Assembly: GCA_001776785.1 (NCBI GenBank) | Contig: MFDF01000016.1 | Span: 1-53,607, forward strand | Length of the DNA stretch: 53,607 bases | Reading direction: 5' to 3' | Source of the DNA: Candidatus Daviesbacteria bacterium RIFCSPHIGHO2_12_FULL_37_16 | GTDB lineage: Bacteria > Patescibacteriota > Microgenomatia > Daviesbacterales > UBA10151 | In this document: in pieces, positions 1-53,607 of the stretch | How positions within the stretch are numbered: the stretch's first letter is position 1 | How the letters are laid out: every line of letters begins with the position of its first letter | Made by a program: the position numbers and the translations under genes | The notes under the pieces: model-generated | Database searches by the model: none | Told to the model about the DNA's origin: nothing | Seen by the model: only the letters and a program-made list of their open reading frames with translations

Positions 1-155
1 CAAACCCTTGATTACCAGACTCCACTAGAATATATTACTACCCATACCTTAGAAAAAGTGTCACCTATGTACTCATCCAGTACAACAGCTTGACATTTTA
101 AAATAAAAGATTAATATTATCTATAATTCAGAAGAGTTGCCCAAGCGTAACTAAT

Positions 156-2126
156 ATGGCATTAGAACAAGTTGGTCAGAACACTCCAGATACCTCAGAA
201 CTCTTATCTATTTTCGCAGCTCACAGAAATCAAGAGAAACAACTTTCATGGAGTGGTCCTTTGAGTGAATATTTAGCACTTGTTGGGGAAAATCCTAAAG
301 TAGCCAGACTGTCCCATGCCAGAGTATATGACATGATTAGTGCTAGGGGTGTGGAAGCTCAAGGTGAAGGTAAACCCCCAAGATATAAATTTTTTGAAAG
401 TGAGTTGTTTGGAGTAGATGAGCCAATATCACAGATAGTGGATTATTTTTCTGCAGCTGCCAGAGGATTAGAGGTCAGGAAGAGGATTTTACTATTGATG
501 GGTCCAGTTGGAGGAGGTAAATCTACAGTAGTGGCTATGTTGAAGAGAGGGCTTGAAGAATATACCAGAACACCTGAAGGTGGGGTTTATGCTATAAGCG
601 GATGTCCAATGTATGAAGAACCACTGCATCTTATTCCTGATGCTCTGAGGCCTGAGGTCTCCAGGGTTCTTAACGTAAAAATTGAAGGTGATTTGTGCCC
701 TCATTGCAGGATGGAACTTTCTGATAGGCATGATGGTAAATATGAAGATGTTGAGGTGGTCAGGTATGCTTTTTCTGAAAAAGAGAGAAGAGGAATTGGA
801 ACCTTTTCACCTTCTGATCCAAAGTCGCAGGATATCTCTGAGTTGACTGGTTCTATAGACCTGTCTACCGTAGGCAGATATGGGAGTGAGTCAGATCCAA
901 GAGCTTACAGGTTTGATGGTGAACTAAATATTGCCAATAGAGGAATGATGGAGTTTATAGAGATGTTAAAGTCAGATGAGAAGTTTTTGTATGGACTTTT
1001 AAGCTTATCCCAGGAGCAGTCAATTAAGACAGGCAGGTTTGCTATGATTTATGCTGATGAGGTATTGGTATCCCATACTAATGAGTCTGAATATAATGCT
1101 TTTGTAGCAAATAAAAAGGGTGAGGCCCTGCAGGACAGGATTATTCAGGTCAAGGTTCCCTACAACTTAAGGTTATCTGATGAGATGAAAATTTATGATA
1201 AGCTTTTGAGGGATACAACAGATATTGCTATTGAAAGGGCTCCTTTGGATGGTGAGGTACATATATCTCCTGGTGTTTTAAGGGCAGCGGCTATGTTTGC
1301 TGTATTGTCCAGGTTGACTCCAACTAAAAAAGAAGGGGTGAATTTAATGACAAAGCTTAAGCTTTATGATGGTCAGGATGTTGGAGATTTAAAGCAAAAA
1401 GATTTGCGAGAACTTAAGGAAGAGGCGGCTGAGACACGTGAAGGTATGGATGGTATTTCACCAAGATACATAACCAATAGGCTATCTTCTGCGCTAGTCC
1501 AGGAAGGTGCGCAGTGCCTAAATCCAATAGATGCTCTCAGGTCTTTTAGGGATGGTTTAGAGAGTGTGCCTGGTTTGACTAAAGAAAAAAAGGATGAATA
1601 TTTAAAACTTCTTGGAGAAGTGAGGGGTGAATATGATGAGAAAGCTAAAACTGATGTGCAGAGAGCATTTATTGGCTCCTTTGAAGATAACATCCAGACA
1701 ATAATGGATAACTATATGGATAATATAGAGGCTTTCTGCAACAAGAGTAAGGTTAAGGATGCTTATACTGATGAAGAGGTGGATCCTGATGAGAGGTTGA
1801 TGAGAGAGATTGAGGAACAGATTGGGGTGACTGATGGCCAGAAAGCTGGTTTCAGGCAGGAAATTGTTAATATAATGGGGTCTAAACTCAGAAAGGGCGA
1901 AAAATTTGATTCTACAAGTCATGAGAGGTTAAGAGAGGGATTGGAAAAGAAGCTGTTTGCTGATATGAAAGATATGGTTAAAGTAACCACTTCTACCAAA
2001 ACACCTGATGCAGATCAGCAGAAGAGGATTGACGATGTGCAGTCAGCATTGATTAGAGAGAGAGGTTACTGCACATGCTGTTCTTCTGAACTCTTAAAGT
2101 ATGTAGGTAGACTTCTTAACCGCTAA
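156..2126 (+). CDS. prkA: PrkA/YeaG family AAA+ ATPase / serine protein kinase
   Basis: Walker A GPVGGGKS, CPMYEEPLHLIP, DPRAYRFDGELNIANRGMMEFIEM; first gene of the canonical three-gene operon. Confidence 0.95.
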   Translation: MALEQVGQNTPDTSELLSIFAAHRNQEKQLSWSGPLSEYLALVGENPKVARLSHARVYDMISARGVEAQGEGKPPRYKFFESELFGVDEPISQIVDYFSAAARGLEVRKRILLLMGPVGGGKSTVVAMLKRGLEEYTRTPEGGVYAISGCPMYEEPLHLIPDALRPEVSRVLNVKIEGDLCPHCRMELSDRHDGKYEDVEVVRYAFSEKERRGIGTFSPSDPKSQDISELTGSIDLSTVGRYGSESDPRAYRFDGELNIANRGMMEFIEMLKSDEKFLYGLLSLSQEQSIKTGRFAMIYADEVLVSHTNESEYNAFVANKKGEALQDRIIQVKVPYNLRLSDEMKIYDKLLRDTTDIAIERAPLDGEVHISPGVLRAAAMFAVLSRLTPTKKEGVNLMTKLKLYDGQDVGDLKQKDLRELKEEAAETREGMDGISPRYITNRLSSALVQEGAQCLNPIDALRSFRDGLESVPGLTKEKKDEYLKLLGEVRGEYDEKAKTDVQRAFIGSFEDNIQTIMDNYMDNIEAFCNKSKVKDAYTDEEVDPDERLMREIEEQIGVTDGQKAGFRQEIVNIMGSKLRKGEKFDSTSHERLREGLEKKLFADMKDMVKVTTSTKTPDADQQKRIDDVQSALIRERGYCTCCSSELLKYVGRLLNR

Positions 2127-2134
2127 TTTTAAAA

Positions 2135-3316
2135 ATGGGTGTTGAACTTTTTTTGTCCAGTCATCAGGTAAGGTTTGATGGTATGGGAGATAAGGCTTCC
2201 AGGGATGTGGCGCGCCATAACGAAAAGATTAAGGATGTAATAAGGCAGCAGCTGCCTGGCATTATTGGAGAAGAATCAATTATTACTGGCAGCGATAAAG
2301 GAATTGTTAAAATTCCAATCAGGAGTCTGGAAGAGCCTTATTTTAAGCATGGGGATAACAGTGCTCAAGAAGGTTATGGACAGGGTGATGGTAATACCCA
2401 AATTGGTGATGTTATTGGCCAAGTGCCTAGTAATGAGCCTGGAAATGGTCATAAACCTGGCGAAATTCCCGGGATTGACTACTTAGAGGTTGATGTGACA
2501 ATTGACCAGTTGGCTGCCTGGATGTTTGAGGATCTGGGGCTGCCTTTTTTAGAAAACAGAGGGAAGGCTATAATACCTTCAGAGCATGTTAAATTTGATG
2601 ATATAACCAAAAAAGGGCTGATGGGAAATTTGGATAAGAGAAGGACTGCCCTAGAGAATATCAGGAGAAGGGCGCTGGGTGGGTTAGAACCGGTTTTTGA
2701 AGATGTCAATGAGGATGATTTAAGATTCAGAAACTGGGAAATCAAAAAAAGAGAGGAATCCAATGCAGTGGTTATAGCAATGAGGGATATCTCAGGGAGT
2801 ATGGGAGAGTTTGAGAAGTATATATCCAGAAGTGCATATTTTTGGATGACCAGATTTTTAAGGACTAAGTATGAGAATGTTGAGATAGTTTTTATAAACC
2901 ATCAGACTGAGGCTAAAGAGGTAAATGAGGAGGCATTTTTTTATTCAGGTGAGAGCGGAGGGACAAAAGTCTCTTCTGCTTATCAGCTGGCCTGTGATAT
3001 AACAAAACAAAGATATCCAAAAGAGGATTGGAATACATACCCATTCCATTTTTCAGATGGGGATAACTGGGGTGAGTTGGATAATATTAAATGCAAGGAT
3101 TTAATATTAAGAGGACTTGATGAGTTGGGGTGGAATGCTTTTGGATATGCTGAAATTCAGGAGGGGGGCCGGCGTTCTGCCAGCACTTTAATGACAGTAA
3201 TGGAAGAGATAGAACATGAAAGGTTAATGAAAGCTGTTATTACTAGTAAGGATGAGGTCTACGGTGCAGTTAAAACTTTTTTTGGAAAAACTGAGGCTTT
3301 AGCAGCTGCTTTATAA
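2135..3316 (+). CDS. yeaH: YeaH/YhbH (DUF444) protein with vWA-like C-terminus
   Basis: IPIRSLEEPYF, DLRFR, MRDISGSM MIDAS-like motif, ESGGTKVSSAY, YPFHFSDGDNW; follows prkA. Confidence 0.93.
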   Translation: MGVELFLSSHQVRFDGMGDKASRDVARHNEKIKDVIRQQLPGIIGEESIITGSDKGIVKIPIRSLEEPYFKHGDNSAQEGYGQGDGNTQIGDVIGQVPSNEPGNGHKPGEIPGIDYLEVDVTIDQLAAWMFEDLGLPFLENRGKAIIPSEHVKFDDITKKGLMGNLDKRRTALENIRRRALGGLEPVFEDVNEDDLRFRNWEIKKREESNAVVIAMRDISGSMGEFEKYISRSAYFWMTRFLRTKYENVEIVFINHQTEAKEVNEEAFFYSGESGGTKVSSAYQLACDITKQRYPKEDWNTYPFHFSDGDNWGELDNIKCKDLILRGLDELGWNAFGYAEIQEGGRRSASTLMTVMEEIEHERLMKAVITSKDEVYGAVKTFFGKTEALAAAL

Positions 3317-3317
3317 C

Positions 3318-4853
3318 ATGGAAACTATAAGTGATGATCAAAAACCCTCTGTTCCCATTATTTTGAGAGGCGGCGGAGCTGTAGAGCTTGATTTAAAAGA
3401 CAGTGTTTCAGCCATTGCTGAGATCTCTGAGGAAGTTGGTTTGAAGCCATGTAAAACTTACTTTGATATGGTTCCAGCTGAGACTATGTATGAATATGGG
3501 GCATATGGTATTCCAGGCAGGTTTGGTCACTGGACTCATGGTAGGGATTACTACAGGATGAAGACCATGTATGACCATGGTTTTTCTAAAATTTACGAGC
3601 TGGTGATAAATGATGATCCGGCTTATGCTTATCTTCTGGAGACAAATCCTCCTATAGCTAATAAATTAGTGGTGGCTCATGTGGTGGGACATGTTGATTT
3701 TTTTCAGAAGAATATGACCTTTAGCCATACAAACAGGAGGATGGTGGAGACTGTCCAGCAAACAGCTGCTAGGTTTGCAGAATATGAAGATCTTTATGGA
3801 ATTGATGCGGTTGAGGCAGTAATTGATGCTGCAATATCACTTAGCAAAAATATTGATACCCATCCAAAAGGATTTAACCGGTTACCCAAGGATCAATATG
3901 TTGCCGAGAGTTTGAGAAGGTCGCGTGATGAGCTGAAGGGGAAGGGTATATCCACATCAGAATATGATGACATTTGGAGTTTGGGGGCCCCTAAGAAAGA
4001 AGAACCAAATGAACGGCCTAAGATAACTGTTCCTTATGAGGCAGACCCTGATTTGATGTGGGTTATTTCAGAATTTTCACCAATTTTAATGGATTGGCAG
4101 AAGGATATATTACTTAGTGTGAGGGCTGAGCAGCAGTATTTTATCCCCCAAATGTTGACTAAGATAATGAATGAAGGCTGGGCTTCACTCTGGCATACCA
4201 GGATAACCAGGGAGCTTATTGCACGGGGTTTAGTGAGTGATGACGAGGCAATGCAGTATGCTCGATTGCACAGCGGAGTTATTTCAGGAAATAGACGCAA
4301 CCTTAATCCCTATGGACTGGGGCTCAGGATTTGGGAAGATATTGATGATAAGTATCATGGAAGGGTAGATTGGGGTGAAGAAAGAGAGATTGATAGGTGG
4401 GGAGAGGTGATAGATCCAGAAAGTTATGTGGGCAGGGAAGATCATGATATTTTCAGGGTGAGGGAAACCATGGTAGACCAGGGGTTTTTGCGAAACTTTC
4501 TTTCAGGAAGAATTATCAGGGAGCTTGATCTGTATGGTTATAGAAGAGAAGGTGACAGGCTTGTGGTAGAAGAGAAAGATCCACAAAAAATCAGGGAAGG
4601 GTTGGTTGCCTCTATGGATAGATGGGGTTTACCGAGCATTGTTATTCCAAAAGGAGGAGCAAACTATACCAGCAGCAGGGAACTTTATTTAGAGCATGAG
4701 TTTGAGGGGGAAGAGCTTGATGAGAAATATGCTCAGGAGACTTTGAAGAGGGTTTTTTATCTCTGGGGAAGGCCTGTGCATTTGCAGGCTAGAATAAGAG
4801 GCAGTGAGACTACAATCCACTGCTCTGAGGGCCCTACAGTTTTAACTGTATAA
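3318..4853 (+). CDS. spoVR: SpoVR/YcgB family protein
   Basis: YGIPGRFGHWTHG, KIYELVIN, AHVVGHVDFF, TKIMNEGWASLWH, NPYGLG, LWGRPVHL. Confidence 0.95.
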   Translation: METISDDQKPSVPIILRGGGAVELDLKDSVSAIAEISEEVGLKPCKTYFDMVPAETMYEYGAYGIPGRFGHWTHGRDYYRMKTMYDHGFSKIYELVINDDPAYAYLLETNPPIANKLVVAHVVGHVDFFQKNMTFSHTNRRMVETVQQTAARFAEYEDLYGIDAVEAVIDAAISLSKNIDTHPKGFNRLPKDQYVAESLRRSRDELKGKGISTSEYDDIWSLGAPKKEEPNERPKITVPYEADPDLMWVISEFSPILMDWQKDILLSVRAEQQYFIPQMLTKIMNEGWASLWHTRITRELIARGLVSDDEAMQYARLHSGVISGNRRNLNPYGLGLRIWEDIDDKYHGRVDWGEEREIDRWGEVIDPESYVGREDHDIFRVRETMVDQGFLRNFLSGRIIRELDLYGYRREGDRLVVEEKDPQKIREGLVASMDRWGLPSIVIPKGGANYTSSRELYLEHEFEGEELDEKYAQETLKRVFYLWGRPVHLQARIRGSETTIHCSEGPTVLTV

Positions 4854-4857
4854 AAGG

Positions 4858-4916
4858 TGTGACCCCAGCTGGATATATCACAATTTTTTAAATTGCTGAA
4901 CCAGCGACAAATTGAT
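4858..4916 (-). pseudogene. Duplicate 3' half of tRNA-Lys with a 23-nt hairpin replacing 2 nt of the T-loop
   Basis: tgtgaccccagctggat (4858-4874) is identical to 5032-5048; after the insert 4875-4897, gaaccagcgacaaattgat matches the tRNA's gaaccagcgaccaattgat. Confidence 0.8.
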
Positions 4917-4955
4917 AACACACCCAATCCGCCAGTTGGCGGATTGCAAGAGTCT
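4913..4955. repeat. Palindromic element ACACCCAAT-[hairpin]-ATTGCAAGAGTCT, copy 1
   Basis: tgataacacacccaat ccgccagttggcgg attgcaagagtct; flanks shared with copies at 4993-5032 and 18386-18417. Confidence 0.85.
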
Positions 4956-4958
4956 CTA

Positions 4959-4996
4959 TGTGAGGGCGCAGGGATTCGAACCCTGGACCGAATGAT
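4959..4996 (-). pseudogene. 3' half of a different tRNA (Lys-like) sequence
   Basis: Minus strand reads ATCATTCGGTCCAGGGTTCGAATCCCTGCGCCCTCACA: intact T-arm CAGGG-TTCGAAT-CCCTG plus acceptor 3' strand, no 5' half. Confidence 0.75.
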
Positions 4997-5032
4997 AATA
5001 CACCCAATTTGCTACGCAAATTGCAAGAGTCT
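4993..5032. repeat. Palindromic element ACACCCAAT-[hairpin]-ATTGCAAGAGTCT, copy 2
   Basis: tgataatacacccaat ttgctacgcaa attgcaagagtct. Confidence 0.85.
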
Positions 5033-5033
5033 G

Positions 5034-5105
5034 TGACCCCAGCTGGATTCGAACCAGCGACCAATTGATTAAGAGTCAACTGCTCTACCGCTGAGCTATG
5101 GGGCC
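5034..5105 (-). tRNA. tRNA-Lys(CTT)
   Basis: GGCCCCA TAGCTCAGCGGTAGAGC ... TTGA-CTCTTAA-TCAA ... GCTGG TTCGAAT CCAGC TGGGGTC A. Confidence 0.96.
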
Positions 5106-5159
5106 ATCACTGGCTAATTTTACTAAAAATTGGATATTTTTGCTATTTTTGGAGATAAA

Positions 5160-5375
5160 CTATTTTTCCCACTGGGCTTTTTCTGCTTTTTCTACTTCTC
5201 CTGCAATGTTTAATTCTGCTGGGTGTTCATCATCTGCTTTTTGGTAAAGACCCATTTCATGGGCATTTTCTAAGGTGTCATCATCTGATTCTAAATCAGG
5301 AGTATCTCCAACTAGTGAGGTTTCACCACTATCATCATTATCACCTGTTAGATTGTGTTTTTTATCATCATTCAT
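5160..5375 (-). CDS. Small acidic hypothetical protein
   Basis: 71-aa ORF filling the gap between two tRNAs; TAGAAT 6 nt before ATG. Confidence 0.7.
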   Translation of the reverse strand: MNDDKKHNLTGDNDDSGETSLVGDTPDLESDDDTLENAHEMGLYQKADDEHPAELNIAGEVEKAEKAQWEK

Positions 5376-5455
5376 AAAGTCATTCTATCATGAATTAAAA
5401 AAATTGCGAGTCAGAAATATGTAAGAGAAGGTGAACTTTGGTACAATACACACAA

Positions 5456-5528
5456 GCGCCTGTAGCTTAATGGATAGAGCATCTCGCTTCGGACGAGACG
5501 GTTGGGGGTTCGACTCCCTCCAGGCGCG
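5456..5528 (+). tRNA. tRNA-Arg(TCG)
   Basis: GCGCCTG ... TCTCG-CTTCGGA-CGAGA ... GGGGG TTCGACT CCCTC CAGGCGC G. Confidence 0.95.
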
Positions 5529-5580
5529 CACAATTGGTGTATTGTAATTTTGAAGCTATATAGTTATATTTACATGAATT

Positions 5581-6276
5581 ATGCCTGTAAAGAAGAAATC
5601 TACTAAAAGAGCTGCAGCTAAATCAACTAAGGTTGAAAGAGCAGAGGAATCTGTCTCTTTTTTAAATTTAGCTAATATAAGATCAAGATTTACTAAATCA
5701 GGAAGGACAAAGTGGGTAATATTAACCCTTCTTTTGGCTGCATTAATAATATTTTTGGGAAATAAATACCTTATTGCTGCCTGGGTTAACAATAGACCAG
5801 TGACAAGACTTGAGCTTAATAATGCACTGCAGAACAGATATGGAAAGGATGTTTTAGAGGAGTTAATTGTTGAGAGATTAATTGAAGAAGAAGCCAGAAA
5901 AAGAAGTTTGACCGTTTCCCAGGAGGAACTGGATAATGAAATTAAAAAAGTTGAAGAGCAGCAGGGAGGAGCAGAACAGTTAGCCCAAATCCTGACTGCA
6001 CAAAATATCTCCAGGAATGATTTTAATAAACTTGTAAGATTGCAGCTTCTAAGACAGAAGATGTTTGGAGCGGGCAAAGATGCAACAGATGAGGAAGTTG
6101 AAAAATATATTGAAGAAAATAAAGACAGCCTTGCGTTAGAACAGAGGACTGCATCTGAGGAAGCTAAGTTTAAAGAAAGTATAAAAGAACAGTTAAAAAA
6201 CCAAAAGGTAAATCAAGAGTTTAATACCTGGCTGAATGGAGCTTTATCTGGTCCTGGAGTTTCCCGCCAGATTTAG
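5581..6276 (+). CDS. SurA N-terminal domain / PrsA-like membrane-anchored foldase
   Basis: TM helix then AAWVNNRPVT...GKDVLEELIVERLIEEEARKRSLTVSQEELDNEI; no parvulin domain visible. Confidence 0.8.
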   Translation: MPVKKKSTKRAAAKSTKVERAEESVSFLNLANIRSRFTKSGRTKWVILTLLLAALIIFLGNKYLIAAWVNNRPVTRLELNNALQNRYGKDVLEELIVERLIEEEARKRSLTVSQEELDNEIKKVEEQQGGAEQLAQILTAQNISRNDFNKLVRLQLLRQKMFGAGKDATDEEVEKYIEENKDSLALEQRTASEEAKFKESIKEQLKNQKVNQEFNTWLNGALSGPGVSRQI

Positions 6277-6910
6277 GAGGTAAAGTTACTGCTGAGAGTA
6301 TCCCAAAAGAGGATCCCACTAAAAATCCCCCAATCACATCTGTGGTCCAGTGTTCACCTAAGTAGATTCTGGAGATAAGCATGGTTAATAAGAAACAGGA
6401 TAATAGGATGATAGAGAACAGTCCTTTTTTAAGGCTGGATTTAAGATAAATATAGGTCATTAAAAAAACTATTAAAAAAGCAGTCCTGGTAACATGGCCT
6501 GAGGGGTATGAATAGTCTGTTTGGATAAAGTGTGAGGGGAAATCAAACTTAATTACTCCCCTATACATAAAAAAGGGCGGGCCCGGGTGATATAAAAAGA
6601 CTTTGCCAAAAAGCTCCATTAAGAGGGCTAGGGGGAGCAAAAACAGGCTCAAAGCAGTTAGCCAGTACTTTTTTATGAGCAGATAGAAAAAGATGATTAA
6701 CCAAATTACCCCGGTTATTTCAAGTGAGCCTATAATTGAAAATACTGAAAAGGAATAGTCAAACCTGCGGGGGATTTTATCCTGGAACCTGACTGTAGTA
6801 TCAAAATCATGCTGGGTAAATAGTTCTTTTGAAACCAGGTAGGAATAGAAAATAAAAAAGGCAAAAAGAAGCATTGAGATTAAAAGTAAGAATTTTTTGG
6901 ATTTCAGCAT
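6221..6910 (-). CDS. PAP2-family membrane phosphatase
   Basis: SYPSGH and SRIYLGEHWTTDVIGG motifs; start taken at ATG 6910 (MLKSKK). Confidence 0.9.
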   Translation of the reverse strand: MLKSKKFLLLISMLLFAFFIFYSYLVSKELFTQHDFDTTVRFQDKIPRRFDYSFSVFSIIGSLEITGVIWLIIFFYLLIKKYWLTALSLFLLPLALLMELFGKVFLYHPGPPFFMYRGVIKFDFPSHFIQTDYSYPSGHVTRTAFLIVFLMTYIYLKSSLKKGLFSIILLSCFLLTMLISRIYLGEHWTTDVIGGFLVGSSFGILSAVTLPPKSGGKLQDQIKLHSARY

Positions 6911-7027
6911 TAGAATAAATGATACCAGAAAAGTGTAGCGGGTGTGTCTCTTCAAAACCACACCGGGAGTTGAGGCACAAAATCCTTATTGACTAGCTCT
7001 GTATAGTAAACTAATATTATCCTATAG

Positions 7028-7501
7028 ATGATTGAAAATAGTGATAAACCATTACATCCCAAAATTTATACCCAAGAAGATACTGTAGCCAGGTTTTTTA
7101 AAAGTTTGACAGTAAATAGAGATTCTGTTGAACAAGTATTAGAGTATTTTAGGAGTGGTAGATTGCCAAAACCCATAGATACTTTTACATATAGAATTCC
7201 AGATCATGTTGAGCCAGGACTTATTGGGATAGATGGTTCAAACTATTTTGCTGCAGGTATAGTTAAAGAATCATTTCCTTTTATTAATTTTGCCAATGTT
7301 TATTTTGTTGCTGAGGAAATAGGGAGATCTTCAAATATCGAAATTCTAAAAGAATATAAAAGCTATGATGAGGTGAGACGGGCTTTAAGTATAGGTGCAA
7401 ATTGGAGATTTTCAAATTTTCTTTCTTCGGAAGAAAACCTCACTGAGTTTACAGCTGATATATTCTCTCCAAGACAAGAGCTAGAAACGGCTTTTGTCTA
7501 A
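7028..7501 (+). CDS. Hypothetical protein
   Basis: 157-aa ORF, TATTAT 7 nt before ATG; no family recognised. Confidence 0.65.
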   Translation: MIENSDKPLHPKIYTQEDTVARFFKSLTVNRDSVEQVLEYFRSGRLPKPIDTFTYRIPDHVEPGLIGIDGSNYFAAGIVKESFPFINFANVYFVAEEIGRSSNIEILKEYKSYDEVRRALSIGANWRFSNFLSSEENLTEFTADIFSPRQELETAFV

Positions 7502-7504
7502 GTT

Positions 7505-8284
7505 CTATCTATTCCGTTCATTCTTAACAAACAAGTAAGTTCCAACTACTAACATTATCACAAAAGCTCCAATCATAATTGCCAGGTCTACAATAGGTGG
7601 GTGTAGGACTACTTTGTCATATTCAGGGGAACCTGCATAATAAAGCCCTCTTAGGAAATCCACTGGGTAGGTCATAGGGGTGAGGGTTGAAAGGATTGCC
7701 AGGATTGGAGGAGAATCTTTGATTGGGTTAAAGACTCCTGACAGGAAAAATTGAGGGAAGATGAGGAAAGGGAAAATTTGGTTAGCAGAACGCACATTTC
7801 CTAAATTGGCCATGACTATTGTCCCAAAAGCTCCTCCAAAAAGACAGGCTATCAGGGCTGCAGGAATAAAAAGAAGCATCTGTGAAATAGAAATTGGTAC
7901 TCCAATAATGAAACCAAAGACTAAAACTCCAATAGCCTGAGTTAGAGATACCAAAGTTTCTCCCAGGATTTTTCCAAAAATTATTGAGTATCTGGAGATA
8001 GGGGAGACAAAGATTTCCTGGGAAAAATCATTTGCCCTATCTTCTATAAGTGAAATAATACCTGAGGCAGTGGACTGGAATAAGACCTGGGCTAAAACTC
8101 CTGTAAAAGTAAAGGTCAGGAAGTTAAAGCCTACCTGTTTGCCTATGTTTGCCTGCAGCCCTCCTCCCAAGGCACCAATAAAAATTAAAGGGAAGATAAA
8201 AGAGATAATTAACCTACCCCTATCCCTTAAAAGTTTAGTAAAATCCCTGGCTGCAATGGTTAAAATGGCATTTAATTCTTTCAT
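7505..8284 (-). CDS. ABC-2 type transporter permease (DrrB-like)
   Basis: Multi-TM; EIFVSPISRYSIIFGKILG, FPQFFLSGVF, PMTYPVD; start at MKELNAIL (8284). Confidence 0.92.
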   Translation of the reverse strand: MKELNAILTIAARDFTKLLRDRGRLIISFIFPLIFIGALGGGLQANIGKQVGFNFLTFTFTGVLAQVLFQSTASGIISLIEDRANDFSQEIFVSPISRYSIIFGKILGETLVSLTQAIGVLVFGFIIGVPISISQMLLFIPAALIACLFGGAFGTIVMANLGNVRSANQIFPFLIFPQFFLSGVFNPIKDSPPILAILSTLTPMTYPVDFLRGLYYAGSPEYDKVVLHPPIVDLAIMIGAFVIMLVVGTYLFVKNERNR

Positions 8285-8292
8285 GAAATTAT

Positions 8293-8317
8293 ATCCTTCG
8301 CTACGCTCAGGATGACA
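8293..8317. repeat. REP-like palindrome TGTCATCCTGAGCGTAGCGAAGGAT (minus strand)
   Basis: atccttcgctacgctcaggatgaca; contains the stop codon of the upstream ABC ATPase. Confidence 0.7.
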
Positions 8318-9257
8318 GATTGTTCTCCCTTTCTGCAATTATTTCCAAGTAAGCCTCTTCTAAGGTTGGGGAGTGAGTTTTTAACATGCTAAGAGGAGTT
8401 TTAATGTCCTGGATTAATTTCTGCAAGTTCTTGTTTTCAATATCTATTTTGAATGGGCCGTTTCCTGTAAATTTTATCTTTTTACTCTCAAGTTCTTTGG
8501 TTAACTTATTCCTGTTGTCTGCATCGATTAAGATATATTCATCAATTAGTGTATTTTTAATCTGGGTTGGGGTACCAAGTGAGACGATCTTGCCTTTGCT
8601 GATAATGCAAACCGTATCTGCTTCTTCTGCCTCTTCTAAGTAGTGGGTTGTTAAAAATATTGTAATGTTTTGCTGCTTCCTAACAGTTTTTAAATACTCC
8701 CAGAGGTTTTTTCTGGAGAGTGGGTCCAGGCCAATTGTTGGTTCATCTAAAAACAGGACCTTAGGTTTGTGCATTAGGCTTCTGATTATCTCAAGCTTTC
8801 TTTTCATCCCGCCCGAGAAAGTTTTTATGGTGTTAAAAAGTTCATTACCTAAACCAATAACTTCTGAGAGTTCTTTAACTCTTTTTTTATAGGACTGGGG
8901 CATTAGTTCATAAGAAGGTCTAAAAGGGTAGAGTCCATATAAAATAGCATGAAACCTAATATTTTCTTCTGCAGTTAGATTTGTATCCAAACTTGGGTTT
9001 TGGAAGATAATTCCGACGTTCTGCCTGACTTTTGAGGAGTCCCTGTCTGTGTCGAAACCTGTAATTTTAACCTCTCCTGAGGTTTTGGATAGGGTAGTTG
9101 TGAGAATAGAGATGGTTGTGGTTTTACCTGCCCCATTGGGGCCCAAAAAGGTAAAAAATTCACCCTCTTCAACTTCAAAGGAGATATTATCAACTGCATT
9201 TGTTTGGGCATTTTTGTACTTTTTAACCAGGTTTTTTACTGAAATAATTGCACTCAT
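8307..9257 (-). CDS. ABC transporter ATP-binding protein (DrrA-like)
   Basis: GPNGAGKTT, FSGGMKRKL, LFLDEPT, TTHY. Confidence 0.95.
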   Translation of the reverse strand: MSAIISVKNLVKKYKNAQTNAVDNISFEVEEGEFFTFLGPNGAGKTTTISILTTTLSKTSGEVKITGFDTDRDSSKVRQNVGIIFQNPSLDTNLTAEENIRFHAILYGLYPFRPSYELMPQSYKKRVKELSEVIGLGNELFNTIKTFSGGMKRKLEIIRSLMHKPKVLFLDEPTIGLDPLSRKNLWEYLKTVRKQQNITIFLTTHYLEEAEEADTVCIISKGKIVSLGTPTQIKNTLIDEYILIDADNRNKLTKELESKKIKFTGNGPFKIDIENKNLQKLIQDIKTPLSMLKTHSPTLEEAYLEIIAERENNLSS

Positions 9258-9294
9258 GGGATATTAATGTAGCAGAAAATTGGAAGAGTTTGTA

Positions 9295-9804
9295 CTAGGA
9301 GGTTAAAGTTTGGGGCTTTTGAAGAATCTGGGCTTTTTTGGAGTTGGTTTTTAAAATGATTTTTAAAAGAGATATAGCTTTTTCTAAAGCAGAATATACG
9401 ATTACCTCATCAGAAAATCCTATGTTTAGCTTTATATGGAATATCCCTACATTATCTGTTTGCCAGTCCCATTTGGTTTTTCCTTCAAGGATAAACTTTT
9501 CATCTGGATCTTTTTTTAGATCGGAGAGATATTCAAGCAGGATGTGTTCAAAAAGGTGGCCAATTTCTGTTTTTTTAACCTCTCTTTGAAAAGGTGCATT
9601 TAAATAGTTAAAACATTTATGTGAATAGATTTTAGGAAGGTTGTTATTTAAGACTTTGGTTGTATTTGGTAAAGTTTTAGTGTTCAGGTGGTTTGTGAGC
9701 ATAACCATTTTAATTGAGGTATCAGAATGGTTTTGTTTAATCTGTAGGGTAAAAAGCGGATTGGAAAAGATTATTGGTAAATGATCTGTAGGTTTAGCGG
9801 GCAT
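9295..9804 (-). CDS. Stand-alone cyanophycin synthetase N-terminal-like domain protein
   Basis: LPKIYSHKC...TEIGHLFEHILLE...GKT resembles the CphA N-domain (HxC...GHxxEHxxLE...GxT). Confidence 0.65.
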   Translation of the reverse strand: MPAKPTDHLPIIFSNPLFTLQIKQNHSDTSIKMVMLTNHLNTKTLPNTTKVLNNNLPKIYSHKCFNYLNAPFQREVKKTEIGHLFEHILLEYLSDLKKDPDEKFILEGKTKWDWQTDNVGIFHIKLNIGFSDEVIVYSALEKAISLLKIILKTNSKKAQILQKPQTLTS

Positions 9805-9903
9805 TTGTTTACAGCTTTCTATAGATATTATTACAGAAAACTTACGTAATATATACCCTCAATTCTTTTCTGTCAAATTTCTTACCTAATTTTTGGTTTT
9901 CTC

Positions 9904-11232
9904 CTATTTTAACAGATTTAGATATTCGCTAAAAATACCTCCTGCAATTGAGAAGGCCCCATGAGGAAAGTAAATATTGAAAAGACCTGGTTTTTTATGG
10001 AGGTTAGGGATGCCTAGTTTTTCAATCTTTTTTTGGGTTGCTTCAAAAGAAAAGTTAGCTTTTCCTATCTCAAAGTTTTTTTTAACTATTCTTTCTACTT
10101 CTTCTGGACTGCTTAGAAGTTCCCTGACCCTGTTTACAGTATCTGAGGTAACTTTATTATCTACAGCCACTGTCTCAAAACCTAAGGGCTCTATATCCTT
10201 TTTGTAAACTTCGTATCTGTTAACAAAGATGGGTTTTTTAAAGTAAACAGCCTCTATAAATTGGTTGCCAAAGCCTTCAAAAGTAGAGGGGTAGGTAATA
10301 AAGTCTGCGTTGACAAAACACCCCCAAAGTGTATAGAATCGACCTGCCTCGTCTGTAACTGCACGTTCTGATTTGATCCTCGTACCGATAAATTTTGTCC
10401 GGATTCCTGCTTCTTTTACTAATCTGACTATTTTTTTTAGGTAATCACCTGATTCATCCCCATGATAACCTGCCAGGACAAAGATGATGCGCGGGTCGTT
10501 TAGTTTTTTTATAAGTTCAATTGCCAGTTCAATATTTTTTCTGGGCACAATCCTGGTTGCCTGTAAAAAAACAATATCGTCTTTGGCTATTTCAAAATCT
10601 TTTCTCCAGTTTTTAGTCCAGGCATCAAGCTGGTTTAGTTTAAGGTTAAAATCAAAGCAGTCTGAAATAACCCGGGATTTTATGCCTGACCTTTGTTTAA
10701 GCTCCTGCTGGGCTATTGAGTTTATGGTAAGGTGGGTAATTAATGGGTTGTTGGGAGGAAAAAAACGTTTAAAAAATTCAAAGCAGTGGGATTTTAAGTA
10801 CCTTTCCCGCTCCCACCAAAAGTCATGGTTTCTGGAAATTGCAGGAATTTTAAATTCAGTTATGACGCGCTCAAGGGCAACTGCTGCAGGGAAGTGAATT
10901 GGAAGGCTAAAAACATTTGAGATTATTAGTTTGTCTATATGAAGTTGCCTGAAAACTTGTCTTAACTCTCCTTCAATATCTCCTGAGAGGGCAAAAATCT
11001 CTTTTTCTGCTTTTTTATAATCAATATTCTTAGTGATTATATCCTCGTGGATTTTATAAATTTCCGGGTGGGTGAAGTGGAGTGAGTCTATTAAAACCCC
11101 GCTTTGGTCAAGTTCACCTGCGATAAAGGTGACTTTGTGGCCCATTCTTTCTAATATTATCTTCCAACGCTCAGCCTCCAGGGAAACACCATCAGTGCCT
11201 GCGATCCTGAAGGAGAGATAACCTATGTTCAC
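9904..11232 (-). CDS. GT4 glycosyltransferase (mannosylglucosylglycerate synthase-like)
   Basis: FRIAGTDGVSLE, HDFWWER, TRIVPRKNIE, YPSTFEGFGN; start uncertain (GTG 11232 or TTG 11268). Confidence 0.88.
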   Translation of the reverse strand: MNIGYLSFRIAGTDGVSLEAERWKIILERMGHKVTFIAGELDQSGVLIDSLHFTHPEIYKIHEDIITKNIDYKKAEKEIFALSGDIEGELRQVFRQLHIDKLIISNVFSLPIHFPAAVALERVITEFKIPAISRNHDFWWERERYLKSHCFEFFKRFFPPNNPLITHLTINSIAQQELKQRSGIKSRVISDCFDFNLKLNQLDAWTKNWRKDFEIAKDDIVFLQATRIVPRKNIELAIELIKKLNDPRIIFVLAGYHGDESGDYLKKIVRLVKEAGIRTKFIGTRIKSERAVTDEAGRFYTLWGCFVNADFITYPSTFEGFGNQFIEAVYFKKPIFVNRYEVYKKDIEPLGFETVAVDNKVTSDTVNRVRELLSSPEEVERIVKKNFEIGKANFSFEATQKKIEKLGIPNLHKKPGLFNIYFPHGAFSIAGGIFSEYLNLLK

Positions 11233-11286
11233 ATATCCATAGTAAGCACCTTTTGAGAATGCGGTCAAGTGTGAAAATTTTAGTGA

Positions 11287-11616
11287 TTAGGATTTTCTGT
11301 TGTGTCTGATAAAGATTTTATGTCTATCTTTGTACAGGAGTCCCTGGAGGATTCCACCCGCCAAAAAACCTTTAGTAAAGTGGGCATCCAAGATGACATT
11401 TGTCAAAGGGATTGAAACAGCCAGTATAATTGCAAAATTTACCCAGTGATGAAGCCAGAGAGTGTGGTTGCCTGTTTTAATCTTAATATTCGGGGAAAAC
11501 TCTATCTTTGAATATTTAAGTCTAGGGATCCTTTTTTTAAACTTTTTAGGGTGGGTGAGATAGTGCATTGTGGGAATAGCTGCTAAAGCACCTGGTAAGA
11601 ATGAGACAAGTTCCAT
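11287..11616 (-). CDS. Small membrane hypothetical protein
   Basis: Hydrophobic segments, LHHW motif, GGILQGLLYKD. Confidence 0.75.
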   Translation of the reverse strand: MELVSFLPGALAAIPTMHYLTHPKKFKKRIPRLKYSKIEFSPNIKIKTGNHTLWLHHWVNFAIILAVSIPLTNVILDAHFTKGFLAGGILQGLLYKDRHKIFIRHNRKS

Positions 11617-11677
11617 AATATTTACCTATATTTAATGTAATGGGTGTGTGAAAAAAATGCAATACACCCAAAGTATA

Positions 11678-12406
11678 TTAGTCAAGCCTCCTATTTTTTA
11701 AAAGTTCACATTTTGTGCATCTTAAAGTTTCAGGAGCAAAAATCTGGGCAACTTTTTCTGAGGTTCTAATCTGAATCTCATCACTTTCTTTTAAGTTTAT
11801 AATTTTAGGGTTGTTATCAACTGCCAGAACTGCAGGTCCACGCACAATTTTAATTAAAACTTTATCTTTTAGGGAAAGCTTTATTGGTTTTAACGAAGCT
11901 GTTAAATTGTTAAAAGCCAAACCTAAACCTTTTTTAAAGGATTTTTTAACTATTGATTTAAAATAACCTGTTGAACCAAAATGGGTTGAAATAACAAGCC
12001 CATCTCCAACTAAAATATTTGGGCTAAACTCTTTTCCATTTATAAAAAGTGAAAACCTCATTGCATGAGTAGGATTTAAATTTCTGATTACAATATCATT
12101 TACACCTTTCAAAACAGAATCTCCAATTTTGGCTTCAAGCTTATTAAATTTCACCAGTTTTAATTTCTTGTTTTTGAATTGGTTTAAAATGGCTTCTGTT
12201 TGGTGGTTTGGGCATTTGTTGCAGGTTTTTGAGTCCCTGATTGGGAGTTTAGGTATCCCTGGAAATTCCCTTTCTGAAGAAAGAAGTGTGCCATCACCTC
12301 CATAGCTTATTACCAGGTCAGGATTTTTGGAAACTATAGAAAAACCAAGGCCTTTAATCAGGTCTTTAATAGTTTGGGAGTTTTTGCCGTAAAGGGCAGT
12401 TTTCAT
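11678..12406 (-). CDS. nadK: NAD(+) kinase
   Basis: GGDGTLL, VND, GDGLVISTHFGSTGY; start at ATG 12406. Confidence 0.88.
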   Translation of the reverse strand: MKTALYGKNSQTIKDLIKGLGFSIVSKNPDLVISYGGDGTLLSSEREFPGIPKLPIRDSKTCNKCPNHQTEAILNQFKNKKLKLVKFNKLEAKIGDSVLKGVNDIVIRNLNPTHAMRFSLFINGKEFSPNILVGDGLVISTHFGSTGYFKSIVKKSFKKGLGLAFNNLTASLKPIKLSLKDKVLIKIVRGPAVLAVDNNPKIINLKESDEIQIRTSEKVAQIFAPETLRCTKCELLKNRRLD

Positions 12407-12480
12407 AAGATTAAGTATATCAGATTTAGGTTCAGATATCAAACTATAGGTTGTTCAAATAGATGTGGTAAACTAAGATT

Positions 12481-13056
12481 ATGATTGGAAGAACGCATGA
12501 TTTGGCTGCTTTTACAGCACTTTCTTATGTTGCAGCAACTTCACCATTGCAGGAGGTTTCTTTAGCTACTTTGGGGGTGGCAATTGGAGCTAATTTTTTA
12601 GGGGGGCTGGCGCCTGATTTAGATCAGACTACTTCTGATTTCTGGCACCATGTTAGAGGTGGAAATGTAATAAGCAGGATTATTGCACCCCTTTTGGGAG
12701 GACATAGGTTTATATCTCATTCCATATTGGGGATTTTTTTATTTGGATTTATAGTTGATAAGATACTGGAGATGATCTCAGGAGTTTTGATTGTTAATAT
12801 GGATATTGTCTGGTGGGCTTTTATGATTGGGTTTGTGAGTCATTTAGTTATGGATACTTTCACCAAAGAAGGGGTGCCCTGGCTTTTTCCAATCCCTATC
12901 AGGTTTGGGATCCCTCCTTTTAGTTTTTTGAGGGTAAAAACAGGTGGAATGCTTGAAAAATCCTTTATATTTCCTGGGTTAATTTTGTTAAATTTCTATA
13001 TCTATTATGCAAATTATGGGAAGTTTTTAGAGTTTTTTAAACAGTATATTAAATGA
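12481..13056 (+). CDS. Membrane metal-dependent hydrolase (YdjM family)
   Basis: GRTH, LAPDLD, GHRFISHS, SHLVMDTFTKEGVPWLFP. Confidence 0.9.
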   Translation: MIGRTHDLAAFTALSYVAATSPLQEVSLATLGVAIGANFLGGLAPDLDQTTSDFWHHVRGGNVISRIIAPLLGGHRFISHSILGIFLFGFIVDKILEMISGVLIVNMDIVWWAFMIGFVSHLVMDTFTKEGVPWLFPIPIRFGIPPFSFLRVKTGGMLEKSFIFPGLILLNFYIYYANYGKFLEFFKQYIK

Positions 13057-14279
13057 AGAAGAGAATTAACCCTTTTTTGGCTTTGGATTATTTTGATTTC
13101 AGGCTGTTTTTCTTTGGCAGTTTTATCTCCCAGATGGGCACACAAATGCAGGTAGTGGCAGTTTCATGGGAACTTTACCAACTGACCCATTCGGCCTCTT
13201 CTTTGGGGCTTCTGGGGCTGTCTGAGTTTATACCTGTAATACTTTTTGCACTGGTAGGCGGAATTGCTGCAGATAAATTTAACAGGAAAAAGATTTTAAT
13301 TTTTAGCCAGATTGGCTTGGCTATCATGGCAGGAGTGCTTTCTATTGCTTCAATTGAGGGAATAACCTCCCCCTTGTTAATTTATATTGTGATGGCAGTG
13401 AGCGGTGTGGGAATGGCTTTTAATATGCCTGCCAGGCAAGGTGTATTGCCTCATCTGGTTCCAAGAAAATATTTTATGAATGCAGTGTCTTTAAATACCC
13501 TTCAAAGACAAACTGCCATAATTGTTGGTCCTGCAGTTGCAGGTTTTATGATTGCACTTTATGGAGTTGAGACTATATATATTTTTAATGCCATAACTTT
13601 TTTAATTTTAATTATGACACTTCTGCCTATTAAGATACCTGCCCATGAGAAAAAAGCAGATTTTGACTGGAAGTCTGTAATGCATGGGTTAAAGTTTGTT
13701 AAAAGTAACCAGGTCCTTTATTCAACTATGATTTTAGACTTTTTAGCTACATTTTTTGGGACAGCTACAATTTTAATGCCTATCTTTGCAGCAGATATCT
13801 TCCATACAGGGGCAAAGGGGTTGGGACTTTTATATTCTGCACCCGCAGTAGGAGGAGTAATTGCAGGACTTATTATGTCATCAATTCATAGAGTAAGAAG
13901 GCAGGGTGTGATAATAATTGGATCAATTGTTTTGTATGGACTGGCTACAGTTGGATTTGGATTAACAACTTCTTTTGCTCTGGCGCTATTTTTCTTAGCC
14001 TTAACAGGGGCAGGGGATATGATAAGTACAATTTTAAGAAATACAATCAGGCAGCTGGTGACACCTGACCACTTAAGGGGGAGAATGGTCAGTATAAATA
14101 TGATTTTTGTTCAGGGAGGTCCAAAGCTTGGGGAAACTGAAGCAGGGCTTTTAGCAGCAATGGTTGGGGCTCCTGTGTCTGTGGTGATAGGGGGGGTGGG
14201 AACTGTTGCAATAGCTTTGCTTTTAGCATTAATAATGCCAAAGCTTAGAAAATTCCAGGGACATGAACTGGCTGTCTGA
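13053..14279 (+). CDS. MFS transporter (EntS/MFS_3-like)
   Basis: 12-TM pattern, GGIAADKFNRKKIL, QLVTPDHLRGRM. Confidence 0.92.
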   Translation: MKKRINPFLALDYFDFRLFFFGSFISQMGTQMQVVAVSWELYQLTHSASSLGLLGLSEFIPVILFALVGGIAADKFNRKKILIFSQIGLAIMAGVLSIASIEGITSPLLIYIVMAVSGVGMAFNMPARQGVLPHLVPRKYFMNAVSLNTLQRQTAIIVGPAVAGFMIALYGVETIYIFNAITFLILIMTLLPIKIPAHEKKADFDWKSVMHGLKFVKSNQVLYSTMILDFLATFFGTATILMPIFAADIFHTGAKGLGLLYSAPAVGGVIAGLIMSSIHRVRRQGVIIIGSIVLYGLATVGFGLTTSFALALFFLALTGAGDMISTILRNTIRQLVTPDHLRGRMVSINMIFVQGGPKLGETEAGLLAAMVGAPVSVVIGGVGTVAIALLLALIMPKLRKFQGHELAV

Positions 14280-14300
14280 TTTTTTGGTATAATCTGTGCC

Positions 14301-15212
14301 ATGGGAAAATTTCAAATTCTGCTCTATTACAAATATATTCAAATTAATGACCCCGGGAGGTTAAAAAAAGACCAGGATGAGTTGTGCAGGGGGTTAAATC
14401 TTAAGGGGAGGATAATTGTGGCTTCTGAGGGGATTAATGGGACTTTAGAGGGGTTAACAGAAGATACTGAGAAATACATTAGATTAATGATGAATGATGA
14501 AAGATTAAAGAATGTACATTTTAAAAAGAGTGAGGGGACTGGAAGTGCTTTTCCTAAACTTTCTATAAAAGTAAGAAGTGATATTGTTAGCCAAAAACTA
14601 GAAGAGTTTAAGCTGGACCCAGCAAAAGAGACTGGAAAATATTTACATCCAGAGGAACTTCATGAGTGGATCCACAATGGAAAAGAATTTTATTTAGTGG
14701 ATATGAGAAATGATTATGAGACTGAGGTAGGGTATTTTAAGGGGTCTATCTTTGCCCCGTTTGAGAACTTTAGGGATTTGCCAAAAGTTTTGCCTATTTT
14801 GCAGGAGTTAACAGGTAAGACTATTGTGACAGTCTGTACTGGAGGTGTGAGGTGTGAGAAGGCTTCAGCATTTTTGATAAAAAATGGATTTAAGGATGTG
14901 TACCAGCTTTTTGGGGGGATAGTTACTTATATGGAGAAATACCCTAATGAGGATTTTGTGGGAAAGTTATATGTTTTTGATGGTAGGGTGACCATGGGGT
15001 TTAATACTGATAGTCCTATGCACAAAGTTGTAGGAAGGTGTACAGTCTGTTTTGAAAATGCAGACACATATTATGACTGTAAAAATTTATACTGTCAGGG
15101 TAAAAGACATTTTATAAGTTGTGAGAGATGTATTGAAAAAAGTTTTGGGTATTGTCAAAAATGCGTTTCTGGGAGGCAAAGTAGTGAAAAAGAAGTAGTT
15201 TTAGCTGCCTGA
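14301..15212 (+). CDS. trhO: Rhodanese-domain tRNA U34 hydroxylase (TrhO/YceA, UPF0176)
   Basis: LKGRIIVASEGINGT, DMRNDYE, CTGGVRCEKAS, LFGGIVTY, GKLYVFDGR, Cys-rich tail. Confidence 0.9.
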   Translation: MGKFQILLYYKYIQINDPGRLKKDQDELCRGLNLKGRIIVASEGINGTLEGLTEDTEKYIRLMMNDERLKNVHFKKSEGTGSAFPKLSIKVRSDIVSQKLEEFKLDPAKETGKYLHPEELHEWIHNGKEFYLVDMRNDYETEVGYFKGSIFAPFENFRDLPKVLPILQELTGKTIVTVCTGGVRCEKASAFLIKNGFKDVYQLFGGIVTYMEKYPNEDFVGKLYVFDGRVTMGFNTDSPMHKVVGRCTVCFENADTYYDCKNLYCQGKRHFISCERCIEKSFGYCQKCVSGRQSSEKEVVLAA

Positions 15213-16112
15213 AAAACTTAGTCTGCCAAAAGGATTCGTTATTTTAGATAAATCCATGCCCCACTCATCACTAAGTTTTTTTCTATAAGCTGGATGTGTA
15301 ATAAGTTTAGCAAGATGTACCTTTCCTATCAGTCTTTCTACTTTTCCTAAGGCTTGCAAAAAATCTTTTATACCTGGATTAGCAACTTTTCTAAGTGCTT
15401 CGCCCTGGACTTCATAATCTTCCATAAAAGATGGACCAGGCATCTCAAAATTTAATAATTCATCCTCTATTTCTTCAATTGCGTGGGGGTCAGTATTTTT
15501 TAATATAATTGCACCTTCAAGGCTCCAACCACTATGATGAAACTCTTGGATTTCAATGAATTTTAATAATCTTTTTAGAACTGGTTCATGAGTGTTTGCC
15601 CCAAAATTCTGGTAAAACTGACCTGTAACCTGTTCCTGCATCATAGTTCTTGTCCGTGCTCTGGGTGGAGTTAAAACTCTTTCTTTTTTACCCCACTGCC
15701 CAGCCCTTCTACTTTCCAATCTTACATCTAAGTCTTGTGGATTAACTCTTCCTGAGGCTAAGGCATACATCCGTAACCCCAAATAATGGTGGAGTTCCTG
15801 TTCACCCCAAAGTATAGTGAAAGCAGATTCTTCATGATCCTGTCGGTTCATCCACAAAAGAGTCTGAACGTAGACTGGGTTTAGAGATTCAATATCCATT
15901 GCAGCTAAAACACCATTGACATCATCATCTGTGAGCCTGGATTGATCAATTTGGTGCCAGGGGATGTCTCTAAGATCCCAGGAAGTTGCTTTATGTATAC
16001 TATAAAATTTATCAAAGCGGGGAGTTAGTACAGTACCTGGTTCACTTAGTGGAAAAACATGGGTATTGGGAGGAATATTAGGATTTAGATCTGGTGCAAT
16101 TTCGTAGGCCAT
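15201..16112 (-). CDS. Ferritin-like di-iron protein (acyl-ACP desaturase-like)
   Basis: IES, WGEQELHH, QE...FY, QEFHH, FEMPG pattern; N-terminal WDLRDIPW. Confidence 0.7.
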   Translation of the reverse strand: MAYEIAPDLNPNIPPNTHVFPLSEPGTVLTPRFDKFYSIHKATSWDLRDIPWHQIDQSRLTDDDVNGVLAAMDIESLNPVYVQTLLWMNRQDHEESAFTILWGEQELHHYLGLRMYALASGRVNPQDLDVRLESRRAGQWGKKERVLTPPRARTRTMMQEQVTGQFYQNFGANTHEPVLKRLLKFIEIQEFHHSGWSLEGAIILKNTDPHAIEEIEDELLNFEMPGPSFMEDYEVQGEALRKVANPGIKDFLQALGKVERLIGKVHLAKLITHPAYRKKLSDEWGMDLSKITNPFGRLSFSGS

Positions 16113-16163
16113 TTTTTAGGGTGGGTTAGAAAATTGTATAGTATAATGTAAGGCTTGACAAGC

Positions 16164-16679
16164 TTAGGATAAGAGAGAACTAAAGAGGTCTTTTATTTCT
16201 GAAATTTCATTTTTAACAAATTCTATAAAATTAAATCTTAAATCCACTTCAGCAGAAGGATTAGAGGTTGGAGAGGGATTAGAAGATGGACTTGCACTAG
16301 CAGTTGGGGAGGGTGAAACGTTCACCTCAACTTTTTGACCATTAACATTGACATCTACTGAAGTGTTGACTGTTGAGCTTTTTTGTTGGACCACATTTGA
16401 ACTTGAAGTATCAGAGGAGACATCAACTTTTGAATTTCCATCAGAGGATTCAAGATGAACACTTCCTCCTTCTTCTGAGTGATATTCTTTCCTTTCCCCA
16501 TTTGTTTCTATGACAACATCTGTTTTAGATTTTGAGGTGTTAGACTGGTTTGAATTAATATTTACACTATTTTTTGATCCATCAAGGTTGTTTGAGATTT
16601 CAACTGAAATTTTTGCAGAAGCTAAAGAGGGAAAGGCTAAAAGAACTAAGCTTAAAAAAATCAGGGCAGATTTTTTCAT
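16164..16679 (-). CDS. Secreted Ser/Pro-rich hypothetical protein
   Basis: Signal peptide; SPSPTASASPSSNPSPTSNPS linker. Confidence 0.8.
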   Translation of the reverse strand: MKKSALIFLSLVLLAFPSLASAKISVEISNNLDGSKNSVNINSNQSNTSKSKTDVVIETNGERKEYHSEEGGSVHLESSDGNSKVDVSSDTSSSNVVQQKSSTVNTSVDVNVNGQKVEVNVSPSPTASASPSSNPSPTSNPSAEVDLRFNFIEFVKNEISEIKDLFSSLLS

Positions 16680-16788
16680 AGGGCTTACTATTATAACCTA
16701 TTGGTCAAGGGAAGTTAGTAGTAAAACAGTAAGAAGATTTGTCTTTAGTAGAGAAAAAAGCTCATTCTTGGTAAAATATGGGTTATAC

Positions 16789-16854
16789 GGTGGTCGTAGC
16801 CCTGCCTGCCGGCAGGTTAACCTGCTGCAAGCATGGCAGGTCAATGGCAGAGCA
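16789..16854 (+). pseudogene. Duplicate 5' part of tRNA-His interrupted by a 40-bp palindromic insert
   Basis: GGTGGTCGTAGC (16789-16800) + TCAATGGCAGAGCA (16841-16854) equals the first 26 nt of tRNA-His at 17117. Confidence 0.85.
16801..16840. repeat. Two adjacent CCTGC...GCAGG palindromes
   Basis: cctgcctgccggcagg ttaa cctgctgcaagcatggcagg; relatives at 21409-21431 and 39393-39410. Confidence 0.8.
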
Positions 16855-16859
16855 CTCTG

Positions 16860-17105
16860 ATGTATTACGTTTATATCCTCAAGAGTCAAAAGGATAATAA
16901 TTTTTATACTGGAATTACTAATAATATTGAAATCCGCTTAAGACAACATAATATTGGGTATTCTTCCACAAGGTCAACTAAGAATAGAGGTCCATTTATA
17001 TTAGTATTTGCTCAAGAGTGTTCTGACAGAAATGAGGCACATGCTTTAGAAAAGTACCTCAAATCAGGTGAAGGTAGAGAATTAAGAGATAAACTGTTAA
17101 AATAG
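16860..17105 (+). CDS. Small GIY-YIG nuclease
   Basis: MYYVYILKS...FYTGITNNIEIRLRQHN...STKNRGPF...EAHALEKYLKSGEGR; start at ATG 16860. Confidence 0.93.
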   Translation: MYYVYILKSQKDNNFYTGITNNIEIRLRQHNIGYSSTRSTKNRGPFILVFAQECSDRNEAHALEKYLKSGEGRELRDKLLK

Positions 17106-17116
17106 GCATTGTTTAT

Positions 17117-17192
17117 GGTGGTCGTAGCTCAATGGCAGAGCATCAGATTGTGGATCTGACGGTTGCGGGTTCAACTCCCGTCGATCACCCCA
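17117..17192 (+). tRNA. tRNA-His(GTG)
   Basis: G-1 GTGGTCG ... TCAGA-TTGTGGA-TCTGA ... GCGGG TTCAACT CCCGT CGATCAC C CCA. Confidence 0.97.
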
Positions 17193-17280
17193 AGAGGTGT
17201 AAGCTATTTTCTTATAAAAGATCACCTGTGATTGTAATCTACTGTATTAATAAGTATTGTTAATTTAGTATAGATATACT

Positions 17281-18258
17281 ATGAATATTAAAGTTAGCTG
17301 TTTTTGGGGCATGCTCTTCTTCCTTATTATTTTCTTCTCTGTTCTATCATCCCCTGTATTTGCTGCTAAATCCTCCTCTAGTCTGGGGTCAACGCTTGCA
17401 CAAAAAAGGATCAAAATTGGTGCAAAACTGAGAGAATATAAACCACCAACCAAAGCTGATTGTGATATTCGGGTCCCTAAGCAATATCCCACAATCCAAG
17501 CAGGTATAGATGCTGCACTAACTGGGAATACTATATGTGTTGATAAAGGAACTTATAACGAAGACATAGTTATTAACAAATCCATTCGGCTTTCTGGAAA
17601 AGGAACTCTTAAAACCATAATTAATGGTCAAAACCCAGACGCATCTGGTACAGTGTATATTACGGCCAAAAATGTCATTGTAGAAGGGTTTTCCATCAAT
17701 GGGGTTGGAAATAACCGTGGTACTGCTGCAGTACGCCAATTTGAACAAGTTTACGACACTATAATCCGATACAACCGAATTGTGGCTGGAAACGGACAAT
17801 TGGCCTTCCTGACAGATAATGCCCAAAATAATAACCTTGTTGCAAACAACATATTAGTAGGTAATAACTCCCCAGATATAGCCAAAGTTAATGCGTTTGA
17901 TAGCAATAAACCTACAGATAAAGTTGATTTTCTAAACAATACATTTATAGGAACAGTAAGCCCGACTGATTGGCAAACCGAAGCATTCGTATTAGATGCT
18001 GGTGCTCCAAACAGCTTGATTCAACAAAATGTTTTTAATGCGACAGGTACAATGGTAGCAGTGATTGCTTCTAATAACAGCAGTAGCATCCACGAAAATA
18101 ATTTCAATGGTGGAACTACCATAAAAGTTGCTGGTGGATGGGGACCTTCTGATCTGAATGCTGAAAATAACTGGTGGGGAGATTCAGCCCCATCAGATAA
18201 TGTCCAAGGAGCTATTGATTTCACTCCATTTGCAACAAGTCCATTTACAGAAAATTAG
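17281..18258 (+). CDS. Secreted right-handed beta-helix (pectin lyase-like/NosD-like) protein
   Basis: Signal peptide; VPKQYPTIQAGIDAA..G.TI.V..GTYNE; Asn-rich repeats; AENNWWG. Confidence 0.85.
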   Translation: MNIKVSCFWGMLFFLIIFFSVLSSPVFAAKSSSSLGSTLAQKRIKIGAKLREYKPPTKADCDIRVPKQYPTIQAGIDAALTGNTICVDKGTYNEDIVINKSIRLSGKGTLKTIINGQNPDASGTVYITAKNVIVEGFSINGVGNNRGTAAVRQFEQVYDTIIRYNRIVAGNGQLAFLTDNAQNNNLVANNILVGNNSPDIAKVNAFDSNKPTDKVDFLNNTFIGTVSPTDWQTEAFVLDAGAPNSLIQQNVFNATGTMVAVIASNNSSSIHENNFNGGTTIKVAGGWGPSDLNAENNWWGDSAPSDNVQGAIDFTPFATSPFTEN

Positions 18259-18385
18259 TTAAGTTTTCCCCTTCCTTCAAAAAATCTATTTAACCAATAG
18301 TGTTTAATCTGTACCTTATTCATAATTTCTCTGAATAATTAGGAATTACAAATAGGGGCACAAATTCCTTCATCTGTGTACAAAC

Positions 18386-18417
18386 AACACACCCAATTCT
18401 TTCAGAATTGCAAGTCT
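18386..18417. repeat. Palindromic element ACACCCAAT-[hairpin]-ATTGCAAGTCT, copy 3
   Basis: aacacacccaat tctttcaga attgcaagtct. Confidence 0.75.
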
Positions 18418-18437
18418 GCCCACTCACCCCAAATATA

Positions 18438-18743
18438 CTAAGAGATAAATCCTGATAATATTGTCAGTAGGATGAGTAAAGTAATTCCAGCAAAAGCTAA
18501 AACTGTGTGAAGAAAAAATCTTAAGGCGTCTTTTTTCTTGCCATCTAGATAAAGCTGCAGAGGTTGTGAAAGAAAAATATAACCCATTACTGCAGCAGAA
18601 AGGGTAAAAATAGATATTACCGCAATTGGAGCTAAGACTCCTTTGGCCGGCGCTGAGCGTTCAATAATGTTAAACATTACCGAAGCAATAAAGACAATAT
18701 AGAGCCCGGCTGCTCCCGCATTTATTAATGGATTTCTACTCAT
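18438..18743 (-). CDS. Small 3-TM membrane protein
   Basis: Hydrophobic; PLQLYLDGKKKDA motif; TAGAAT 6 nt before ATG. Confidence 0.8.
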   Translation of the reverse strand: MSRNPLINAGAAGLYIVFIASVMFNIIERSAPAKGVLAPIAVISIFTLSAAVMGYIFLSQPLQLYLDGKKKDALRFFLHTVLAFAGITLLILLTILSGFIS

Positions 18744-18785
18744 AAGAGTATTCTACCACCAAAAAGTGAAGATTTGATAAAATGA

Positions 18786-18866
18786 ACTATCCCGAAGCAG
18801 AGCTGACGGGTATCAAAACAAGTTCTTGTCATAGGAATTTGTTACCGCGCAGCAAGCTGCTCGGTA
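18786..18866. repeat. Pair of REP-like palindromes (TACCG-GCAGC-AA-GCTGC-CGGTA type)
   Basis: actatcccgaagcagagctgacgggtatc (18786-18814) and taccgcgcagcaagctgctcggta (18843-18866). Confidence 0.65.
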
Positions 18867-18887
18867 TTATGTGACAATAAAGTAAAT

Positions 18888-19421
18888 ATGTCGACAATCC
18901 GTTTTCGCGCTCCCCTGTTAAAAATTGGCTCTTGGATCCTGCTTAGACTGCCTAAGAGCGAAAGCGCGAAGCTTCCATCAAAGGGCATGGTAATGGTTAA
19001 TGGAAACTTAAATAATTCCTCATTTCAAGCCCCGCTCGAACCAGATGGTAAGGGCAGCCACTGGTTAAAAGTTGATGAATCCATGCAGAAAGCTGCTAAA
19101 GCAGATGTTGGTGACACTGTTAAACTAGAAATTGAACCAACAAAGCAGTGGCCAGAACCTGTGGTGCCAAAAGATTTGAAAGAGGCTCTTGCAGCTGCCC
19201 CACAAGCACATAAACTCTGGATGGATATCACGCCAATGGCGCGCTGGGACTGGATCCGCTGGATAGGTGCAACAAAAAACCCGGAAACACGTAAGCGGCG
19301 GATCGATGTGACATTCTCAAAGTTTAAGGCCGGAAAACGGAGGCCTTGTTGTTTTAACCGTACCCAATGTACTGTACCCGATGTATCGAATAATGGGGTT
19401 CTCCTCGAGCCGAAGGTTTAG
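18888..19421 (+). CDS. DUF1905 + YdeI/OmpD-associated domain protein
   Basis: LPSKGMVMVNG...PDGKGSHW; VPKDLKEAL...WIRWIGATKNPETRKRRI. Confidence 0.85.
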   Translation: MSTIRFRAPLLKIGSWILLRLPKSESAKLPSKGMVMVNGNLNNSSFQAPLEPDGKGSHWLKVDESMQKAAKADVGDTVKLEIEPTKQWPEPVVPKDLKEALAAAPQAHKLWMDITPMARWDWIRWIGATKNPETRKRRIDVTFSKFKAGKRRPCCFNRTQCTVPDVSNNGVLLEPKV

Positions 19422-19563
19422 CAGAAATTATGGATGAGTCTGCCTATGTTTATAAACTAGATATAAGGAATGAGTCAGAGGATCCAGTATTGGTATTCCC
19501 AAGAGAAAAATATGCGAGAGCATCTGGGTTATATTGGGTACCAAATTTGAGTGAGCTGGTTAA

Positions 19564-21012
19564 TTAGGCTATGGTTTTCCAGAATTTATTTAAAAGGGTA
19601 AGGACTTTTAATAAATAATTATTTGTTTGTGCGGGAGTTTCTTTGACCTCAGTTATGAATTCAAAAGGTTCTGAATCAAACTGTTTGCCTCCAGAATAAA
19701 GATTTAAAACTGTTTTGTATGAACCTGACTGCGGCGCTTTTAGGACTATTTCAAAGGTGTAGGTTTGGCCTGGCTCAATTTTTGTGTCTGCAGGGATTTT
19801 TACAGAAAGTAAGCCTAACTCTTTTGAGCCTTCCTGGACAAATAACTGGACATTGTCATACTCATTCCAGATAGACTGGCCTGTGTTTTTAAAAGTTAAG
19901 AGGATTTGATAGGTTTCCCCTGAAACCACTGTTTTATATATCTCACCCTTATTAAGCTCTGCTTTATTTTCCTGGATGGGTCTTCCAGACTGTTTTGGGA
20001 TAGACTGCAAGGCAAAATAGTGGGGGTGGAATCCTACATCTTCCTGTGTGGTAAAAGAAAAATGGTCAAAGGGGTAGGACTGGTAGTTTAATAAAAATGG
20101 GGTGACAGTAATAATTTGAGGGGTGTTCCAGGCATCTGCAAAAGCTTCTTTATAGTATTGCCCTATTGTTTCAGGGGAGGGAAGTGAGTTATCTATCTTA
20201 TCTCCTTGTGAGTGCTTCCAGCCTGTTTCTGTAATAAAGACAGGTAAATTTTTAGTGACCCCAAGCTTTTTTAGGGTATCCAGTTCCCACTGCCAGGTTC
20301 TAACAGTACCTCTGCCTTTGTCAGCGGGCTTACCTAAGAAGCCAGGGTTAGGGTAGGAGTGGGAGACCCAGCCATCAAGTTTATCAAATATTCCAGGGAC
20401 TGATTGATTCATTTCATTTAAATAAGTTTCTTCATTATAGTAGGCTGGAGTTTTTTGGGGAGCTGAAGCATCAAGACCTGCATTTAGGACAAAAAAATCT
20501 GGATTTTTCTTTTTTAGGGCATCAATAGTTTTATCCAAAACTTTTGCATATTCCTCAGGGTCAGCAGAACCGCCCCATTCAGTAGCATGGTTGGGTTCAT
20601 TATAGATGGTGACATACCTTAATTTTGTGGGCCAATTAAGAGAATCCAGAAAATCTGCCCAGGCAGTCTCTTCACCCTCATAGGGTTTTTTCCAGGTATC
20701 CCCATCAGGTGAGGTAGCTAACCTGACTATGGGGATTAAGTGGTAGTTTCTTAATTTATCAAAGAATTTCTGCCATTTTAACTGGTCCCTGCTGTAGCTT
20801 TCTATAATGATTGTGACATAGCCCCAATCTCCACCTGAGGAGTTAACAAGCTCCTTTGCAGAATCTATCTCTTTGTCATTAGTTGTGATAATGTGGATGC
20901 CATATTTATTATTTGGAACTGAGGCAGGGTCAGTGATTGCCCAGGCAGTTGAGGGTAATGTTATAAAGAATATGAGGGTGAACCACCAAAACATCAGTAA
21001 AAACTTTAACAT
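19564..21012 (-). CDS. Secreted clan GH-A glycoside hydrolase with C-terminal Ig-like (NBR1-like) domain
   Basis: NEPN acid/base, SHSYP, VFITETGW nucleophile; FKNTGQSIW...IEPGQTYTF..KAP. Confidence 0.8.
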   Translation of the reverse strand: MLKFLLMFWWFTLIFFITLPSTAWAITDPASVPNNKYGIHIITTNDKEIDSAKELVNSSGGDWGYVTIIIESYSRDQLKWQKFFDKLRNYHLIPIVRLATSPDGDTWKKPYEGEETAWADFLDSLNWPTKLRYVTIYNEPNHATEWGGSADPEEYAKVLDKTIDALKKKNPDFFVLNAGLDASAPQKTPAYYNEETYLNEMNQSVPGIFDKLDGWVSHSYPNPGFLGKPADKGRGTVRTWQWELDTLKKLGVTKNLPVFITETGWKHSQGDKIDNSLPSPETIGQYYKEAFADAWNTPQIITVTPFLLNYQSYPFDHFSFTTQEDVGFHPHYFALQSIPKQSGRPIQENKAELNKGEIYKTVVSGETYQILLTFKNTGQSIWNEYDNVQLFVQEGSKELGLLSVKIPADTKIEPGQTYTFEIVLKAPQSGSYKTVLNLYSGGKQFDSEPFEFITEVKETPAQTNNYLLKVLTLLNKFWKTIA

Positions 21013-21021
21013 TGGTATGGG

Positions 21022-21042
21022 TCGAAGTCATTTAGACTTCGA
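21022..21042. promoter_or_regulatory. Perfect 8-bp inverted repeat between divergent genes
   Basis: TCGAAGTC-ATTTA-GACTTCGA. Confidence 0.5.
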
Positions 21043-21078
21043 AAACATCATGGAAAATAGATTTTACCACATTATTAC

Positions 21079-21108
21079 TTGACTTCGGGTATTGTTTGGG
21101 TTAATAAT
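21079..21108 (+). promoter_or_regulatory. Sigma70-like promoter overlapped by direct repeat TTCGG-N6-TTTGG (candidate LexA box)
   Basis: TTGACT 21079-21084, TTCGG 21084-21088, TTTGG 21095-21099, TAATAAT 21102-21108; upstream of the dinB cassette. Confidence 0.6.
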
Positions 21109-21119
21109 GATAGTCTGCA

Positions 21120-21365
21120 ATGTTAGAACTTTCTGAGTCAATCAATGTCTGGGCACTTTTTGAAAAAGCTTCTGTCAGGCCCTTTGTTTTTATCTGGAAT
21201 AATAGAAAGATAAAGATAGAAACTATTAACTTTGTCCACACAACCCATGAGGGAAGTGCTTTGATTTACCATTTTTCTGTTTCTGCAGGAGGTAATTTCT
21301 ATAAATTGGGGTTTGACTGCTCCAACCTAAAGTGGATTTTGGAAGCAGTAGAAGACGATAGCTGA
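21120..21365 (+). CDS. Small beta-rich protein preceding DinB (DUF6504-like)
   Basis: P..F.WNNRKIKI...YHFSV...YKL.FD..NLKWIL pattern; adjacent to dinB. Confidence 0.75.
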   Translation: MLELSESINVWALFEKASVRPFVFIWNNRKIKIETINFVHTTHEGSALIYHFSVSAGGNFYKLGFDCSNLKWILEAVEDDS

Positions 21366-21447
21366 CCGACTACAGACTTCCGACTATAGCAAGACAGTTT
21401 TGCGGTAGACCTGCCTGTCCGGCAGGCAGGCCGTAGACGGTAGTCAG
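21362..21447. repeat. Inverted heptamer-repeat element with nested CCTGCCTGTCCGGCAGGCAGG palindrome
   Basis: Left arm ctgaccgactacagacttccgactat; right arm ggtagac[insert]cgtagacggtagtcag. Confidence 0.7.
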
Positions 21448-21456
21448 AAAGCATTT

Positions 21457-22872
21457 ATGCGCACAATTCTTCACATTGACTTTAACTCATACTTTGCCAC
21501 TGTAGAGCAGCAGGCTAACCCAAGGCTTAGGGGTAAACCTGTTGGGGTAACAGGAGGAGACAGGTTCAAGAGGACTGTTTTAGGGGCTGCTTCTGTTGAA
21601 GCAAAAAAGTTTGGGGTTAAAACCGGGATGAGGATTCCTGAGGCTTTAAAGCTTTGTCCCAGGCTTATCTTAGTTAAAGGAGACAGCTATAAATATTTAG
21701 AGTCTACAAAAAGGTTTTTAAATATTTTAAAGGACTATTCACCATATGTAGAAGTTTTTTCTATTGATGAGGTGTTTTTAGAATTAAGGAATTTTTCTTG
21801 GGGTCCTGTCAGGTCGCAGCCCCAAAAATGTCCTCGCTCATTACCATTCGCTGCGGGCAGTTTTTGGGGCGCCCCGCTTCCTGCCACCCCTGCGAAAAAC
21901 TATCCTCTGTCGCCTCTTGAAACCGCCTTAGATATTAAAAGAAGAATTAGTGAGGAGGTTGGGGAGTGGGTTAAGTGCTCTATTGGGATTTCCTATAACA
22001 GGAGGATGGCAAAATTGGCAGGCAGTTTGTACAAACCTGATGGGCTGGTGGTTATAGCAGACGAGGAAGGTGCAAGGTTTATATTAGACAGGGTTGAGCT
22101 GGATGAGATATGCGGGATTGGGTTTGCAATTAAAAAAAGGCTTAATAATATGGGGGTGTTTAGTTTTAAAGACCTAAGGAAAGTACCTCTTGAAGCCTTA
22201 CTGGCCTCTTTCAAGAGCTATGGGAAGGTTTTATTTGATTTATCCAGGGGGATTGATGAGACTTCTGTTCTGCCTTTTTATGAAAAGGAGGAGGTAAAGT
22301 CTGTTGGGCACAGATACACCATTGACCATGATACTAAAGATTTAGCAGAAATTAAGCAGGTTTTATTAAAATTAGTTGAACTTATAGCTAAAAGATTAAG
22401 AACTAAAAAGTTAGTTGGAAAAACTGTTAGTATTTGGGTAAGAAATGCATTTAAGCCCCACCTCCGAGGTGAAGTCATTGCTAAACCTGTTGCACACCTC
22501 GGAGGTGAATTTGCTCACCCCAGGGGTGAGCTTGGTGGGGGTGGATTCCAAGGGGCAGGGATGCAGGCTACTATTGCTTTTACAGACTCTGGTATGGAGA
22601 TATTTAATGGGGCCTGGAAAAGTTTTTTAAAGATTTGGGATGGGAGTGAAATCAGGATGGTGGGAGTGTCTGTTTCAAATTTAAAGCCTAAAAATCCTGA
22701 GAATCTAACATTTTTAGAGGATAAGCTAAGGATTGAAAAATTAACTAAAATTATGGATGAAGTTAATAACAGGTATGGGGATTTTACCCTTCAGAGAGGG
22801 GTACTTTTGGGATCCAGGAAAGTAAAAAGAATGCCAAACCCGTTCTTAGCAGATTACAGGTTTAAGATCTAA
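21457..22872 (+). CDS. dinB: Y-family DNA polymerase IV
   Basis: HIDFNSYFATVEQ, ASVEAKKFGVKTGM, FSIDEVFL, AKLA..LYKPDG, little-finger IRMVGVSVSNL; two in-frame inserts. Confidence 0.95.
   Translation: MRTILHIDFNSYFATVEQQANPRLRGKPVGVTGGDRFKRTVLGAASVEAKKFGVKTGMRIPEALKLCPRLILVKGDSYKYLESTKRFLNILKDYSPYVEVFSIDEVFLELRNFSWGPVRSQPQKCPRSLPFAAGSFWGAPLPATPAKNYPLSPLETALDIKRRISEEVGEWVKCSIGISYNRRMAKLAGSLYKPDGLVVIADEEGARFILDRVELDEICGIGFAIKKRLNNMGVFSFKDLRKVPLEALLASFKSYGKVLFDLSRGIDETSVLPFYEKEEVKSVGHRYTIDHDTKDLAEIKQVLLKLVELIAKRLRTKKLVGKTVSIWVRNAFKPHLRGEVIAKPVAHLGGEFAHPRGELGGGGFQGAGMQATIAFTDSGMEIFNGAWKSFLKIWDGSEIRMVGVSVSNLKPKNPENLTFLEDKLRIEKLTKIMDEVNNRYGDFTLQRGVLLGSRKVKRMPNPFLADYRFKI
21792..21899. repeat. 108-bp imperfect hairpin inserted in frame in dinB
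   Basis: Nested pairs TTTTTC/GAAAAA, GGGGT/ACCCC, CAGG/CCTG, GCCCCAAAAA/TTTTTGGGGC, TGTCC/GGGCA. Confidence 0.85.
22459..22531. repeat. Three 13-bp REP-like palindromes inside dinB
   Basis: CACCTCCGAGGTG 22459-22471, CACCTCGGAGGTG 22495-22507, CACCCCAGGGGTG 22516-22528. Confidence 0.88.
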
Positions 22873-22967
22873 GGAGAGCGGCAGCTTAATTACATATTTA
22901 TTACAAAGTTGCCTATTTAATTCTTACTTTAGATACATAAGATTTTGTTAAGGAGGTGATTAAAAGA

Positions 22968-23138
22968 ATGGGAGATTTATACTGGGTCTGCCCCACATGT
23001 GGAGAAGAAGCCTCTGATGAAGCAGATAGAATTTTACATCTTAGGCAAACTTTCTATGATTTAGACCATGTCAGGGAACAGGAACTTTTATATGGAAATG
23101 ACATAGAACTTTTTGAAAACCAGAATTTGTATTCTTAA
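22968..23138 (+). CDS. Small protein with CxxC...H (zinc-finger-like)
   Basis: Strong SD AAGGAGGTGA before ATG 22968; CPTCG...HL....H. Confidence 0.65.
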   Translation: MGDLYWVCPTCGEEASDEADRILHLRQTFYDLDHVREQELLYGNDIELFENQNLYS

Positions 23139-23162
23139 AAAAACTGCCATATACTAGTTACA

Positions 23163-24110
23163 ATGAAGATTGTTGTAACCGGTGGAGCCGGGTTTTTAGG
23201 TTCACACCTTTGTGACAGGCTAATTAACTCGGGCCATGAAGTTGTAGCTTTAGATAACCTTTCAACTGGGTCTAAAGAAAATATTATGCACCTTTTAGAT
23301 AACCCCAACTTTGAATTCATTCAAATAGATTTATCAGAAAAACTTCCTGAAGATTTAAAGGCTGCACAAATCTATCATTTGGCTTCTCCTGCCTCACCAA
23401 ATGAAGACAGTCCAAAGTCTTACCACAAGTTAGCTTTTGAAACTATGCAGGTTAATACTTTGGGGACCTGGAATATGTGTGAGTTAGCCCAAAAATTGGG
23501 TGCTAAAATTTTATTTACTTCCACTTCTGAAATTTATGGTGAACCTTTGGAACATCCCCAAAAGGAAAGCTATAGAGGAAATGTTTCTACCACAGGACCA
23601 AGGTCTGTATATGATGAATCAAAAAGGTTTGGGGAAACTATAGTAGCTGCTTTTGAGAGATCAAAGGATGTTGATGGAAGAATTGTCAGGATTTTTAACA
23701 CTTATGGACCAAGGATGGATGAAGATGATGGCAGAGTAGTGGTTGAGTTTATTACTGCAGCTTTAAGAAATGAGCCATTTCCAGTCTTTGGGGATGGGGA
23801 GCAAACCCGCTCATTTTGTTATGTTTCTGACTTAATAGAGGGGTTAGTTTTAGCTATGAATACTGAAAATACCAGAGGAGAGGTAATAAATTTGGGAAAT
23901 CCTGATGAATATACTATAAAAGAGCTTGCCCAAAAAATTAAGGAACTAACTGAGTCTGAGTCTGAGATGGTGTTTGAAGGGGAGAGGCCTGAGGATGACC
24001 CATCACAAAGATGTCCTGATATCTCAAAAGCAAAAGAGCTACTTGGTTGGGAACCTAAGATACCTATTGATGAGGGCCTGGAAGAGACTATAAAGTATTT
24101 TAGGAATTAA
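23163..24110 (+). CDS. UDP-glucuronate decarboxylase-like NAD-dependent epimerase/dehydratase
   Basis: TGGAGFLGSHL, HLASPASP, STSEIYG, YDESKR, RIFNTYGPRM, QTRSFCYV. Confidence 0.93.
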   Translation: MKIVVTGGAGFLGSHLCDRLINSGHEVVALDNLSTGSKENIMHLLDNPNFEFIQIDLSEKLPEDLKAAQIYHLASPASPNEDSPKSYHKLAFETMQVNTLGTWNMCELAQKLGAKILFTSTSEIYGEPLEHPQKESYRGNVSTTGPRSVYDESKRFGETIVAAFERSKDVDGRIVRIFNTYGPRMDEDDGRVVVEFITAALRNEPFPVFGDGEQTRSFCYVSDLIEGLVLAMNTENTRGEVINLGNPDEYTIKELAQKIKELTESESEMVFEGERPEDDPSQRCPDISKAKELLGWEPKIPIDEGLEETIKYFRN

Positions 24111-26535
24111 TTTTTTGTTCTGCGCTATAAATTTTAGGGATTGTTTCTAACAATGAGTCTGGGTTTAGTGAAATACTGTCAATTCCTGCTTCAACTAAAA
24201 ATTTAGAAAACTCAGGATAATCAGAGGGGGCTTGTCCGCAAATTCCAATGTATTTTTGTTTGGACTTGCAGACTTTGATGACCTCCCTTATTAAATCTTT
24301 TACTGAATCATCATTTTCGTTACTTATATTTTTAATCCTTTCATTACCATCACGGTCTATGCCTAAGGTTAGCTGAGTGAGGTCATTTGAGCCTATGCTC
24401 ATGCCATCAAAGACCTCCAGGAATTTTTCAGCCAAAATTACATTTGAAGGGATTTCACACATGACATAGACTTTAAGGGTTGGGTCTTTTTTGCGGGAAA
24501 GCCCCGAAGACTCCATAATTTCTATGACTTTTCTACCTTCCTCTACAGTCCTGCAGAAAGGGACCATAACTACAATATTTTTAAGGCCAATTTCTTCCCT
24601 TACCTTTTTTATGGCTTTTAGCTCAAGTTTGAAGGCTTCTATAAAGGCAGGGTGGTAGTAACGGGAAGCGCCTCTCCAGCCAATCATTGGGTTTTCCTCT
24701 TCAGGCTCATAATATTGCCCTCCAAGAAGGGACCTATATTCATTAGTTTTAAAGTCAGACAGCCTGACTATAACAGGGTTTGGATAAAAAGATGCTCCAA
24801 TCCTGGAGATGCCATAGGCTAAATTATCTATATAGTAGTTAAGTTTATTTTTGTAACCTTTGGTAATTTTGAAAATCTTATTTTTAAGGGCAGGTTCAAG
24901 CTGTTTAAAATTTATTAAAGCCATTGGGTGAATCCCAATTGAGGCAATTATGAACTCTTCACGGGCCAGGCCCACTCCTGAGTTGGGATAAAAGGATTTT
25001 TCAAAGGCAGTTTCAGGAGTGGCAATATTGATCATGACTCTTGTGTTAGTTTTTGGGAGTTTTCTAATATCTTTTTGGATTACTTTAAACTTGATCTCAC
25101 CTTCAAAAATTATTCCCTCTGAACCTGTGGTATCTACTGTTATTAAAGTGCCATTTTTTAATTTTTTGGTAGCATCAGAGCATCCCACTACTGCAGGAAT
25201 CCCAAGCTCCCTTGAGACAATGGCTGCATGTGAGGTCCTGCCTCCCTTATCAGTGACTATGGCTGAGGCCATTTTCATGATTGGCTCCCAGTCAGGGTCT
25301 GTAATGTCTGTTACCAGAATTTCACCCTTTTGAAAACTGCCAATGTCTTTAACATCCATGATGATCCTGACTTTGCCTGATACAATTTTTTCTCCAACTG
25401 AGGCTCCTTTGATAAGAATTTGTCCTGAACCCTGCCTTTGGTACTGCTTTACAAGGTAGAGATCCCTTTCAGAATGGATAGTCTCAGGGCGGGCCTGGAC
25501 TATGTAAAGGTCACCATCTTGTCCATCTTTTGCCCATTCTATATCCATAGGAGTCCATTTGCCTGACTTTTGGGTGTAGTGGTCTTCAATTTCAACTGCC
25601 CATTTTGAAAGTTTTAATATTTCTTCATCTGTCAGGACAAAGCTATCACGCTCAGGTTCAGAGTTTTGAATAACTTTAGTGGGATTTTGGTCTGAGTAGA
25701 CCATTTTTTCTAATTTTGCTCCTAATTTTTTGCTGATAATTGGAGAGAAGTGGGATTTTTTAAGAAGCCTTTTTAAGGGATGGGAGGTTTTTTCTTTCCC
25801 GAGTGTTTTTTTAAAGACAACAAATTCATCTGGGGTAACTGAACCCTGGACAACCATCTCACCAAGTCCATATGAACCATTTATCAAAACTATATCTTTA
25901 AAGCCTGTTTCAGTGTCCAATGTGAACATGATACCTGAGCAGGCAAGGTCTGAGCGGACCATTTTTTGGACTCCAACAGAAAGTGAGATCTTAAAGTGGT
26001 CAAAGCCTTTATCTGCCCTGTAGGAGATTGCCCTGTCATTAAAGAGTGAGGCCATGGCTTTTTTGATGGCCTCTAAAAGGTTTTGTTCTCCTTTTATATT
26101 TAGGAAAGTTTCATGCTGGCCTGCAAATGAGGCACCAGGCAGGTCTTCTGCTGTGGCTGAAGAACGTACAGCAAAAGTAGAATTAGATCCATATTCTTTT
26201 TGGATTTGTTTATAGGAATTTAAGATTTCCAGTTTTAAATCTTCAGGAAAGGTAGATTCTACTATTTTATCCCTGACTGTTTTGGCTTTTCTGGTCAGGC
26301 TTCCCAGGTCTTTTACTTTTAAATCTTTTAAAGTATCTTTAATGAAATATTTTAACCCTGTTTTATCAAGGAAGTGCTGATAGGCTGAGGCTGTGACCAC
26401 AAAGCCTCCAGGGACCTTTATATCCTTTTTGGAAAGGGCCTGGATCATTTCCCCAAGCGAGGCATTTTTCCCGCCCACTTCTGACAAGTTTGAGAGGTTT
26501 ACTTCTGAAAGTTTCTTTGTGAAGGAGTTGGGCAT
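24100..26535 (-). CDS. ppsA: Phosphoenolpyruvate synthase
   Basis: VGGKNASLGEM, AVRSSATAEDLP.ASFAGQ, GGRTSHAAIVSRE, SIGSNDLTQ, GICGQAPSD. Confidence 0.97.
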   Translation of the reverse strand: MPNSFTKKLSEVNLSNLSEVGGKNASLGEMIQALSKKDIKVPGGFVVTASAYQHFLDKTGLKYFIKDTLKDLKVKDLGSLTRKAKTVRDKIVESTFPEDLKLEILNSYKQIQKEYGSNSTFAVRSSATAEDLPGASFAGQHETFLNIKGEQNLLEAIKKAMASLFNDRAISYRADKGFDHFKISLSVGVQKMVRSDLACSGIMFTLDTETGFKDIVLINGSYGLGEMVVQGSVTPDEFVVFKKTLGKEKTSHPLKRLLKKSHFSPIISKKLGAKLEKMVYSDQNPTKVIQNSEPERDSFVLTDEEILKLSKWAVEIEDHYTQKSGKWTPMDIEWAKDGQDGDLYIVQARPETIHSERDLYLVKQYQRQGSGQILIKGASVGEKIVSGKVRIIMDVKDIGSFQKGEILVTDITDPDWEPIMKMASAIVTDKGGRTSHAAIVSRELGIPAVVGCSDATKKLKNGTLITVDTTGSEGIIFEGEIKFKVIQKDIRKLPKTNTRVMINIATPETAFEKSFYPNSGVGLAREEFIIASIGIHPMALINFKQLEPALKNKIFKITKGYKNKLNYYIDNLAYGISRIGASFYPNPVIVRLSDFKTNEYRSLLGGQYYEPEEENPMIGWRGASRYYHPAFIEAFKLELKAIKKVREEIGLKNIVVMVPFCRTVEEGRKVIEIMESSGLSRKKDPTLKVYVMCEIPSNVILAEKFLEVFDGMSIGSNDLTQLTLGIDRDGNERIKNISNENDDSVKDLIREVIKVCKSKQKYIGICGQAPSDYPEFSKFLVEAGIDSISLNPDSLLETIPKIYSAEQKINS

Positions 26536-26619
26536 TAAATTAATAGTAACAGAAAAGTGTTAAGTTAATCCAGAAATTATGACTTTAGCTTTAAAATTGA
26601 TATAATAGCTTGTGCATCC

Positions 26620-26693
26620 GCCCCCATAGCTCAGTGGATTAGAGCGGGACGGTTCTAACGTCAAGGTCGGGGGTTCGAATCCCTCTGGGGGTG
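26620..26693 (+). tRNA. tRNA-Arg(TCT)
   Basis: GCCCCCA TAGCTCAGTGGATTAGAGC ... GACG-GTTCTAA-CGTC ... GGGGG TTCGAAT CCCTC TGGGGGT G. Confidence 0.92.
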
Positions 26694-26695
26694 CA

Positions 26696-26731
26696 AGATT
26701 TAAATTTCGGATTCATTCGGGATTTAAATCT
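26696..26731. terminator. Inverted repeat right after tRNA-Arg
   Basis: AGATTTAAAT...ATTTAAATCT arms. Confidence 0.5.
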
Positions 26732-26768
26732 TTCTCCTCGTTTGGAATTCTAAACTAATCTCTGATTT

Positions 26769-26825
26769 GGTTCGTTAATCCGAAGGATTAGGACATATCC
26801 CTCTGGGGGTGCTCACTCTGGGGGT
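26769..26825 (+). repeat. Two duplicates of the tRNA-Arg 3' end, the first with a hairpin in the T-loop
   Basis: ggttcg[ttaatccgaaggattaggacat]atccctctgggggtgc (to 26812), then ctctgggggt 26816-26825. Confidence 0.8.
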
Positions 26826-26868
26826 ACAAATTTGACAAGAGTTATATCTATTTGTTAATGTATTTTTG

Positions 26869-27510
26869 ATGCAAAAAAGTATTATTGCCCTTATTCTTTT
26901 CGCACTCTTCTTAATACCTTTGTACCCTGTATATGCTCAAAGCATTGCAACTCCGGCTGCAGGCAAACCTACTACAGCAATCCAGAGAGCACAACTTCTA
27001 AAAAATAACCTTCAGGCTAGCCCGGGCACAGTTGGGGATAAGATTGCCTCAAAGGGAGCTCAGCTTAAAGAAAAACTCCTTAGATTCAGGGACCAAAGAA
27101 AAGCCAAGCTTGCAGAAAAAATAAATGACAATTTAAATAAGATAAATGAAAGAAGAACTAACCAGATGATGGACCATGTTTCTAAGCTTTCAAATATTTT
27201 ATCAAGGCTTGATGAAAGAGTAAGCAATGCAGAAGCAAATGGTAAAGATATGAGCAGCGCAAATGCTGCAATAGCTGATGCAAATGCAAAAATTGCATCT
27301 GCTGAGGCTTCTGTAAGTGCACAAAAACTAAAGGATTATACAATAGAGGCAACATCTGAGGCTACAATAAAAGCTGATGCAGCTGCTATGAGAAATAAAC
27401 TTCACGATGATTTACAATCAGTGCATAATTTAATTGTTACTGCAAGACAGGCTGTAGCAAATGCTATTTCAACTGCAGTATCCAGTGCAAAGGGAGGAGG
27501 CACACCATAA
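26869..27510 (+). CDS. Secreted helical/coiled-coil hypothetical protein
   Basis: Signal peptide, Ala/Lys-rich helices; TTGACA...TAATGT promoter ending 7 nt before ATG 26869. Confidence 0.85.
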   Translation: MQKSIIALILFALFLIPLYPVYAQSIATPAAGKPTTAIQRAQLLKNNLQASPGTVGDKIASKGAQLKEKLLRFRDQRKAKLAEKINDNLNKINERRTNQMMDHVSKLSNILSRLDERVSNAEANGKDMSSANAAIADANAKIASAEASVSAQKLKDYTIEATSEATIKADAAAMRNKLHDDLQSVHNLIVTARQAVANAISTAVSSAKGGGTP

Positions 27511-27511
27511 T

Positions 27512-27880
27512 ATGGATTCTAATATAACACCACCAGCCGGAGGAGGGTTACCACCAGTGCCTCCAAATCCAATCCCATCTCAAAACACTTCTATGCCTGC
27601 ACAACCTGCTGCAGCCCCTGTTGTTGCACAAGCAGGTGGAGGCGGAGATTCTTCTTCTAAAAAATGGATATTTATAATACTGGGTGTAATTGGACTTTTA
27701 GCAGTTGTTGGAGGAGCATACTTCTTCCTGATGGGAAGCCAGACAGCTCAGCCCGCGCAGCAAAATGTACAGGTGGATACAACTGAATTTGAAAGCCTAA
27801 ATGCAGAGACATCCCAGATTAACTTAGGAGATATTCAGTCTGATTTTGTTGAAGTAGATACTGACCTGCAAAGTTTATGA
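27512..27880 (+). CDS. Pro-rich single-pass membrane protein
   Basis: SD-like GGAGG upstream of ATG 27512; TM WIFIILGVIGLLAVVGGAYFFL. Confidence 0.8.
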   Translation: MDSNITPPAGGGLPPVPPNPIPSQNTSMPAQPAAAPVVAQAGGGGDSSSKKWIFIILGVIGLLAVVGGAYFFLMGSQTAQPAQQNVQVDTTEFESLNAETSQINLGDIQSDFVEVDTDLQSL

Positions 27881-28761
27881 CGCTTAAGATTTGGCTATTT
27901 GGATTTATATTTTTATTTATTCTTACTCCGGTTGTAAGTGCGGTTGATTTAACCAGACCTACACCTCCACCAAGACCTCAACCACTAACTGAAAGACCTG
28001 AAGCACCTAGAGCACCTGAGCCACCTCAAGTAAGCGGTGACTTTGAGGTCCCTGAGGTCCCAGGACTGCGTGTTAGGGTTTTTGCCCATCCTCCAAAGCC
28101 AACCCCTCCACCAAAGCCTGGTACAACCCCTAAACCCACTCCAACCCCATCACCTGTTCCAGTTGAAAACACTTCTTTGGTTTGCGGTTTATTAGACCCA
28201 GATACTCAAAATGTTGTAACTCCAGCAGGGTGGCACATAATACCTGGTTCAATAACTTACAGATTAAATGCAGCCAGCGTACCAGCAAGTGTTGGGGGGA
28301 GCAATTTGGATGCAATTGTCCAGAATGGGTTTAGCCAGTATAACCAGGCAACGGGTGGAAAAGTAAATTTTGTTAAGGGGGTAAATACAAGTGTTAACAG
28401 ATCAAGGTTTGATGGGCAAAATGTAGTAACCTGGGGAAGATTAGGAGCTGGATCTTTAGGAATCACCTATGTTTGGTATTATCCTTCTAGCGGGAATTTA
28501 GCTGAGGTTGATACTGTTATGAATACCAGGTATAAGTGGAGTTTATCAAGCCAGGATTCCTGTGCTGACAACAAAACTTATGATGCAAAAAATATTATGA
28601 CACATGAGCTGGGCCACTGGATGGGGCTTGATGATATGTATAATGCTGGAACCCATGGGGATGCAACTATGTATGGATATGGGAGTTTGGGTGAAGTTAA
28701 AAAGAATACACTCACCACTGGAGATAAGACTGGATTATCTTCGATTTATACACCTTTATAG
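27877..28761 (+). CDS. Matrixin (M10) family zinc metalloprotease
   Basis: Signal peptide, Pro-rich linker, THELGHWMGLDD, Met-turn ATMYG. Confidence 0.88.
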   Translation: MTLKIWLFGFIFLFILTPVVSAVDLTRPTPPPRPQPLTERPEAPRAPEPPQVSGDFEVPEVPGLRVRVFAHPPKPTPPPKPGTTPKPTPTPSPVPVENTSLVCGLLDPDTQNVVTPAGWHIIPGSITYRLNAASVPASVGGSNLDAIVQNGFSQYNQATGGKVNFVKGVNTSVNRSRFDGQNVVTWGRLGAGSLGITYVWYYPSSGNLAEVDTVMNTRYKWSLSSQDSCADNKTYDAKNIMTHELGHWMGLDDMYNAGTHGDATMYGYGSLGEVKKNTLTTGDKTGLSSIYTPL

Positions 28762-28763
28762 TT

Positions 28764-29792
28764 TTACAAAACTAAAGTAGGTTCCAGAGGTTGGTGAAAT
28801 TTCTTATTCCAGCTATTTTCTAAATCTGGTATAACATTTACCATAACACTCTCTCCTGTAATTTGATTAGTCCAATTTACAATGTCAGGGTTAAGTCTGT
28901 GATTTATGGGAAAACTTTTGAACCTTGATCCAATATTGCCAAAAAATCTGTCTGGGTCTGTATTTATATAATGCAACAGTTGAGATTTGTATTCCCCGTT
29001 AAAATAAGGAATTAAAATTTTGTTATTATATGCTTTAACTTGATCTGGATATGCAGGTGAATTGTAGTTAAAACCATATCCTTTCATCCACTCAGAATTA
29101 GCTTGTTCAACAACAGCTTCTTCATATTTTGCTCCAATTATTCCCATGCAGCTTGCATTTTCATCCATATATTGAGAACTAGAAAAAACTAATGTAACAC
29201 CGCTCCTCATGTGTGCCTTTACTATCTTGCCGTTTTCAATAGGAATATCTGCAGGGGGGGTAAGTTTTACTTTCTTAACTTCCTGGTGTAAGGCTTCATG
29301 CATACAGATTGCAAGTGTTAATGTGGCAACTCGGTCCTGCCAGCCACCCATTTCCCTGATGCTTGTTAAATTTATAAAAGCTTTATTGGAATTTGGTAAA
29401 ACAATGCCTTGCCCAATATTGTAATTTTTTTCAGTTCTGCAGCCATCTTCTTCATTCAAAGACCTTACAAACCTTTCCTCTTCCGATAAATACTGTCTCT
29501 GGGCTATTTTTAACCCATCTGTACCAATTTCTATGCCAACTTTTTCGCATGCAAAACCAGAAATTTCACTGGCAACCTGGTTAAGTCTATTAGGGTTTCT
29601 GGCAATTTCAGAATCTAATTTTCCGAACCTATCTACCGGGCTGCTTGATAGAGCTGGGGTTTGGAATTTGGGAGAAGATAATTTACTCTCCTGTGAGTGA
29701 ATAACTTGTGGACCAATCGCTGTAACCAGCGCAAGTTCAGCAACTGCTGCAGAGACCAGTTTTATAAAGTTTCTTCTTGGTATTTCATTCAT
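28764..29792 (-). CDS. Hypothetical protein with twin-arginine-like N-terminus and HExxH motif
   Basis: PRRNFIKL; MHEALH...EEAVVE. Confidence 0.7.
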   Translation of the reverse strand: MNEIPRRNFIKLVSAAVAELALVTAIGPQVIHSQESKLSSPKFQTPALSSSPVDRFGKLDSEIARNPNRLNQVASEISGFACEKVGIEIGTDGLKIAQRQYLSEEERFVRSLNEEDGCRTEKNYNIGQGIVLPNSNKAFINLTSIREMGGWQDRVATLTLAICMHEALHQEVKKVKLTPPADIPIENGKIVKAHMRSGVTLVFSSSQYMDENASCMGIIGAKYEEAVVEQANSEWMKGYGFNYNSPAYPDQVKAYNNKILIPYFNGEYKSQLLHYINTDPDRFFGNIGSRFKSFPINHRLNPDIVNWTNQITGESVMVNVIPDLENSWNKKFHQPLEPTLVL

Positions 29793-30028
29793 GAGACCAA
29801 TTATACATATATAAAAAAACCAACCACAAGGGCTGGATTTATTTTAGTGAGCGCTCAATGCACTTCTATTTGAACCGAAGGGAAAAGAGCTTTGCTCATT
29901 TGAACCACTACTTGCTCATTTTAATGATTTGATGGGTGTGTATGAAAGTTGCGTGGAATAATTTGTGTATTTTCATTGAAATTCATATAATTTATCCTAT
30001 AATTTCAAGTGAAATTAAGTAATAAACC

Positions 30029-30496
30029 ATGGAAGTACCTTCTGACGGAAATCGTTTTATTGATCAGATTAATAAAAGGTCATCGATGCCTGAAGTTGAA
30101 TTGATTGTTCCATTAAGTGGTGCAGCAATTATGATGCTTCATCCGATTGGCAGAACTATCGCCGAAGAGTTAACCACTTCCAATCCTATAAGGGATTACT
30201 TGCTTTACAACACAGGAGATTTTACAGATGCATTTATAATAACTTCGTTCGCAGACATAATTCTAAGAATTGCCAAGCCTGAAATACCCGACAGAATTAG
30301 CCGATCAATTGGATTAGCATTTGGAAGCTCAGCAGTGATTTTTGCAGAAACTGTTCAAACTAACATACGACAATTGGGAACTGCGCAGATTGACGATATA
30401 CCTTTTGGATTATTGGGTTCAGTTTCAGCGGTATGTTTTAGTGCCTGGTATGAAAGAAAGTTTAGGACTCCAAAAAATTTAGAGTCCAAAGTTTGA
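30029..30496 (+). CDS. Hypothetical membrane protein
   Basis: 155-aa ORF with hydrophobic segments. Confidence 0.65.
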   Translation: MEVPSDGNRFIDQINKRSSMPEVELIVPLSGAAIMMLHPIGRTIAEELTTSNPIRDYLLYNTGDFTDAFIITSFADIILRIAKPEIPDRISRSIGLAFGSSAVIFAETVQTNIRQLGTAQIDDIPFGLLGSVSAVCFSAWYERKFRTPKNLESKV

Positions 30497-30610
30497 AGGA
30501 ATGGGTTTGAACCAACTTGAAGCTAAGTTAATTTAAAAACAGAGGTGGGAGACGGGACACCCTATCAAAAATGAAAATTTTGAGGCTAACTTTGAACCAA
30601 AATGCATTAA

Positions 30611-30630
30611 GAGCGGGTAACGGGATTCGA
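30611..30630 (-). repeat. Displaced tRNA-Gly 3' end (att-like)
   Basis: gagcgggtaacgggattcga vs 37095-37114 gagcgggtgatcggattcga, 17/20 identical, same orientation. Confidence 0.75.
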
Positions 30631-30772
30631 GGCGTACTCCAAACTTTGTTTAATGATAACTCTGAACAGGCTAAATTATTGGCTTTTCAATTAGAGTTAC
30701 TCAAAAACCAGAGCCTATTCTCTAAAACTTCCTCTAGTGTGCTTTGACGATCGAAATTAGTAAAATCTATTT

Positions 30773-31402
30773 ATGTTTGGCATTTTTAACAAGAAAAACG
30801 AGACAAAAGGAGAAATTGGCTACTTTGGACTTCAGGACTGGTGGCTTTCAGCTTTTACCCAAGATGAACGAAATCATATTGAGGAGGTATTTCATCCAAT
30901 GGGTTCAGAACCCAGCTCAAAACCTCTAACTCAGGGCGATATTTCTTATACCTCGCAAACTGCTGCAGGACTTCTCCAAGCACTGGCTGGGTGGTTTAAT
31001 AATCCAAGAGATCGAGAAATCGCCAAAAAGATTATTCAAAAGGCTGAGGAATTAGCTCCTGTTGGCGGGAATATACTTGACCAGCACTTTACTCTTTCAG
31101 AGAAAATGGTTATTTATTATCGTGAGCGAGAGACAAGCCCCGAAGCTATGGAGACTGCAATAACGACATGTAGAGAGCAAATTGCTCTTGCTCCACAAGC
31201 AATCAAAGCTTTTCTCAAAGAATACCCTCAACAACCACTCCCTGCCCATGCAGGGTACAGACAGCTCAGGATTATCCTAGAAAAACAAGGTAAATATGAC
31301 GAGGCTATTGAACTCTGCTTGCAAGCAAAACAGCAAGGATGGACTGATGATTGGGATAAACAGCTGGAGACTCTGAACAAAAAGAAAGAAAAAGTACACT
31401 AA
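30773..31402 (+). CDS. Hypothetical alpha-helical (TPR-like) protein
   Basis: GYRQLRIILEKQGKYDEAIELCLQAKQQGW. Confidence 0.8.
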   Translation: MFGIFNKKNETKGEIGYFGLQDWWLSAFTQDERNHIEEVFHPMGSEPSSKPLTQGDISYTSQTAAGLLQALAGWFNNPRDREIAKKIIQKAEELAPVGGNILDQHFTLSEKMVIYYRERETSPEAMETAITTCREQIALAPQAIKAFLKEYPQQPLPAHAGYRQLRIILEKQGKYDEAIELCLQAKQQGWTDDWDKQLETLNKKKEKVH

Positions 31403-31507
31403 ATCGTACGACCTCACATTAAGACTTAGTTATCCATCTAATAAGACAAGTTTTAATACAACCAGCTCAGCTATTTGCTATAATCTAATTGCTGAATTAA
31501 GCAAAAA

Positions 31508-32695
31508 ATGGATATGTATATTTATATTGCCCTTGGGGTTGCAATAGGATTTGTAGTTGCGTTAATTGTATTTCTATTGACTAAAAAGCAGTTTTCAGGG
31601 GATTCTTCTCAGCTCGAAGCTAAACTCGCCGAAATTTTTCCTAAAGTTCTGCAGAATGCAAACGAACAATTAGTTTTGCTCGCTAATGAAAAGCTACAAG
31701 CAGAAAAACAAGATATTAAAACCGATCTTCAGAATAAAAAGACCAGTATTGAAGACTTAATAAAAAGAATCCATCAAGAATTAGAACAAAGTAACAAGAG
31801 AACAGAAAAAGCAGAATTAGAAAGAGTGGGTTCTTTTCGTGAACTTAAACAGGAGATGGAGAATAATAGACGAATTACGGAACAACTTTCAGCAACAACA
31901 GAGGGTTTAAAGAAAGTCTTATCAAATAATCAGTTAAGAGGGCAGTTCGGGGAACAAGTAGCGGAGGAATTATTAAGAATGGTTGGGTTTGTGAATGGAG
32001 TAGATTATCAGCACAATAAAATTTTAGTGGGAGCAGAAACCAGACCAGATTTTACCATTTTCTTGCCTGATGGAGTAAAGATAAATATTGATGTCAAGTT
32101 CCCTTATGCTAATTTGCAGAAGATGACTGAAACTCAAGATGAGGGAATGAAAAGAGAATATGTAAAATTATTTGAAAAAGATATTAAGGATAAGATAAAA
32201 CAGGTTACCTCTCGTGAATATATTAACCCAGAAGATAACACCGTGGATTTTGTAATAATGTTTATACCCAACGAAATGATCTTCTCTTATATATATGAAA
32301 AAATGGGAAGTGTTTGGGAAGACGGAATGAAGCAAAAAGTAATTTTTGCAGGTCCTTTTAACTTCACTGCTATCTTAAGACTCATAAGACAATCTTACAG
32401 CAATTTTAAATATCAGAATAATGTTCGGAATATTATTACCTATATAAAAATATTTGAAGAGGAGTTCAGAAAATATAATCAAGAATTTGTGAAAATCGGA
32501 GATAGATTAGAATCTCTTAATGACCAATATGCTAAGGTGGATTCTACTCGGACGAAACAGTTAATAAGATCTGTTGATAAGATAGTTTCTGAAGATAATA
32601 AAGCAGATGATGTTTCATCCGCAATTCCAGCAATGATGGACCCACTTATATCTCCTGCCGCTAATAAAATAGTAGCTGAAGAAGAAATAATATAG
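31508..32695 (+). CDS. rmuC: DNA recombination protein RmuC
   Basis: N-terminal TM + coiled coil; LRGQFGE, RPDFTIFLPDG..INIDVKFP, DFVIMFIPNE. Confidence 0.92.
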   Translation: MDMYIYIALGVAIGFVVALIVFLLTKKQFSGDSSQLEAKLAEIFPKVLQNANEQLVLLANEKLQAEKQDIKTDLQNKKTSIEDLIKRIHQELEQSNKRTEKAELERVGSFRELKQEMENNRRITEQLSATTEGLKKVLSNNQLRGQFGEQVAEELLRMVGFVNGVDYQHNKILVGAETRPDFTIFLPDGVKINIDVKFPYANLQKMTETQDEGMKREYVKLFEKDIKDKIKQVTSREYINPEDNTVDFVIMFIPNEMIFSYIYEKMGSVWEDGMKQKVIFAGPFNFTAILRLIRQSYSNFKYQNNVRNIITYIKIFEEEFRKYNQEFVKIGDRLESLNDQYAKVDSTRTKQLIRSVDKIVSEDNKADDVSSAIPAMMDPLISPAANKIVAEEEII

Positions 32696-32698
32696 TTT

Positions 32699-35600
32699 CT
32701 ACTTACTAATTTTCTTTTCTAATTCACTTAAAAAACTTTTATAAATTTCTATGGGTAATCTAAAACCACGCTTAGTAAATCCTGTATAACCAGCAGATTC
32801 TACATAGTGTCTAATATCAATTACTTGATTATTTGATGGTTGGATCATTATCTTAGAACTACCCTTACCTTTCCATTGAACAAATGTGATTTGATTTTTA
32901 TCAATCGCTAAACGGGATTGGAGGATGAAATTATTTGCATCATTTGTTCCGATTCCAATACCGTTGTCAGTAAATCCAATAAAAGACCCCTCTTTAATAT
33001 ATTCTCTAATCCAGAGAGATTCTCCTTTTTCAATAAATGTAACGACTAAGTCCCTGCGGTTGTCCACAGGAAATCTCAAAACTTCTTCAAGGCTATTTTT
33101 GTCATTATTGTTGTTTTCCGTTAAAAAATCTTCTTGCTCGTCTTGATTGAGTACGGCAGAATCTAGTATTACCTTGTTTTGTAAAGAGATTTGCTTAAAC
33201 CGACCTAGAAGTTTCTGAGGCTTTTCAAAGTAATCTTTTATGTCATCAATTACCCCTGTTCGACTAGCGTCTTCATTTATCCATTCTGAGTATAATAGTC
33301 GGTAGAAAACCCATCCTGCTTTCTCAAGTATAGATTGTCTTTCGATATCACTACTTACATATATATCACTTCCCTCATCTTCAAAATGTGTAGGTCCATC
33401 ACATTCAATAGCCAAGCTTAATCCTTTACTTGGATTAGTAATTACAAAATCAAGTTTAAAACCACAACTCTCCACCTGATTTTGAATAATGTAATCTTTC
33501 CCAAGATTAGTACGAATAAAATAATAAAATTCCTCTTCAAAATATGAGTCGAAAGGTTTTATCTGCTGATCGTAGAAATTTACTTCCCCATTTTTTTCAA
33601 CATATTCAAGATACCTCTTTATCCAGATACCATCAGGCCATTCTTTAGGTGGCAAGGAAGTCACACAATGCACTTGCAGTTTTGATCTGGAGAATGCAAC
33701 ATTAATTCTTCCCTCATTCAAACCTTTATTTATTTCTCCCTGCTCTCCAGTTAAAGGAATATATCTTTTCTTACCATCAATATCTGATATAACAAAAGAG
33801 TAAATAATAATATCTCTTTCATCTCCTTGTATGCCCTCAATAGTGGATACTTTTATATTTTCGTCAGCTATTGTCTCTTCCAGTAAATAGGCTTGTTCAT
33901 TAAAAAATGTCAGGACAGCTATTGACTTATTTTTTGTTTTTTCATCTGATTGTAAATCTTTAATTAATTTTGCTATATATTTTGCTTCAGAGATATTAGT
34001 TTTTTCAGATAAATCCTCTGATCTGTCCGTTTTAATAATGTGATTGACCATTATCCTATTAGTATTTTTGTATGTCACATAATTGGAGTTAATAACCTCC
34101 ATCCCTTTTCTTTTAGGTTGATAAATATATTCATTGGAAAATCCTATAATTTCTTTTGGAGATCTATAATGATAGCGAAGTATTTTTTCCTGAAATCCTG
34201 AATTCATACCAATATCCAAAACTGATTTCACTGAATCAGACTTGCTTTTAATCTGTAGGTACTCAGGTATATTAAACTTCCGAGCTAAATCCTCCATAGA
34301 TCTATTAGTTTTAAATTTAATAGAGTCGTCTCTCATTTGCTCACTATCCCCGAAGAACAAAACATGTTTTGATCTATACATAGCTGGCATGGCATAAGCT
34401 AAGTTGCACTGAGATGCCTCATCTAAAATAATATAATCAAACATATTTTTATTTAAAGGAATAAGCCGACTTGCATCTTCTAAATCCATAATCCAAACAG
34501 GTATTATTTCTTTAAGTGTTTGGAAATTAGAAGAATCACTTTTTAAGTTATCAAATGTTCTATACGCTTTCTTACTTTTTTGTAATGCCTTAGCAATTCT
34601 AGCGAGAATGCCCCTTGTTAAAGCAGTTAAAGTTGCGTCAATAACTTGTTTTTTTACACGATTTCTTAAAAAGATTTTTACCTTATCTTTTCTATCAGTC
34701 TTTGCCTTAACAAGACTTTTATTAACAGCATTAGGATTGGTTAATTCCAGAGTTATAAATTGAGTCTCAATTTTTATTCTTGATTTAACTGCATTTGCAG
34801 AAATTTCAAAACCCTCTTTGGATATAAGTTCCTCCAGTCTTTTAAGACTGAGTTGATCAAGACCTAGTTCAAATATTTTAAGATCGAGTTCTTTTTTAAT
34901 ATCATCAATTCTTAAAATACATTCGTTATAATGAAAATAATTTCTTACAGCAGCTAGTTCTTCTTTCATTTCAATTTTAGAATGTCCTGAATTAAGAGTT
35001 TGCTCAAAAACCTCAAATATTTCTAAAGGCAATTTATCTGTAACATTTTTATGCCTTATTTTTAGTAGGGTATTATTAAAAAAGCGACCAATCTTATTTT
35101 TTCGATCATAACCATTTTTATCAATTATATTTATAAGATTTTCCATTATTTCTGAATAGTTAGTGGCTGAAGTTAGGAGTCTATTGAATTTAGCATTCAG
35201 TTTAGTTAAGCGACCATCTGTTGCGTATTCGCCACACAATGTATTTAATTTTTCAAGTTCGATTTGTAGGTCCTTTATTGTTTTGTACTCAGTTTCATTA
35301 AATCTTTCGTCAAACCTCTCAGGATCAAGCAATTTTATGTTATATTTCTCTGAACTTATTAACTCGTTATATAAATAATAAGCAGTTCTTTGCTGATCAA
35401 TAGAACTATTAAATATATTTGAAACTTCGACAATACTTTCTGTTTGTAATTCTTTTTCCAATGATCCTCTATCATGAATAAAATTTACATATTGCTGAAC
35501 TCCCGCAAGGGTATATGCTGCTCCATCTTTTTCTTCTTCCTCGTTATAAAGTGCGGAATATCTGTTAGGTATGTACCCATAGAGATACTCAACATCTAGT

Positions 35601-36670
35601 GATTTTAGTTTATCTTTTACGACTTTTAAGGCTTGTGGTTTTTGACTGAGAAAAAGAACTCTTTTGTTTTGAGCAGCTAAATGGCATAGCACATTTGCGA
35701 TAGTTTGTGACTTACCCGTACCAGGAGGACCTTGAATAATCGCTGCCTTATTATTAATAATTGATAAGACTTTTAATTGGTGTTTGTCATAATCAAAAGG
35801 GAAAAATAAATCATCACTATTCTCGCCAATTTCTTCAATTAAAGATAAGTCTTCATCAGAAATCCAACTACTTAAAGAGGTATCTAACATTTCTTCTTCG
35901 TTCATCTCAGCAAGCTTCTTAAGGTCTTGTACAAGGAAATAATTAGACTTTGAAGAGATGGAAACTACAATCTTATTAATATCAAATGAATTTTCATCAA
36001 ACTGAGCCTCGGAGAGTTTTAATCTGCCTTTAAGTTCTTCCCATATTTTATTAACTGTATCTGGTTTTAAAGGTAAGTTAAGATTGCCCTCGATCTCAAT
36101 TTGATTTACGAAGTCAGCGAAATCGTAGTAACTCTCTTCTCCTAAAACTTCTTGAAGAAAGCCTAAATTGGGAATTATATTTTGATCTAATATGTGGAGA
36201 TGATATTTATTGTTTATTAGTAGAATTTCAATAGGAACTGTAAAAAGTGGGAATTGATTTTCTTTTTGCTTTTTAGGTTGATCTTCGGCATCATCTATAT
36301 CTGTTGTTTCTGGTACTTCTACTTTAAAATATCCAAAGTTAAGAGTAATTTGTTTTGTAAATTCATCAACTTTATACTTATTCTTAATTTCCTCCAATTT
36401 AACAGCCATACTTTTCTGTTTTAAATATGTAGATTCATTTTCTTCAGTTACATCTTTTGGATTAAGTTCATAGAATTCTTTTAGATCTATCAATAAGTTT
36501 TCATCCTCCTCAGGATTGGTAATAAACATGAAGTCCAAATTGAAAATAGAAGAGTCCAGGGGATCTGTAAAAATTCTGGAGCGAGAAGAAGATGGATTAA
36601 CAAGCTTAATGTAGCCTAAACAGTATTTGAGGATATCGGTTATATTCAGGGCGTTCTTGTTAATATCCAT
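32699..36670 (-). CDS. SF1 (DNA2/NAM7-like) helicase fused to a very-short-patch-type restriction-like nuclease and tandem PC4-like domains
   Basis: QGPPGTGKSQTI, ILDEASQ, FGDSEQM, HYRS, IQGDERD, NVAFSRSK; FDSYFEEE...LDFV...LAIECDG..H...DIERQSILEKAGW; two IR.Y....GFT..G repeats. Confidence 0.88.
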   Translation of the reverse strand: MDINKNALNITDILKYCLGYIKLVNPSSSRSRIFTDPLDSSIFNLDFMFITNPEEDENLLIDLKEFYELNPKDVTEENESTYLKQKSMAVKLEEIKNKYKVDEFTKQITLNFGYFKVEVPETTDIDDAEDQPKKQKENQFPLFTVPIEILLINNKYHLHILDQNIIPNLGFLQEVLGEESYYDFADFVNQIEIEGNLNLPLKPDTVNKIWEELKGRLKLSEAQFDENSFDINKIVVSISSKSNYFLVQDLKKLAEMNEEEMLDTSLSSWISDEDLSLIEEIGENSDDLFFPFDYDKHQLKVLSIINNKAAIIQGPPGTGKSQTIANVLCHLAAQNKRVLFLSQKPQALKVVKDKLKSLDVEYLYGYIPNRYSALYNEEEEKDGAAYTLAGVQQYVNFIHDRGSLEKELQTESIVEVSNIFNSSIDQQRTAYYLYNELISSEKYNIKLLDPERFDERFNETEYKTIKDLQIELEKLNTLCGEYATDGRLTKLNAKFNRLLTSATNYSEIMENLINIIDKNGYDRKNKIGRFFNNTLLKIRHKNVTDKLPLEIFEVFEQTLNSGHSKIEMKEELAAVRNYFHYNECILRIDDIKKELDLKIFELGLDQLSLKRLEELISKEGFEISANAVKSRIKIETQFITLELTNPNAVNKSLVKAKTDRKDKVKIFLRNRVKKQVIDATLTALTRGILARIAKALQKSKKAYRTFDNLKSDSSNFQTLKEIIPVWIMDLEDASRLIPLNKNMFDYIILDEASQCNLAYAMPAMYRSKHVLFFGDSEQMRDDSIKFKTNRSMEDLARKFNIPEYLQIKSKSDSVKSVLDIGMNSGFQEKILRYHYRSPKEIIGFSNEYIYQPKRKGMEVINSNYVTYKNTNRIMVNHIIKTDRSEDLSEKTNISEAKYIAKLIKDLQSDEKTKNKSIAVLTFFNEQAYLLEETIADENIKVSTIEGIQGDERDIIIYSFVISDIDGKKRYIPLTGEQGEINKGLNEGRINVAFSRSKLQVHCVTSLPPKEWPDGIWIKRYLEYVEKNGEVNFYDQQIKPFDSYFEEEFYYFIRTNLGKDYIIQNQVESCGFKLDFVITNPSKGLSLAIECDGPTHFEDEGSDIYVSSDIERQSILEKAGWVFYRLLYSEWINEDASRTGVIDDIKDYFEKPQKLLGRFKQISLQNKVILDSAVLNQDEQEDFLTENNNNDKNSLEEVLRFPVDNRRDLVVTFIEKGESLWIREYIKEGSFIGFTDNGIGIGTNDANNFILQSRLAIDKNQITFVQWKGKGSSKIMIQPSNNQVIDIRHYVESAGYTGFTKRGFRLPIEIYKSFLSELEKKISK

Positions 36671-36750
36671 CTTAAATAGTCGTCTATTAAAATTATAACC
36701 TAAAGAACTCTATAGTATATAACCTCTAAAAAAGGAGTATTATACAAAAT

Positions 36751-37044
36751 ATGTTTATTCGTGAGGGGTTAAAAAATAAAAAGACTAAAATAAATATTTG
36801 TAATTACCTAAGGGGCGGGTTATATAAAAAAGATGCTGCGATTATGGCTGGAATTAGCGAGAAAACATTTTATCGGTGGGTAGAAGAGGATGACAGTTTT
36901 GACAGTCAGGTGGAGGCTAGTATTTTGGAGTATAAGCACTCTTTAATTCAGACTTTAAATCTAAACGCAGAGAAAAATGGAATGTTAGCTCTACAAATTC
37001 TTAAGATCAGGTGGCCTAAGGAATGGACACAACCACAAGATTAG
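36751..37044 (+). CDS. HTH protein resembling phage terminase small subunit
   Basis: DAAIMAGISEKTFYRW...A..ILKIRWPKEW. Confidence 0.65.
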   Translation: MFIREGLKNKKTKINICNYLRGGLYKKDAAIMAGISEKTFYRWVEEDDSFDSQVEASILEYKHSLIQTLNLNAEKNGMLALQILKIRWPKEWTQPQD

Positions 37045-37065
37045 CCCATTATATCAAGCTATTCA

Positions 37066-37088
37066 GGACACTCACAAAGGGGGTGTCC
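37066..37088. terminator. Hairpin between convergent HTH gene and tRNA-Gly
   Basis: GGACAC...GTGTCC. Confidence 0.4.
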
Positions 37089-37095
37089 CATTGGG

Positions 37096-37167
37096 AGCGG
37101 GTGATCGGATTCGAACCGACGACGTTCACTTTGGAAAAGTGACATTCTGCCACTGAATTACACCCGC
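37096..37167 (-). tRNA. tRNA-Gly(TCC)
   Basis: GCGGGTG TAATTCAGTGGCAGAAT G TCACT-TTTCCAA-AGTGA ... GTCGG TTCGAAT CCGAT CACCCGC T. Confidence 0.96.
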
Positions 37168-37215
37168 TTAAGGAATCTATTTTACCAAATTCTTTGAAAA
37201 ATCACATCTAAAGGA

Positions 37216-37617
37216 TTAAAGGTCGTTCTTAATTTTTTCCTGGGCAATTAGAAATTCTTCTTTAGAGACATTGTGCATTGAGTTTCCAAAGTTTAAGTCT
37301 TCCATTTCATCCATTGGAATAAGATGAAGATGGGCGTGGGGTACCTCTAAGCCTGCAACTATTACACCAACTTTTCCTGATTTAGGATTAAAAGCTTTTT
37401 TTATAGCATTTGCCAGCTTTTTTTGGACAGCCACCATTTCTTTTAAGGTTTCTTCAGGTAAATCAAAGTAATATTCAGTGTGTTCTTTTGGGATTATAAG
37501 TGTGTGGCCCATCCTGTGGGGACCACTTGAGAGAAAAGCCAAAAAATTACTGTCCTCATAGACCTTATAATTTGGGATTTCATCCCTGACTATTTTGCAG
37601 AAAATACAGTTATCCAT
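37216..37617 (-). CDS. HIT family hydrolase
   Basis: CIFCKI, GHTLIIPKEH, HAHLHLIP. Confidence 0.95.
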   Translation of the reverse strand: MDNCIFCKIVRDEIPNYKVYEDSNFLAFLSSGPHRMGHTLIIPKEHTEYYFDLPEETLKEMVAVQKKLANAIKKAFNPKSGKVGVIVAGLEVPHAHLHLIPMDEMEDLNFGNSMHNVSKEEFLIAQEKIKNDL

Positions 37618-38135
37618 TAAAAACTTTCTTTAACTTTATTAATATCACCTTTTTTTAGTGCGTCAAAGACTTTTTTTAGGGTGTCTATTATGACCGGGAC
37701 TTCACCATAATCAATTAGGATTGCAATCCAGGCAAGCCAGTGGGGCAGGATAGGAGCATTGGAAACATGGGCAAACTGTTCAATTACATATTCATCTGTA
37801 ATCCAGAAAATATGCAGAAATTGTGAGGCTAAAAGAATAATAAAGAGGACATTTTTAAATGAGTAACCTTTTTTCCTCAGTTCATTGACATAAATTAACC
37901 CTGTAGAGATTAAAGCAGGAATTTCTGTGTAATCTACAATTAAAATCAGGGTGTACCAGACTCCTGTTAAGTGAAAAAAACTTCTGCCAATAAGCTTAAA
38001 TAAAATTACATCTGTAAAGAGCCAGTATAAATGGATAAGCTGCAGGGTAAAAAGAACTGCGGCTATAGAAATATTTAAAGTGAGGTGTCTGTTATACCAG
38101 TTAAAAAATCTGTTAACTTGTGAATTTAGAGCCAT
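37617..38135 (-). CDS. Hypothetical membrane protein with internal duplication
   Basis: Two similar halves: QLIHLYWLFTDV...VDYTEIP and QFLHIFWITDEY...IDYGEVP. Confidence 0.8.
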   Translation of the reverse strand: MALNSQVNRFFNWYNRHLTLNISIAAVLFTLQLIHLYWLFTDVILFKLIGRSFFHLTGVWYTLILIVDYTEIPALISTGLIYVNELRKKGYSFKNVLFIILLASQFLHIFWITDEYVIEQFAHVSNAPILPHWLAWIAILIDYGEVPVIIDTLKKVFDALKKGDINKVKESF

Positions 38136-39046
38136 CTTCTTTTGTAAAAGATTATCAAAAGTATAACAGAAATTATGCCCAAAAAGGCAATAATATAGCT
38201 AAAGATATGGGGTGAGTGAGCGAAAGGAAGATCTACATTCATCCCATAGATGCTGGCAATCATAGTTGGGATGGTCAGGATAACTGTCAGAGAGGTAAAA
38301 AGTTTAATAACCCTGTTTAAGTTGTTGGTCATTATGGTTGAATAAGCTTCCCTAATGTTTACAATTGTCCTAAGATTTGTTTGTGAAATTTCAATAAGCT
38401 GGTTGTTTGCAAGTAAAATATCCTCTAAAAGGTCTTTGTCTTCCTCTTTTAATTTAATAAATTTTCCAGTAAGTATATTTTTTAAAATGTTGCTGGTTGG
38501 AATAAGAGAGGATAAAAAGTCATTTAAAACAGATTCAAATGATACAAATTGAATAATATCCCTGTTTTCCAGTTTTTCAAGCTGGATTGAGATACTTCTG
38601 ATTTTTTTGCTGATGTTATTTAAGTAAAGATTATAGGTTGAGTTAACCTGAAAGAGGATTTGGAAAAGAAGGTTAGTGGTTAGGGTAGTATGGAAGTCTA
38701 GTTTTGATTCTGTAAACTTTTTTATGAAAGGTAAATCAAGGGTGGAAATAGTCATAATAAAATCATCACTTCTGACTATTAAAACCGGGCAGGTTTGAAT
38801 TTGGCCGTCCTCAATATAGGCAAAGCGGGTAAAGACATATAACTTTTCATCTTCAACTTCCATACGGGGAACCTCAAAAATGTCTATGGCATCGTGTAAT
38901 AAGTCTTCCTCAAGATCATAGTTTTGGGCAAGCATTTCAATTTCTGAGCGTGATGGGTCTTCCACATAAATCCAGGAACCTTTTTTAAACTGGTCCAGAA
39001 TTTTTAAGGATTTGCCTTTTAGGTTGTTGTAGTAAATTTTAACCAT
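38126..39046 (-). CDS. corA: CorA family Mg2+ transporter
   Basis: YGMNVDLP signature after TM1; SD GGAGG. Confidence 0.93.
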   Translation of the reverse strand: MVKIYYNNLKGKSLKILDQFKKGSWIYVEDPSRSEIEMLAQNYDLEEDLLHDAIDIFEVPRMEVEDEKLYVFTRFAYIEDGQIQTCPVLIVRSDDFIMTISTLDLPFIKKFTESKLDFHTTLTTNLLFQILFQVNSTYNLYLNNISKKIRSISIQLEKLENRDIIQFVSFESVLNDFLSSLIPTSNILKNILTGKFIKLKEEDKDLLEDILLANNQLIEISQTNLRTIVNIREAYSTIMTNNLNRVIKLFTSLTVILTIPTMIASIYGMNVDLPFAHSPHIFSYIIAFLGIISVILLIIFYKRRWL

Positions 39047-39270
39047 GTTAAGCCTCCAATTTAATAAAAATAGGATTTAAGGTAAGGAGGTGAAAATATT
39101 ATACTCTACAAACCTATAGTTTGTAAATATGCATAATATATAGATAATTTTTAGTTAATTTCACCTGCTTAAGTTAATTTTGAACCTTTAAGGAAAGGAT
39201 TGCAACCCTGTAAATGAATTTTACTACTACTTACTAATTGAGCTTAAGTTTGGTAAAATATTGTGTGCTT

Positions 39271-39352
39271 GCTGGTGTGGTGGAATGGTATACACGTTGG
39301 ACTTAAAATCCAATGGTCTTAGACCTTGTGGGTTCGAGTCCCACCACCAGCA
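39271..39352 (+). tRNA. tRNA-Leu(TAA)
   Basis: GCTGGTG ... TTGGA-CTTAAAA-TCCAA, long variable arm, GTGGG TTCGAGT CCCAC CACCAGC A. Confidence 0.96.
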
Positions 39353-39379
39353 CACAACTGTTATAATCAGTTGGCACTG

Positions 39380-39420
39380 GGTAGGTGTCATAACCTGCCT
39401 GCTAGTAGGTAAGTCTACCT
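39380..39420. repeat. Degenerate ACCTGCCTGCCGGCAGGT-type palindrome between tRNAs
   Basis: ggtaggtgtcataacctgcctgctagtaggtaagtctacct. Confidence 0.5.
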
Positions 39421-39423
39421 TAA

Positions 39424-39495
39424 CGGGGTGTAGTTCATCGGCAGAACGCTTGGTTTGGGACCATGATGTAGGAGGTTCAATTCCTCTCACCCCGA
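39424..39495 (+). tRNA. tRNA-Pro(TGG)
   Basis: CGGGGTG ... CTTGG-TTTGGGA-CCATG ... GGAGG TTCAATT CCTCT CACCCCG A. Confidence 0.92.
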
Positions 39496-39501
39496 CATAA
39501 T

Positions 39502-40608
39502 TTAGGAAGCTACTGGAAGTTCAACTATAAAAGTTGAGCCTTTGCCCTCCCTGCTTTTGAGATGGACTTTTCCATTATGGGCTTTTACTATCTGGTTTGT
39601 AATATAAAGTCCAAGTCCTGAACCCTGGAATTGAGAAGAAGTTACTGCCCTTTCAAATTTTTCAAATATCTTTTTCTGAAGCTCAGCGGGAATGCCTATG
39701 CCCTGGTCTTTGACATGAATTTTGCCAGATTTATTAAAGTTTATTACCCTTACTTCTATTGGTTTTTTATCCCCATACTTAATAGCGTTTGTTAAAAGGT
39801 TAGTTATAACCTGTTCAATCCTTAGTTTGTCCCAGTTGCCTAAAATTTCCTTATCTGCTTCTAAGCTCAAAGTATAGCCTTCTTTCTCAAGTTTCTCTAC
39901 AAACCTGTTGACAACCTCCCTGACTGTTTTTGATAAATCAAAGTTCTCTTTTTCAAGCTCTAATTTACCTGTAGTGATTAATGAGACATTTAAAAGGTCA
40001 TTAATCATTTTGGATAACCTTTCAGTTTGGGTTTCAACTGATTCAAGCATTTTTAGAAGGTTTGCTACAGAAAAATTAGCCAATGAAACATTTTTAATAT
40101 TGTGAAGAGCTGATTGGATTTGCAGGAGCATTGAGGTAAGCGGGGTTTTTAGTTCATGTGAAGCCATGGATAAAAATTCATCCCTTAGTTTAATTTCACT
40201 TTGGGCAGAAGTAAGGTCTTCTTGGATCTTTATAAGTTTTTTTGATAAATTTTCTGCTTTAGTTTTGTAGTTTTGAAGCAATTCTGAGTGGTAACCTTGT
40301 GTTATAAATACTGTTACTGCAATGCACTCAAGAATATAAAAAGTAAGATTTAAAACTTGCGGTATTTCAAGAGAGGTAAAGTTAGGCACAATAAACAAAT
40401 AGTTCATGCCTAGTGAAGTTAAAGTAGTTGCTAGAATTCCACCTTTAAGGCCTCCGAAGTAGCTGCTTACAGCCACAGAGGGTAAAAGGAGAAGATATAA
40501 ATTAAAGGGCTGGGCAAAAAGGTTTAGAGAGTAGATTAAAATTAAGGGAGATAAACTGAAAAATAATGGGAGAATATACCAATAAAAATATTTTTTATAT
40601 TTTTGCAT
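39502..40608 (-). CDS. Membrane sensor histidine kinase (DUF4118-like sensor)
   Basis: SHELKTPLT, NLLTNAIKY, DQGIGI, GSGLGL; no adjacent response regulator. Confidence 0.93.
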   Translation of the reverse strand: MQKYKKYFYWYILPLFFSLSPLILIYSLNLFAQPFNLYLLLLPSVAVSSYFGGLKGGILATTLTSLGMNYLFIVPNFTSLEIPQVLNLTFYILECIAVTVFITQGYHSELLQNYKTKAENLSKKLIKIQEDLTSAQSEIKLRDEFLSMASHELKTPLTSMLLQIQSALHNIKNVSLANFSVANLLKMLESVETQTERLSKMINDLLNVSLITTGKLELEKENFDLSKTVREVVNRFVEKLEKEGYTLSLEADKEILGNWDKLRIEQVITNLLTNAIKYGDKKPIEVRVINFNKSGKIHVKDQGIGIPAELQKKIFEKFERAVTSSQFQGSGLGLYITNQIVKAHNGKVHLKSREGKGSTFIVELPVAS

Positions 40609-40664
40609 ATAATTTTATTGGAGGAATTATTATACAAGATTTTATGCAAAAAGCCAAGTTTTAA

Positions 40665-40697
40665 ATCCCGGGAAGGTTTATTATAACCACCCGGGAT
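40665..40697 (-). terminator. Hairpin downstream of the RRM gene
   Basis: ATCCCGGG-AA-GGTT...AACC-A-CCCGGGAT. Confidence 0.6.
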
Positions 40698-40710
40698 AGA
40701 AAACTTTTAA

Positions 40711-40965
40711 TTAATTCTCCCTTGGTCTAGCTTCGTTAACAACAATATTTCTACCATCCATATCTGCACCATTCATTTCCTGTATAGCTTTGTCTCCATC
40801 TGCATCATTGGCAAATTCAACAAAACCAAAACCTCTAGATCTACCTGTTTGTCTGTCTTTTAAAACTGTTGCCTGAATTATTTCTCCATATTTGGAAAAT
40901 GCTTCACGAAGTCCTGAGTCATCAACTCCCCAAGGAAGGGAACCAACAAATAATTTCTTTGAAAT
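40711..40965 (-). CDS. RRM RNA-binding protein (probable ATT start)
   Basis: LFVGSL (RNP2), RGFGFVEF (RNP1), VNEARPRE; SD-like GGCGGTGA 5 nt before ATT. Confidence 0.92.
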   Translation of the reverse strand: MSKKLFVGSLPWGVDDSGLREAFSKYGEIIQATVLKDRQTGRSRGFGFVEFANDADGDKAIQEMNGADMDGRNIVVNEARPREN

Positions 40966-41097
40966 AGTAATCACCGCCTATCTAGTTGCTAGAGTAATTG
41001 GCCTAGGAACTAGATAAACTATCTAACTCTGTACAACATTACTTACTTAAACTATGTATATAGTATCTTAGTTTGAGGCTAAATGCAAGACAGGTTG

Positions 41098-41130
41098 AAA
41101 TAGCGCAGAAATCACGCAATAAATAGCGCA
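41098..41130 (+). promoter_or_regulatory. Three direct repeats AAATMRCGCA upstream of the nth -10 box
   Basis: 41098-41107, 41109-41118, 41121-41130; TATAAT at 41134-41139. Confidence 0.7.
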
Positions 41131-41146
41131 TGATATAATTTTGCAA

Positions 41147-41770
41147 ATGACAAAAGAAGAAAAAGTTAAAGATATTCTTAAAAGGCTTAGGAAGATTTGG
41201 CCAAAGCCCAGGACTGCTTTGGAGTACAAAACCCCTTTAGAACTTTTGGTGGCAACAATTCTTTCTGCACAGGCAACTGATAAGCTTGTGAATACTTACA
41301 CCCCAGAGTTATTTAAAAAGTTTAAAACTGCGAAGGATTATGTTAATTCTGCCCCTTCAGAAATAGATAAATACATCTCTAAGATTAATTTCCATCAAAA
41401 TAAAGCCAAATCTATTCATGGTGCAGCAGTGATGATTGTTGAGAAATTTAAGGGAAAAGTCCCAGACAATATGGAGGATTTAGATAGTTTACCAGGTGTT
41501 GCCAGGAAGACTGCTAATGTGGTTTTGGGTAATGCATTCAAAATTGCTGAGGGGATTGTGGTTGATACCCATGTGATGAGGCTTTCTACAAATTTGGGAT
41601 TAACTGATAAAAAAGATCCAGAGAAAATAGAGAAGGATCTCATGGAAATAGTACCTAAAGAGGATTGGATAGACTTTTCCCATTTATTAATTAATGTAGG
41701 AAGAGAATACTATCCTGCGAGGATTAAAGATTTAAACACAGGACCTTTGCAAGGACTATTCATTAAATAG
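41147..41770 (+). CDS. nth: Endonuclease III lacking Fe-S cysteines
   Basis: LLVATILSAQATD, HhH LPGVARKTANVVL, VDTHV; no Cys in the protein. Confidence 0.93.
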   Translation: MTKEEKVKDILKRLRKIWPKPRTALEYKTPLELLVATILSAQATDKLVNTYTPELFKKFKTAKDYVNSAPSEIDKYISKINFHQNKAKSIHGAAVMIVEKFKGKVPDNMEDLDSLPGVARKTANVVLGNAFKIAEGIVVDTHVMRLSTNLGLTDKKDPEKIEKDLMEIVPKEDWIDFSHLLINVGREYYPARIKDLNTGPLQGLFIK

Positions 41771-41797
41771 CGCATGAAGCGCGCAAAGGATTGCGCA
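41764..41797 (+). repeat. Second GCGCA triplet array between nth and fic
   Basis: TAAATAGCGCATGA identical to 41120-41133; GCGCA ends at 41774, 41785, 41797. Confidence 0.7.
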
Positions 41798-41801
41798 ACA
41801 A

Positions 41802-42860
41802 TCACTCTTTTACCACATAGTATGTGCTTGGGCCACGGCCTTTGGGCTCAATCAGGTCTTTATCAACTAAATTTTTGAGCTTTAGCTGGGCAGTTCTTTT
41901 GGCTACTTTTATGGTGTCTACTACCTCATCAGAAGTTATTTTAAATTTGCCTGAGAGCATATCCAGGATTTTTATTTCATCAGTATCTAAATAAGTCTGC
42001 TCTTTTGGACTGTCTTTTAAATTAAACCCCAGGGAATTTATGACATCCCTGGCTTTCCTGGCTTCAACCAGGAATCCTGCAATAAAGTATTCAAGCCAAT
42101 CTGTAAAATCTGCACCCGGGGCATATTGAGTTTCCCAGTTATAAGCTAGCGCATTATAATAATCCTGCCTGTTTTTATTGTAAAACTCTTCTAAAACTAT
42201 GACTTTCCTAAAGTCCCAATCATCTGAATATAAAAGATAAGTGGTTAGAAGCCTTGTAACCCTACCATTTCCATCAGAGAAAGGATGGATATGGACAAAC
42301 TGGGAATGGAAAAGGCCAGCTTTTAAAACAGGGTGAAGATTATCTTTTTCTGCATGTTTTAACCATTCTAAAAGCTCTTTTATTAGTTTTGGGACATCTT
42401 TAGCATCAGGCCCTTTGAATCTCAATTTTTCTTTGCCTCCGCCCATTTCATCAATAATGTAGATATCAGCAGGTCTGAAACCACCTGTTTTTTCTTTTTC
42501 TAAAAGCCCTTTCATGGTTATTGCATGAATTTTTAGAATTAAATCTAAAGTTAATTTTTCTTTTCTTTCTGCCAATTTTTCTACCTCTTTTACAGCTTCC
42601 TGATAATTTTTGACCTCCATTATAGATTTGTCATCAGCTGCTACTGACATGCCAGATAAAACCCTGTCTACCTGGTATTCTGCAAGTTTATTTCCTTCAA
42701 TAGATGTTGAAGTATGCACCATTCTTATTAAGGCCTGGCGTTTTAAGTGGAGTTCATTTAGGGGTAAGACTCTTGATCGTTCAACTATAACTTTAGTTTC
42801 TGTAATCTCAGAAATTGCTGAGAGTACATCAGGGGATATAGTAAAACTTGGTTTGAACAT
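41802..42860 (-). CDS. Fic family protein with C-terminal winged HTH
   Basis: HPFSDGNGRVTR, N-terminal STSIEGN inhibitory motif, C-terminal RTAQLKLKNLV...G.GPSTYY. Confidence 0.95.
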   Translation of the reverse strand: MFKPSFTISPDVLSAISEITETKVIVERSRVLPLNELHLKRQALIRMVHTSTSIEGNKLAEYQVDRVLSGMSVAADDKSIMEVKNYQEAVKEVEKLAERKEKLTLDLILKIHAITMKGLLEKEKTGGFRPADIYIIDEMGGGKEKLRFKGPDAKDVPKLIKELLEWLKHAEKDNLHPVLKAGLFHSQFVHIHPFSDGNGRVTRLLTTYLLYSDDWDFRKVIVLEEFYNKNRQDYYNALAYNWETQYAPGADFTDWLEYFIAGFLVEARKARDVINSLGFNLKDSPKEQTYLDTDEIKILDMLSGKFKITSDEVVDTIKVAKRTAQLKLKNLVDKDLIEPKGRGPSTYYVVKE

Positions 42861-42880
42861 AGGTTAATTATAACACAATT

Positions 42881-42913
42881 TGCGTGATTTATTGCGCGAT
42901 TTTTACGCTTTTT
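42881..42913 (-). promoter_or_regulatory. Three direct repeats AAATCRCGCA upstream of the fic -10 box
   Basis: Minus strand AAAAAGCGTA, AAATCGCGCA, AAATCACGCA, then TATAAT at 42872-42867. Confidence 0.7.
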
Positions 42914-42957
42914 ATCTATTGCTTTTTACTGGTCTTATTTAATATATTAGAGATCTT

Positions 42958-43422
42958 ATGGCTGATCAAGATCTGGTAATTGAAGGTGAGACAGTAGAAG
43001 AGTCTCCTGGAACTGACAACTCATCATCCCAAATCCTTCTTAATATGGAGGGTTTGATAAAAAACCATATTACAACTATTGATAAACTGTCCGAGGAATT
43101 AAAAAAGCACAAAGAGATGCTTGATGATATCTTTTCAAATGATAAAACTTACCAGGAGCATTTAGAAAAAGCTAAAGAGGCAAGCAAGATTAAACAGGTA
43201 ACCAGGCAACAAATTCTAAGGCAGCCCCAGGCAGGAGAATTGGATAAAAAAGTAAAAGAGATGAAAGCCCAAATTAAGGAAAACCAACAGTCTCTCTCAG
43301 ATTATTTACAGGAGTATGCCAGAATGTCAGGTGTTTCTGAAATTGAAGGGGACGATGGGGAGGTCAGGGAAATTGTTTATAGTGCAAAGCTTAGAAAAAA
43401 ATCCTCCATTTTTGCGCGCTGA
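42958..43422 (+). CDS. Coiled-coil hypothetical protein
   Basis: 154-aa helical ORF ending LSDYLQEYARMSG..EIEGDDGEVREIVY. Confidence 0.85.
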   Translation: MADQDLVIEGETVEESPGTDNSSSQILLNMEGLIKNHITTIDKLSEELKKHKEMLDDIFSNDKTYQEHLEKAKEASKIKQVTRQQILRQPQAGELDKKVKEMKAQIKENQQSLSDYLQEYARMSGVSEIEGDDGEVREIVYSAKLRKKSSIFAR

Positions 43423-43467
43423 TTGACACAAATATTAAAATCTGCCACCATAAAGCTATAGTCTGCC

Positions 43468-44118
43468 ATGGATACTGATAAGGATAGTCCTCTAAACCAC
43501 AGCCTGCCTACCTCTGAGAGAAGAAGACAGTTTTTTAAATCTTTTGAGGCAAAATCTTTAAGATCCCGATCACTTTTAACCCAAATTGCTGATGATTTAA
43601 CAGAAATCTGCGGTTCAACAGCTTTTTTAGTTTTCCATGTAATCTTTTTTACAGCCTGGATTTTAGTTAATACTGATGTAATAGCGGGGACTATTGCATT
43701 TGACCCTTTTCCATTTGGCCTTTTGACCATGGTTGTTTCGCTTGAGGCTATATTTTTAGCCATTTTTATTTTGGTTTCCCAAAACAGGTCAGCTTTAGTG
43801 AACACTTTAAGGGAAGAGGTGCATTTAAGAGTGAACTTAATAGCTGAAGAAGAGATTACAAAAATATTGGATGTGCTGGCTGAGATGAGAAAGGAGATGG
43901 GGATTAAGACAAAAGATAAGGAATTAGAAGAAATGCTTAACAGGATTGATACAAATTATATAGAAAGGTCAATACTTGAACAGATAGACAGGGCCAGACC
44001 ATCATTGGCAAAGAAACTTAAAGAGGAATTTCCATATTTAATAAGTTACCCTATTAGGAAGCCTATTGAGGTATTTACCAGTGCTGTGTCTACTGAAGCT
44101 GCGCCTGCAAAAAAGTAA
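43468..44118 (+). CDS. DUF1003 membrane protein
   Basis: FDPFPFGLLTMVVSLEAIFLAIFILVSQNR. Confidence 0.92.
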   Translation: MDTDKDSPLNHSLPTSERRRQFFKSFEAKSLRSRSLLTQIADDLTEICGSTAFLVFHVIFFTAWILVNTDVIAGTIAFDPFPFGLLTMVVSLEAIFLAIFILVSQNRSALVNTLREEVHLRVNLIAEEEITKILDVLAEMRKEMGIKTKDKELEEMLNRIDTNYIERSILEQIDRARPSLAKKLKEEFPYLISYPIRKPIEVFTSAVSTEAAPAKK

Positions 44119-44139
44119 GATTAGTCATATAATACCCAG

Positions 44140-44460
44140 ATGGAAGATTTAACTAAGAAAAAATGTGTGCCCTGTGATACAGGGGAAGGCAAGCTGGAAC
44201 AGAACAAAGTTAAAGAGTATTTAAAGGCTGTACATGAATGGTTTTTAATTGGGGATACTATTGTAAGGGAATATAAATTTAAGGATTTTAAGGAAGCCAT
44301 GAGTTTTATAAATAGAGTTGCAGATTTAGCAGAAGAGGAAGGGCATCACCCTGATATTTTTGTTTCTTACAACAAAGTTAAACTAACGCTGATGACCCAT
44401 GCAGCTGGAGGACTGACTGAAAATGATTTCATCATGGCTGCTAAAATAAACAACTTCTAA
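44140..44460 (+). CDS. Pterin-4a-carbinolamine dehydratase family
   Basis: AEEEGHHPDI, THAAGGLTENDFIMAAKI. Confidence 0.93.
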   Translation: MEDLTKKKCVPCDTGEGKLEQNKVKEYLKAVHEWFLIGDTIVREYKFKDFKEAMSFINRVADLAEEEGHHPDIFVSYNKVKLTLMTHAAGGLTENDFIMAAKINNF

Positions 44461-44475
44461 ATATTGTATCCAATT

Positions 44476-45423
44476 ATGCTGATAGATGAAGTAAATATTA
44501 TTTTAAAAGGAGGGCATGGAGGAGCTGGTAAGGTTTCATTTTATCCAGGGGAAAAATCAGGGCCAAGCGGAGGAAATGGAGGCAAAGGAGGGGACTTATA
44601 TATTGAAGCCACAACAGATTTAACAGTCCTAAATCAATTTAGCAGAAAGAGATTAGTATCTGCGGAGAATGGAATGCCAGGGGGTTTAAGCAGAAAAATA
44701 GGGAAGGATGGCAGAGATATTGTAGTTTTTATGCCTGTTGGGACTGTTCTGATTGAAAAAAATACTGGTGAGGTTATAACAATTGATAAAGGCGGGCAAA
44801 AAATATTGGTTTGTAAGGGAGGGCTTGGTGGTTGGGGAAATTATGAATTTAAATCCTCCAGAAATACTACCCCTGAGTATGCCCAAAGTGGGCTTGATGG
44901 TGAAGAAAAACATTTTCAGGCTTCATTAAAGTTGCTGGCTGACTTTGGGTTAATAGGCCTTCCAAATGCAGGCAAAAGCAGTTTATTAAATGAACTCACC
45001 TCAACTTCTGTAAAGACTGCTGATTATCCTTTTACTACATTGGAGCCAAATCTGGGGGTATTAAATAGAAAAATAATTGCTGATATTCCAGGACTGATTG
45101 AAGGTGCCTCAGATGGCAGGGGATTGGGGGTTAAATTTTTAAAGCATATTGAAAAGACTTCTGTGCTTCTTCACTGTATAGCTGCAGATTCACCGAATTT
45201 AGAAGAAGATTATAAAGTTGTAGTAAATGAACTTGAATCTTTTAGTAACGAACTTATTAAGAAACCTCAAATTATTCTTTTAACTAAATCAGATTTAGTA
45301 GACAAAAAACAATTAAATGAAAGGATTAAAAGGTTAAAAAAGTTTAAACATAAAATTTATCCTGTTTCTATCCACGACTGGGACAGTTTAGAAGAATTAA
45401 AAAAGGCTTTAACAACTTCTTAA
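44476..45423 (+). CDS. obgE: GTPase ObgE/CgtA (no C-terminal domain)
   Basis: Gly-rich Obg domain, GLPNAGKS, YPFTTLEP, DIPG, TKSD; start ATG 44476. Confidence 0.95.
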   Translation: MLIDEVNIILKGGHGGAGKVSFYPGEKSGPSGGNGGKGGDLYIEATTDLTVLNQFSRKRLVSAENGMPGGLSRKIGKDGRDIVVFMPVGTVLIEKNTGEVITIDKGGQKILVCKGGLGGWGNYEFKSSRNTTPEYAQSGLDGEEKHFQASLKLLADFGLIGLPNAGKSSLLNELTSTSVKTADYPFTTLEPNLGVLNRKIIADIPGLIEGASDGRGLGVKFLKHIEKTSVLLHCIAADSPNLEEDYKVVVNELESFSNELIKKPQIILLTKSDLVDKKQLNERIKRLKKFKHKIYPVSIHDWDSLEELKKALTTS

Positions 45424-45443
45424 TCACTGTATAATTAGTTTAA

Positions 45444-46181
45444 GTGAAAAAATTTCTGCCTGTTGCTATCCTGGTTCTTATTATACTTTCTGCAGTTTAT
45501 TTAAACAGGTCTTATGCATATTTTTTTGACTATATTGGAAGTCATTTTGTGGGAAATCAAAATTATATAAGGAAAAGTGAGGTTGGAAAAGGAGCTCATG
45601 AAATTAAACTTATAACTTTGGGGGACAGTTTGCTGGCAGGGACATGTACTTCAGATTCTTCTAGTGTACTGGCACATCTTATTGCTCAAAGCTTTGTAGG
45701 GGGTGATAAAAAAGTCAGTCTTCTAAATTTGGCAGTTCCAGGAGCAGGAGTTAAGGATGTTTTAGAAGAACAGGTACCTGAGACATTAGAGCAAAATCCA
45801 GATTTTATAGTTTTAATGATTGGGGTAAATGATGTCCATGATTTAAAAATGGCAAGCTATTTTAGGGAATATTATGCCCAAATTTTAAAACAGCTCAGTC
45901 AGACTAAAGCGCAGGTGACCTTAATAAATATTCCATATTTAGGGTCAGATTTGGTATTATTCCCTCCCTGGGATATAAATATTGAGGCTAATACAGATAA
46001 TTTTAATCATATAATTGATTCGCTGGCTAAGGAAAAAAATCTTAAGGTTGTAAATTTACATGACAAATTTAAAAATGAGTTTAAAAAGAAATCAAGTCTT
46101 TATTGTTCTGACCAGTTTCACCCATCAGATAAGGGCTATAAAGCCTGGGCAGATTATATAAATGCAAATATCACCAGATAA
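45444..46181 (+). CDS. Membrane-anchored SGNH/GDSL hydrolase
   Basis: GDSL, IGVND, DQFHPS. Confidence 0.9.
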   Translation: MKKFLPVAILVLIILSAVYLNRSYAYFFDYIGSHFVGNQNYIRKSEVGKGAHEIKLITLGDSLLAGTCTSDSSSVLAHLIAQSFVGGDKKVSLLNLAVPGAGVKDVLEEQVPETLEQNPDFIVLMIGVNDVHDLKMASYFREYYAQILKQLSQTKAQVTLINIPYLGSDLVLFPPWDINIEANTDNFNHIIDSLAKEKNLKVVNLHDKFKNEFKKKSSLYCSDQFHPSDKGYKAWADYINANITR

Positions 46182-47247
46182 TCCACAATTTCAGACCATA
46201 ATTTTTGGAATAATTTTTTGCACAGCATTGTTTTTTTCTATAAGGAAAGCAGAGCGGGAGAGGTTTTTTTCTGTTTCCAGGACAGAAGAGCTTAAAGGTT
46301 TTGCAATTTTAGCTATAATACTGTCCCATATTGGTTATTTTTTAAGCTCTGACCAAAGATTTTTATGGCCTTTTTCCATTTTAGCAGGAGTTGGTGTAAA
46401 CCTATTTTTGTTTTTATCAGGTTTTGGCTTAACTTTATCTTCTTTAAAAAAACCTTTAAACATTTTTAAGTTTTATTTAAAAAGGTTAAGAAAGTTATTT
46501 GTGCCCTTTTGGATTGTGATATCAGCCTTTTTTATGGCTGATTATTTTATTTTAAACAGAAGTTATTCATTAGAAATTATTATCCAAAGTTTCCTGGGTT
46601 TTTTCCCTGTTGCTGATCTATTTTTGAGCCTGGATTCACCCCTTTGGTATTTTTCAATGATACTTTTCTACTATCTGCTGTTTCCTTTGCTTTTCTGGAA
46701 GAGGTTTCCATATCTTTGTCCGCTCCTTTTGGTCATTGTCAGCAATTATTTTTTGAAAAATCCACCTCTTGAGATAAATAATGATGTTTTAAATTTATAT
46801 AAACTGCACTATTTATCGTTTCCCTTAGGTGTATTTTTTGCGCTTTTAATTTCTGAGGGTAGCTTAGAAGCCTTTAAGATTGGGTTTAAAAAGGTGTTTT
46901 TTGAAAGGAATTTAAAGGATCTTTTAATTTTACTTTTTATAATTTTATTTGCTTATACATCAATAAATTCAGGGGTGGGATTATCTAAAGATATTGAACA
47001 AACAAGAAGCTTAATAACAATGTTTTCTATAATTTTTATATTTATTGCAAAATCATTTGAGTTTAAGCTTTTTAATATATTTGGGCTTTTGTCCTATGAA
47101 ATTTACCTGATCCATTGGCCAATCCTTGCAAGATATGACTTATTTTATAAATATTTCCCAGCTTCAGTTGCAACTATTTTATATTTAGGGATGTTTTTAG
47201 CCTTGGGAATGCTTTTCAACAAGTTAACTGCGAAATTAAAAGTTTAA
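46162..47247 (+). CDS. Acyltransferase family 3 membrane protein
   Basis: LKGFAILAIILSH, GVNLFLFLSGFGL, FYLKRLRK, LWYF, SYEIYLIHW. Confidence 0.9.
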   Translation: MQISPDNPQFQTIIFGIIFCTALFFSIRKAERERFFSVSRTEELKGFAILAIILSHIGYFLSSDQRFLWPFSILAGVGVNLFLFLSGFGLTLSSLKKPLNIFKFYLKRLRKLFVPFWIVISAFFMADYFILNRSYSLEIIIQSFLGFFPVADLFLSLDSPLWYFSMILFYYLLFPLLFWKRFPYLCPLLLVIVSNYFLKNPPLEINNDVLNLYKLHYLSFPLGVFFALLISEGSLEAFKIGFKKVFFERNLKDLLILLFIILFAYTSINSGVGLSKDIEQTRSLITMFSIIFIFIAKSFEFKLFNIFGLLSYEIYLIHWPILARYDLFYKYFPASVATILYLGMFLALGMLFNKLTAKLKV

Positions 47248-47317
47248 TCAACAGTTTGTGGTGAATAAGCTCTATTGTATTTAAAATTAGATATTTCTGC
47301 TAAAATGCTTAAACTTT

Positions 47318-48478
47318 ATGATCAAATCAGTTTTACTTGTTCTAAAACCATTTAATTTAGCGGGCTCAGAGAGAAGTGCCATGAATTTGGTAAAACCTCT
47401 TTCAGAAATGGGAATACATGTTTACTTAGTAGCAGAGCGTGGTTCTTTTGCACCCTTTATTCCCAAGAATATAAAGGCTTTCTTAGTTCCTGTAGAAAAA
47501 AATAAAAGCAATAATGTTTTGTTTGAAAAAAAAGTTTTGGAGGTGGTAGAAAAATACAACCCTGATTTAATCCATGCACATGGAAGGAATGCCCTTTCCT
47601 GTTGTCAGCTCGCCAGAGACAAAACAGGTATTCCTGTAATCAGCCATGAGCATATGGGATATAAAAAAGAAGAGTATGACTTTGTTGCTTTACAACTTGG
47701 AAATTATGCAGACAGGACTATTACTGTGGGACCCAAATCTACCAGGAAATTAATTGAGCACGGTTTAGGTATAAACAAAGTCATTTCAATTCTAAATGCG
47801 GTTGATGTTAAAGATTTTCCAATAGTTAAAAAGAGTGACAGGAATTATTCCAGAAAATTTTTGAAACTTAAAAGATCACATAAAGTTATTTTATGTTTAT
47901 CAAGAATTGTTGAAGGAAAACATATAGATAAACTTATAAAAGCTTTTAAACTTGTGTTAGCTGAAGTTGATGATGCAAGGTTAGTTATTGCAGGAGATGA
48001 TGATTGGGATAATACTAAGCCTAAAATTGAGGAGATGCTAAAACAGGAGGGACTTTGTGAAAAAGTACTTCTGTTTCCTGCCCAGTATGATATTTATAAA
48101 TTTCATTGCGCAGCTGATGTTTTTTGTTATCCTCCCATAAGTAAAGGTATGTCTGTTATGGAGGCTATGGCTTCCGGGATACCGGTTGTAGCTACAGAAT
48201 CTAAAGTAAAACCATTTTTAGTGGAGCATAATATCAGCGGATTGCTTGTTTCAAGCCCTGATCCTTTTAAATTAGCTGAAAATTTAATCTTTTTATTAAA
48301 TAATCAGGAAATTGCCAGGAAAATGGGTCTTGCAGCAAGAGAAAAAATTCACAAGCAATTTAATATTGATAGAAGAATTCCTAAACTTTTAGAAGTTTAT
48401 GAACAAGTTACAGCAGATAAACAATCAAAATATTCTAAAATTATTCCATATTTAGCTGCTAGTAACCTTCCTGTATAA
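47318..48478 (+). CDS. GT4 glycosyltransferase
   Basis: AGSER, DLIHAH, SRIVEGK, MEAMASGIPVVAT. Confidence 0.92.
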   Translation: MIKSVLLVLKPFNLAGSERSAMNLVKPLSEMGIHVYLVAERGSFAPFIPKNIKAFLVPVEKNKSNNVLFEKKVLEVVEKYNPDLIHAHGRNALSCCQLARDKTGIPVISHEHMGYKKEEYDFVALQLGNYADRTITVGPKSTRKLIEHGLGINKVISILNAVDVKDFPIVKKSDRNYSRKFLKLKRSHKVILCLSRIVEGKHIDKLIKAFKLVLAEVDDARLVIAGDDDWDNTKPKIEEMLKQEGLCEKVLLFPAQYDIYKFHCAADVFCYPPISKGMSVMEAMASGIPVVATESKVKPFLVEHNISGLLVSSPDPFKLAENLIFLLNNQEIARKMGLAAREKIHKQFNIDRRIPKLLEVYEQVTADKQSKYSKIIPYLAASNLPV

Positions 48479-48503
48479 CTTAGTTTCTTTTAATTACTAT
48501 TAA

Positions 48504-48522
48504 TTCAACATCGGAGGTTGAA
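48504..48522. repeat. REP-like palindrome downstream of the Y1 transposase
   Basis: TTCAACATCGGAGGTTGAA, one mismatch from a perfect ACCTCGGAGGT core; degenerate ttcaacctaagg follows. Confidence 0.65.
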
Positions 48523-48550
48523 TAAGTTTCAACCTAAGGATTTTAGGTAT

Positions 48551-49222
48551 TTATTCTAATACCAAGTGTTTCAGCCTGGATAATTCCTTTTGATAATCAG
48601 CCTGGTTAAAAACAAACTCTTTATATTTATCCTTGTTTTTAAAAAACCCCATTACAATCTCTGTATGTGTAAAGTGCGCGGAGTTGTCAGACAGGTAATC
48701 TTTAAAGGATGACCAAGGATATTTTTCCAAGTTTTCTATTTTAACTAAAAAACTAGTTGATGGATTTAGGTGAATATACCTTGAGAGGTGGACTAATTGC
48801 TCATCAGACTCTACCCTGACTGATTTAAACATTGATTGGAATAAGGGACCTACTCTGTCCTCTTTTAGGTTAAAGTATTTTACATATCCATTTTGTAAAT
48901 TCCTCATGAAAGTTGTGATTCCAAATTCACTAACCTGTTTTAGTATAAAATGAAAATGGTTAGGCATTAGGCAAAAAGCTAAAATTTTAACATGCAACTT
49001 TTTTTCTTTTTGCATGGAAGCCATAATCTCTTCTTTCATTTCTTCTGGGAGTTTGTTAAAGTGCGAGTAGCTGGTAGGAGTTTCCTCAAATCTGTAATAA
49101 TCAACTAAACTTAGGAATCTTTGATAATCTTTTGTTCGGGAGAAGATAGGTAATCTGGCTACTCCCCTGTTAAAAATGTGGTATATTTCATCAGGAGCTA
49201 GGACAAGATTTCTTGATGGCAT
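48551..49222 (-). CDS. REP-associated tyrosine (Y1/HUH, IS200-like) transposase
   Basis: YHIFNRG, FCLMPNHFH (HUH), GPLFQ, RYIHLNP, YPWSS. Confidence 0.92.
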   Translation of the reverse strand: MPSRNLVLAPDEIYHIFNRGVARLPIFSRTKDYQRFLSLVDYYRFEETPTSYSHFNKLPEEMKEEIMASMQKEKKLHVKILAFCLMPNHFHFILKQVSEFGITTFMRNLQNGYVKYFNLKEDRVGPLFQSMFKSVRVESDEQLVHLSRYIHLNPSTSFLVKIENLEKYPWSSFKDYLSDNSAHFTHTEIVMGFFKNKDKYKEFVFNQADYQKELSRLKHLVLE

Positions 49223-49267
49223 TATTCTTAGTATACTACAGTATATTCCTTATGTTTGAAGCAATTT

Positions 49268-49280
49268 AACACCTGGTGTT
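49268..49280. repeat. REP-like palindrome upstream of the Y1 transposase
   Basis: AACACC-T-GGTGTT. Confidence 0.6.
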
Positions 49281-49308
49281 GATTTATAGAGGACGGATTT
49301 TCGCTGAG

Positions 49309-49379
49309 CTGCGGGACTAGGGCTCGAACCTAGATAAACAGATCCAAAGTCTGTTGTCCTACCATTAGACGATCCCGCA
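49309..49379 (-). tRNA. tRNA-Gln(TTG)
   Basis: TGCGGGA TCGTCTAATGGTAGGAC A ACAGA-CTTTGGA-TCTGT ... CTAGG TTCGAGC CCTAG TCCCGCA G. Confidence 0.96.
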
Positions 49380-49463
49380 AAGTTGATAAATTTTAACAAA
49401 CTTAGGCTTAAATTGAAAGCATAACCTATAGAAATATTTAAATTTCTGTGTATAATACGCACT

Positions 49464-50090
49464 ATGGCAAATGAAGTAGAGGGCGCATATGTTTTTGATT
49501 TTGATGATACCCTAATCAAAAGACAAAAACTTGCGAGATTTTTTGGACTTTTAGGCGGTATCAAAAGAAGAACTCAGATTATCCAAGGACTTACTCTTGA
49601 AGAAGTTGCTCAGCTTAATATAAGCCATGTAAGAGTAAATGAACATATAAATGGGTTACTAGAAGAAACAAATTTTGAATTTCATGCTAGAAGAAGTGTT
49701 TTCCCTTGGGTTAAAAATTATCTGGAGAAATTAGCAGAATCTGGAGTTCATATTTATGGTGCGACTGGAAGATCAAATAAAGCTGAATGGGTTGATATGA
49801 CTGAAAAGACTTTAGAAGTAGGCGAGGTGCAACACCTTTTTATGGATATCTTTTATACTCCACATGGTGAAAGTACTTCGACATCAAAAATTCATGTACT
49901 TAGAGAATTAGGAACTAAATATAAGAAAGTTAAGTTTTTTGATGATGATCCAAGAACAGTTTTACGTGTTGCTAAAAGCCTTTCAGGAGTTGAGGTTGAA
50001 TATATGTTTCACACACTTACTTCACTTTTGGTGCCTGCGGAATCACTGGCTAATCAGCCAAATGTAAAATACTTTAATTCTGGTAGATAA
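49464..50090 (+). CDS. HAD-superfamily phosphatase
   Basis: FDFDDTL (I), ATGRS (II), K (III), FFDDD (IV). Confidence 0.78.
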   Translation: MANEVEGAYVFDFDDTLIKRQKLARFFGLLGGIKRRTQIIQGLTLEEVAQLNISHVRVNEHINGLLEETNFEFHARRSVFPWVKNYLEKLAESGVHIYGATGRSNKAEWVDMTEKTLEVGEVQHLFMDIFYTPHGESTSTSKIHVLRELGTKYKKVKFFDDDPRTVLRVAKSLSGVEVEYMFHTLTSLLVPAESLANQPNVKYFNSGR

Positions 50091-50095
50091 AATTT

Positions 50096-50665
50096 ATGAT
50101 TGAAAATCCACAGTATACAGGAGTTTTTGTAGGAATACCTTTACCTGATGTATTTATTGGGGATCTTGTTTGTGTACAAGATCAAATTGTACATGTGATA
50201 CCTGGACTTCGGATTGTAAAACCTAAATATGCTCATCTTACTGTATTTAGAATTGGATCATTAAGTAATAGTGAGCTAATAGCGCTTGAAGATTCTTTGA
50301 GGGCTTTTCTCACAAAGAATAGCTTTCCAGATATTACAGTTAAGGGTCTTAAGGGATCAAATCAAAGTAGATTTCTATCTTTAGAGGCTTTTCCTGATGA
50401 CTTTTTAAGAGGTCTTAGGCTGAAAATTGTTGAAGATTATTCAGGGAAAAAAGTATCTTTTCCAAAGAAAAGTTATCCTCATTTAACGCTTAGTACCTGG
50501 ATAAGAAAAGATACATTCAACCTGATTTTAGATAAATTTGAAATAATTGAAGATATTACAAGCTCAGTTGATTGGACTTTTCCAATTCAGGAGATGGCTA
50601 TTTATGGTAAACCATTAGCTAACCCAAGAGTAACTACTATAATTGCCAGAGTTTCAGCTCCATAA
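50096..50665 (+). CDS. 2H phosphoesterase (LigT/ThpR-like)
   Basis: VFVGIPLP, two HLT motifs (AHLTV, PHLTL). Confidence 0.82.
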   Translation: MIENPQYTGVFVGIPLPDVFIGDLVCVQDQIVHVIPGLRIVKPKYAHLTVFRIGSLSNSELIALEDSLRAFLTKNSFPDITVKGLKGSNQSRFLSLEAFPDDFLRGLRLKIVEDYSGKKVSFPKKSYPHLTLSTWIRKDTFNLILDKFEIIEDITSSVDWTFPIQEMAIYGKPLANPRVTTIIARVSAP

Positions 50666-50793
50666 ATTCTATTTAGCTTCACAAACACTTAAGTTCTAAA
50701 AACTTTTGAAATAGCCTATAATATTTGACTATTGTTGACAAAAGTATTAGAATATACATAAATCTTACAAAACTCTAACAAAGTTTTTACAAA

Positions 50794-51378
50794 ATGATAG
50801 AAGCAGGTAGAGAGATCCTAGAACCCTTAATCAGAGAATTTGATAAACCCCTATTGTTTGTGGATATCCCTTCGTATTTGATACCGGCAAGAAAGCCCAA
50901 TGAAGCAATTCACTCCTACATTTGGAATTTTGATAATGCAGTTGAGTTCCTTAGAGACGAAGTTGAAAAGAACGATAAGATACTGGCCAGCGCTTTTGAC
51001 TTTCAACTTAATAGATTCCAGCGTAGAGATTATGTAATTGGAAGTAATTATCTTTTTCGAGGCAAAGTAAGGAGGAGTAATCCATCAGAAATTTCCAACC
51101 CAAGATATCAACACAGTACTTTAGCTGATACTTTAACAAATTTAGCCAGATTTGGAACTGATAAAACTCCTGATAGACCAAATTGGTACGCAATAGACCC
51201 AAGGGTGGCTCTTGTGTATGCTTTGCCAATAATGGAGGAACAAGTTGGAGTTTTTATGATTTCTAGGGGTGAAATGGAGTGTCCTACAGATGCTTTTGAA
51301 AACGATGGTTTGCTCCCTAAGGCCGGGAGAAGCTATAAAGAACTTCATCTTGGAACTATCTTAATTGATTTAGTGTAA
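50794..51378 (+). CDS. Hypothetical protein
   Basis: 194-aa ORF; no confident family. Confidence 0.65.
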   Translation: MIEAGREILEPLIREFDKPLLFVDIPSYLIPARKPNEAIHSYIWNFDNAVEFLRDEVEKNDKILASAFDFQLNRFQRRDYVIGSNYLFRGKVRRSNPSEISNPRYQHSTLADTLTNLARFGTDKTPDRPNWYAIDPRVALVYALPIMEEQVGVFMISRGEMECPTDAFENDGLLPKAGRSYKELHLGTILIDLV

Positions 51379-51479
51379 ATTCCCCAAAACTCATTTTACT
51401 TTGCATTTAAACCTATAGTGTAGTATAATATTAATCATATTTAGGCTTAGAGATTTATTCTCTAGGTTATAAATAAAGT

Positions 51480-52124
51480 ATGTTTGCAAGCGTTCTTTCT
51501 TCAGTACTAATTTTCTCACTTATTTCCCTAAACACCATAGGGGTACCAGTTTCTGAACCTAAAACTGTACTTTCTTCCAGGTCTATCTCTTTAGAGCAAA
51601 GACAGCCAGACAGGTATATTAATTCTGTATTTAAAGATAATATTTTACTTAACATGGCTTATTTGAGGGGAAGTGTGACTTCAAAAGAAAACCTTAGTTG
51701 GGATGAAGTCAGAAAACCTTTTGAGTATGAATTTGTTTTAGAGCCAGGCCAAACTTTTGCTTACCATGATGATGTATTAGGCAGTTACCAGGGAAGCTTG
51801 GTTAAAACAACCAGAGCCCATTTTAATGGTTCAGAAGGATTTAAGTCTGATGGATATTTAATGGGTGATGGTGTCTGCCATTTAGCCTCAGTTATTAATT
51901 ATGCAGCCAAAGATGCGGGTTTGGATTCATATGCCCCTTCTAACCATAATTTTGCAGCTATAAATGAGGTCCCTAAAGAATATGGAGTTGCAATTTATAA
52001 TATGCCTGGAAACAGGGCAGTTGGAGAAAGACAAAACCTTTATATAACTAATAATTTTGATTCAAAAGTTACATTCAGGTTTGATTTTGATGGAGATAAC
52101 TTAAAAGTTGAGGTTTACAGGTAA
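51480..52124 (+). CDS. VanW family protein
   Basis: LEPGQTFAY, GDGVCHLASVIN.AA, NLYITNN. Confidence 0.8.
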   Translation: MFASVLSSVLIFSLISLNTIGVPVSEPKTVLSSRSISLEQRQPDRYINSVFKDNILLNMAYLRGSVTSKENLSWDEVRKPFEYEFVLEPGQTFAYHDDVLGSYQGSLVKTTRAHFNGSEGFKSDGYLMGDGVCHLASVINYAAKDAGLDSYAPSNHNFAAINEVPKEYGVAIYNMPGNRAVGERQNLYITNNFDSKVTFRFDFDGDNLKVEVYR

Positions 52125-52152
52125 AGGTAATATACTCGAGGAGAAATAGCGG

Positions 52153-53397
52153 ATGAATAAACAAAGTGTTGAAAAGGTAATTGTGTTGGCAGCTGGAGAA
52201 AGTTCCAGATTCTGGCCCCTGGCTACAAAGGTGCATAAATCTTTTTATAAAATGGGTTTGGGAGCAAGTCTTATTGAGGTGACAATCTTTAACCTTTTAA
52301 AAAATATCAAACAAATTAAAGAGATCTACATTGTGGTTTCTCCAAAGGATAAGGATAGGGCGGTTTCATTATTTTTAGGGAATCCGAAAATAAAAATAGT
52401 TACCCAAAACCTGCCTAAAGGACAGGGTGACGCCATACTTTCTGCAAAAGAGTTTATATCTAAAGATGAAAAAGTCTTTATAACCTCTGCTGACAAGATT
52501 AACGCTTATAAGTTATTTCAGTCTCTACAAACCAGGGAAAATGAGTCTATAGCTGTCAGAACATCAGACTCTGCAAATTTATATGGAATGGTCAGGCTTA
52601 ATATAAACAGAAGGGTTGTGGATGTATCTGAGAAACCTTCTAAAAAAGGTGAGTACAAATTAAGGATTACCAGCGGGTATATTTTAGACTCAAGATTTTT
52701 TAATTATTTAGATAAGGTTAAAAAGGAGCATTACAGTTTAGAGATAGCCCTTAAAAAGTATATTAAAGATGTTGATGTCGCAGGGGTTTTGGTTGATGAT
52801 ATAGAAGAAGTAACTTTAAAATTTGCCTGGCATTTATTAAATATAAATGCACTTTTGTTATCTGAGCTTAAAGGTACCCACATAGCTCCAAGCGCAAGCA
52901 TTTCCCCCACAGCTAAAATTGAAGGTCCAGTAGTTATTGGGGCAGAGGCTAAGGTTTTAGATTTTGCCAAAATTTCAGGTCCTGTTTATATAGGTAAAAA
53001 TGCTGTGGTGGGAGATTATAGTTCTATCAGAGAAAATAGCTTCATTGATGATGAAGTTTTGGTGGGGAGCCACTCTGAGATTAAAAATTCAATTATTTAT
53101 AAAGGTGGACACCTTCATAGAAATTATGTTGGAGATTCCATCATTGATGAGGGTACAAGAATTGGAGCTGGGACTGTATTTGCTAACAGAAGAATTGACA
53201 GGGGAGAAATCCAGAGCAAGATTAAAAAAATTAAGATTTCTACCGGGCTTACCTCATTTGGGGCAATATTAGGAAGAGATGTAAAGCTTGGGGTAAACTG
53301 CAGCTTAATGCCCGGGGTAAAAATTGGTGAGGGGTCTATGGTTTTACCTCAAACTTGTGTTTTTGATGATATTGAAGATAAAGGAGCGACAAAGTAA
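52153..53397 (+). CDS. GlmU-like sugar-phosphate nucleotidyltransferase / hexapeptide acetyltransferase
   Basis: LAAGESSRFWPL, EKP, left-handed beta-helix repeats, YVGDSII, GAGTVFAN. Confidence 0.88.
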   Translation: MNKQSVEKVIVLAAGESSRFWPLATKVHKSFYKMGLGASLIEVTIFNLLKNIKQIKEIYIVVSPKDKDRAVSLFLGNPKIKIVTQNLPKGQGDAILSAKEFISKDEKVFITSADKINAYKLFQSLQTRENESIAVRTSDSANLYGMVRLNINRRVVDVSEKPSKKGEYKLRITSGYILDSRFFNYLDKVKKEHYSLEIALKKYIKDVDVAGVLVDDIEEVTLKFAWHLLNINALLLSELKGTHIAPSASISPTAKIEGPVVIGAEAKVLDFAKISGPVYIGKNAVVGDYSSIRENSFIDDEVLVGSHSEIKNSIIYKGGHLHRNYVGDSIIDEGTRIGAGTVFANRRIDRGEIQSKIKKIKISTGLTSFGAILGRDVKLGVNCSLMPGVKIGEGSMVLPQTCVFDDIEDKGATK

Positions 53398-53607
53398 TGG
53401 CTAAATATATTATTGAGGGTGGAAAAAAGTTAAAAGGAACAATAAAAATTGGAGGGAATAAAAATTCTGTTTTTCCTGCTTTTGCAGCCTGTTTACTGAC
53501 TGAAGATGAAGTAGTTTTAAGAAATATTCCTGAAATTGAGGATGTTAGGGTCAGTATTGGGATTTTAAAAAAATTAGGTGTTAAAGTCCAAAGATCTGAT
53601 GATATTG
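53397..53607 (+). CDS. murA: UDP-N-acetylglucosamine 1-carboxyvinyltransferase (5' part, runs off the window)
   Basis: MAKYIIEGGKKLKGTIKIGGNKNSVFP...LRNIPEIEDV; not in the ORF track because it is truncated. Confidence 0.9.
   Translation, partial: MAKYIIEGGKKLKGTIKIGGNKNSVFPAFAACLLTEDEVVLRNIPEIEDVRVSIGILKKLGVKVQRSDDI

Follow-up and report, generated by a model that had tools for sequence, protein, structure and literature searches.

Behind the intact tRNA-Lys(CTT) gene of a groundwater bacterium (Candidatus Daviesbacteria), we found two successive units, each made of a short 5' remnant, a hairpin insert and a tRNA 3' half. The hairpin is apparently a very small mobile insert, so far undescribed, that repeatedly strikes tRNA genes. 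The window (i.e. the whole stretch of 53,607 nt that was analysed) is part of contig C16 of this 1.02-Mb genome, which is distributed over 27 contigs and scored 99.9% complete.

Organisation of the array behind tRNA-Lys(CTT)

The sequence-only reading of this region had placed, in this order, an intact tRNA-Lys, an element, the 3' half of a different tRNA, a second element and the 3' half of the resident tRNA. This order was borne out by the sequence, the intact tRNA being called by both ARAGORN and Rfam (Table 1). The live gene ends with A73 and C74, the CCA being unencoded. The two inserts share the frame GCAAT-stem-loop-ATTGGGTGTRTT (28-31 nt); their ends are alike and their cores different, insert 1 being spelled out as GCAAT-TTGC-GTA-GCAA-ATTGGGTGTATT. 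By comparison with the live gene, both are placed after T36 of the anticodon loop, with one A replaced, and the units had therefore rightly been described as anticodon loops opened by an insert. The first remnant also fits the preferred target of the insert, as seen in the empty arginyl-tRNA synthetase (ArgRS) sites of congeners (..ACTT|A..). Both remnants of the window are too short to be assigned to an allele.

The 3' halves of the two units differ in origin. The foreign half has CAGGG/CCCTG as its T arm and CGCCCTC as the 3' strand of its acceptor. This half has no match among 40 tRNAs of the window genome, nothing resembles it at ≤3 mismatches across 96 genomes of the order, and its source is absent from 27 tRNA-Lys(CTT) genes of relatives. 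The resident 3' half departs from the live gene by a single substitution, located in the variable loop. Its T loop is broken up: a third related insert, AG-CAATTT-AAAA-AATTG-TGATATAT, stands where the T-loop GAAT was in this last dead copy. Positions 4859-4872, within the same half, repeat the last 13-14 nt of the tRNA exactly. This third insert (4897-4873) was missing from the sequence-only reading. A convergent spoVR-like gene has its stop codon 6 nt away from the end of the array. Inserts 1 and 2 score terminator-like on the tRNA strand, and no further terminator was found on this strand between the tRNA and the spoVR-like gene. Elsewhere in the window, a free-standing copy of the hairpin is located 11 nt past a stop codon, with no adjoining tRNA.

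Contigs from four runs of four different studies reproduce the array with 0 differences, covering it from 4400, 4596 or 4757 through 5071. These unitig contigs stop within the conserved part of the tRNA, as metagenomes would lead one to expect. Since four independent runs agree, the array joined to the tRNA 3' half is reproducible and is not an assembly artefact. At least half of the sampled words occur in 15 sequencing runs. No RNA run containing the stretch was found, processed tRNA-half RNAs being a further option of the sequence-only reading.

Table 1. Features of the tRNA-Lys(CTT) array and other hairpin-bearing sites of the window
Feature	Coordinates	Strand	Basis or composition
Intact tRNA-Lys(CTT)	5033..5105	(-)	ARAGORN; Rfam RF00005, 74 bits
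Remnant AGACTCTT, 5' side of the anticodon arm, dead copy 1	5025..5032	(-)	Sequence
Hairpin insert 1, GCAATTTGCGTAGCAAATTGGGTGTATT, 28 nt	4997..5024	(-)	GCAAT, 8-bp stem, GTA loop, ATTGGGTGTATT
Foreign tRNA 3' half, 37 nt, tRNA positions 38-74	4960..4996	(-)	Sequence comparison
Spacer and remnant ATAGAGACTCTT	4948..4959	(-)	Sequence
Hairpin insert 2, 31 nt	4917..4947	(-)	GCAAT, 9-bp stem, AACT loop, ATTGGGTGTGTT
Resident tRNA-Lys(CTT) 3' half	4859..4916	(-)	Comparison with the live gene
Third related hairpin insert, AGCAATTTAAAAAATTGTGATATAT, 25 nt	4873..4897	(-)	Comparison with the live gene
Free-standing hairpin copy	18386..18413	(-)	Gap between two convergent ORFs
118-nt palindrome-rich T-loop module behind tRNA-Arg(TCT) (26620-26694)	26695..26812	(+)	tRNA-end comparison

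Distribution and structure of the hairpin insert

We screened the 96 genomes of the order with the pattern TTGCAAT-N(5-25)-ATTGGGYGTRTT. Thirteen matches were identified in seven genomes belonging to five genera, with at most four copies per genome, while the reversed pattern used as a control gave 0 matches in the same 96 genomes. The flank pattern noticed from the sequence alone has 3 matches in the window vs. 0 in 100 shuffles, and the genome-wide search that had been proposed for it returned the same 3 matches only from the whole 1.02-Mb genome. Identical or near-identical 30-33-mers were found in different genera with different flanks. One identical 30-mer is present in two genera and in three different flanks, and insert 2 of the window, taken with its two preceding T, shares 31 of 33 positions with a copy in genus g284.

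Our alignment comprises 16 copies, with an insert length of 28-33 nt. Remnants of tRNA-Lys(CTT) contain five of them (two each in the window and in genome G372, one in genome G169), one is beside other tRNA debris (contig C6), one is inside a protein gene and the remaining nine are in stems without any tRNA within the locus of about 3 kb. Flanking stems with at least 7 consecutive pairs surround 9 of the 16 copies, for a shuffle average of about 4-6; those of the two Lys units of the window are no better than shuffles. As had been claimed, pairing is kept despite changing sequence: the helix is 92% paired over the 16 copies, and 5 of its 8 pairs are altered on both sides. The covariation score of the hairpin was reached by none of 500 shuffles of these aligned copies. 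The hairpin cores amount to a few variants, which are common to several genera.

Larger collections were also searched. Viral contigs gave 60 loose-pattern matches, none of which combines a convincing hairpin with a flanking stem. In the genome collection, at least 118 stretches match the pattern and, among the matches listed, the true element is present in three records (two Candidatus Daviesbacteria; one identical to the copy of genome G016). A metagenome scan with one exact 30-mer returned three matches, all of them corresponding to the locus known from genome G285. Full-text literature searches yielded no hairpin insert of about 30 nt in tRNA gene loops of Candidate Phyla Radiation (CPR) bacteria, although this does not prove that none has been described.

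A filled and an empty site in the arginyl-tRNA synthetase gene

In genome G210, the hairpin is found in frame in an intact ArgRS ORF of 569 aa. Aligned with the ArgRS of the window genome, this protein shows a 10-aa gap at the hairpin, i.e. an in-frame insertion of 10 codons. From eight aligned congeners, three (G369, G371 and G374) have an empty site, with 30-31 nt absent, the other five being unalignable or ending at the site. The empty alleles read ..GGT(G/C/A)ACTT|A(A/G)GTTACTT.., and in them the site already forms the loop side of a palindrome. Insertion took place after ..CTT, at the cost of one A, in the ArgRS gene and in the tRNA alike.

GACTCTT had been taken as the start of the element. 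Because the inserts of ArgRS and of the tRNA both follow ..CTT, this motif is rather a preferred landing site, outside the element. The anticodon loop of tRNA-Lys(CTT) in the family, ..GACTCTTAA.. or ..CCTCTTAA.. (27 genes), offers this preferred site. At the level of sequence comparison, the insertion step is documented by one filled/empty pair and by the copies shared between different flanks. Scars of a miniature tRNA-targeting element, one of the three options initially put forward, is the best supported of them in its main part, but not in its tRNA specificity, as copies are also found in other stem-loops and in the ArgRS reading frame.

The tRNA-Lys(CTT) locus in a related genus

We read 10 tRNA-Lys(CTT) loci in genus g63, one of them cut short. 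Nothing was found behind the tRNA at five of these loci. Two units are present in G372 and one in G169, and decayed traces remain in G361 and G285. The stacked layout therefore recurs in another genus, with different tRNA-Lys alleles. In G169, the live gene is the common allele of the genus, and the half downstream of it is similar to the live allele of G026. In G372, the live gene is a third allele, whose two acceptor strands both depart from those of its congeners. This gene is followed first by a half of the G026 type, which has a T-loop insert of its own, and next by the common allele. With allele 1 preceding allele 2, the old alleles of G372 are not ordered as a simple extension of the G169 state would be.

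From about nt 22 onwards, the second unit of G372 is the common allele up to the end, interrupted by an insert at 36|38. Its remnant, AAAGCAATGGACTCTT, reaches back into the D arm and fits the half after it, not the half before. The hairpin therefore sits inside an old gene. Overall, the 5' remnants measure about 7 to 15 nt, and this variable length indicates that the 5' truncation is a separate junction. Moreover, as the live gene of G372 differs in both acceptor strands, whole genes must have been exchanged, beyond 3' halves. The upstream distance of a promoter-like box, TTGTTAGAATATAC, is unchanged. A 9-nt target duplication at the G372 insertion was considered and dropped, the upstream match being the ordinary spacer between promoter and tRNA.

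Modules behind other tRNA genes

A downstream copy of the tRNA's own 3' end, preceded by a related hairpin tail, was found for 11 of the 41 tRNAs of the window genome (10 of the 40 ARAGORN tRNAs and an intron-bearing tRNA-Asn at a contig end). In relatives, 6 of 43 tRNAs in 29 loci present the same arrangement. The copied piece consists of the last 13-16 nt of the tRNA and is mostly located 104-116 nt downstream (65 nt for Leu-TAG and 160 nt for Lys-CTT). No distant second copy of any tRNA end was detected in the window genome.

Nine of these 11 tRNAs carry one shared module, the exceptions being Lys-CTT and the short Leu-TAG variant. The module opens, immediately behind the tRNA, with a long hairpin that has the clear form of an A-tract/GC-stem/T-tract terminator in relatives. 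It continues with a linker, a conserved small hairpin (AGATC-TTT-GATCT), GGTTCG and a variable hairpin, and it ends with a tail (GGGTGTRTTATC, GGACATATC or GGATATC) followed by the tRNA-end copy, which starts in the T loop. Three of these tails are shared with the Lys units. The module behind tRNA-Arg(TCT), for instance, ends with a copy of the last 16 nt of this tRNA (Table 1).

Among 15 units taken from five genomes, 10 have a tRNA-end copy that pairs best with the linker just after the first hairpin. Cognate pairing is stronger than non-cognate pairing (mean -11.7 vs. -9.1 kcal/mol; permutation P = 0.019). The simple insert model fails to account for this architecture, with its conserved inner block and its complement of the tRNA end, and a gene-end cassette fits it better. 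The end of the live tRNA itself would be an equally possible partner of the module linker. The 18-nt inner hairpin of the module was judged lineage-specific: among 301 genomes of the class and with ≤2 mismatches, G000 has 8 matches and 26 others have 1-2 each, which is about the level of the reversed control. Outside G000, none of the loci read with such a match lies beside a tRNA carrying the module.

Folding of the units is far stronger than that of their shuffles (mean z about -3.7). On raw energies, the tRNA strand comes out ahead in 12 of 15 units, whereas the shuffle-corrected strands are equal (z -3.78 vs. -3.59; sense better in 8 of 15). These data therefore do not tell a constraint on DNA structure from a constraint on RNA structure.

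Candidate enzymes

The window genome encodes two tyrosine recombinases, both on contigs other than that of the window. By size and score, one of them looks Xer-like. The other belongs to a small block on contig C6, beside tRNA debris and a hairpin copy. Two IS200/RAYT-like Y1 genes and three single-domain GIY-YIG genes were also identified in this genome, the former at 48551-49222 of the window and on contig C8, the latter at 16833-17105 of the window and on contigs C6 and C23. Of the 96 genomes of the order, 81 have Y1 homologues, a single genome showing up to 13 matches, and five relatives possess from 2 to about 14 small GIY-YIG genes each.

As a partner of the insert, the RAYT genes are unsupported: both Y1 (RAYT-like) genes of the window genome are flanked by a different hairpin of their own, with a TCCGAT loop, and G355 carries three insert copies yet has no match to the Y1 protein. 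The small GIY-YIG genes are unsupported by their position. No such gene was found near any insert copy in the five relatives checked, and in the window the nearest pair of an insert copy and a small GIY-YIG gene is 1.3 kb apart. One small GIY-YIG gene of the window genome bears NTS-like GTCATTCCGAG.. repeats.

Origin of the array

We lean towards a model in which a tiny, non-autonomous hairpin insert lands in single-stranded loops and the tRNA genes that are hit become replaced, their dead 3' parts accumulating downstream. The locus would then consist of one live tRNA-Lys(CTT) and two dead, 5'-truncated tRNA-Lys gene copies, each with a hairpin of about 30 nt (GCAAT, a variable stem-loop and ATTGGGYGTRTT) in its former anticodon loop after T36. 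This gene-less insert would have spread within this family of CPR bacteria, its landing site being the single-stranded loop of an existing stem-loop, 3' of ..AC(TC)TT and before A. tRNA-Lys(CTT) would be hit repeatedly because its anticodon loop, GACTCTT|AA, happens to be the target site. Once hit, a copy would be useless, and an intact gene, sometimes the allele of a relative, would be re-established at the same promoter. The 5' part of the old gene would be lost via illegitimate joining or deletion and its 3' half would remain, the newest half being the most upstream. The insert was probably moved in trans on single-stranded DNA by a hairpin-specific enzyme, for which the IS200/RAYT-like Y1 and single-domain GIY-YIG proteins are candidates.

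Every dead piece begins within 7-15 nt of an insert. Such closeness is tighter than two independent events predict, and it is fitted as well by an alternative that we regard as unlikely, in which the hairpin is the right end of a gene-less cassette carrying its own tRNA 3' part. This cassette would enter at the loop, leave the gene intact and displace the old 3' part downstream, repeated entry producing the stack; the process would involve site-specific recombination, single-strand recombination or the uptake into the locus of transforming DNA that had been cut beside the hairpin and then recombined. Each dead piece does start at an insert. The 11 of 41 tRNAs with modules of about 105-130 nt (65 nt at Leu-TAG) and a direct tRNA-end copy argue for this replacement of gene ends, as do the preferential pairing of the copy with the segment after the first hairpin and the fact that tRNA-end copies remain identical to their tRNA across genera. 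Hairpin repeats also guide the cutting of single-stranded transforming DNA in the Ssn system, as described in PMC11893778. However, the G372 remnant is the same allele as the half after the insert and extends into the D arm, and the G372 live gene differs in both acceptor strands, so that the exchange exceeded a 3' half. Moreover, the ArgRS copy is a bare hairpin without cassette and, judging by its sequence, the foreign half of the window is unable to pair with the resident 5' half.

This last point also weighs against the idea that the hairpins and halves are working RNA signals co-transcribed with the tRNA, be it as terminators, processing signals, tRNA-like minihelices or tiny introns enabling use of the halves. 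The terminator-like scores of both inserts and the lack of another terminator before the spoVR-like gene are consistent with such roles, together with the helices maintained via compensatory changes, the folding far better than shuffles and the ArgRS frame that is open across the hairpin. Yet with composition controlled for, neither strand folds better than the other, the halves have no complete 5' exon ahead of them, ARAGORN in its intron-aware mode detects only the tRNA with a group I intron, and no Rfam family appears at E-values up to 5 besides tRNA-like noise; a working RNA thus seems to us distinctly improbable. Stacked attL/attR scars, left by integrase islands or phages that entered the tRNA-Lys anticodon loop and were later deleted to their ends, are the least credible reading, and we hold them to be very improbable. 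Partial tRNA copies running from the loop to the exact gene 3' end are a hallmark of such elements, serial integration is described as pushing older partial tRNAs onward in tycheposons (10.1101/2020.12.28.424599), and a tyrosine recombinase gene adjoins tRNA debris and a hairpin copy on contig C6. But the pieces are separated by only 28-31 nt and a remnant of 7-12 nt, with no ORF, the genome has no distant second tRNA-end copy, the would-be crossover loop is itself interrupted, and the hairpin is also found in the ArgRS frame and in stems unrelated to tRNAs. In addition, the same deletion would be needed at 11 loci. The stacked att sites that the sequence-only reading had listed as an option are thus disfavoured in the integrase sense: no element body or integrase stands between the repeats, the remnant length varies and one half is foreign. 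Fragment starts at positions 38 and 59 had suggested reverse-transcriptase stops at modified bases. This reading was set aside because the copies are without CCA, because in one of them the shared sequence continues into the flank for 6-7 nt past the tRNA end and because the ArgRS case is a plain DNA insertion.

Typical MITEs are much longer than about 30 nt. If the insertion model is true, we are dealing with a very small class of mobile DNA, of about 30 nt, far under the RPEs (100-150 bp), whose target is hairpin loops. It would also explain the partial copies around tRNA genes in tiny CPR genomes (11 of 41 tRNAs here). A broader version of it, which we put forward tentatively and consider somewhat doubtful, would make the stem-loop of about 30 nt the minimal functional unit of a novel type of mobile DNA, cut and pasted as single-stranded DNA into hairpin loops by a dedicated small nuclease or transposase, with a preference for tRNA genes, the arms of which fold as single strands; CPR bacteria would then survive by constantly re-acquiring tRNA genes or gene ends from relatives. 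If such a mobile unit is real, the arrays would be layered "fossil beds" of tRNA halves and the choice of target would be coupled to tRNA gene turnover across the whole phylum. The stacked halves record tRNA alleles that were once at the locus, hence an exchange of tRNA genes between genera. For annotation, there is a risk that halves and in-frame hairpins be mistaken for att sites, islands or real protein features. What is contributed here is the anticodon-loop form of the insert, its target logic, the empty site in ArgRS and the allele stack across genera.

Comparison with known systems

The insert resembles REP/REPIN sequences and their RAYT partners, as described in PMC3116915, by its short, gene-less palindromic hairpin with a conserved, oriented tail and by a movement in trans on single-stranded DNA, which is presumed. 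It differs from them by its tail sequence and by its number, i.e. a few copies per genome vs. tens to hundreds in that account. Furthermore, it is not next to the RAYT genes, which have their TCCGAT-loop hairpins, and its copies occupy the loops of other stems and the remnants of tRNA genes, one of them being within an ORF.

The NTS/SRM repeats of the Ssn family, as presented in PMC11893778, are also hairpins of 20-50 nt with a conserved orienting flank, and small GIY-YIG genes are numerous in our genomes too. In the same paper, these repeats are linked to the cutting of incoming single-stranded DNA; its main text contains 0 occurrences of "tRNA". Unlike them, in the genomes checked, no insert copy flanks a single-domain GIY-YIG gene. 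The supplementary motif lists of the Ssn paper may already include a related motif.

RPEs, according to PMC1779305, are palindromic repeats found both in intergenic regions and in frame in protein genes, including aminoacyl-tRNA synthetase genes. They measure 100-150 bp there, vs. about 30 nt for the insert, and come from a different phylum. The in-frame copy in a protein gene (ArgRS, G210) represents only 1 of the 16 insert copies, the striking targets of the insert being tRNA gene loops. The att sites of tycheposons, in the account of 10.1101/2020.12.28.424599, likewise show a tRNA followed by copies of its 3' part that end at the exact gene end, the older copies being pushed on. However, our array is without integrase, cargo or intact att core, and its spacing is of tens of bases, not kilobases. 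As for the identity expected of att repeats, the last half has one substitution and the T-loop insert, and the first half is a foreign allele.

Finally, a foreign sequence in the anticodon loop of a tRNA, after U, recalls a group I intron. The insert differs from such introns by its 28-31 nt, by the lack of a match to a ribozyme family and by the lack of a 5' exon before it, only 7-15 nt being left. Within the units, no Rfam family but tRNA passes the threshold. With E-values up to 5, no intron family was found between positions 4780 and 5140, the same tool detecting the group I intron of this genome, and ARAGORN run with introns found none at the Lys array. The true group I intron of the window genome is located in tRNA-Asn(GTT) (RF00028, 76.7 bits). 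The initiator tRNA of this genome carries in its sequence the bacterial C1:A72 mismatch.

Duplicated tRNA 5' ends

Ahead of the window's tRNA-His stands a single-domain GIY-YIG ORF, itself preceded by a displaced copy of the 5' part of the tRNA (whole locus: window 16789-17192), within whose D loop lies a 40-nt palindromic insert. This arrangement mirrors what is seen on the 3' side, where tRNAs are followed by copies of a tRNA 3' part preceded by hairpin inserts or tails. Elsewhere in the window's own genome, tRNA-Thr TGT (contig C3) and tRNA-Glu CTC (C23) have their own 5' end copied exactly over 11 nt, 63 and 93 nt upstream, and in both cases palindromic filler separates the copy from the gene. 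Duplication therefore affects tRNA 5' ends as well.

Coordinates of the features considered
Feature	Location	Remarks
Displaced copy of tRNA-His 5' part	window ~16789-16854	ahead of GIY-YIG ORF
90-aa single-domain GIY-YIG ORF	window 16833-17105	PF01541, E = 2.5e-18
tRNA-His	window 17118-17192	
prkA/DUF444 (yeaH-like)/spoVR-like trio	window 156-4853	
71-aa acidic ORF	window 5160-5375	minus strand; between tRNA-Lys(CTT) and tRNA-Arg(TCG)
IS200/RAYT-like Y1 gene	window 48508-49379 (gene region)	
IS200/RAYT-like Y1 gene	C8 209049-209760 (gene region)	
tRNA-Asn(GTT)	C6 94176-94470 (locus L326 301-509)	outside window; intron RF00028, 76.7 bits
Recombinase block	C6 71164-73950 (locus L035 3165-5951)	small; downstream of tRNA-fMet and its module
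GTCATTCCGAG..-type inverted repeats	C23 ~6300-6700; C13 ~3800-4900	

Recombinase, Y1 and GIY-YIG genes and hairpin repeats

In the block on contig C6, an ORF of 247 aa comes first, followed by a tyrosine recombinase, an ORF resembling CrtO and, in inverted orientation, tRNA-Ile(TAT). Behind this tRNA lie, in turn, the 3' fragment of a foreign tRNA, a further copy of the tRNA-Lys hairpin insert (reading CCTGCAAT..ATTGGGTGTATA) and finally a 3' fragment of Leu-like sequence. On the same contig, a group I intron sits in the anticodon loop of tRNA-Asn(GTT), which was not called by plain ARAGORN. A T-loop module (a palindrome-rich stretch ending in a copy of the tRNA 3' end from the T loop on) lies 3' of this gene, across the overlapping ends of C6 and C19.

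The two Y1 genes are close to tRNA genes (Gln-TTG and Tyr), and the repeat ACACTTCCGATGTGTCAA occurs on both sides of the C8 copy. About six TCCGAT-loop hairpins with variable stems were found in this genome; they constitute a second hairpin repeat family, separate from the tRNA-Lys insert. A 98-aa GIY-YIG gene is flanked by GTCATTCCGAG..-type inverted repeats, with further occurrences elsewhere, which resemble the NTS/SRM repeats that PMC11893778 reports for Ssn nucleases.

Around the tRNA-Lys array, the 71-aa acidic ORF gave no Pfam match, and the prkA/DUF444/spoVR-like trio directly adjoins the array, in a host that is a ~1-Mb CPR genome.

What the first reader, a model, noticed from the sequence alone, without database searches (positions are those of the whole stretch)
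16772..17192. GIY-YIG nuclease cassette between a broken tRNA-His 5' copy and the intact tRNA-His
Removing the 40-bp insert at 16801-16840 restores an exact copy of the first 26 nt of tRNA-His. The nuclease ATG follows 5 nt later, and the real tRNA starts 11 nt after its stop (seen). The duplication is of the 5' end, unlike typical integrase att sites, and the apparent promoter (TAAAAT 16772) would transcribe fragment, nuclease and tRNA together. The insert belongs to the CCTGCC..GGCAGG family also seen at 21409 and 39393. Inference: a minimal selfish element that targets tRNA genes and may spread the palindromes. Together with the Lys and Arg loci, this is the best candidate for an undescribed system in the window.
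Basis: partly seen in the sequence, partly recalled or inferred. Interest (0 to 1): 0.85.

Follow-up and report, generated by a model that had tools for sequence, protein, structure and literature searches.

The report
Tiny nuclease cassette nested in tRNA-His
An 81-residue DNA-cutting enzyme gene sits between a broken front piece and the intact copy of this genome's only histidine tRNA gene, and the same layout recurs at many other tRNA genes in related small-genome bacteria, so it looks like a very small selfish element that lives inside tRNA genes without breaking them.

Summary
Window 16789-16800 plus 16841-16854 is an exact 26-nt copy of G-1 to position 25 of tRNA-His, split by a 40-bp palindromic insert. 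An 81-aa GIY-YIG ORF (16860-17105) follows, then the genome's only tRNA-His (17117-17192).

It is not a one-off. Of 147 small GIY-YIG genes in 41 genomes of the same class, 88 lie within 200 nt of a tRNA, 82 of them on the same strand; 2.3% is expected by chance. Of 49 with the tRNA just downstream, 23 carry an exact copy of at least 11 nt of that tRNA's 5' end upstream of the ORF, against 0 of 49 in the reverse-complement control. These fragments usually carry a GC-rich hairpin whose sequence follows the nuclease clade, not the tRNA type. The layout also appears across the phylum and in records labelled as other phyla.

The protein belongs to the minimal Slx1-like/UPF0213 branch. Its catalytic residues are conserved and dN/dS is 0.07-0.26.

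Best reading, at 0.6: a free-standing, homing-type nuclease cassette nested in a partial tRNA-gene duplication. Mobility is inferred, not shown. I found no description in seven literature searches; phage SegB is the closest known. That it spreads the palindromes is untested.

The parts
16749..16777 (+). Promoter-like site (TAGAGA, 17 nt, TAAAAT, with TG before the -10) in front of the tRNA-His 5' fragment
   Evidence: consensus match only, no transcript data
16789..16800 (+). tRNA-His 5' fragment, first part (G-1 to position 11)
   Evidence: 12 of 12 identical to 17117-17128
16801..16840 (+). 40-bp GC-rich palindromic insert: unit CCTGCCTGCCGGCAGG, TTAA, diverged unit CCTGCTGCAAGCATGGCAGG. It sits at the same tRNA position (11|12) as the single 20-nt palindrome in the G015 and G023 cassettes.
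16841..16854 (+). tRNA-His 5' fragment, second part (positions 12-25)
   Evidence: 14 of 14 identical to 17129-17142
16860..17105 (+). 81-aa stand-alone GIY-YIG nuclease ORF (Slx1-like/UPF0213 type), stop codon included
17075..17103 (+). Second promoter-like site with the same hexamers (TAGAGA, 17 nt, TAAAAT, TG), embedded in the last codons of the ORF, 13 nt before G-1 of the tRNA
17117..17192 (+). Intact tRNA-His (GTG) with encoded G-1; the only tRNA-His found in the 1.02-Mb assembly
21410..21430 (.). Second copy of the palindrome family in the window (CCTGCCTGTCCGGCAGGCAGG), 26 nt upstream of a DinB-like ORF; not tRNA-linked

Best explanation
The locus is one copy of a widespread class of very small (about 0.3-0.4 kb) free-standing nuclease cassettes that live nested inside a partial duplication of a tRNA gene. 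The cassette consists of a clade-specific GC-rich palindrome, a catalytic-domain-only Slx1-like GIY-YIG gene, and a replacement copy of the short side of the tRNA. Here the replacement is the promoter-proximal 5' part, with a -10-like box built into the last codons of the ORF. The tRNA therefore stays intact and expressed, and the displaced original 5' piece remains upstream with the old promoter. Inferred mechanism: the nuclease breaks a cassette-free tRNA gene (or a structure formed there). The break is repaired from a cassette-bearing copy, with the two tRNA-derived segments (the fragment on one side, the intact tRNA on the other) acting as homology arms. Everything between them is copied in. 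In effect this is intron-less homing in which a duplicated 'exon' replaces splicing. The palindrome interrupts the upstream repeat, so it could no longer be a target and could recombine less easily with the intact copy. Shown here: the anatomy, its recurrence, its patchy distribution, conservation of the protein and of the palindromes, and homology confined to the cassette. Inferred: nuclease activity, its target, and the homing step.
For: (1) Recurrence. Among all 147 small GIY-YIG hits in 41 genomes of the class, 88 have a tRNA within 200 nt and 82 of those are on the same strand. In G000, 2.3% of random 245-nt intervals do. The same holds in a phylum-wide sample (22 of 28 loci), in species-representative genomes (53 of 80) and in metagenome contigs (44 of 80, all 44 same strand).
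(2) Duplications. Of 49 loci with the tRNA just downstream, 23 have an exact copy of at least 11 nt of that tRNA, mostly starting at position 1, within 150 nt upstream of the ORF. The reverse-complement control gives 0 of 49. In 4 of 48 loci with the tRNA upstream, a 3' fragment follows the ORF (L017, L034, L063, L127). So the shorter side of the tRNA is the duplicated one.
(3) At least 15 tRNA isotypes are involved.
(4) Not fixed. Of 22 other tRNA-His loci, 2 are filled, 4 have a fragment plus hairpin but no ORF, and many are plain promoter plus tRNA, including close relatives by GatA identity (G014, G011, G002, 72-75%). The most similar cassette (78% aa) is in G015, whose GatA is only 56% identical.
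(5) Homology between cassettes stops at the cassette. L009 (after tRNA-Glu) and L010 (after tRNA-Leu-CAG), from two families, are 84% identical over 395 nt, running from the last 5 nt of the tRNA to the end of the ORF. L048 and L055 align only from fragment to tRNA end. In contrast, non-tRNA copies of the other clade align over 1.0-1.6 kb of flanks.
(6) The protein is kept functional. Y5, Y16, R26, H30 and E64 are invariant in 30 sequences, dN/dS is 0.07-0.26, and the model is confident (pLDDT 91.2) with a GIY-YIG fold.
(7) Fragments match their own genome's tRNA acceptor strand in 18 of 25 cases, although acceptor stems differ between genomes and dS between cassettes is 0.7-1.5. The fragments are therefore renewed or homogenised, not old debris.
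(8) GC-rich hairpins are present upstream of 18 of 23 fragment-bearing ORFs, against 8 of 65 non-tRNA copies and 3 of 300 random windows. The hairpin sequence follows the nuclease clade across tRNA types: His+Leu, Asp+Ala+Gly, Lys+Arg, Asn+Lys.
(9) A second classical homing-endonuclease family occupies the same slot. An HNH_3 ORF (E 4.7e-10) runs into the 5' end of tRNA-His in G033 and in G023:C81.
(10) Precedent. Phage SegB, a GIY-YIG homing endonuclease, cuts inside tRNA genes, co-localises with tRNAs and drives recombination-dependent segmental amplification (PMC13096335, sections 9 and 10 read).
Against: No nuclease activity, cut site or transfer event is shown. The protein has no DNA-binding domain, unlike SegB or I-TevI, so sequence-specific homing is not obviously within its reach. 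Its nearest solved relatives are structure-specific (Slx1, At-HIGLE). The intact tRNA-His is identical to the fragment over 26 nt, so any target inside positions 1-25 would also exist in the cassette-bearing allele, and self-immunity is unexplained. tRNA sequence lies on both sides of the palindrome, so a simple model with one insertion point does not produce the anatomy. dS between cassettes is near saturation (0.7-1.5), so no recent transfer is documented. One pair (G008-G011: GIY 85%, GatA 85%) looks vertical. The G000-G015 discordance rests on a single marker protein. No empty-site allele of this very locus was seen: contigs of four other runs were identical or uninformative, and contigs hide rare variants. 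An exact 29-nt flank search of metagenome contigs found nothing. A test for donor/recipient chimerism in acceptor stems was uninformative: 1 case favours the fragment and 6 favour the intact copy. 59 of 147 copies are not tRNA-linked, and these are mostly a separate syntenic clade.
Confidence: 0.6

Rival explanations
1. The element is centred on the palindrome. The small Slx1-like nuclease is structure-specific and acts on its cognate GC-rich palindrome, extruded as a hairpin or cruciform. tRNA genes are only the safe, well-expressed harbour. The same nuclease-palindrome pair would account for the dispersed, in-frame palindrome insertions elsewhere. It overlaps with the best explanation and differs in what is cut.
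For: The nearest structures are structure-specific nucleases: Slx1 TM 0.66-0.74, At-HIGLE TM 0.74, against I-TevI 0.6 (HMM search). There is no DNA-binding domain. The palindrome type tracks the nuclease clade, not the tRNA. The palindromes are perfectly conserved (20 of 20 between G015 and G023) although dS exceeds 1. The palindrome family is mobile: a 7-aa in-frame insert in GatA is present in 2 of 18 aligned orthologues, and the exact 16-nt core occurs in 19 of 41 genomes against 0 for the reversed control.
Against: Most palindrome copies lie kilobases from any tRNA or GIY-YIG gene. Genomes rich in this palindrome (G032 10 copies, G007 7, G040 7) have no member of the His/Leu nuclease subclade in the tree. 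Copy numbers do not correlate (rho 0.24, p 0.14). A hydrolytic GIY-YIG nuclease has no known strand-transfer chemistry for inserting a palindrome.
Confidence: 0.2
2. An ordinary host gene. A vertically inherited repair-type UPF0213 nuclease is simply co-transcribed with tRNA genes in compact genomes. The tRNA fragments would be debris from tandem duplications in tRNA clusters, and the hairpins would be RNA processing or stability signals.
For: Same-strand, tight spacing, with the ORF often ending inside the tRNA. No terminator-like site lies between the ORF and the tRNA. There is strong purifying selection. Dunin-Horkawicz et al. 2006 (PMC1564403, passages read) regard prokaryotic stand-alone Slx1-like proteins as mainly vertical and repair-related. 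Clade A copies are syntenic across genera. The G008-G011 pair looks vertical.
Against: This does not explain why the fragment is always of the adjacent tRNA, on the far side of the ORF, of the shorter side, and interrupted by a clade-specific palindrome. Nor does it explain near-identical cassettes behind different tRNAs, up to 13 copies in a 0.7-Mb genome, or the patchy occupancy of tRNA-His.
Confidence: 0.15
3. A remnant attachment site of an integrase-type island, or a degenerate tRNA intron. The duplication would be an att repeat or exon remnant, and the nuclease gene leftover cargo.
For: Partial tRNA duplications are the classic footprint of integrating elements (PMC9897764, passages read).
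Against: The whole interval between the repeats is 317 bp and holds only the 81-aa ORF; there is no integrase. The duplicated part is the 5' end with promoter. The same minimal layout recurs dozens of times. Rfam finds only tRNAs in the window and no intron ribozyme. The downstream tRNA is complete.
Confidence: 0.03

Closest known systems
SegB of T-even phages (free-standing GIY-YIG homing endonuclease in the tRNA gene cluster)
   Same: A GIY-YIG nuclease gene lying among tRNA genes. SegB cuts inside tRNA genes, and its cleavage motif RAWTSGAAC is, on my reading, the complement of the T-loop box. SegB homologues are enriched within 1 kb of tRNAs, and the breaks lead by homologous recombination to duplication of tRNA-containing segments (PMC13096335, sections 9 and 10 read; PMC2330249, listing and start of abstract only).
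   Different: SegB carries a C-terminal region that our protein lacks; its size of about 220 aa is recalled and comes from no call. It belongs to the HEase/UvrC branch and lives in phage genomes. The protein here is 81 aa, catalytic domain only, of the Slx1-like branch (I-TevI is only E 0.0038, and there is no PHROG hit), and it is chromosomal. It sits inside a partial duplication of one tRNA gene, together with a conserved palindrome. None of this is described for SegB in the parts I read.
Prokaryotic stand-alone Slx1-like / UPF0213 proteins (BH0048 1zg2, EF2693 1ywl) and eukaryotic Slx1 / At-HIGLE
   Same: Best sequence and fold matches: 1zg2 E 3.5e-18, 1ywl 1e-15, Slx1 7.7e-9; Foldseek 1zg2, 7wme, 7cq3, 6seh. 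Minimal domain with no auxiliary domain, as described in PMC1564403.
   Different: That family is described as mainly vertically inherited and repair-related, with neighbourhood links to a methyltransferase. The passages I read hold no statement about adjacency to tRNA genes or tRNA-fragment duplications. Slx1 needs Slx4 and a RING domain.
Integrase-borne islands and prophages in tRNA genes (att duplications)
   Same: A mobile insert inside a tRNA gene that carries a replacement for the displaced tRNA part, so the gene stays intact and a partial copy marks the far end (PMC9897764).
   Different: Those elements are kilobases long, encode a recombinase, and duplicate the 3' part. Here the insert is one 81-aa nuclease gene, there is no recombinase, and in this locus the 5' part with its promoter is duplicated.
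Free-standing GIY-YIG genes in fungal mitochondria that enter the ends of protein genes carrying a substitute gene end (recalled from memory, not checked in any call)
   Same: A nuclease gene plus a replacement piece of the host gene, with the displaced original piece left as a pseudo-fragment.
   Different: The target there is a protein-coding gene, in an organelle, and the endonucleases are multi-domain. The one mitochondrial paper I opened (PMC4162613, passages) reports truncated gene copies but does not tie them to GIY-YIG genes.
Rickettsia palindromic elements / REP-RAYT systems (recalled from memory)
   Same: Short palindromic repeats dispersed in a small genome, some of them in frame inside housekeeping genes.
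   Different: The palindrome here is only 16-21 nt. No HUH transposase is involved, and a link to the GIY-YIG nuclease is not shown.

Membership tests
GIY-YIG nuclease superfamily (PF01541) | Profile match over the curated cut-off | tested here: met
   E 1.8e-18, 67 bits against a cut-off of 22.6, residues 1-70 on profile positions 1-71 of 78
GIY-YIG nuclease superfamily (PF01541) | Conserved catalytic set (two Tyr of the GIY and YIG motifs, Arg, His, Glu) | tested here: met
   Y5, Y16, R26, H30 and E64 invariant in 30 sequences. Their assignment to catalytic roles is by analogy with I-TevI and is recalled.
GIY-YIG nuclease superfamily (PF01541) | GIY-YIG alpha/beta fold | tested here: met
   pLDDT 91.2; matches to 1zg2, Slx1, At-HIGLE and I-TevI catalytic domains (TM 0.56-0.74)
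Prokaryotic stand-alone Slx1-like / UPF0213 | Closest sequence relatives are UPF0213 proteins and Slx1 rather than the HEase/UvrC branch | tested here: met
   1zg2 3.5e-18, 1ywl 1e-15, Slx1 7.7e-9, I-TevI 0.0038; UvrC is not among the listed hits
Prokaryotic stand-alone Slx1-like / UPF0213 | Minimal domain, no auxiliary domain, no conserved C-terminal Asn (as defined in PMC1564403) | tested here: met
   81 aa, with Pfam covering residues 1-70. One search lists no invariant or nearly invariant Asn, whereas E64, K68 and G72 are conserved.
Homing endonuclease gene (free-standing) | Presence/absence polymorphism of the gene at a conserved target | tested here: met
   2 of 22 other tRNA-His loci filled, 4 with a scar-like fragment plus hairpin, many plain. 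This is between genera only; nothing is known within a species.
Homing endonuclease gene (free-standing) | Site-specific cleavage of the cassette-free allele and nuclease-dependent gene conversion | not testable with these tools
   Needs biochemistry and a donor/recipient assay
Homing endonuclease gene (free-standing) | A DNA-binding module that gives a long recognition site | tested here: not met
   catalytic domain only. So I do not file it as a classical homing endonuclease; I say only that it most likely works like one.
Homing endonuclease gene (free-standing) | Phylogeny discordant with the host's | tested here: inconclusive
   G000-G015 GIY 78% against GatA 56%, but G008-G011 85% against 85%. 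Only one marker was used and dS is near saturation.
Integrase-type tRNA-integrating island | Recombinase gene between the att repeats; 3'-end duplication | tested here: not met
   317 bp lie between the repeats and hold only the GIY-YIG ORF. The duplicated part is the 5' part.
tRNA group I intron with an endonuclease ORF | Intron ribozyme interrupting the tRNA | tested here: not met
   the only Rfam matches in the window are 8 tRNAs. The tRNA-His is uninterrupted.

The most novel reading that the evidence does not exclude
Stand-alone Slx1-like (UPF0213) nucleases, so far treated as repair proteins of unknown role, include a large radiation of the smallest autonomous mobile elements yet seen in bacteria, at about 0.3-0.4 kb. 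Each is a nuclease paired with its own cognate palindrome. It uses the two halves of a tRNA gene as portable, universally conserved homology arms, and so can move between tRNA isotypes, species and perhaps phyla without an intron, intein, integrase or transposase. The same nuclease-palindrome pairs seed the short in-frame palindromes found in housekeeping genes and the ORF-less fragment modules at many tRNA genes.
Probability: 0.3. Interest if true: 0.9.

Novelty: new variant of a known kind. Interest (0 to 1): 0.8.

Why it matters
If the reading is right, it gives a large family of uncharacterised small nucleases (UPF0213, the prokaryotic Slx1-like proteins) a concrete and testable biology. 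It would add a new way for a selfish gene to sit inside an essential gene without harming it: a duplicated gene piece takes the place of splicing. It would also explain why partial tRNA genes with odd hairpins litter tRNA loci in small-genome bacteria, which matters for tRNA annotation. These genomes are about 1 Mb and hold single-copy tRNA genes, so an element occupying up to a quarter of tRNA loci is a notable load (about 10 of 40 in this genome if the ORF-less modules are counted). The clade-specific nuclease-palindrome pairs would be a ready-made set of very small nucleases with distinct DNA preferences to test at the bench.

Tried and rejected
- NCBIfam and PHROGs gave no hit for the protein.
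- The RNA fold of the leader (16786-16870) gave -32.7 kcal/mol, z -1.57, with 15 of 200 shuffles as good. The fold is no better than its composition predicts.
- Expression: no RNA holder was listed for the stretch.
- Reads: contigs of four DNA runs laid on 16400-17600 gave no joint that skips the cassette. One record that seemed to bridge 16853 to 17162 is another organism's tRNA-His aligning to the fragment.
- An exact 29-nt upstream-flank search of metagenome contigs gave 0 matches.
- The protein search of metagenome contigs found no close relative (best 57%). I used it only as a further sample for tRNA adjacency.
- The self-association job for two copies of the protein returned no verdict.
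- The search for related loci with the 30-sequence alignment failed for lack of a conserved stretch. The single protein was used instead.
- The flanking genes of the window locus have no detectable counterpart beside tRNA-His in 22 relatives, so no orthologous empty site could be defined.
- PPDK and RmuC from the window were too patchy among relatives to serve as a divergence yardstick. GatA was used instead.
- The acceptor-stem chimerism test was uninformative.
- The palindrome-versus-GIY copy-number correlation was not significant.
- An L004/L047 dN/dS value came from a misregistered pair and is discarded.
- No 5' tRNA fragment lies upstream of the HNH ORF at tRNA-His in G033.
- Rejected as explanations: chance (the 26-nt collinear identity and its recurrence); assembly artefact (the same sequence is in contigs of several runs); intron; integrase island.
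Full report
1. WHAT IS AT THE COORDINATES

The window is contig C16:1-53607 of a 1.02-Mb, 36.8% G+C assembly with 27 contigs and 40 tRNA genes, only one of them tRNA-His.

- 16789-16800 and 16841-16854 together equal 17117-17142 at 26 of 26 positions, that is G-1 plus positions 1-25 of tRNA-His.
- The two pieces are separated by a 40-bp insert, 16801-16840.
- The insert is two palindrome units: CCTGCCTGCCGGCAGG, then TTAA, then a diverged second unit.
- Five nucleotides after the fragment, an ORF begins (16860-17105, 81 aa). It is a GIY-YIG domain and nothing else (PF01541, E 1.8e-18).
- Eleven nucleotides after its stop comes G-1 of the intact tRNA-His.
- A promoter-like site with a TG-extended TAAAAT lies at 16749-16777. 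The same pair of hexamers recurs at 17075-17103, inside the last codons of the ORF and 13 nt before the tRNA.
- No terminator-like site lies anywhere in 16600-17350.

2. THE LAYOUT IS GENERAL

A search of 41 genomes of the same class found small GIY-YIG homologues in 38, with up to 10 copies each. I fetched every hit: 147 loci, including the two other copies in this genome.
- tRNA proximity: 88 of 147 have a tRNA within 200 nt, and 82 of the 88 are on the same strand. In 47 the tRNA is downstream of the ORF and in 35 it is upstream. In this genome only 2.3% of random 245-nt intervals lie that close to a tRNA.
- Overlap: in many loci the ORF has no stop of its own and ends inside the tRNA, often at the conserved T8-A9-G10.
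- 5' fragments: of the 49 loci with a same-strand tRNA just downstream, 23 carry an exact copy of at least 11 nt of that tRNA within the 150 nt upstream of the ORF, mostly starting at tRNA position 1. The reverse-complement control gives 0 of 49. The isotypes include His, Glu, Leu, Gln, Tyr, Asp, Lys, Asn, Gly, Arg and Pro.
- 3' fragments: of the 48 loci with the tRNA upstream, 4 have a 3' fragment after the ORF, starting at position 56-59 or in the anticodon region.

The nuclease gene therefore sits inside a partial tandem duplication of a tRNA gene, and the shorter side is the one duplicated.

The same picture holds in three further samples:

| Sample | tRNA within 200 nt | Flagged fragment |
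|---|---|---|
| Best loci from a phylum-wide draw of 121 genomes (family present in 89) | 22 of 28 | 12, of which one is probably only the T-loop box shared by two neighbouring tRNAs |
| Species-representative genomes | 53 of 80 | 35 |
| Metagenome contigs | 44 of 80, all 44 same strand | 17 (only 55 loci had 200 nt on both sides) |

The species-representative sample includes records labelled Bacteroidales, Prolixibacteraceae, Flavipsychrobacter, Margulisiibacteriota, Planctomycetota and 'uncultured Gammaproteobacteria'. Labels of binned genomes may be wrong.

3. THE HAIRPINS

The upstream fragments are almost always interrupted by a GC-rich perfect palindrome. It is either inserted in the D-loop region or replaces the anticodon arm in register.

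| Region scanned | With a GC-rich hairpin (perfect stem of at least 6 with at least 5 G-C pairs) |
|---|---|
| Upstream of fragment-bearing loci | 18 of 23 |
| Other tRNA-downstream loci | 12 of 25 |
| Loci with the tRNA upstream only | 12 of 33 |
| Copies not linked to a tRNA | 8 of 65 |
| Random windows of this genome | 3 of 300 |

A few palindrome 'species' recur, and they follow the nuclease clade rather than the tRNA (tree; table).
- CCTGCCTGCCGGCAGGCAGG: the His and Leu cassettes of five genomes, which form one subclade.
- TCCGCCAGCYGGCGGA: the Asn and Lys cassettes.
- GTCCGATG...CATCGGAC: Asp, Ala and Gly.
- CCCCGATTAAATCGGGG: Lys-TTT and Arg-TCT.
- CCCCGCTNAGCGGGG: Gln.

The 20-nt palindrome is identical in the G015 and G023 His cassettes and sits at the same tRNA position (11|12) as in the window. 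Yet synonymous divergence between these cassettes is above 1. The palindrome is therefore a conserved component of the cassette and not a random scar.

4. THE PROTEIN

- Invariant residues: thirty homologues share Y5, Y16, R26, H30, A60, E64 and K68.
- Selection: dN/dS is 0.15 (window against G015), 0.26 (against G023), 0.07 and 0.10 for two other pairs.
- Profile search of solved structures: UPF0213 proteins BH0048 (E 3.5e-18) and EF2693 (1e-15), then Slx1 (7.7e-9), and I-TevI only at 0.0038.
- Model: confident, pLDDT 91.2. It superposes on BH0048, At-HIGLE (TM 0.74) and Slx1 (0.66-0.74), and on I-TevI at 0.6.

The protein thus belongs to the minimal Slx1-like branch. Dunin-Horkawicz et al. 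2006 describe this branch as the ancestral stand-alone form, mostly vertical and repair-related. In the passages I read they report no link to tRNA genes (PMC1564403).

A FastTree of 139 of the 147 proteins was built. Eight were dropped for internal stops or a length under 60 aa. Rooted at the midpoint, it splits into two clades.
- A clade of 63, of which 17 are tRNA-linked. Many members are syntenic across genera over 1.0-1.6 kb. The two other copies of this genome fall here.
- A clade of 76, of which 59 are tRNA-linked. The window copy falls here.

5. SIGNS OF MOBILITY

(a) Occupancy of tRNA-His is patchy. Among 22 other tRNA-His loci in relatives:
- 2 have the GIY-YIG gene (G015, G023);
- 4 have a 5' fragment plus hairpin plus a 30-130-nt spacer but no ORF (G030, G012, G019, G020);
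- many are a plain TAAAAT promoter plus tRNA, including G014, G011 and G002.

By GatA identity, G014, G011 and G002 are among the closest relatives of this genome (72-75%). G015 has the most similar cassette (78% aa), yet its GatA is only 56% identical.

(b) Homology between cassettes ends at the cassette. L009 lies after tRNA-Glu and L010 after tRNA-Leu-CAG, in different families. They are 84% identical over 395 nt, running from the last 5 nt of the tRNA to the end of the ORF, and unrelated outside it. So at least one move between tRNA isotypes has occurred. L048 and L055 (Asn) align only from fragment to tRNA end, and the window and G015 only from ATG to tRNA end.

(c) The fragments track their own genome's tRNA. 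The acceptor 5' strand is identical in 18 of 25 recognisable fragments, although acceptor stems differ between genomes. This requires renewal or gene conversion.

(d) A second classical homing-endonuclease family uses the same slot. An HNH_3 ORF (E 4.7e-10) runs into the first 23 nt of tRNA-His in G033 and in a G023 contig. It has no upstream fragment.

Against recent movement:
- dS is 0.7-1.5.
- One pair looks vertical (G008-G011: 85% for both GIY and GatA).
- No empty allele of this very locus was found in contigs of other runs or in metagenome contigs.

6. HOW IT MOST LIKELY WORKS

Shown: the anatomy and its recurrence.

Inferred: the cassette is a free-standing, homing-type selfish gene. 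A break in a cassette-free tRNA gene is repaired from a cassette-bearing copy. The left end pairs with the upstream fragment and the right end with the intact tRNA, so the palindrome, the ORF and a fresh 5' tRNA part, complete with its -10-like box, are copied in. The tRNA stays whole and needs no splicing.

The palindrome breaks the upstream repeat into 12- and 14-nt pieces. That would hinder deletion of the cassette by recombination between the repeats, and it would destroy any target in the old piece. The fragment-plus-hairpin loci without an ORF fit the decay stage of such an element.

The model for the nuclease step is phage SegB. SegB cuts inside tRNA genes, is enriched next to tRNAs, and causes recombination-dependent duplication of tRNA segments (PMC13096335, sections 9 and 10).

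Weak points:
- The protein has no DNA-binding domain, and its structural kin are structure-specific nucleases.
- The intact tRNA in the cassette-bearing allele would still be a target.
- tRNA sequence lies on both sides of the palindrome, which a single insertion event does not explain.

The main rival therefore makes the palindrome, extruded as a hairpin or cruciform, the real substrate of a clade-matched nuclease. I put the homing-type reading at 0.6, the palindrome-centred variant at 0.2, an ordinary co-transcribed host gene at 0.15, and an integrase or intron remnant at 0.03.

7. THE PALINDROME FAMILY ON ITS OWN

- Copies in this genome: 12 by a strict pattern, and 8 exact 16-nt cores. Nearly all are kilobases from any tRNA.
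- Most lie inside long ORFs and read ...PAGRQ... in either orientation.
- In GatA the palindrome is a clean 7-aa in-frame insert (AVPAGRQ). It is present in this genome and in G008 and absent from the 16 other aligned orthologues.
- The exact core occurs in 19 of 41 related genomes at 1-10 copies each. The reversed control gives 0 everywhere.
- Its copy number does not follow GIY-YIG copy number (rho 0.24, p 0.14).
- Palindrome-rich genomes such as G032, G007 and G040 have no member of the His/Leu nuclease subclade.

The palindrome is mobile, but the claim that this nuclease spreads it is untested.

8. COMPARISON WITH WHAT IS KNOWN, AND NOVELTY

Seven full-text searches were run. Their terms combined GIY-YIG, tRNA gene, fragment, duplication or pseudogene, Patescibacteria or Candidate Phyla Radiation, UPF0213/YhbQ, Slx1 and selfish. 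None found a description of chromosomal stand-alone GIY-YIG genes nested in tRNA-gene duplications.

What the searches did show:
- A 2024 paper notes GIY-YIG proteins in insertion sequences of rRNA genes of these bacteria and judges them to be outside homing (PMC11270868, passages).
- A 2023 paper attributes prokaryotic tRNA gene fragments to integrating elements and to CRISPR spacers (PMC9897764, passages).

The library lacks most subscription journals, and supplements were closed, so prior description cannot be excluded.

I rate the finding a new variant of a known kind: a free-standing homing-type nuclease gene that targets tRNA genes. The unusual features are the minimal Slx1-like nuclease, the duplicated gene piece in place of an intron, and a clade-specific palindrome.

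9. VERDICT

Interest is 0.8. The next step is a cleavage assay together with a donor/recipient transfer assay.

Noticed in passing
window 26695-26812 (after tRNA-Arg-TCT) and 4859-5032 (after tRNA-Lys-CTT, minus strand); also G000 C2:81346-81470, C2:81549-81675, C6:71164-71290, C22:5215-5340, C23:30970-31095, C23:113600-113715, C16:62764-62845: ORF-less modules of about 100-120 nt follow 8-9 of the 40 tRNA genes. Each ends in an exact 16-nt copy (13 and 12 nt in two cases) of that tRNA's own 3' end, from the T-loop to the discriminator. The copy is preceded by a shared core AGATCTTTGATCTGGTTCG, a hairpin, and (T)AGGACATAT or GGGTGT. The core occurs 8 times in the genome, always in this setting, and once in a relative (L011, after tRNA-Pro). 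This looks like a second family of small elements that target tRNA 3' ends; the duplication resembles a target-site duplication. The Lys locus holds two nested modules, one of which carries the 3' part of a different tRNA.
   Followed up: partly
G000 C2:72490-72505 (GatA), C2:104084-104099 (UvrC-like 459-aa ORF), C11:2746-2761 (aminopeptidase-like ORF), C11:7406, C1:18037, C8:143651; window 21410-21430: The CCTGCCTGCCGGCAGGCAGG palindrome lies in frame inside long ORFs and reads ...PAGRQ... In GatA it is a 7-aa insert shared by G000 and G008 only, out of 18 aligned orthologues, at the same site. G000 and G008 are not each other's nearest relatives. Either the insertion is site-specific or the segment was exchanged.
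   Followed up: partly
L158 1556-2095 (minus strand; G033) and L176 3-377 (G023:C81): An HNH_3 endonuclease ORF (179 aa, E 4.7e-10) runs into the first 23 nt of tRNA-His and stops in the D-loop. This is the same slot the GIY-YIG gene occupies in the window. No upstream tRNA fragment is present.
   Followed up: partly
L149 (G030), L164 (G012), L165 (G019), L168 (G020), upstream of tRNA-His: tRNA-His 5' fragments of 12-22 nt, each with a hairpin and a 30-130-nt spacer but no ORF, lie directly in front of the intact tRNA-His. They may be decayed cassettes, or a hairpin element acting alone.
   Followed up: partly
L174 (G008), just after tRNA-His: An atypical tRNA-His (acceptor stem GAGACGT...) is followed by a 3' fragment that matches the usual tRNA-His 3' end of the relatives. 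It looks as if the gene was replaced by a foreign copy and the old end left behind.
   Followed up: no
G000 C6:69273-69491 (-) and C23:6385-6606 (-): Two further small GIY-YIG genes in the same genome are not next to tRNAs. They fall in the other clade, whose members keep conserved flanks across genera, so they look like a stable host version of the same fold.
   Followed up: partly
window 17075-17103: The last codons of the nuclease ORF (…GRELRDKLLK*) double as a promoter-like site with the same -35 and -10 hexamers as the site in front of the fragment. The similarity between the two upstream regions (GTAGAGAA...TGnTAAAATA) suggests that the duplication includes the tRNA promoter.
   Followed up: partly
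window 156-4853: A PrkA-type AAA kinase (656 aa) and a SpoVR-like protein (511 aa) flank a 393-aa ORF. This stress or sporulation-associated trio lies next to the tRNA-Lys locus. It is ordinary, but I did not expect it in so small a genome.
   Followed up: no

Follow-up and report, generated by a model that had tools for sequence, protein, structure and literature searches.

The recurrent string that follows the tRNA-Arg gene in the window (the whole stretch of 53,607 nt analysed here, contig C16:1-53607 of the Daviesbacteria genome G000) is probably the 3′ part of a module of CPR (Candidate Phyla Radiation) bacteria, one of the tRNA-linked repeat (TLR) kind, specifying a co-transcribed RNA that would mimic the top half of a tRNA. 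We are confident that this string and its counterparts belong to one module family of the TLR kind and do not record independent hits on T-loops; the part of the reading that gives the RNA a function is more tentative, and we would place it a little short of an even chance. The source genome comprises 1.02 Mb in 27 contigs, with 37% G+C and a bacterial 16S. The window holds eight tRNA genes. No Rfam family was found for the module: at the gathering score the window yields these eight tRNAs only, and four module loci searched at E ≤5 gave tRNAs or tRNA look-alikes only.

From 5′ to 3′ the layout of a module is tRNA, hairpin P1, strand B, GGGAT, hairpin P4 (ending in GGTTCR), hairpin P5, a tail, and a copy of tRNA positions 59–74. 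At the tRNA-Arg(TCT) locus the features are as follows.

26579..26606, plus strand: sigma-70-like promoter before tRNA-Arg (ATGACT, 16-nt spacer, TATAAT, with TG preceding the second hexamer), a consensus match only
26620..26694, plus strand: intact tRNA-Arg(TCT), CCA not encoded, C at position 74 (Rfam tRNA, 58.5 bits)
26696..26731, plus strand: P1, a 16-bp AT-rich hairpin predicted by folding, beginning 2 nt past the tRNA end
26734..26747, plus strand: strand B, forming the 5′ side of the closing helix and in part complementary to the 16-nt copy (a weak pairing at this locus, -9.3 kcal/mol)
26752..26774, plus strand: P4 hairpin, holding the conserved box ATCTCTGATTTGGTTCG at 26758-26774
26776..26790, plus strand: P5, the 6-bp hairpin TAATCC-GAA-GGATTA, seen in the sequence and covarying family-wide
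26791..26796, plus strand: tail GGACAT, this genome's variant of the family junction GGGYGTRTT
26797..26812, plus strand: exact 16-nt copy of tRNA-Arg positions 59-74, ATCCCTCTGGGGGTGC, which is the 3′ strand of the closing helix
26816..26825, plus strand: further 10-nt partial copy of the acceptor 3′ strand, CTCTGGGGGT, 3 bases past the 16-nt copy

The promoter match upstream of tRNA-Arg is one found against 0.9 expected. P1 occupies the place of the terminator-like hairpin of relatives but lacks the T-run, and terminator prediction scored none at this locus. On the plus strand GGTTCG (26769-26774) is followed by a single T (26775), the P5 hairpin (26776-26790), GGACAT and then the 16-mer. 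The covariance model (CM) described below scores the Arg module at 55.4 bits over 26728-26812, and its P5 differs from that of the module behind tRNA-Ser(TGA) by a single compensatory pair. The canonical closing helix is weak at this locus, and it is not the predicted minimum-energy fold. Contigs from four public DNA runs over window positions 26000-27500 contained no joint skipping the Arg module; they broke at the tRNA and are therefore uninformative on module excision. A neighbouring PpsA-like gene, whose best relatives (63–65% identity) are from Candidatus Daviesbacteria or Patescibacteria, was used to seek orthologous Arg-TCT loci; synteny around it was not kept, and orthologous Arg-TCT loci could therefore not be compared.

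The second occurrence in the window lies 3′ of tRNA-Lys(CTT), where two composite units are stacked.

5033..5105, minus strand: intact tRNA-Lys(CTT), found by tRNA prediction and Rfam
4960..5030, minus strand: Lys unit 1, with ACTCTT (5′ part of the anticodon loop), a hairpin at 5024-5005 and GGTGTATT at 5004-4997
4859..4953, minus strand: Lys unit 2, with ACTCTT, a hairpin at 4947-4925, GGTGTGTT at 4924-4917, then tRNA-Lys(CTT) positions 38-74

Unit 1 continues with positions 38-74 of a different Lys-like tRNA, and no tRNA with this 3′ end occurs elsewhere in the G000 genome. The T-loop of unit 2 reads, on the minus strand, GGTTC (4902-4898), AG, the hairpin CAATTT-AAA-AAATTG (4895-4881) and TGATAT (4880-4875), and the unit ends in ATCCAGCTGGGGTCAC (4874-4859), an exact copy of tRNA-Lys(CTT) positions 59-74. 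Only at this locus does real tRNA-Lys sequence (positions 38-56) precede GGTTC, and here the same type of hairpin sits in true tRNA-Lys sequence at both the anticodon loop and the T-loop. A solo cassette that shares its type with those in the anticodon loops of the Lys-CTT units, GCAATTCTGAAAGAATTG followed by GGTGTGTT, lies at window positions 18386-18411 (minus strand) in an intergenic spacer with no adjoining tRNA. Another of this type, GCAATTTGTGAAACAAATTG followed by GGCGTGTT, occurs on contig C4 at ~5760-5790 (minus strand; L202), inside the loop of a hairpin CCACGGC ... GCCGTGG. The Lys-CTT locus and the two solo cassettes may hold a separate small hairpin insert.

The sequence-only reading had noticed the likeness of the Arg and Lys copies and had taken it as the mark of a mechanism acting at T-loops. 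Both strings are present, the Arg copy on the plus strand and the Lys copy on the minus strand, each before the ATCC of the 16-mer; the Lys string is as it was given except for its hairpin loop, which is AAA and not AA. Their recurrence is indeed beyond chance, since the window has two matches to the pattern GGTTC-N15-30-GAYATATCC, whereas 100 shuffles average 0.01 and none of them reached two. Extending the search to all tRNAs, as had been proposed, brought many more cases to light: in this genome alone, 8 of the 40 tRNAs predicted by ARAGORN, together with tRNA-Leu(CAG) and tRNA-Asn. The interpretation fared less well. GGTTCG in the Arg copy is no remnant of the tRNA-Arg T-arm but the end of the box ATCTYTGATYYRGTTCR, which is common to modules behind different tRNAs, and what had looked like a hairpin and GAYAT inserted into a duplicated T-loop is, in Arg and eight other canonical copies, P5 and the junction of a covarying module. 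Of the proposed T-loop mechanism one element stands: the junction is always at tRNA position 58/59, so that something tied to the T-loop-to-3′-end segment is involved. The two window copies are not independent T-loop hits; they are alike because of common descent and concerted change of P5 and tail within the genome.

Canonical modules lie directly 3′ of 9 of the 41 tRNA genes in G000, in addition to the composite Lys-CTT locus. The nine CM matches in this genome are behind Pro-GGG, Lys-TTT, Leu-CAG, Arg-TCT, fMet, Glu-TTC, Glu-CTC, Ser-TGA and Asn, all of them directly downstream of the tRNA and on its strand, as are 15 of 22 further CM matches examined. For the eight ARAGORN tRNAs the 3′ 16-mer recurs 110-180 nt downstream with at most two mismatches. 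The other two loci with a module are tRNA-Leu(CAG), whose copy has two mismatches, and the intron-bearing tRNA-Asn, whose module is at the start of contig C19 and whose tRNA is at the end of contig C6. The box pattern gave nine matches in this genome and none in the reversed control. A module amounts to ~120 bases of folded, non-coding sequence on the strand of the tRNA, ~90 nt plus the leading P1, and only 110-170 nt without an ORF separate the repeats. P1 starts 0-4 nt past the tRNA and in many relatives is a GC-rich stem followed by T-runs; ~25-35 nt lie between it and the box, and the tRNA end is 60-71 nt before the box in 30 modules of seven genomes. P5 is found in every canonical module, none of the loci compared being without it. 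The tail is GGGTGTATT or GGAYAT, with GGGYGTRTT in most genomes; GGAYAT is the tail of six of the nine canonical modules of G000 and of the Lys-CTT unit. The tRNA-specific end of the module measures 15-17 nt. We note that the P1 hairpins of six loci (L016, L019, L047, L058, L062 and L006) read outer stem, GGTTC, inner hairpin, GGTTC, outer stem. Inspection by eye found no match to hammerhead-like or other ribozyme cores.

RNAfold applied to 23 individual modules of normal size gave a recurrent picture in which P1 stands apart and B with GGGAT pairs long-range with the copy, enclosing P4 and P5; the GGTT of the box's GGTTCG lies in the 3′ strand of P4 and pairs within it. In the alignment the long-range helix depended on a structure that we supplied and then tested with controls; an RNAalifold consensus on the plain MAFFT alignment contained P4 and P5 only. 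In the structure-blind MAFFT alignment of the 23 modules, 78.4% of cells were paired against 67.1 +/- 1.2 after shuffling (0/500), the covariation score was 0.401 against 0.217 (0/500), and sliding the partners by 1-3 columns left 36-53% paired. A covariance model built from the MAFFT alignment of CPR modules was used to align 68 distinct copies, 82.2% of whose cells were paired against 65.9%, in an alignment that leans towards the model; both-side changes occur at every pair of the closing helix and every pair of P5. The covariation supports all helices of the module. B also fits its own copy better than those of other modules, with duplexes of -13.26 against -10.68 kcal/mol (n=30), and none of 5000 permutations was as good.

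In at least 83% of modules the copy is paired at positions 60-63 and 67-71; at position 73 the share is 40%, and at position 74 it is 10%. Given these spans, the closing helix is like the T-stem and the acceptor stem of the cognate tRNA stacked on each other, N73 and C74 being mostly free. The idea that the paired segment is exactly the duplicated segment was dropped in view of the low pairing of positions 73 and 74. A plain copy of tRNA positions 1-7 describes B poorly (4.2/7 against 3.95/7, p 0.011), and given so slight a similarity to the tRNA 5′ strand, B is a complement in its own right. In 24 of 30 modules the sense strand folds more stably than the antisense (Wilcoxon 1.7e-5). G-U pairs number 128 in sense and 44 in antisense, an excess of which base composition could be part of the cause. 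The modelled strand bias points to RNA, or to a single top strand, in the direction of the tRNA.

CM matches were obtained in 29 of 96 genomes of the order; six genomes have 14, 11, 11, 10, 10 and 9 of them and the others 1-4, and the strict box is multi-copy in six genomes of the order. The conserved interior is common to modules of ~20 different tRNA species, and the copy follows the local tRNA. In G000 it matches at 16/16 positions in seven of nine modules (15/16 at Glu-CTC and 14/16 at Leu-CAG), and across 30 modules the exact match to positions 59-74/75 is 15-17 nt in 25 and 12-13 nt in the other five. Exact copies are also found in single-copy modules of other genera with different tRNA ends, among them those at fMet (G062, G089), Lys (G048, G043), Ser (G094), Pro (G071), Gln (G047) and Leu (G106). 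In these other genera unrelated hairpins take the place of P4, and what is kept is GGGATT, GTTCR, the tail and the exact copy of the end of the local tRNA. The copy varies between lineages as the tRNA does: the fMet T-stem is CCACT or CCTGG, and the Gly-GCC loci of G073 and G074 differ at five positions with each copy matching its own tRNA. A counter-case is G102, where the tRNA pair G7-C66 has become A7-T66 and the copy has kept C.

Likeness within and between genomes is nearly the same for P1 (0.568 vs 0.562) and for B (0.623 vs 0.608). The modules are therefore not recent transposition copies and have long been resident at their tRNAs. P5 with the tail is the sole part that is more alike within genomes (0.579 vs 0.492), the best pairs reaching 0.91 (Arg and Ser in G000, Gly and Pro in G016), and on these comparisons it appears to change in concert within genomes. 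A clean presence and absence bounded by the 16-nt repeat is seen at one locus only, fMet. Within one genus, G077 has the module there, whereas in G074, G075 and G076 the tRNA is followed directly by the flank. Since the G076 flank after the tRNA (including an encoded CCA) aligns with the flank past the distal copy of G077, the whole module is an indel bounded by the 16-nt repeat, and since fMet modules occur in at least five genera, precise loss via the repeat is the simpler direction. No second clean empty site was found at Tyr, where the spacer is replaced, or at Gly-GCC, where there is a different terminator, a decayed module or an unalignable flank. Most loci have a single unit; two adjacent CM matches lie behind tRNA-Cys in G073, as two units are stacked at Lys-CTT. 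At the tRNA-Gly-GCC locus of G074 (L083) a partial copy of the first ~20 bases of the tRNA lies ~60 nt upstream of the gene, and 5′-end duplications therefore occur at module loci too.

The closest counterparts of the modules are the TLRs of E. coli, a group to which both the rrn TLR sRNAs RrA/B/F and the repeats of the tyrT locus (rttR) belong. [quoted passage not shown] At the tyrT locus of K-12 we found the 19-mer in both tRNAs and in four further units; upstream of its copy each unit has a 10-nt exact or near-exact complement, then GGTTCG, then small hairpins, and the complement–copy helix closes the MFE fold and the centroid fold alike. In rrnB the 5S gene is followed by terminator T1, a body rich in hairpins and a copy of 13 nt. 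CPR modules and TLRs thus share a position directly downstream of a tRNA (for TLRs, a tRNA or 5S) on the same strand, a 3′ end that copies the gene from the T-loop on and a terminator-like hairpin between gene and unit (T1 in rrnB); the stacking of units, of which a TLR locus has one to five, may be a further common trait. With the tyrT units they share, in addition, the complement of the copy, GGTTCG, small GCGAAGC-type hairpins, a fold that closes on the copy and a junction at the same T-loop position. The CPR copy is shorter, at 15-17 nt without CCA against 18-19 bp with it, because CCA is mostly not encoded in the genomes that have modules.

The modules differ from TLRs in size (~90 nt against ~160-180), in having junctions of their own (GGGATT, GTTCR and GGGYGTRTT) and in occurring, within a 1-Mb genome, after as many as 14 different tRNAs; here we describe the covarying B strand and the three-way fold for the CPR modules. 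The CPR-module CM found no detectable homology at the E. coli tyrT locus (best E 0.24), and the link to TLRs therefore rests on the hallmark and the layout, not on homology. A 17-nt word, GAGGAGCGAAGCGACGA, is identical in P5 of the Gly-GCC module of G016 (L014) and in the E. coli tyrT-tyrV spacer (L119); in both it lies just upstream of the copy, and it exceeds the longest word in all 100 shuffles (largest 13). We also note that GAGCGAAGCGA-type mini-hairpins recur in several modules and in the TLR of rrnB. The available part of a preprint on the E. coli mobilome (10.1101/2024.07.17.603846) gives no mechanism for the tyrT repeats, and a search of the full-text literature outside subscription journals found no paper on such modules in CPR or Daviesbacteria.

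On the grounds of strand bias, covariation and what is seen in E. coli, we take it as most likely that the module is co-transcribed with the tRNA and folds as a mimic of its top half. By analogy with the rrn TLRs, read-through of P1 would carry transcription from the tRNA into the module, and where P1 is terminator-like, as in many relatives, that read-through would be limited. The transcript would fold as RNA with B and GGGAT paired to the copy, so that the closing helix would imitate the acceptor and T-arm top half of the module's own tRNA, with P4 and P5 in the place of the T-loop. Such a tRNA-like helix could let the machinery that acts on tRNA ends define and stabilise the module, and the 16-nt direct repeat would permit its precise loss by recombination.

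The exactness of the copy is the main puzzle, and because of it a functional role specific to the tRNA stays in consideration. Generic tRNA-end enzymes need no exact 16-nt match, and RNA processing therefore leaves the exactness unexplained; nor is an exact copy expected of neutral DNA, because identical repeats favour loss. An extension that we regard as rather unlikely is that TLR-type modules are an ancient functional RNA device, spread from E. coli to CPR bacteria, in which selection keeps the 3′ strand identical to the tRNA. If so, the precursor could switch between two folds, since B is able to pair either with the tRNA 3′ strand (across P1) or with the copy, and the module could then sense or buffer the folding and maturation of the tRNA, or could alternatively act as a decoy or sponge for the enzymes, nucleases or 3′ tRNA fragments that read that tRNA end. 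The presence of the TLR hallmark in a genome-reduced groundwater CPR bacterium suggests upkeep by selection or by a general process at tRNA 3′ ends, and not an E. coli oddity. The family provides a defined structure model with ~70 natural variants, and explains recurrent partial tRNA duplicates in CPR genomes that could otherwise be misread as integration scars.

Among the rival explanations the best placed, which we nonetheless consider unlikely, is that the module is a selfish, gene-less miniature cassette that inserts at the T-loop-to-3′-end segment of tRNAs, is moved in trans with B as a target-pairing guide, and either makes the 16-bp target duplication or carries a replacement 3′ end. 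Exact 16-nt direct repeats bracketing the module, a paired segment that largely coincides with the duplicated one, and the fMet case, in which the distal copy has the native CCA and flank, are what insertion would leave, and a copy number that ranges within one genus from 3 to 14, the stacking of units and the decay of some distal copies are likewise in keeping with mobility. On the other hand, two interiors of one genome are no closer to each other than interiors of different genomes, many genera keep single-copy modules with exact copies, the occurrence of the fMet module in at least five genera makes its absences look like losses, and a duplication made by insertion cannot provide a matching B strand. 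REP/REPIN elements, moved by RAYT (Y1) transposases, are comparable in being small, hairpin-forming, multi-copy and non-coding, and G000 has two Y1_Tnp genes; the modules differ from them in being tied to tRNA ends with a tRNA-specific copy, and G077 and G073 have no Y1_Tnp.

No candidate enzyme tracks the modules either. A search for RVT_1, Y1_Tnp, TnpB, Phage_integrase, Cas1 and RtcB in five genomes, four rich in modules and one poor, found none whose presence follows module number. RVT_1 (PF00078) was found in G000 only and in none of the four others, Y1_Tnp (PF01797) was missing from G077 with 14 modules and G073 with 10, and TnpB (PF07282) and Cas1 (PF01867) were found in none of the five. 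Tyrosine recombinases number two or three in each, and the sole one near a module, that of fMet, keeps its synteny whether or not a genome has the fMet module. Four further ideas were set aside on these results: a spare part for tRNA repair (RtcB ligase in 0/5 genomes), a retroelement copying the tRNA 3′ end (reverse transcriptase absent from 4/5), an IS200/IS605 PATE or TnpB guide RNA (PF07282 in 0/5) and a casposon-like or Cas1-made long duplication (PF01867 in 0/5). The G000 reverse-transcriptase matches are fragments at two contig ends (C17:5-481 and C1:12-248), probably one gene split by the assembly. One of its two Y1 transposase genes is in the window:

48551..49222, minus strand: Y1 transposase ORF, IS200-like, 223 aa (PF01797, E 2.9e-8), adjoining tRNA-Gln at 49308-49379

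The other lies near tRNA-Tyr on contig C8, and in G021 a similar Y1 ORF is found ~1 kb upstream of a module without a tRNA (L004).

We judge it improbable that P5 and the tail are themselves the insert, namely a mini-hairpin cassette of 22-31 nt (a stem-loop plus GGTGTRTT or GAYAT) that enters hairpin, T- and anticodon loops. A cassette of one type does take the place of the anticodon loop in each Lys-CTT unit, and it also lies in unit 2's T-loop, within the loop of another hairpin on C4 and alone at 18386-18411, these loci being the strongest evidence for the idea. The greater likeness of P5 with its tail within genomes also speaks for an insert; gene conversion or co-evolution with a binding factor, however, would explain such concerted change as well. 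Against an insert, no canonical module without P5 was seen among the loci compared, P5 is a CM position in all 68 distinct copies, and no enzyme was identified.

Islands and prophages of the T-loop sublocation are flanked by direct repeats running from the T-loop to the tRNA's 3′ end and leave the tRNA intact, an arrangement that the modules share; they differ from such islands in having no integrase or any other gene, a conserved folded interior and ~20 target tRNA species. That the modules are decayed attL/attR scars of integrase-bearing elements of this class is very improbable and largely refuted, since the direct repeats, which are those expected of T-loop-class integrases, enclose just 110-170 nt with neither ORF nor integrase, a single integrase would have to serve all ~20 tRNA species around a conserved, covarying interior, and the recombinase near the fMet module is syntenic also where that module is absent. 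The available part of a study of archaeal tRNAs (Sugahara et al. 2012, PMC3293823) describes a 1.8-kb element with a recombinase, as well as introns; there too partial tRNA copies adjoin tRNA genes and tRNA loops are the junctions, and in so far as that text goes the CPR case differs in its bacterial host, in involving no gene and in leaving the functional tRNA uninterrupted.

The tRNA-Asn locus lies outside the window. G000 seemed to be without tRNA-Asn because ARAGORN without intron mode overlooks the gene, and it does so because the anticodon loop of tRNA-Asn(GTT), at C6:94176-94454, is interrupted by a ~209-nt group I intron (Rfam RF00028, 76.7 bits, C6:94200-94408). Contig C6 ends in ~45 bases that also begin contig C19, so that the two join within the tRNA-Asn module, the assembly having broken at the repeat.
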